Position numbers and translations under genes: made by a program | Notes under the pieces: generated by a model | Database searches by the model: none | The model's input: the letters and a program-made list of their open reading frames with translations, nothing else | Told to the model about the DNA's origin: nothing | In this document: piece after piece, positions 1 through 48,915 of the stretch | Layout: each line of letters opens with the position of its first letter | How positions within the stretch are numbered: position 1 is the first letter of the stretch | Assembly (NCBI RefSeq): GCF_003334385.1 | Contig: NZ_QOWN01000032.1 | Reading direction: 5' to 3' (one strand) | DNA length: 48,915 nt | Origin: Escherichia coli | GTDB taxonomy: Bacteria; Pseudomonadota; Gammaproteobacteria; Enterobacterales; Enterobacteriaceae

Positions 1-16
1 AACGCGAGGCATCGTC

Positions 17-1135
17 TTAACGAGGCACCGAGGCGTCGCATTCTTCAGATGGTTCAACCCTTAAGTTAGCGCTTATGGGAATGATCCCCGCTTCTTTGCG
101 GTTTTCTGGCGTATAGCCAATGCCGCGTTTCAGCATGTCGCCGTAATCGGGGCGCGTGATTTTCTCGCCGTTGATAACAATTTCGCCCTGTTCATACTCC
201 TCCAGCCCAACAATCGCCTTCAGCAATTCACTGCGCCCTGCCCCCAGCAGACCAGCAATGCCGAGCACTTCGCCACGACGTAGCGTAAAACTGATATCCT
301 CCAGCTTGGGCTTATGGCGTAACGCACGGACTTCCAGCACGGCCTGATCCACAATTTCCTGAGGGGCTACCGGCGCAATATCAACGTGATCGCGCCCGAG
401 CATCAGCGACACAATATGATGCGTGGAGGTGTTTTCGAGCATCACATCGCCCGCCACCTGACCATCGCGCATAACGGTGGCACAGGAGGCAATGCGGCGA
501 ATTTCTTCCATCCGGTGGCTGACATAAATCACCGCCACGCCCAGTGCCGACATCTTTTTCACCGCGCTGATCACCAGTTCAACTTCCGCACTCGCAAGCG
601 AACTGGTAGGTTCATCAAGAATGACCACGCGCGGCTCGCCCTTCATCACCCGCGCAATTTCCACCAGCTGCTTTTACGCCGGGCTTAGCGTTGAAACAAG
701 TTGTTCAGGACTAACGTCAACGCCCAGCGCCTGTAAGCAACGTTGGGCATCCTGCGCCATTTGCAGGTAATCAATCATGCCGTTGCGGCGGGGCCACTGA
801 CCGAGGCAGAGGTTTTCCGCCACTGTCAGCCCTTCCACCAGACTTAACTCCTGATAAACCGCGCGCACCCCCAGTTCAGCGGCACGGCGAGTCAGCGTAG
901 CTTCGTCACCTTCCAGTCGCGTCTCGCCAATCCAGATATCACCGCTATCCGGGCGTTCGCTGCCGGTAAGCATTCGAATGAGAGTCGATTTGCCCGCGCC
1001 GTTTTTACCTAACAGCGCACGAACTTCGCCTTTATTGAGCGTGAAGTTAACGTTATCCAGCGCAACGACGCCGGGATAACGCTTATTTCCTGCCACCACT
1101 TTTGCTACCGGGACTGCCTCTGTTGCCGTGAACAT
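17..1135 (-). pseudogene. yphE: Sugar-type ABC transporter ATP-binding protein (two nucleotide-binding domains), disrupted by an in-frame TAA at 674-676 and ending at TAA 17-19
   Basis: ORF track gives two same-frame minus ORFs (674..1135 and 17..664) separated by one stop. NBD1 Walker A GKNGAGKST, then VVILDEPTSSL Walker B and second Walker A GLLGAGRSEL. Position downstream of yphF matches the K-12 yphFED layout. Confidence 0.7.
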
Positions 1136-1157
1136 AGGGACCTCTGCGAATCAGCGA

Positions 1158-2141
1158 TTAGGGCAGACCATCAACGTGCGTTGCCAGCCACTGTTTACCG
1201 TCTTCCGTTTTGGTATAGAGATCGATAGGCACCTGAATCACTTTTTCACCGTCGGCTTGTTTATTGATAACCTTCAATGTTTGCGCGAAAACAGCATTGC
1301 CCATTTTCTTACCGGAAATATCCACTACCGCTTTCAGCACCTGATTGTTTTCCAGCTCCTGAGCAATTTCGGTTGTCATATCCGAACCGAAAACAGCAAT
1401 TTTTCCGGCCTGATTTTGATTACGTACCGCTTTTACCGCGCCGAGTGTCGCACCGCCCGATTCCCCCATAATGGCGTTGAGATCCGGCGTGGAGATAATT
1501 AGTTTTTCACCAACGGAAATCGCTTTATCTAAAACAGTCCCTTCCTGATTAGCGACAATTTGCGCGCCGGGAACGCGGGATTTTAAAACTTCTTCAAATC
1601 CTTTACGTCGCTGCACACAAACTTCAAAGGCTTCGCAATTGATGACGGCAATTTTCGGCTGGTCAATTTTATTGGCAATAAAATAATCAGCGGCAGCGTT
1701 ACCCAGTTTTTTACCAAATTCCAGCGGATCGCCGACCAGATACGCCGAGACATATTTATCGACCCCCTTTTGATTAATACAGGTGTTGTAGCAAATCACC
1801 GGAATGCCCGCTTCACTGGCGCGACGAACGGTACGGCTACTGCCATTTTCAGACACTGCCGATAAAATAATGGCATCGACATTACGCGCCACGAGGGTAT
1901 CAACAAAGGTACTTTCTTTCGAAATATCACCCTGGGCGTTAGTTTCTATTAACTGAACTTGTACTGAGGAATCTTTTGCCGCATCCTGAACGCCCTGACG
2001 CACTCCAGCGTAGTATCCCTGAGTATCAAGGTATATTGCGCCAATGGTCATTTCTTTTTCCGCAGCCCTGGCAAATAGTGCGCTACCTAATAGCGTAGCC
2101 ATTAATAATAGATTACGGGTTGTTCTCATTTTTGTAGGCAT
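1158..2141 (-). CDS. yphF: Periplasmic sugar-binding protein of an ABC transporter (327 aa)
   Basis: ORF track. N-terminal signal peptide MPTKMRTTRNLLLMATLLGSALFARA and periplasmic-binding-protein-like sequence; sits directly upstream of the ABC ATPase. Confidence 0.9.
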   Translation of the reverse strand: MPTKMRTTRNLLLMATLLGSALFARAAEKEMTIGAIYLDTQGYYAGVRQGVQDAAKDSSVQVQLIETNAQGDISKESTFVDTLVARNVDAIILSAVSENGSSRTVRRASEAGIPVICYNTCINQKGVDKYVSAYLVGDPLEFGKKLGNAAADYFIANKIDQPKIAVINCEAFEVCVQRRKGFEEVLKSRVPGAQIVANQEGTVLDKAISVGEKLIISTPDLNAIMGESGGATLGAVKAVRNQNQAGKIAVFGSDMTTEIAQELENNQVLKAVVDISGKKMGNAVFAQTLKVINKQADGEKVIQVPIDLYTKTEDGKQWLATHVDGLP

Positions 2142-2237
2142 AGAGCCTCCTGTAGGGTTTTTATTAACAACGGCTTATTCTAATTATTTTGTGATGAGCG
2201 GCAGCGCGTGCCGCTCAAATATTACAGTTAATAGGGT

Positions 2238-5200
2238 TTAGTGAACGCGGTTAAAAATAAAAGGCATCACGGTGGTGAATAATGCCGCTTTCGGCCAAGC
2301 CGGATTAATCGCCGTCAATTCAGCGCGAGCAGACTCATATTGCGCAACCTCCCCGAGTCCCGCGGACGCCAGCATCGCCACCATCAGGCATTTTTCTTTA
2401 TGCTGCTGTTGTAAATCGCCATACAGCGACAACAAGTCAGGTTGCGAGACGGCAAAGAAATCCGCTTCGATACTGGTTTTCGCCATCTCTTGCGCCCACT
2501 GTTTCATTTCACTAAACAGTTGCTGTGCGGTTTGTTGTTCGCCCAGCAGTCGCAGCGCCATCCCTTGCCAGAAGAGATAATCAACCGGCTGATCGTTGTA
2601 ATAACTGTGAATGTTAATAGTGCGATCGCCGGTCGCCGCCAGACGTAAACAACGCGTCGCTTCAGTTTCATCGCCCTGCGCGTTGGCGCATATCGCCTGC
2701 CAGAACCAGATGTCGTTATCAGTTTGCCCCGGTAAACGGCCTTCGCTTAAATTCTCCGGATAATGCAGCGCGGCATGAAGCAGTTCGCAGGCCTGCTGCG
2801 GCTGTCTGGCATCAAGATGCTGCCAGGCGCGTAATAACTGGTTGAGGATAAACTGACTGGTGACCTTCCCTTCCCCGCCTTCCCACGGGTGGAATTTGCG
2901 CGTGGCGAGAATGTCCGCCGCTTTGTCTGCCTGACCCGTGAGATGCCACAAATTGAGCAGTTCTGCGGTCATGTCGTCGCGTTTCAGCGCAATTTCCAGA
3001 TTATTTTCCAGACGCGCCAGTCGTTTCTCCGGTGTGGCTCCACTTAACTTATCCAGCAAATCCCGTTCGAAAAGCAGACGTGCATCCTGCGGCGCAAGCT
3101 GATAAGCATTATCAAGATAACGCGCGGCCAGCTCATAATCGTGTTGCTTATTCCACGCATGGATCGCTAACCCGCGCCAGCCGTCGGCAAACTCCGGCGA
3201 CATCTCTACGCAACGTTGCCAAAAGGCAATGGCTTTGTTGTAGCTACGTTTGTTGTAGTAGAAGCAAGCTAGTAAATGGCGAGCAAACCAGCACTCTTCA
3301 ATACTCTCCAGCGCCGCCACTTCTTCCAGCGTATTCGGGAAACGGACAAACTGCGGGAAGACATCAATGGCTTTTGCGACCAGTTCGCCACGTTCGGCTT
3401 TCGGCAGCAAGCTGGCTTGCAGGTAAAGCGGCAGCGTGCGCTGGCAGTCCAGTGCGTTCAGCATCTCTGCCGCCAGGGTGGGCATTCCCCAGTTAATCAG
3501 TTGCCCGGCGGTCATCAGGGCGTTAACGTCGCGTCCCTGACACAGACCGCGCCACTGCGCGAGAGCTGATTCGCTACGACCATCGAACCAGTTCAGCCAC
3601 CACAGAGTGGCGTTCAGCGGATAATCGCGCAGCAGTTTCTCGCGCTGCACACGCGCGTTGTCCTGACGACCACTTAACACCAGCAGCAGATTATGCAGGC
3701 AAAGCACTTCCTGATTGGTTGGGCAGGCGCGAAGACTTTGTTGGCAAAAATCCAGACCAGCGTCGAAGTTACCATTACGCGCCGCCAGTCGTGCCAGGCC
3801 ATAATAGCCACCGGCTTTGCTGTTGCCGCTCCAGACCGCACGCCAGAAATCCTCTTCGGCTTGTTGATATTGTCCCTGACGTTCGTAAGCACTGGCGCGA
3901 ATCAAACTCGCCTGTCCGCACTGCGGATTTTTGTTCAGCGCATGTGCGCGTTTCAGAGCCTGAGTGGCATACGCCACCGCTTGCGGGAAATCTGCGCGGT
4001 TATATTCCAGCATCGCCAGCGCCAGGTTACAGCGATAATCCAGCGGGTCCAGCGCCACGCCGCGCAGGTAGTAATCGAACGGTGAACGGCTGGCGTGATG
4101 ATATTGCTCCAGATGCTGACCGATAAACCAGGCTTCATCTGTACTGGTAATGTCTTGTGCTGCCAGTGGCGCTTTGGCGACGTCCGGTAACGGCAACGCT
4201 TGCGGCTGATGTTCCTGATAACTCAGTACAATATTGCCGTCGGCATCGGAGAGCTCAATGGTCAGCCTTTCAGGATTGATACCGTGCAACACGCCCTGGA
4301 TGGCGGTCGCAGGCATCAGTGCCACGGCATCATCAAGTAACGCGTTGCATTTACCGATTTCGCGGATCGCCAGGCGGTATCCGTTCAACGGAGAGATGGC
4401 ATACAGCCCCCACTCAATCCCCCGCTTACTACGCTGGAGTTTTATCACCGCATCGCGGGAGGCATTTTGCACCATGCCCAAAGAATGATAAGGCAGGAAA
4501 TACTGCTCAAAACGCTTCTCTTCGTAAGCATCAAGCCAGGTAAAATCGGGCTGGTTATCGGCAAAAATACCGGTCATCAGTTCGATATACGGGCCGTTAT
4601 TGTCGGTCAGACTCTTATCCCACGCCTGGCCAAATTCACTGTGTCCCCAACTCCACTGTTTTTTACCTGGCGCAATATGGTGGTTGGCAACGTGCAGCAA
4701 ACCGCCATCTTCATCGTGACACCACGCGCCGACAAAATCGTACTGCGATTTTTCGGCCATATATGAGGTTGGAACAGGCACATTTTTATAGCGAGAAATG
4801 TCCACTCCAGCGGAGTAGTCCACTTTGTAGTAAGTGCCGGTAGCGATGGGGAAAGCGGAGACGGCCCGTTTGCCGTGATCAAACACCGCCGTTACATCCG
4901 GCGGGAAGACGCTCTGATGCCCTTCCCCCCCTTTCACTGCCGGGTTGGCCCACCACAAGAAATGACGCGGCGTGGCGTTCCCGTTATAGACGCGGCTGGC
5001 GATTTCCAGCGCCGCCCGGTCAGGGCGCAGGGTGAAACCTGTCATCACCTGTAAACCATGCATCGGCTCCGTTTCGCCTACCCACACCGTCTGTGCACCG
5101 TCTTCATGGGCTTCGAGGGTGAAATCAACGGGCATAAAGGTGGTCGGGCGATGATGTTGCGGCCAGTTAAACTCAATCCCACCGGAAATCCACGGCCCCA

Positions 5201-5612
5201 GCAGCCCCACCAGCGCAGGTTTAATGACTTCATTGTGATAAACAAAATCGCGCTGTTTCACTTTATCCCACGCGCGATGCACCCGACCGCCCAGTTCCGG
5301 CAGGATCATCACTTTGATGTAGTCGTTTTCCAGCCACACCGCCTGCCAGGATTTCAGGGTTTTCTGCTCGCTCAGCGTATCGGTCACGCCGTAGGGATAA
5401 ACCGCGCCGGACGATCCCTGATAAACGCGATTTTCCAGGAACATGGGATGTATATCCTGCGGCCCGGTTTCATAGGTCGGGATCTCAACGCGCTCTTGCC
5501 ACACTTTTACTGGAGTCATGGTGCCCTCAATATTAACAAGACATACTGAATTAAAAGATTTGTGGCAGTGTATTGAACAATCTGGCAATGTTTTCGCGGA
5601 ATAATCACGCAA
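2238..5612 (-). CDS. yphG: Large uncharacterised protein (1124 aa by track): N-terminal globular domain plus C-terminal TPR-like helical repeats
   Basis: ORF track. No catalytic motif I recognise. The start is uncertain: the most upstream start appears to be TTG, and an internal ATG lies 31 codons downstream. Confidence 0.8.
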   Translation of the reverse strand: MRDYSAKTLPDCSIHCHKSFNSVCLVNIEGTMTPVKVWQERVEIPTYETGPQDIHPMFLENRVYQGSSGAVYPYGVTDTLSEQKTLKSWQAVWLENDYIKVMILPELGGRVHRAWDKVKQRDFVYHNEVIKPALVGLLGPWISGGIEFNWPQHHRPTTFMPVDFTLEAHEDGAQTVWVGETEPMHGLQVMTGFTLRPDRAALEIASRVYNGNATPRHFLWWANPAVKGGEGHQSVFPPDVTAVFDHGKRAVSAFPIATGTYYKVDYSAGVDISRYKNVPVPTSYMAEKSQYDFVGAWCHDEDGGLLHVANHHIAPGKKQWSWGHSEFGQAWDKSLTDNNGPYIELMTGIFADNQPDFTWLDAYEEKRFEQYFLPYHSLGMVQNASRDAVIKLQRSKRGIEWGLYAISPLNGYRLAIREIGKCNALLDDAVALMPATAIQGVLHGINPERLTIELSDADGNIVLSYQEHQPQALPLPDVAKAPLAAQDITSTDEAWFIGQHLEQYHHASRSPFDYYLRGVALDPLDYRCNLALAMLEYNRADFPQAVAYATQALKRAHALNKNPQCGQASLIRASAYERQGQYQQAEEDFWRAVWSGNSKAGGYYGLARLAARNGNFDAGLDFCQQSLRACPTNQEVLCLHNLLLVLSGRQDNARVQREKLLRDYPLNATLWWLNWFDGRSESALAQWRGLCQGRDVNALMTAGQLINWGMPTLAAEMLNALDCQRTLPLYLQASLLPKAERGELVAKAIDVFPQFVRFPNTLEEVAALESIEECWFARHLLACFYYNKRSYNKAIAFWQRCVEMSPEFADGWRGLAIHAWNKQHDYELAARYLDNAYQLAPQDARLLFERDLLDKLSGATPEKRLARLENNLEIALKRDDMTAELLNLWHLTGQADKAADILATRKFHPWEGGEGKVTSQFILNQLLRAWQHLDARQPQQACELLHAALHYPENLSEGRLPGQTDNDIWFWQAICANAQGDETEATRCLRLAATGDRTINIHSYYNDQPVDYLFWQGMALRLLGEQQTAQQLFSEMKQWAQEMAKTSIEADFFAVSQPDLLSLYGDLQQQHKEKCLMVAMLASAGLGEVAQYESARAELTAINPAWPKAALFTTVMPFIFNRVH

Positions 5613-5636
5613 TTAACTAAACAAGGTTTAGTGAAG

Positions 5637-6830
5637 ATGAGAGCCTGCATTAATAATCAACAGATTCGCCACCATAACAAATGCGTGATTCTGGAACTGC
5701 TGTACCGGCAAAAGCGCGCCAATAAATCAACGCTGGCCCGGCTGGCGCAAATTTCGATTCCGGCAGTCAGTAATATTTTGCAGGAACTGGAAAGCGAAAA
5801 ACGGGTGGTGAATATTGACGATGAAAGCCAGACGCGCGGGCATAGTAGCGGTACATGGCTGATTGCGCCGGAAGGTGACTGGACGCTGTGCCTGAACGTG
5901 ACGCCCACCAGTATTGAGTGTCAGGTTGCTAATGCTTGTTTAAGTCCGAAAGGTGAATTTGAGTATTTACAGATTGATGCACCGACGCCGCAGGCGCTGC
6001 TGTCCGAAATCGAAAAATGCTGGCATCGCCACCGTAAATTGTGGCCGGACCATACCATCAACCTGGCGTTGGCAATCCACGGTCAGGTTGATCCTGTGAC
6101 CGGCGTGTCGCAAACCATGCCGCAAGCGCCGTGGACAACGCCGGTGGAGGTGAAATATCTGCTGGAAGAGAAGCTCGGCATTCGGGTGATGGTCGATAAT
6201 GACTGCGTGATGCTGGCGCTGGCGGAGAAATGGCAAAATAATTCGCAGGAACGGGATTTCTGCGTGATCAACGTTGATTACGGCATTGGCTCGTCGTTCG
6301 TGATTAACGAGCAAATTTATCGCGGCAGTTTGTATGGTAGCGGACAGATTGGTCACACCATCGTTAATCCGGATGGCGTCGTCTGCGACTGTGGACGTTA
6401 TGGCTGCCTGGAAACCGTCGCCTCGTTAAGCGCATTAAAAAAACAGGCGCGGGTATGGCTAAAATCACAACCGGTTAGTACTCAACTTGATCCTGAAAAA
6501 CTGACTACAGCGCAGTTAATCGCTGCCTGGCAAAGTGGAGAACCGTGGATCACCAGCTGGGTTGATCGCTCTGCCAATGCCATTGGTTTGAGTCTGTATA
6601 ACTTCCTCAACATCCTCAATATTAATCAGATTTGGTTGTACGGTCGCAGTTGTGCCTTTGGTGAGAACTGGCTTAATACTATTATTCGCCAGACAGGATT
6701 TAACCCGTTCGACCGCGACGAAGGACCGAGCGTGAAAGCGACGCAAATTGGCTTTGGGCAATTAAGCCGCGCACAACAGGTGCTGGGAATTGGCTATTTG
6801 TATGTTGAGGCGCAGTTACGACAGATTTGA
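5637..6830 (+). CDS. yphH: ROK/NagC-family transcriptional regulator (397 aa)
   Basis: ORF track (5631..6830; ATG at 5637 preferred to give 397 aa). N-terminal HTH and the ROK zinc motif CDCGRYGCLE. Confidence 0.9.
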   Translation: MRACINNQQIRHHNKCVILELLYRQKRANKSTLARLAQISIPAVSNILQELESEKRVVNIDDESQTRGHSSGTWLIAPEGDWTLCLNVTPTSIECQVANACLSPKGEFEYLQIDAPTPQALLSEIEKCWHRHRKLWPDHTINLALAIHGQVDPVTGVSQTMPQAPWTTPVEVKYLLEEKLGIRVMVDNDCVMLALAEKWQNNSQERDFCVINVDYGIGSSFVINEQIYRGSLYGSGQIGHTIVNPDGVVCDCGRYGCLETVASLSALKKQARVWLKSQPVSTQLDPEKLTTAQLIAAWQSGEPWITSWVDRSANAIGLSLYNFLNILNINQIWLYGRSCAFGENWLNTIIRQTGFNPFDRDEGPSVKATQIGFGQLSRAQQVLGIGYLYVEAQLRQI

Positions 6831-6890
6831 TGGCGCGATAACGTAGAAAGGCTTCCCGAAGGAAGCCTTGATGATCATAAACGAAAAATT

Positions 6891-6989
6891 GCCTGATGCG
6901 CTACGCTTATCAGGCCTACACGGAGATTGCAATATATTGAATTTGCAAAGTTTTGTAGGCCGGATAAGGCGTTCACGCCGCATCCGGCA
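6891..6989. repeat. BIME: two inverted REP units (GCCTGATGCGCTACGCTTATCAGGCCTAC ... GTAGGCCGGATAAGGCGTTCACGCCGCATCCGGCA)
   Basis: Palindromic REP consensus read directly; a near-identical copy lies at 37058-37155. Located in the convergent yphH/glyA gap. Confidence 0.75.
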
Positions 6990-7027
6990 TGAACAACGAG
7001 CACATTGACAGCAAATCACCGTTTCGC

Positions 7028-8281
7028 TTATGCGTAAACCGGGTAACGTGCGCAGATGTCGAGAACTTTACCTTTGATGCGCTCGATAACGGCTTCATCA
7101 TTGATGCTGTCCAGCACGTCACACATCCAGCCAGCCAGTTCTTTCGCTTCGGCTTCTTTAAAGCCGCGACGGGTAATCGCCGGAGTACCTACACGAATAC
7201 CGGAGGTCACAAACGGGCTCTTCGGATCGTTCGGTACGCTGTTTTTGTTGACGGTGATGTTAGCACGGCCCAGAGCGGCGTCTGCTTCTTTACCGGTCAG
7301 GTTTTTATCAACCAGATCAACCAGGAACAGGTGGTTATCAGTGCCGCCGGAAACCACTTTGTAGCCGCGCTCGAGGAACACTTCTACCATCGCTTTAGCG
7401 TTTTTAGCGACCTGCTGCTGGTAAGTTTTGAACTCAGGCTCCATCGCTTCTTTCAGAGCAACCGCTTTACCGGCGATTACGTGCATCAACGGACCGCCCT
7501 GACCACCAGGGAAAACGGCAGAGTTCAGTTTTTTGTACAGCTCTTCGCTACCACCTTTCGCCAGGATCAGGCCGCCGCGCGGACCCGCCAGGGTTTTGTG
7601 AGTGGTGGTAGTAACAACGTGAGCATGAGGAACCGGGTTCGGGTAGACGCCAGCAGCAACCAGGCCCGCAACGTGCGCCATATCAACGAACAGGTAAGCA
7701 CCGATGCTGTCAGCGATTTCACGCATTTTCGCCCAGTCCACCACGCCGGAATATGCAGAGAAACCACCGATAATCATTTTCGGCTTGTGTTCTTTGGCTT
7801 GTTTTTCCAGATCGGCGTAGTCGATATGACCGGTAGCATCGATACCGTAAGGAACGATGTTGTACAGTTTACCGGAGAAGTTAACCGGAGAACCGTGAGT
7901 CAGGTGACCGCCATGCGCCAGGTTCATACCCAGAACGGTATCACCTGGTTCCAGCAGCGCGGTGTAGACCGCAAAGTTAGCCTGGGAGCCGGAGTGCGGC
8001 TGGACGTTAGCGTAGTCAGCGCCGAACAGTTCTTTCGCACGATCGATCGCCAGTTGTTCAACGATATCAACATACTCGCAACCGCCGTAGTAGCGTTTGC
8101 CCGGATAACCTTCAGCATATTTGTTGGTCAGCTGAGAACCCTGCGCCTGCATTACGCGCGGGCTGGTGTAGTTTTCGGAGGCGATCAGTTCGATGTGCTC
8201 TTCCTGACGTACTTTTTCCTGCTCCATAGCCTGCCACAGTTCGGCATCATAATCGGCAATGTTCATTTCACGCTTTAACAT
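7028..8281 (-). CDS. glyA: Serine hydroxymethyltransferase (417 aa)
   Basis: ORF track (7028..8287; start taken at [12 protein letters not shown]). PLP-lysine motif [14 protein letters not shown]. Confidence 0.97.
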
Positions 8282-8559
8282 CCGCATCTCCTGACTCAGC
8301 TAACAATAAAATTTTTGGCCTTTATAGGCGGTCCTGTTGGACAACGGCGAACAGTATAACCGAATCATTGTGCGATAACAGGTCTTGACAAAGGAATTTA
8401 CGCAAACGATTACCTTCAGGCTACGCAAGGCTTTGGAGAATAAAGAGCTTGCAACCGGAAACGGATTTCTTTTCAGGTTTGTGATGCAAATTTTTCACTT
8501 CATCACATTCTTTCTGAAAAACACCAAAGAACCATTTACATTGCAGGGCTATTTTTTAT

Positions 8560-8584
8560 AAGATGCATTTGAGATACATCAATT
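8560..8584 (+). promoter_or_regulatory. Candidate NsrR-type operator overlapping the hmp promoter (AAGATGCATTTGAGATACATCAATT)
   Basis: Imperfect inverted repeat about 25-50 bp upstream of the hmp start; assignment from memory of hmp regulation, not verified. Confidence 0.4.
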
Positions 8585-8608
8585 AAGATGCAAAAAAAGG
8601 AAGACCAT

Positions 8609-9799
8609 ATGCTTGACGCTCAAACCATCGCTACAGTAAAAGCCACCATCCCTTTACTGGTGGAAACGGGGCCAAAGTTAACCGCCCATTTCTACGACCG
8701 TATGTTTACTCATAACCCAGAACTCAAAGAAATTTTTAACATGAGTAACCAGCGTAATGGCGATCAACGTGAAGCCCTGTTTAACGCTATTGCCGCCTAC
8801 GCCAGTAATATTGAAAACCTGCCTGCGCTGCTGCCAGCGGTAGAAAAAATCGCGCAGAAGCACACCAGCTTCCAGATCAAACCGGAACAGTACAACATCG
8901 TCGGTGAACACCTGTTGGCAACGCTGGACGAAATGTTCAGCCCGGGGCAGGAAGTGCTGGACGCGTGGGGTAAAGCCTATGGTGTACTGGCTAATGTATT
9001 TATCAATCGCGAGGCGGAAATCTATAACGAAAACGCCAGCAAAGCCGGTGGTTGGGAAGGTACTCGCGATTTCCGCATTGTGGCTAAAACACCGCGCAGC
9101 GCGCTTATCACCAGCTTCGAACTGGAGCCGGTCGACGGTGGCGCAGTGGCAGAATACCGTCCGGGGCAATATCTCGGCGTCTGGCTGAAGCCGGAAGGTT
9201 TCCCACATCAGGAAATTCGTCAGTACTCTTTGACTCGCAAACCGGATGGCAAAGGCTATCGTATTGCGGTGAAACGCGAAGAGGGTGGGCAGGTATCCAA
9301 CTGGTTGCACAATCACGCCAATGTTGGCGATGTCGTGAAACTGGTCGCTCCGGCAGGTGATTTCTTTATGGCTGTCGCAGATGACACACCAGTGACGTTA
9401 ATCTCTGCCGGTGTTGGTCAAACGCCAATGCTGGCAATGCTCGACACGCTGGCAAAAGCAGGCCACACAGCACAAGTGAACTGGTTCCATGCGGCAGAAA
9501 ATGGCGATGTTCACGCCTTTGCCGATGAAGTTAAGGAACTGGGGCAGTCACTGCCGCGCTTTACCGCGCACACCTGGTATCGTCAGCCGAGCGAAGCCGA
9601 TCGCGCTAAAGGTCAGTTTGATAGCGAAGGTCTGATGGATTTGAGCAAACTGGAAGGTGCGTTCAGCGATCCGACAATGCAGTTCTATCTCTGCGGCCCG
9701 GTTGGCTTCATGCAGTTTACCGCGAAACAGTTAGTGGATCTGGGCGTGAAGCAGGAAAACATTCATTACGAATGCTTTGGCCCGCATAAGGTGCTGTAA
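8609..9799 (+). CDS. hmp: Flavohemoglobin / nitric oxide dioxygenase (396 aa)
   Basis: ORF track (8588..9799; start at [11 protein letters not shown]). Globin domain followed by FAD/NAD-binding reductase domain (RQYSL). Confidence 0.97.
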
Positions 9800-9805
9800 T
9801 TTGAT

Positions 9806-9831
9806 GTTGCCGGATGGAAACATCCGGCAAC
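9806..9831. terminator. Hairpin GTTGCCGGATG-GAAA-CATCCGGCAAC between convergent hmp and glnB; probable bidirectional terminator
   Basis: Perfect 11-bp stem read from sequence; the flanking U-runs are weak. Confidence 0.5.
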
Positions 9832-9843
9832 CCTTGACGCGGT

Positions 9844-10218
<375 letters not shown>

Positions 10219-10242
10219 CTAAACGTAACACATAACGCCAAT

Positions 10243-48915: not shown

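Follow-up and report, generated by a model that had tools for sequence, protein, structure and literature searches.

An ochre codon and an IS186/IS421 insertion in Escherichia coli yphE, a probable pseudogene of a sugar ABC importer operon

Introduction

The ATPase subunits of the CUT2-type sugar importers, AraG, XylG, AlsA, MglA, YtfR and RbsA, have a common two-domain architecture of about 500 amino acids, and YphE shares it. Intact YphE is a tandem-NBD importer ATPase of this type: CUT2 ATPase models match it from end to end with E-values of 1e-115 to 1e-136, and those for AraG, XylG, AlsA, MglA and RbsA cover residues 14-498. The YphE scores against the AraG, XylG, AlsA, MglA, YtfR and RbsA models lie between 378 and 456 bits, below all of their equivalog cut-offs (689-850 bits); with a best score of 455.6 bits, against a cut-off of 689 (AraG), the protein is not an equivalog of the characterised sugar ATPases. 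Scores so far below the equivalog cut-offs indicate that YphE is a paralogue.

In E. coli K-12 MG1655, yphE (b2547) is an intact gene of 1512 nucleotides encoding 503 residues, annotated as 'putative ABC transporter ATP-binding protein YphE'; the first-pass annotation of the DNA described here had correctly expected an intact gene of about 500 codons. The operon partners are yphF (Peripla_BP_4), which lies upstream, and the permease gene yphD (BPD_transp_2, PF02653), which lies downstream. Levels of YphF increase when cells grow on levoglucosan (PMC8753852), and a search of the literature on yphE and yphF found no functional study.

The subject of this report is the yphE gene at one end of a 48,915-nucleotide stretch of E. 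coli DNA, referred to throughout as the window. The locus is the same as in K-12 (yphH and yphGFEDCB beside glyA) and the two yphE alleles are one base apart. Whereas the K-12 gene is intact, the codon for Gln154 is a stop in the window and an insertion sequence (IS) follows codon 353. Judged from the sequence, yphE is here almost certainly a dead gene with two independent lesions, the C460T nonsense change and the IS, and would be a case of ordinary decay.

The ochre codon

A mechanical list of open reading frames (ORFs) contains two on the minus strand, 674..1135 (153 aa, starting with ATG) and 17..664 (215 aa, starting with GTG), which lie in one frame, both end coordinates being 1 mod 3. 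Between them are the TAA codon at 674-676 and then AAG CAG CTG (665-673). The first-pass annotation had described just such a pair, parted by TAA and three sense codons, and reading of the strand together with the ORF listing bears it out. Alignment with the intact yphE of strain YJ3, which is identical to the MG1655 allele, shows a single substitution, at window position 676, in addition to the IS. This base is nucleotide 460 of yphE and is changed from C to T on the coding strand (C460T, Q154*). Codon 154 is CAA in MG1655, YJ3, RM10410 and others. The earlier expectation that the wild-type codon would be a sense codon, for Gln or Asp, thus holds with Gln, and comparison with the K-12 reference allele identifies the one differing base, CAA to TAA, as a nonsense mutation. 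The coordinates of the features are collected in Table 1.

Deamination at a Dcm site was considered as the origin of C460T and rejected, since inspection of the sequence revealed no overlapping CCWGG site. A Chi sequence, GCTGGTGG, is located at 661..668 on the minus strand and starts 8 nucleotides downstream of the mutated base. Of the 15 Chi sites in the window, 12 are on the minus strand; the proximity is probably a coincidence, and Chi is not claimed as part of the lesion.

Table 1. Coordinates of the features of the yphE region, and positions at which the window differs from strain SCU-104.
Feature	Position	Strand	Remarks
End of the IS186/IS421 element; the window starts inside the element	1..76		Terminal inverted repeat ATAAGCGCTAACTTAAGGGTTG at 55-76
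Left copy of the 12-bp target-site duplication GGGATCATTCCC, yphE nt 1048-1059	77..88	-	
Untranslated yphE remnant (predicted), codons 155-353	77..673	-	Identical to the K-12 allele throughout
GTG taken as the start of the 17..664 ORF in the mechanical ORF list; internal Val158 codon	662..664	-	
Ochre codon TAA in place of CAA (Gln154) of yphE	674..676	-	No other base of the gene differs from the K-12 MG1655/YJ3 allele
yphE codons 1-153, sole part translatable from the native start	677..1135	-	From profile matches and motif coordinates
yphF, periplasmic binding protein of the same transporter, intact	1158..2141	-	WP_001142427.1
Substitutions relative to SCU-104	16041, 23053, 29694, 31423, 31979, 38098, 40743, 44870, 47087, 48588, 48710		

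Distribution of motifs between the two pieces

The Walker A motif of NBD1 (GKNGAGKST, residues 43-51, window 983-1009) is on the upstream piece, as claimed earlier. The Q-loop of NBD1 is also within codons 1-153, and the fragment ends at the LSPA of the signature motif. This signature, LSPAQ, comprises residues 150-154, with Gln154 as its fifth and last residue, and in a phmmer alignment it is paired with YSGGN, the ABCA3 NBD2 signature; the stop is accordingly inside a degenerate NBD1 signature, where the first-pass annotation had placed it. The downstream piece carries the Walker B motif of NBD1 (VVILDEPTS, residues 170-178, window 602-628), the H-loop, and the degenerate Walker A of NBD2 (GLLGAGRSE, residues 295-303, window 227-253). 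In the intact allele NBD2 also has the signature LSGGNQQK (residues 405-412) and the Walker B motif LLLDEPTRG (residues 426-434). Read from these sequences, YphE would have one degenerate composite site.

Homology past the stop stays in frame, residues 155-353 being identical to those of K-12 YphE. The view that homology runs unbroken through the downstream ORF is only partly upheld: VVILDEPTS and GLLGAGRSE are both present, but the yphE homology ends at window position 77, short of the end of the ORF. PF00005 (ABC_tran) is recorded on both parts of yphE. In the AraG model NF008442 (NCBIfam, 504 positions), the upstream piece matches positions 14-145 and the downstream piece positions 149-349, and the XylG, AlsA, MglA, RbsA and YtfR models (approximately 500 residues) are likewise matched at adjoining positions. 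Since both pieces fall on adjoining stretches of the same models, they represent one gene split by a stop codon rather than two chance ORFs.

Translation from the native start would end after 153 residues, before Walker B. The resulting fragment is predicted to keep Walker A and the Q-loop and to lose the signature glutamine, Walker B with its catalytic glutamate, the H-loop and all of NBD2. Lacking those parts, such an ABC ATPase fragment would neither hydrolyse ATP nor dimerise productively.

The IS186/IS421 insertion

The second lesion, which is absent from the earlier reading, is the truncation of yphE by an IS186/IS421 element (IS4 family) inserted after codon 353 (nt 1059); identity with yphE stops abruptly at the junction. 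Only the last 76 bp of the element fall within the window, and the final 19 residues (ISANLRVEPSEECDASVPR) of the 17..664 ORF are encoded by the IS. Window positions 1-1200 show 100% identity to the closest public record, E. coli SCU-104 (NZ_CP053284.1), both lesions included. The SCU-104 element is 1337 bp long, with 22-nucleotide identical inverted ends and a 12-bp duplication; the duplicated sequence, present in one copy in the intact gene, is found on both sides of the IS. The transposase (WP_001300563.1, 370 aa, PF01609) is intact and antisense to yphE. Beyond the element the 3′ part of yphE resumes, and yphD follows.

The insertion would take the canonical NBD2 signature and Walker B out of the reading frame. 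It would also part yphD from the operon promoter, and may thereby have a polar effect on yphD. Because the IS truncates yphE after codon 353, tests of read-through, searches for a suppressor and C-terminal tagging would be pointless in this strain.

SCU-104 belongs to phylogroup A, ST8125 (PMC11251922). Over the 48,915 bases the window differs from its record by 11 substitutions (Table 1), and so stems from a near relation of SCU-104 that has both lesions. Two of these, at 16041 and 38098, were checked by 41-mer searches; the window alleles at both are common in other phylogroups, and the lone genome that has both is GF43, a divergent strain. In a 22.8-kb similarity search, about 100% identity was reached by many phylogroup A genomes alike.

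The yphE lesion is already known from public annotation. NCBI PGAP lists the SCU-104 gene (HHJ22_RS18740 / HHJ22_RS18730) among the pseudogenes, with the remark "internal stop; incomplete; missing C-terminus", and places after it an IS421-family transposase and the 3′ remnant. The pseudogene F3052_RS05810 of strain N18-04097, annotated "internal stop", shares the TAA but, unlike the window, lacks the IS. The allele is also deposited as a "hypothetical protein" from E. coli KTE14 and other strains.

Occurrence of the nonsense allele and order of the lesions

The occurrence of the ochre allele was assessed with a 41-mer that has the mutated base at its centre; since Megablast requires an exact word of 28 bases, each match contains the T. 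Two of 5,426 complete E. coli genomes were matched, SCU-104 and N18-04097, the latter a Canadian human isolate that carries the TAA without the IS. A product of exactly these 153 residues is encoded on 219 contigs of a larger assembly collection, mostly without the IS, and its carriers include KTE14 (EOU57639.1), NCTC strains and gut metagenomes. Codon 154 was TAA in all nine further loci fetched from this collection. Among 24 contigs that were read, 21 had the TAA without the IS and 3 had both lesions. The first-pass suggestion that the lesion is specific to one strain is not borne out, since it is common to SCU-104, N18-04097 and these 219 contigs.

C460T is also found on other haplotypes. 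In GCA_965255195.1 it lies on a yphE that otherwise equals that of GPEC1405 and differs from K-12 by 28 SNPs; only 8 nucleotides separate C460T from the closest haplotype-specific SNP. A third haplotype, on a metagenome contig, is 41 SNPs from the K-12-like one. These occurrences reflect either recurrent mutation or very short-patch transfer.

The nonsense mutation probably arose first and the IS second. This order is favoured because contigs with the TAA alone far outnumber those with both lesions, because IS insertion at the yphE site is clearly frequent, and because the IS186 copy number is high in SCU-104. The reverse, in which the IS had already killed the gene when the nonsense mutation occurred, is a less likely order but one with evidence on its side. 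In RM10410 and strain C1 a K-12-like allele that lacks the TAA is interrupted by the IS in the same orientation. C1 in addition has Q316* (CAG to TAG) together with the IS, so nonsense mutations do build up after IS insertion, and C460T has itself arisen on, or been transferred to, at least one other haplotype. Against this stand the ratio of 21 to 3 among the contigs read and the recurrence of the IS in both orientations, which makes an independent IS hit in a TAA lineage the cheaper assumption. An alignment of 48.8 kb comprising the window, N18-04097, RM10410 and MG1655 has 27 variable columns and gives a star-like tree; in it the window shares the TAA alone with N18-04097 and no substitution with RM10410.

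It could be argued that the T at 676 is a sequencing or assembly error and that the true codon is CAA, in keeping with the rarity of the TAA among complete genomes. This is most improbable, however, since genomes from California and Canada that were sequenced independently have the same T, as do the NCTC strains and metagenome contigs, and a C-to-T change is a substitution rather than a homopolymer indel. The TAA is a genuine, rare and geographically widespread natural allele.

It is similarly hard to credit that yphE is a natural split gene, in which two polypeptides form a working ATPase or a downstream fragment is made by re-initiation. In strains with the TAA alone, gene callers do predict a downstream ORF of 340 or 346 aa, and a GTG occurs 9 nucleotides past the stop. 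However, the break is inside the NBD1 signature motif and not at the boundary of two domains; no Shine-Dalgarno-like sequence precedes the GTG, the upstream sequence reading GCGTAAAAGCAGCTG; and in the strain of the window the downstream part also lacks residues 354-503. At least 80% of a 1,200-base yphF-yphE query was matched in one piece in 5,404 of the 5,426 complete genomes. Orthologues that are naturally split at this point, which the earlier annotation had named as an argument against a lesion, were not found, and a single intact gene is the rule among these genomes. The 17..664 ORF is not a gene.

Least credible of all is a full-length protein produced by read-through of the ochre codon, whether through a suppressor tRNA or programmed recoding: the window contains no tRNA gene, TAA has no known recoding role in E. 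coli, the wild-type codon is plain CAA, and a ribosome reading through would enter the IS beyond codon 353 and stop 19 codons on.

Consequences for the Yph transporter

As discussed above, yphE appears to be inactivated by two lesions, and the YphDEF sugar ABC importer would be unable to work in this strain. The first-pass annotation had proposed that the nonsense change inactivates the transporter; the sequence supports this, and the gene is in fact broken twice. For annotators, the importer is predicted to be non-functional in this lineage.

Strain GF43 has a yphE nonsense change of its own, R73* (CGA to TGA). Several independent lesions in other strains make the Yph transporter appear dispensable in nature, and the operon appears, on sequence grounds, to be a dispensable accessory operon that is decaying repeatedly. 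It is conceivable, but improbable, that loss of the transporter has been repeatedly favoured in some E. coli lineages and not merely tolerated. The presence of C460T on at least two haplotypes, the C-to-T stops R73* and Q316*, and the sequence-specific IS186 hot spot in yphE, with a 12-bp target shared by the nupC terminator, would all fit such an idea. The data show recurrence, however, not selection, and in very large collections recurrent neutral hits are expected. We therefore regard the locus as ordinary decay of a dispensable accessory gene, with nothing new in kind.

Two further observations concern the same operon. Strain VL40 has an internal stop in yphG. In NCTC assemblies yphF is split or yphE is frameshifted, which could be due to assembly errors.

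The yphE site as an IS186 target

An IS at exactly this yphE site was found in 17 of the 5,426 complete genomes. In ten sampled carriers both orientations occur, five of each, and the 12-bp duplication is always the same. The reconstructed yphE backgrounds of the carriers are up to 39 SNPs apart and 0-38 SNPs from the K-12/YJ3 allele. Nucleotides 1048-1059 of yphE are thus demonstrably a recurrent IS186/IS421 hot spot. The IS186 end is matched at 22 places in SCU-104, whereas the median over the 5,426 genomes is 1 and the highest count 23; this suggests an expansion of IS186 in the SCU-104 lineage.

The duplicated 12-mer is identical to that around the IS186 copy in the nupC terminator, where the site, AAAAAAGCCGGGGATCATTCCCCGGCTTTTTT, occurs in at least 48 complete genomes. 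The yphE target consists of a G-rich segment, six bases and a C-rich segment (GGGG ATCATT CCC). The IS186 target consensus, reportedly described by SaiSree, Reddy and Gowrishankar in 2001, is said to be GGGG(N6/N7)CCCC, and the yphE site fits it. A literature search found no paper naming yphE together with IS186. As a well-defined natural IS186 target, the 12-mer in yphE (GGGATCATTCCC) could serve as a marker or as a substrate for tests of site specificity.

A close parallel is the IS186 hot spot at the lon promoter (SaiSree, Reddy and Gowrishankar 2001, J Bacteriol 183:6943, cited in PMC3045373 and PMC4618355). The same IS family is involved at both sites, and for yphE the insertion recurs at the exact site in both orientations. 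In contrast with the lon hot spot, which is at a promoter, that of yphE is inside a coding sequence. The yphE site is a new instance of known IS186 behaviour and entails no new mechanism.

Follow-up and report, generated by a model that had tools for sequence, protein, structure and literature searches.

IS186, which is the same element as IS421, belongs to the IS4 family and is present in Escherichia coli K-12 as IS186A, IS186B, and IS186C. IS4-family DDE elements such as IS186 transpose by cut and paste with staggered cleavage of the target, which accounts for the target duplication. The target of IS186 has been described as GGGG(N6/N7)CCCC; the element can insert either way round, and 7 of 59 sites deviate by 1 or 2 bases (Lee et al. 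2016, PMC5009759). Its known hot spots are the lon promoter of E. coli B and, in mutation-accumulation lines, menC and fimA (PMC5009759, where SaiSree et al. 2001 is cited by title). The gene hit by the element in the present case, yphE, encodes in K-12 a sugar ABC transporter ATPase with tandem nucleotide-binding domains (NBDs). The intact K-12 protein is 503 residues long. Its first NBD has Walker A at residue 43, the signature at 150, and Walker B at 170; in the second these motifs lie at 295, 405, and 425, followed by an H-loop at about 460. Pfam ABC_tran covers residues 26 to 178 and 278 to 432. We found no paper naming both IS186 and yphE (the supplementary site list of Lee et al. 2016 lay outside the scope of this search), and a literature search on the function of the Yph transporter returned nothing relevant.

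The whole stretch of DNA analyzed here, hereafter called the window, comprises 48,915 nucleotides of E. coli contig NZ_QOWN01000032.1. Translation of the window shows that the yphE frame on its minus strand starts with ATG at position 1135 and ends with a TAA at 19-17, which is codon 373. The last NBD2 motif kept in this frame is the second Walker A, GLLGAGRS (residues 295 to 302; 230-253, minus strand), and the stop follows 71 codons after it, with no NBD2 signature, Walker B, or H-loop encoded in between. The window gene therefore does not encode two complete NBDs in one uninterrupted open reading frame (ORF), as it has a stop in the NBD1 signature and an incomplete NBD2. Of the two other frames on the minus strand, one has TAA at 73-75 and 61-63 and the other has TAA at 66-68 and TGA at 54-56 and 45-47, so that no frame joins yphE to the left edge. 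An earlier note, made from the letters of the window, had already reported the end of the frame at 17-19, a distance of about 70 codons from the second Walker A, and the absence of the three NBD2 motifs before the stop, and all of this was confirmed. It had also placed stops of both other frames within the first 60 nt; both are indeed closed, but the last stop of one of them lies just outside, at 61-63. Its figure of roughly 170 further codons needed for a complete NBD2 was slightly high, the missing part being 150 codons (residues 354 to 503).

What the stop consists of becomes clear from the comparison with K-12. The yphE gene of K-12 aligns with the window only from base 77 on, with a sharp break at base 76/77, and bases 1-77 match exactly positions 1266 to 1342 of the annotated IS186A in NC_000913.3. 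They form the right (3') end of an IS186/IS421 element on the plus strand that extends past the left window edge, and bases 55-77 (plus strand) are an exact match to the reverse complement of the 23-bp terminal inverted repeat of IS186, CATAAGCGCTAACTTAAGGGTTG. Window bases 1-90 match sequence that is present in multiple copies in E. coli, with hits in 2,144 of 5,426 complete genomes and in up to 22 places per genome. Next to the element, at 78-87, is the right-hand copy of a target-site duplication, GGAATGATCC, with its 6-bp core AATGAT at 80-85; this one copy and the 77 IS bases are all that is visible of the insertion in the window. The last native yphE codon is Pro353 (77-79). Directly after it the reading frames split: the K-12 protein continues from EAGIIP with WLGVDEN, while the window frame continues from the same EAGIIP with 19 IS-derived codons, ISANLRVEPSEECDASVPR, before its stop. 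Since the TAA at 17-19 (minus strand) lies inside the exact IS186A match, it belongs to the element and merely happens to fall in the yphE frame. On the plus strand, the transposase gene insL would end about 94 nt to the left of base 1. The yphE 5' fragment itself (77-1135, minus strand; codons 1 to 353, covering NBD1 and the first half of NBD2) is a pseudogene that equals K-12 yphE except at base 676.

Over bases 1-1200 the window has an identical counterpart in the complete genome of strain SCU-104, which shows what lies beyond the edge. The order there is yphD, a 465-nt yphE 3' fragment, an IS421/IS186 transposase gene on the opposite strand, the yphE 5' fragment, and yphF. RefSeq labels the 465-nt piece "missing N-terminus" and the other piece "internal stop; incomplete; missing C-terminus." The SCU-104 element measures 1,339 bp between its inverted repeats, with 0 mismatches to IS186A. 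In six loci carrying the full element at this site (L001, L003, L005, L011, L012, and L013), the same 23-mer CATAAGCGCTAACTTAAGGGTTG stands at both ends and GGAATGATCC lies directly beside both; K-12 has a single copy of the latter. With CC…GG taken as the IS ends, the 10-bp duplication is equivalent to one of 6 bp that covers the core AATGAT. On the side of the yphE 3' fragment, the left junction of a simple insertion is expected to pass from ...CCAGGGAATGATCC directly into CATAAGCGCTAAC... (also written as CAACGCCCAACCAGGGAATGATCC followed by CATAAGCGCTAACTTAAGGGTTGTGG), and the uninterrupted site reads CCAGGGAATGATCCCCGC. The transposase, a 370-amino-acid ORF in L001 annotated as IS421 family, scored 133.3 bits against the NCBIfam IS4 family transposase model NF033592, the cutoff of which is 115 bits.

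Removing the element and one copy of the repeat from SCU-104 gives a 1,512-nt yphE of 503 codons with the stop at residue 154 as its sole defect. The NBD2 motifs have thus not decayed but are intact about 1.34 kb to the left, and the missing 150 codons, which include the signature, Walker B, and H-loop region, stand on the far side of the IS. The earlier note had expected to locate them 400 to 500 bp further left; such an extension would end inside the transposase gene. It had also allowed that the motifs might appear in extended sequence once a read error was corrected, and in substance the complete genomes do show them, without any read error being involved. Two of these carriers, Br_112_kylling and 2018-18.25PC, have elements of 1,338 and 1,340 bp with a transposase annotated as frameshifted (L011 2295-3406 and L013 2293-3406, respectively), which could mean either that the copies are old and inactive or that homopolymers were misread. 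In strain VL40 (L012 5684-8146), yphG has an internal stop in addition to yphE::IS186, a further decay of the yph cluster.

We consider it about 95% probable, judging from sequence comparison, that yphE of the source strain is broken by an IS186 insertion, with the left half arranged as in the relatives, plus a nonsense codon at Gln154. On this reading, an IS186 copy (IS4-family DDE, 1,339 bp between 23-bp inverted repeats) has transposed into yphE after codon 353 at AGGG-AATGAT-CCCC, and the staggered cut has duplicated GGAATGATCC. The window opens with the last 77 bases of the element, and the yphE frame crosses into the IS end, runs through 19 foreign codons, and stops at the IS-encoded TAA. 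The remaining 150 NBD2 codons are expected to be intact beyond the IS, just outside the window, as they are in the complete genomes, and a separate C-to-T change produced the stop at Gln154. The identity of bases 1-77, the junction, the single base difference, and the arrangement in the relatives are direct observations, while the simple insertion in the source genome is inferred from the relatives.

The earlier note had instead taken the second lesion for a point nonsense, a frameshift, or a sequencing mistake around positions 17-60 of yphE, with the NBD2 motifs decayed or immediately to the left. In its favor, the frame stops at 17-19 and none of the three stays open, but bases 1-76 are not yphE: K-12 diverges completely at 76/77, bases 1-77 are exactly IS186A, and the part derived from yphE matches K-12 everywhere except at 676. 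That the stop arose by a base change or indel in homologous yphE was rejected on the same ground, as homology ends abruptly at base 77, and we give the point-lesion reading almost no credence. The broader suggestion of the note that yphE is decaying holds insofar as the gene is a pseudogene with two independent lesions and its NBD2 is cut between Walker A and signature; the second of these lesions, however, is an IS186 junction.

More serious, though still quite unlikely, is that IS186 sits at this site in a rearranged form, after a deletion or inversion involving another IS186 copy, and that the yphE 3' fragment and yphD to yphB are absent or elsewhere. The window ends within the IS and its left side is unseen, IS-IS recombination is documented (PMC5009759), and close relatives offer many recombination partners, with 22 IS186 places in SCU-104 and 19 in RM10410. 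However, in all six inspected complete genomes with IS186 at the yphE site the insertion is simple, the target duplication is intact, and the yphE 3' fragment is present; these six include the only complete genome with both window lesions. It is also conceivable that IS186 reads were wrongly joined to the end of a draft contig and that yphE is really uninterrupted. Both window ends lie in repeats, as is typical of short-read contig ends: IS186 on the left and a 5S rRNA gene on the right, where the window stops 70 nt into the gene (48846-48915; rrf of the rrn operon beside kgtP). But a true insertion itself breaks a contig at the IS end, and the junction is base for base that of eight finished genomes, at a sequence compatible with the IS186 target rule, which leaves an artifact extremely improbable. 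It is because the left edge falls inside the repeat that yphE seems to run off the window. In the kgtP-rrf intergenic region near the right end (about 48582-48630), the window is collinear with SCU-104, RM10410, and N18-04097, but K-12 MG1655 differs from it by a small indel in T-rich sequence upstream of kgtP.

The other lesion of yphE, reported by the earlier note as a stop at 674-676, is real. Between 77 and 1200 the window differs from K-12 at one position, base 676 (A versus G), which turns CAA into TAA at Gln154 (674-676, minus strand) within the NBD1 signature LSPAQKQ (668-688). An exact 60-mer with TAA154 was found in 2 of the 5,426 complete genomes, SCU-104 (with the IS) and N18-04097 (without it), and in the latter yphE is otherwise uninterrupted and annotated "internal stop." TAA154 is a genuine segregating allele, not the product of a read error.

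Each lesion is enough by itself to abolish the ATPase of the YphDEF ABC importer, and by its sequence the YphDEF sugar importer of the source strain is nonfunctional. In SCU-104 the IS lies between the promoter side (yphF and the yphE 5' fragment) and yphD-yphC, with the transposase antisense to the operon. The insertion likely separates yphD, yphC, and yphB from the operon promoter, with a presumed loss of downstream expression. The upstream gene of the same operon, yphF (1158-2141, minus strand), which encodes the periplasmic substrate-binding protein, is intact and open in the window according to ORF and annotation. For yphG, mechanical ORF calling gave 2238-5612 (1,124 amino acids from TTG), 31 codons longer than the annotated 1,093-amino-acid coding sequence (2238-5519); the extra length is a start-codon artifact of the ORF listing.

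The two lesions occur in different combinations among the relatives: both in the window and SCU-104, TAA154 only in N18-04097, and the IS only in RM10410. Over 48.8 kb the five sequences compared form a star in which 676 is the only shared derived site, all other differences being private, and a nonsense mutation followed by two IS insertions takes three events, as does an IS insertion followed by two nonsense mutations. We lean toward the nonsense mutation having come first, with the IS inserted twice, because the yphE site has been hit repeatedly. A point against this order is that SCU-104 and RM10410 could be one IS-expanded lineage, with about 20 IS186 copies each. Lineages with more than one lesion in the cluster are that of the window (nonsense and IS) and VL40 (IS and the internal stop in yphG).

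None of the relatives matches the window throughout; even SCU-104 differs from it by 11 single nucleotide polymorphisms (SNPs) over 48.9 kb. Compared with SCU-104, RM10410, and N18-04097, seven substitutions are private to the window (16041, 29694, 31979, 38098, 40743, 48588, and 48710). The first five (16041 to 40743) are absent from K-12 as well, and 48588 and 48710 are not comparable in K-12 owing to its indel. Six of the seven are G:C-to-A:T changes. Of the four coding changes, purL A759A is silent, and the other three are nonsynonymous and affect conserved genes (lepA E69K, rseA P67L, and yfiF Q187L). No exact match to the lepA and rseA alleles was found in the 5,426 complete E. coli genomes. 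The private substitutions could reflect a mutator or mutagenized lineage, or errors of the draft assembly.

We investigated the distribution of the insertion in the same genome collection. The 100-bp junction as in the window was found in 8 of the 5,426 complete genomes and the junction with the IS inverted in 9. The 120-bp site was located in 5,404 genomes; it is uninterrupted in 5,387, and the other 17 are exactly these IS186 carriers. The six inspected carriers share an identical insertion point and duplication, and their 3-kb flanks differ at up to 93 positions; the backgrounds among them number three with one orientation and two with the other. From this we infer at least five independent IS186 insertions at the yphE site. 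With 17 of 5,426 genomes carrying the element, 8 and 9 by orientation and on diverged backgrounds, the comparison indicates that the site is a minor recurrent IS186 hot spot. A single insertion followed by inversion through the 23-bp inverted repeats cannot account for identical junctions whose flanks have diverged by as much as 3%; in K-12-like backgrounds, inversion of the element through these repeats may have taken place. The target in uninterrupted yphE is AGGG-AATGAT-CCCC, which is of the N6 type and has one mismatch in the G run relative to GGGG(N6/N7)CCCC; in view of the deviating sites in Lee et al. 2016, it agrees with the published motif without being a canonical example. Two other one-mismatch motifs in the window, both of the N7 type (GGG N7 CCCC), are unoccupied there: the stretch in rseA (32035-32048) is interrupted in 1 of 5,426 genomes and that in yfiM (47122-47135) in 0 of 4,773, a rough and weak control, as these genes are under different selection from yphE. 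The rseA stretch is split by an insertion near the IS186-type motif in p10B (NZ_CP103758.1).

A widespread resident IS186 copy lies between pdeA and nupC. Its target and the yphE site have a 14-mer, GGGAATGATCCCCG, in common, so that factors other than the G/C flanks may contribute to the use of the yphE site. The chance of an identical 6-bp core in two sites is about 1 in 4,096 per pair, and the shared core AATGAT suggests that the core sequence may influence site choice by IS186. In strain 602354, the resident copy upstream of nupC (L014 1205-1225 and 2551-2575) lies in GCCGGGG-AATGAT-CCCCGGC followed by a T run, a target that looks like a terminator hairpin by its sequence. Gene conversion from the pdeA-nupC copy, which has identical flanks of 11 to 12 bp, is disfavored, as such homology is too short for RecA and, with respect to the asymmetric core, the IS faces the other way in nine genomes. 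Taken as a whole, it is doubtful that codons 351 to 353 of yphE are an undescribed natural IS186 hot spot whose usage exceeds what the G/C flanks explain and that repeated loss of Yph is tolerated or favored in some lineages.

The window thus contains a standard IS-disrupted pseudogene, and the same configuration has already been annotated by the NCBI pipeline in finished genomes. Only the recurrent use of the yphE site by IS186 in natural isolates and the 14-mer shared with the pdeA-nupC target are mildly new. The value of the result is mainly for annotation: a premature stop at a contig edge is a signature of an IS junction, and the correct record is yphE::IS186 plus Q154*, not two point lesions. 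Recurrent insertion in both directions at a one-mismatch target in natural isolates also carries the laboratory target rule to wild genomes.

Compared with intact YphE of K-12 (WP_000493470.1), codons 1 to 353 of the window copy are the same except for Gln154; the window copy has TAA at this codon and does not have residues 354 to 503, with the NBD2 signature LSGGNQQ, the Walker B ILLLDEP, and the H-loop region. Its 77 IS bases are identical to IS186A, as are 1,339 of 1,339 bases of the SCU-104 element, and with IS186A and the pdeA-nupC copy the insertion shares the 23-bp inverted repeats, the 10-bp length of the duplication, and a G-run/C-run target. Only the location differs from IS186 in K-12, which has no copy in yphE. 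Like the known IS186 hot spots, which are GGGG(N6/7)CCCC-type sequences, the yphE site has received insertions repeatedly and in both orientations; unlike them, it has AGGG instead of GGGG and is occupied in natural isolates (17 of 5,426 genomes), not in laboratory lines. The closest counterpart is yphE::IS186 of SCU-104 as annotated by PGAP/RefSeq (HHJ22_RS18730, HHJ22_RS18735, and HHJ22_RS18740), which has the same junction, two partial coding sequences, and the same internal stop, and from which the window genome is distinguished by those 11 SNPs.

Follow-up and report, generated by a model that had tools for sequence, protein, structure and literature searches.

Two stretches of about 100 bp in the window analysed here (the whole stretch of 48,915 nucleotides, to which E. 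coli K-12 is a 100% match, window position + 2,677,226 giving the NC_000913.3 coordinate) were read in a first-pass annotation as near-identical BIME (REP pair) copies, and they raise the question of which kind of repeat they belong to, how they came to stand where they do and what they may do to the genes around them. Copy A lies between the stop codons of a yphH-like ORF (5631-6830, + strand, stop 6828-6830) and glyA (7028-8287, - strand, stop 7028-7030), and copy B between those of srmB (35670-37004, + strand, stop 37002-37004) and yfiE (37213-38139, - strand, stop 37213-37215). Both gene pairs are convergent, the gene context being as the annotation had claimed, and an extragenic placement between the stop codons of convergent genes is one that suits BIME-1.

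Anatomy of the repeat pair

Comparing the window with itself returned, as the longest repeat by far, 6879-7014 against 37045-37180 (136 nt ungapped, 86% identity), which reaches far past the 99-nt REP pair. Inside that pair, 6891-6989 and 37057-37155 are identical at 89 of 99 positions, so the description of two near-identical copies holds, save that the second had been started at 37058, one base off. The Z-type REP GCCTGATGCGCTACGCTTATCAGGCCTAC has two exact matches on the + strand, at 6891 and 37057, where shuffles are expected to give 0.00, and a chance similarity of the copies was rejected on this ground; exact matches to the Y REP GCCGGATGCGGCGTGAACGCCTTATCCGGCCTAC lie on the - strand (6955-6988, 37121-37154). 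The REP units, said to agree almost base for base, are in fact fully identical (30/30 for the Z1 REP, 35/35 for the Y REP), and within the 99 nt the differences do sit in the linker, where 25 of 35 positions agree and all 10 differences fall in the arms, around a fully identical 20-nt palindromic core (TGCAATATATTGAATTTGCA). The flanks agree at 12 of 20 positions on the left and 20 of 29 on the right. The repeated unit is thus larger than the REP pair, about 150 nt with conserved flanks and with similarity weakening outward, and a resemblance limited to the REP core is excluded by the 136-nt alignment, by the identities of the single segments and by an alignment of 72 family copies.

In copy A, this last alignment identifies the left flank motif (GATGATCATAAACGAAAAAT, 6870-6889, + strand) as a diverged form of the family left end GAGACTGATGACAAACGCAAAAT; a fuller left end of the element is retained at the glyA locus of E. 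albertii. The flank is followed by the Z1-type REP (TGCCTGATGCGCTACGCTTATCAGGCCTAC, 6890-6919, + strand, an exact pattern match), the L linker (6920-6954, palindromic core 6928-6947), the Y-type REP (6955-6989, - strand) and the right flank motif (TGAACAACGAGCACATTGACAGCAAATCA, 6990-7018, + strand), which ends 9 nt short of the glyA stop codon. On the - strand the Y REP reads TGCCGGATGCGGCGTGAACGCCTTATCCGGCCTAC, with a GTAG head and a 2-nt GC/TT mismatch in its stem. Adjoining the left end of the element is a terminator-type hairpin common to yphH and glyA (AAAGGCTTCCCGAAGGAAGCCTT, 6847-6869, folding at -14.6 kcal/mol), after which TTTCTACGTT stands on the - strand.

Copy B consists of the left flank motif (AAAGTGCTGGCAAACGCAAAAC, 37034-37055, + strand), the Z1-type REP (37056-37085, + strand), the L linker (37086-37120, core 37094-37113), the Y-type REP (37121-37155, - strand) and the right flank motif (TGAATAAAGCGCACTTTGTCGACAAGTTA, 37156-37184, + strand), with both REPs as exact pattern matches and both flanks drawn from the 72-copy alignment. 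The srmB terminator hairpin occurs twice around this 151-nt element, and only its distal copy has a T-run: the left one (AATGCCAGGTTTAAGCCTGGTATTA, 37009-37033, folding at -13.7 kcal/mol) is identical to the right one at 20 of 25 positions, and the right one, which with the T-run TTTTT spans 37185-37214 (AATGCCGGGTTTAATCCCGACATTA; hairpin 37185-37209), has one stem mismatch in this strain, its T-run being overlapped by the yfiE stop codon.

The annotation had also dismissed as spurious two ORFs of similar sequence (6816-7019 and 36892-37149). Each lies on the - strand and contains RRERLIRPT...CKFNIL...RPDKRSASG, and they are indeed read-throughs of the repeat. Two ORFs with shared peptide stretches could be taken for a duplicated protein-coding gene, a reading whose probability we regard as negligible: the shared stretch coincides exactly with the repeat, but the starts, lengths and ends of the ORFs differ, the ORFs overlap the terminator hairpins and the srmB 3' end, look-alikes arise in other frames too (6868-7008 and 37010-37162), and the sequence is that of a multi-copy non-coding element. 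The protein-coding reading was accordingly rejected, the ORFs being artefacts of translating the repeat.

Class and family of the elements

Nunvar et al. (2010, PMC2817692) and Ton-Hoang et al. (2012, PMC3333891) describe BIME-1 as a single z1 + y unit whose long, conserved L linker often carries an IHF site, and BIME-2 as z2 + y with a short linker, repeated in tandem; they also list the long Z form with rayT-flanking BIME-2. In the literature BIME-2 is the class with strong gyrase binding and cleavage, and IHF is the partner given for BIME-1. Set against this REP and BIME anatomy, both window copies show a Z1 REP, an L linker and an inverted Y REP. They are BIME-1, with a left flank, a Z1 REP, a 35-nt L linker whose 20-nt core is identical, an inverted Y REP and a right flank, one unit at each locus, the outer flanks being recognisable though diverged between the two. 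The short Z form is taken as Z1 because all 72 copies with an L linker have a short Z and BIME-1 is defined as z1 + y. With BIME-2 the copies share REPs in alternating orientation and an intergenic location, whereas that class has a longer Z2 REP joined to Y by short variable S linkers, forms tandem arrays and is the strong gyrase target. Single units are not an absolute rule of BIME-1, since Escherichia sp. E1V33 has tandem units at srmB/yfiE and at gcvP/ygfF.

The class reportedly goes also by the names RIB, from Boccard and Prentki in 1993, and RIP, from Oppenheim et al. in the same year, and the window copies differ from it in nothing essential, apart from outer termini that have diverged from the family consensus. 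They are therefore of an already known kind, catalogued repeats of the best-studied bacterial genome that add nothing new themselves; what is added here are the counts of strain variation at both loci and an association, seen across the family, between the element and terminator hairpins that occur in duplicate. A published table names neighbouring elements REP185, REP187 and REP189, and on this numbering the two copies are probably the EcoCyc entries REP186 and REP188. The window also holds single REP-like hairpins downstream of the hmp stop codon (9801-9835, TTGCCGGATGGAAACATCCGGCAA) and at a gene junction (40226-40262, ATGCCGGATGGCAGAGTTGCCACCCGGCTGAT), which the table gives as REP187 and REP189, within bidirectional terminators. 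The far end of the window (48751-48915) holds a single, degenerate REP of the long-Z form (GTGGGAGTATAAGACGCGCAGCGTCGCATCAGGCA), then a T-run and a strong hairpin (AAAAAGGCCATCCGTCAGGATGGCCTTT), and beyond these a sequence that by eye resembles the last part of a - strand 5S rRNA gene and runs off the window.

Gyrase and IHF had both been proposed in the annotation as binding partners of the elements. Of the two, IHF is the likelier, being the partner named in the literature for BIME-1, and strong gyrase cleavage is a BIME-2 property. Because the elements are BIME-1, the partner expected from the sequence for the L linker is IHF rather than gyrase: on the - strand the linker core reads ATTCAATATATTG, agreeing at 12 of 13 positions with the IHF consensus WATCAANNNNTTR (6930-6942 in copy A; the 13-mer of copy B lies at 37096-37108, - strand, within the L linker), and a strict consensus search found no perfect match inside either element. 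That the elements are instead gyrase-binding repeats of BIME-2 type, setting a topological barrier between transcription units that converge, would fit the build-up of positive supercoils at convergent junctions and the gyrase binding reported for REPs in general. We nevertheless consider it very unlikely, as strong cleavage belongs to tandem z2 + y repeats with short linkers, but the window copies are single z1-L-y units, and IHF-occupied sites correlate negatively with gyrase sites genome-wide.

Two Rfam models align to the elements, RF02751 ES036 (CssrF) to the L linker of both copies and RF02564 naRNA4, a REP-derived family, to the Y REP, the match being partial in copy A. The 43-nt ES036 model scores 49.9 bits on copy B (37078-37120, - strand), above its gathering score of 37.6, and 34.2 bits, just under that score, on copy A (6912-6954, - strand). 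Taken at face value, the higher score would make copy B, and perhaps copy A, an independent small-RNA gene on the - strand of the linker, yet a model that spans only the L linker and the first REP bases models the repeat itself and would match every BIME-1; a simple promoter scan found no promoter-like site at either locus, and short RNAs from these places are more simply seen as decay intermediates of 3'UTRs protected by REP hairpins. A dedicated gene of this kind is highly improbable, and ES036 and naRNA4 are better regarded as RNA-family models built on REP/BIME pieces, a match to which denotes membership of the repeat.

Two inverted REPs able to pair into one long hairpin are likewise found in the REPINs mobilised by RAYT (YafM/TnpAREP). 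TnpAREP needs a GTAG head, a 2-nt stem mismatch and an inverted neighbour REP with CT cleavage sites (PMC3333891), and in the window copies both REPs show in their sequence the head and stem mismatch that the enzyme demands in vitro, with GTAGGCC... heads on both strands, the GC/TT mismatch of the Y stem and GGCC|TAC (CT) sites. The rayT (yafM) gene itself is located outside the window.

For the family, GTDB representative genomes were scanned with an 18-nt pattern from the linker core, which gave at least 120 stretches; among the matches listed, about 80 have REPs on both sides, their hosts including E. albertii, E. whittamii, Escherichia sp. E1V33, Pseudocitrobacter and two divergent 'E. coli' species representatives. 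Linker-core matches in unrelated taxa came without REPs and were therefore set aside as chance matches. Complete E. coli-type BIME-1 copies also stand on very short contigs (261-720 nt) of Desulfosporosinus (L013), Methylobacterium (L098) and Alkalicoccobacillus (L096) and on a Bacteroides MAG contig of 6,179 nt (L010), all four being probably enterobacterial contamination of the assemblies.

The family thus sampled has at least 72 copies in Escherichia and Pseudocitrobacter, and every aligned copy combines the short Z form with Y. Across the 72, about 22 nt on the left side (consensus GAGACTGATGACAAACGCAAAAT) and about 30 nt on the right (TGAACAAAGCGCACTTTGTCAGCAATCTG) are conserved as well, with columns at 60-80%; these outer flanks presumably correspond to the motifs that Gilson et al. 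reportedly named A and B in 1991. In the core TGCAATATATTGAATTTGCA both window copies are identical to the family consensus, a conservation that within this sample arises by construction, since the sample was picked by a pattern from the core. Sixty-one sampled copies with enough flank reduce to 46 distinct loci among the matches listed, over which the ends of BIME-1 are sharp (GAGACTGATGAC...GTCAGCAATCTG) and the modal length is 151-152 nt. The family ends GAGACTGATG and CAGCAATCTG are inverted-complementary at 7 of 10 positions, and predicted folds show the flanks paired; in the window copies these ends have degenerated, the termini of both having more than 3 mismatches from the consensus.

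Transcripts across the elements

The annotation had looked to a yphH transcript at copy A. The carrier is rather that of glyA, because one RNA-seq table puts glyA some 90-fold above yphH in abundance (baseMean 16629 vs 177) and because the glyA stop codon stands on one side of the element and the only terminator-type hairpin at copy A (6847-6869) on the other, the element taking up with 6870-7018 nearly all the space between the two. Copy A would therefore be transcribed within the 3'UTR of glyA, and its presence would move the hairpin away from the stop codon, from a distance of about 24 nt to one of about 158 nt. From the stop codon to the end of the U-stretch we count about 186 nt, in agreement with the 185-nt 3' untranslated region with REP sequences that Plamann and Stauffer are said to have described for glyA. 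Copy B is likely transcribed in the 3'UTR of srmB, since only the distal copy of the hairpin has kept the U-run. We infer the transcript ends at both loci, because a simple terminator scan called nothing at either of them in this strain, or in the glyA allele that lacks the element; with two T's taken up by its stem, the glyA hairpin falls short of the T-count that the scan requires.

Both RNAs are predicted to fold strongly, the glyA-sense RNA of copy A at -79.4 kcal/mol (z = -6.8 vs shuffles) and the srmB-sense RNA of copy B at -78.1 kcal/mol (z = -5.0). Once transcribed, such very stable REP stem-loops could block 3'-to-5' exonucleases and attenuate read-through, and as DNA the L core, to judge from its likeness to the consensus, would bind IHF and be bent by it. 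Published work describes REPs as blocks to 3' exonucleases and as partial, sometimes Rho-dependent attenuators, with effects that depend on context, and reports a higher average expression for convergent gene pairs with a REP between them; a 2026 preprint finds terminal REPs not generally linked to longer mRNA half-lives, again with context-dependent effects. Any effect at the two loci would be modulatory and not essential, because about one third of E. coli genomes do without copy B and about two thirds without copy A. Taken as a whole, the explanation that these are BIME-1 copies at convergent junctions, which would be transcribed in 3'UTRs, act there on exonucleases and read-through and receive IHF as DNA, appears to us highly probable. 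Their presence alters the 3'UTR architecture of glyA, which is very highly expressed, and of srmB/yfiE, and it varies between common E. coli lineages, so that nature provides paired alleles for the effects of BIME-1 on termination and mRNA decay.

Strain variation and duplicated terminator hairpins

When 2-kb queries around the two junctions were compared with complete E. coli genomes, many of these gave a split match that lacked 134 nt at glyA or 176 nt at srmB. Junction-specific queries found the filled glyA junction in 1709 and the empty one in 3400 of 5426 complete genomes, and the filled srmB/yfiE junction at >=95% identity in about 3700 records, the rest giving paralogous matches only. 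Both copies are therefore presence/absence polymorphisms and not fixed features. A further 317 of the 5426 genomes match neither the filled nor the empty yphH/glyA query, which points to at least one more allele at this junction.

The empty glyA allele reads ...GGAAGCCTT-TTTTCAACAGATTAA-CCGTTTCGC..., the 149-nt element standing in place of the 15 nt TTTTCAACAGATTAA. The hairpin at 6847-6869 is kept in filled and empty alleles alike, with TTTTTT next on the + strand in the empty one. A derivation of TTTTCAACAGATTAA from the right end of the element was considered and dropped, as a match of about 10/17 proves nothing. Simple excision does not account for the empty allele. E. albertii and one divergent Escherichia have the element at this glyA position too and share its right junction, which means that the filled allele is either old or has passed between species. 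In E. coli BHD6 (L003:890-990) the Y REP of the glyA copy has five stem-weakening substitutions, the Z1 REP and L core being intact, and is an example of decay in place.

At srmB the empty allele has a single hairpin and then a T-run (CAATGCCGGGTTTAAGCCCGGCATTG TTTTTATCC), and its hairpin with TTTTTAT was called as an intrinsic terminator, the only one of the window and empty alleles to be so called, set against the two hairpins around copy B. Alleles with 0, 1 and 2 units have 1, 2 and 3 hairpins at this junction, where Escherichia sp. E1V33 (L106:2288-2715) has the order hairpin-element-hairpin-element-hairpin. The same genome has two tandem units of hairpin and BIME-1 at gcvP/ygfF (L101:1660-2090), where E. 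coli ws5-3 has one unit, and at agp/yccJ K-12 and O157 have one hairpin (CTCCCCCGCGAGAAGCGGGGGAG) against hairpin-element-hairpin in E. whittamii and one E. coli strain.

Across the family, the element lies at 20 of the 46 loci between direct, not inverted, repeats of a locus-specific GC-rich stem-loop of 15-35 nt (AATGCCGGGTTTAAGCCCGGCATT is an example of a terminator hairpin), as against 3 of 87 displaced control windows (Fisher p = 1.7e-8), with repeat scores of 11-35 vs a maximum of about 9-11 for shuffled flanks. About 20 nt separate the end of the left hairpin copy from the Z1 REP, and about 30 nt the Y REP from the start of the right copy; many of these loci have an A-run before the left copy and a T-run after the right one. 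Duplicated hairpins are seen, besides those at 37009-37033/37185-37209 in the window, at L106, L115, L130, L101, L132, L065, L045 and L123 among others; the last of these has no E. coli orthologue, and the uvrB/yvcK locus (L071) has a complex pattern. At most loci lacking the duplication a strong hairpin adjoins one side of the element, as at copy A.

The duplication of the hairpin suggests that BIME-1 integrates at terminator hairpins. More specifically, we tentatively propose, at rather less than an even chance, that BIME-1 is a discrete MITE-like element of about 152 nt that inserts at the base of intrinsic-terminator hairpins and copies the entire stem-loop in the process. Integration would yield, in order, an A-run, the hairpin, the element, the hairpin and a T-run, and transcripts arriving from either side would cross the element before meeting a hairpin and U-run. 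Insertions would thus be nearly harmless and would place the element in 3'UTRs, and later recombination between the hairpin copies would give both losses and tandem gains. As the length of the duplication is that of the hairpin, cleavage or template switching would be directed by DNA structure and not by a fixed stagger; staggered nicks, of a polarity that HUH/Y1 chemistry would allow, at both feet of an extruded hairpin, or template switching at the folded hairpin are two speculative routes. Y1 transposases of the IS200/IS605 type, to which RAYTs belong, have been described as making no target duplication, so that the hairpin-length duplication at 20 of the 46 loci would be unexpected from their chemistry.

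The polymorphism also bears on whether the host gains anything from the elements, which could be neutral or selfish passengers, MITE-like insertions tolerated at harmless terminator positions. This is what one might conclude from the absence of each copy from a large share of the 5426 genomes, from the decayed Y REP of BHD6 and from the outer termini of both window copies, so far from the consensus; insertion beside terminators with duplication of the hairpin would moreover minimise harm. On the other side, REPs and L core are 100% identical between the copies when flanks and linker arms are at 60-70%, which argues for constraint on, or homogenisation of, REPs and core; the glyA copy is common to E. 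albertii at the same junction and so has persisted long, and the literature reports expression effects of REPs in 3'UTRs. We therefore judge an existence without any host benefit to be possible but unlikely, and retain BIME-1 copies with a probable modulatory role in 3'UTRs as the preferred explanation.

With classical MITEs, BIME-1 has in common its small size, a near-palindromic structure, the occurrence of filled and empty alleles and, at many loci, flanking direct repeats, and its imperfectly inverted ends (GAGACTGATGAC / GTCAGCAATCTG) may be a further likeness. MITEs make a fixed duplication of 2-10 bp, whereas that of BIME-1 is a whole locus-specific stem-loop of variable length (15-35 nt) and copy A has none; a 2011 review saw no MITE signatures in REPs. 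As to the choice of target, an analogy exists, and in that respect only, with a different type of mobile DNA. Bacterial group II introns of class C go in directly behind intrinsic terminators, with the terminator hairpin as a safe landing site, but they are retroelements with their own RNA and protein machinery and do not duplicate the hairpin.

At gcvP/ygfF, E. coli IGC_EcoliInv_1.1 (L133:215-470) carries, at the exact BIME-1 point and right after the gcvP hairpin, a GC-rich element that is a common allele there. Similar to BIME-1 in its termini (AGTCAGATGACAAAG...CAGTTTGTTAGCAATCTC), it precedes a second, decayed hairpin copy and looks like the boxC repeat. An element of that type with similar termini at the same point hints that the termini, and not the REPs, define the mobile unit.

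The REP, RAYT and REPIN papers and reviews with which we compared these results hold no mention of a flanking hairpin duplication; primary BIME-1 papers of the 1990s, among which Bachellier et al. reportedly wrote in 1997 of 'excisions of a whole BIME-1', may describe one, and we claim no priority. The insertion mechanism of REPs and BIMEs is given as unknown in a 2026 preprint. If the hairpin duplication is a true footprint of insertion, it offers a concrete and testable target structure for this process.

Elsewhere in the window, gathering-level Rfam matches mark the sRNA GlmY (13967-14114, - strand), the antitoxin RNA ohsC (23294-23370, + strand), the rncO leader (26783-26997, - strand) and the antisense RNA AsrC (29780-30611, + strand). 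A 23-nt direct repeat (23043-23065 and 23291-23313, identical at 22 of 23 positions, 248 nt apart) has its second copy adjoining the ohsC match.
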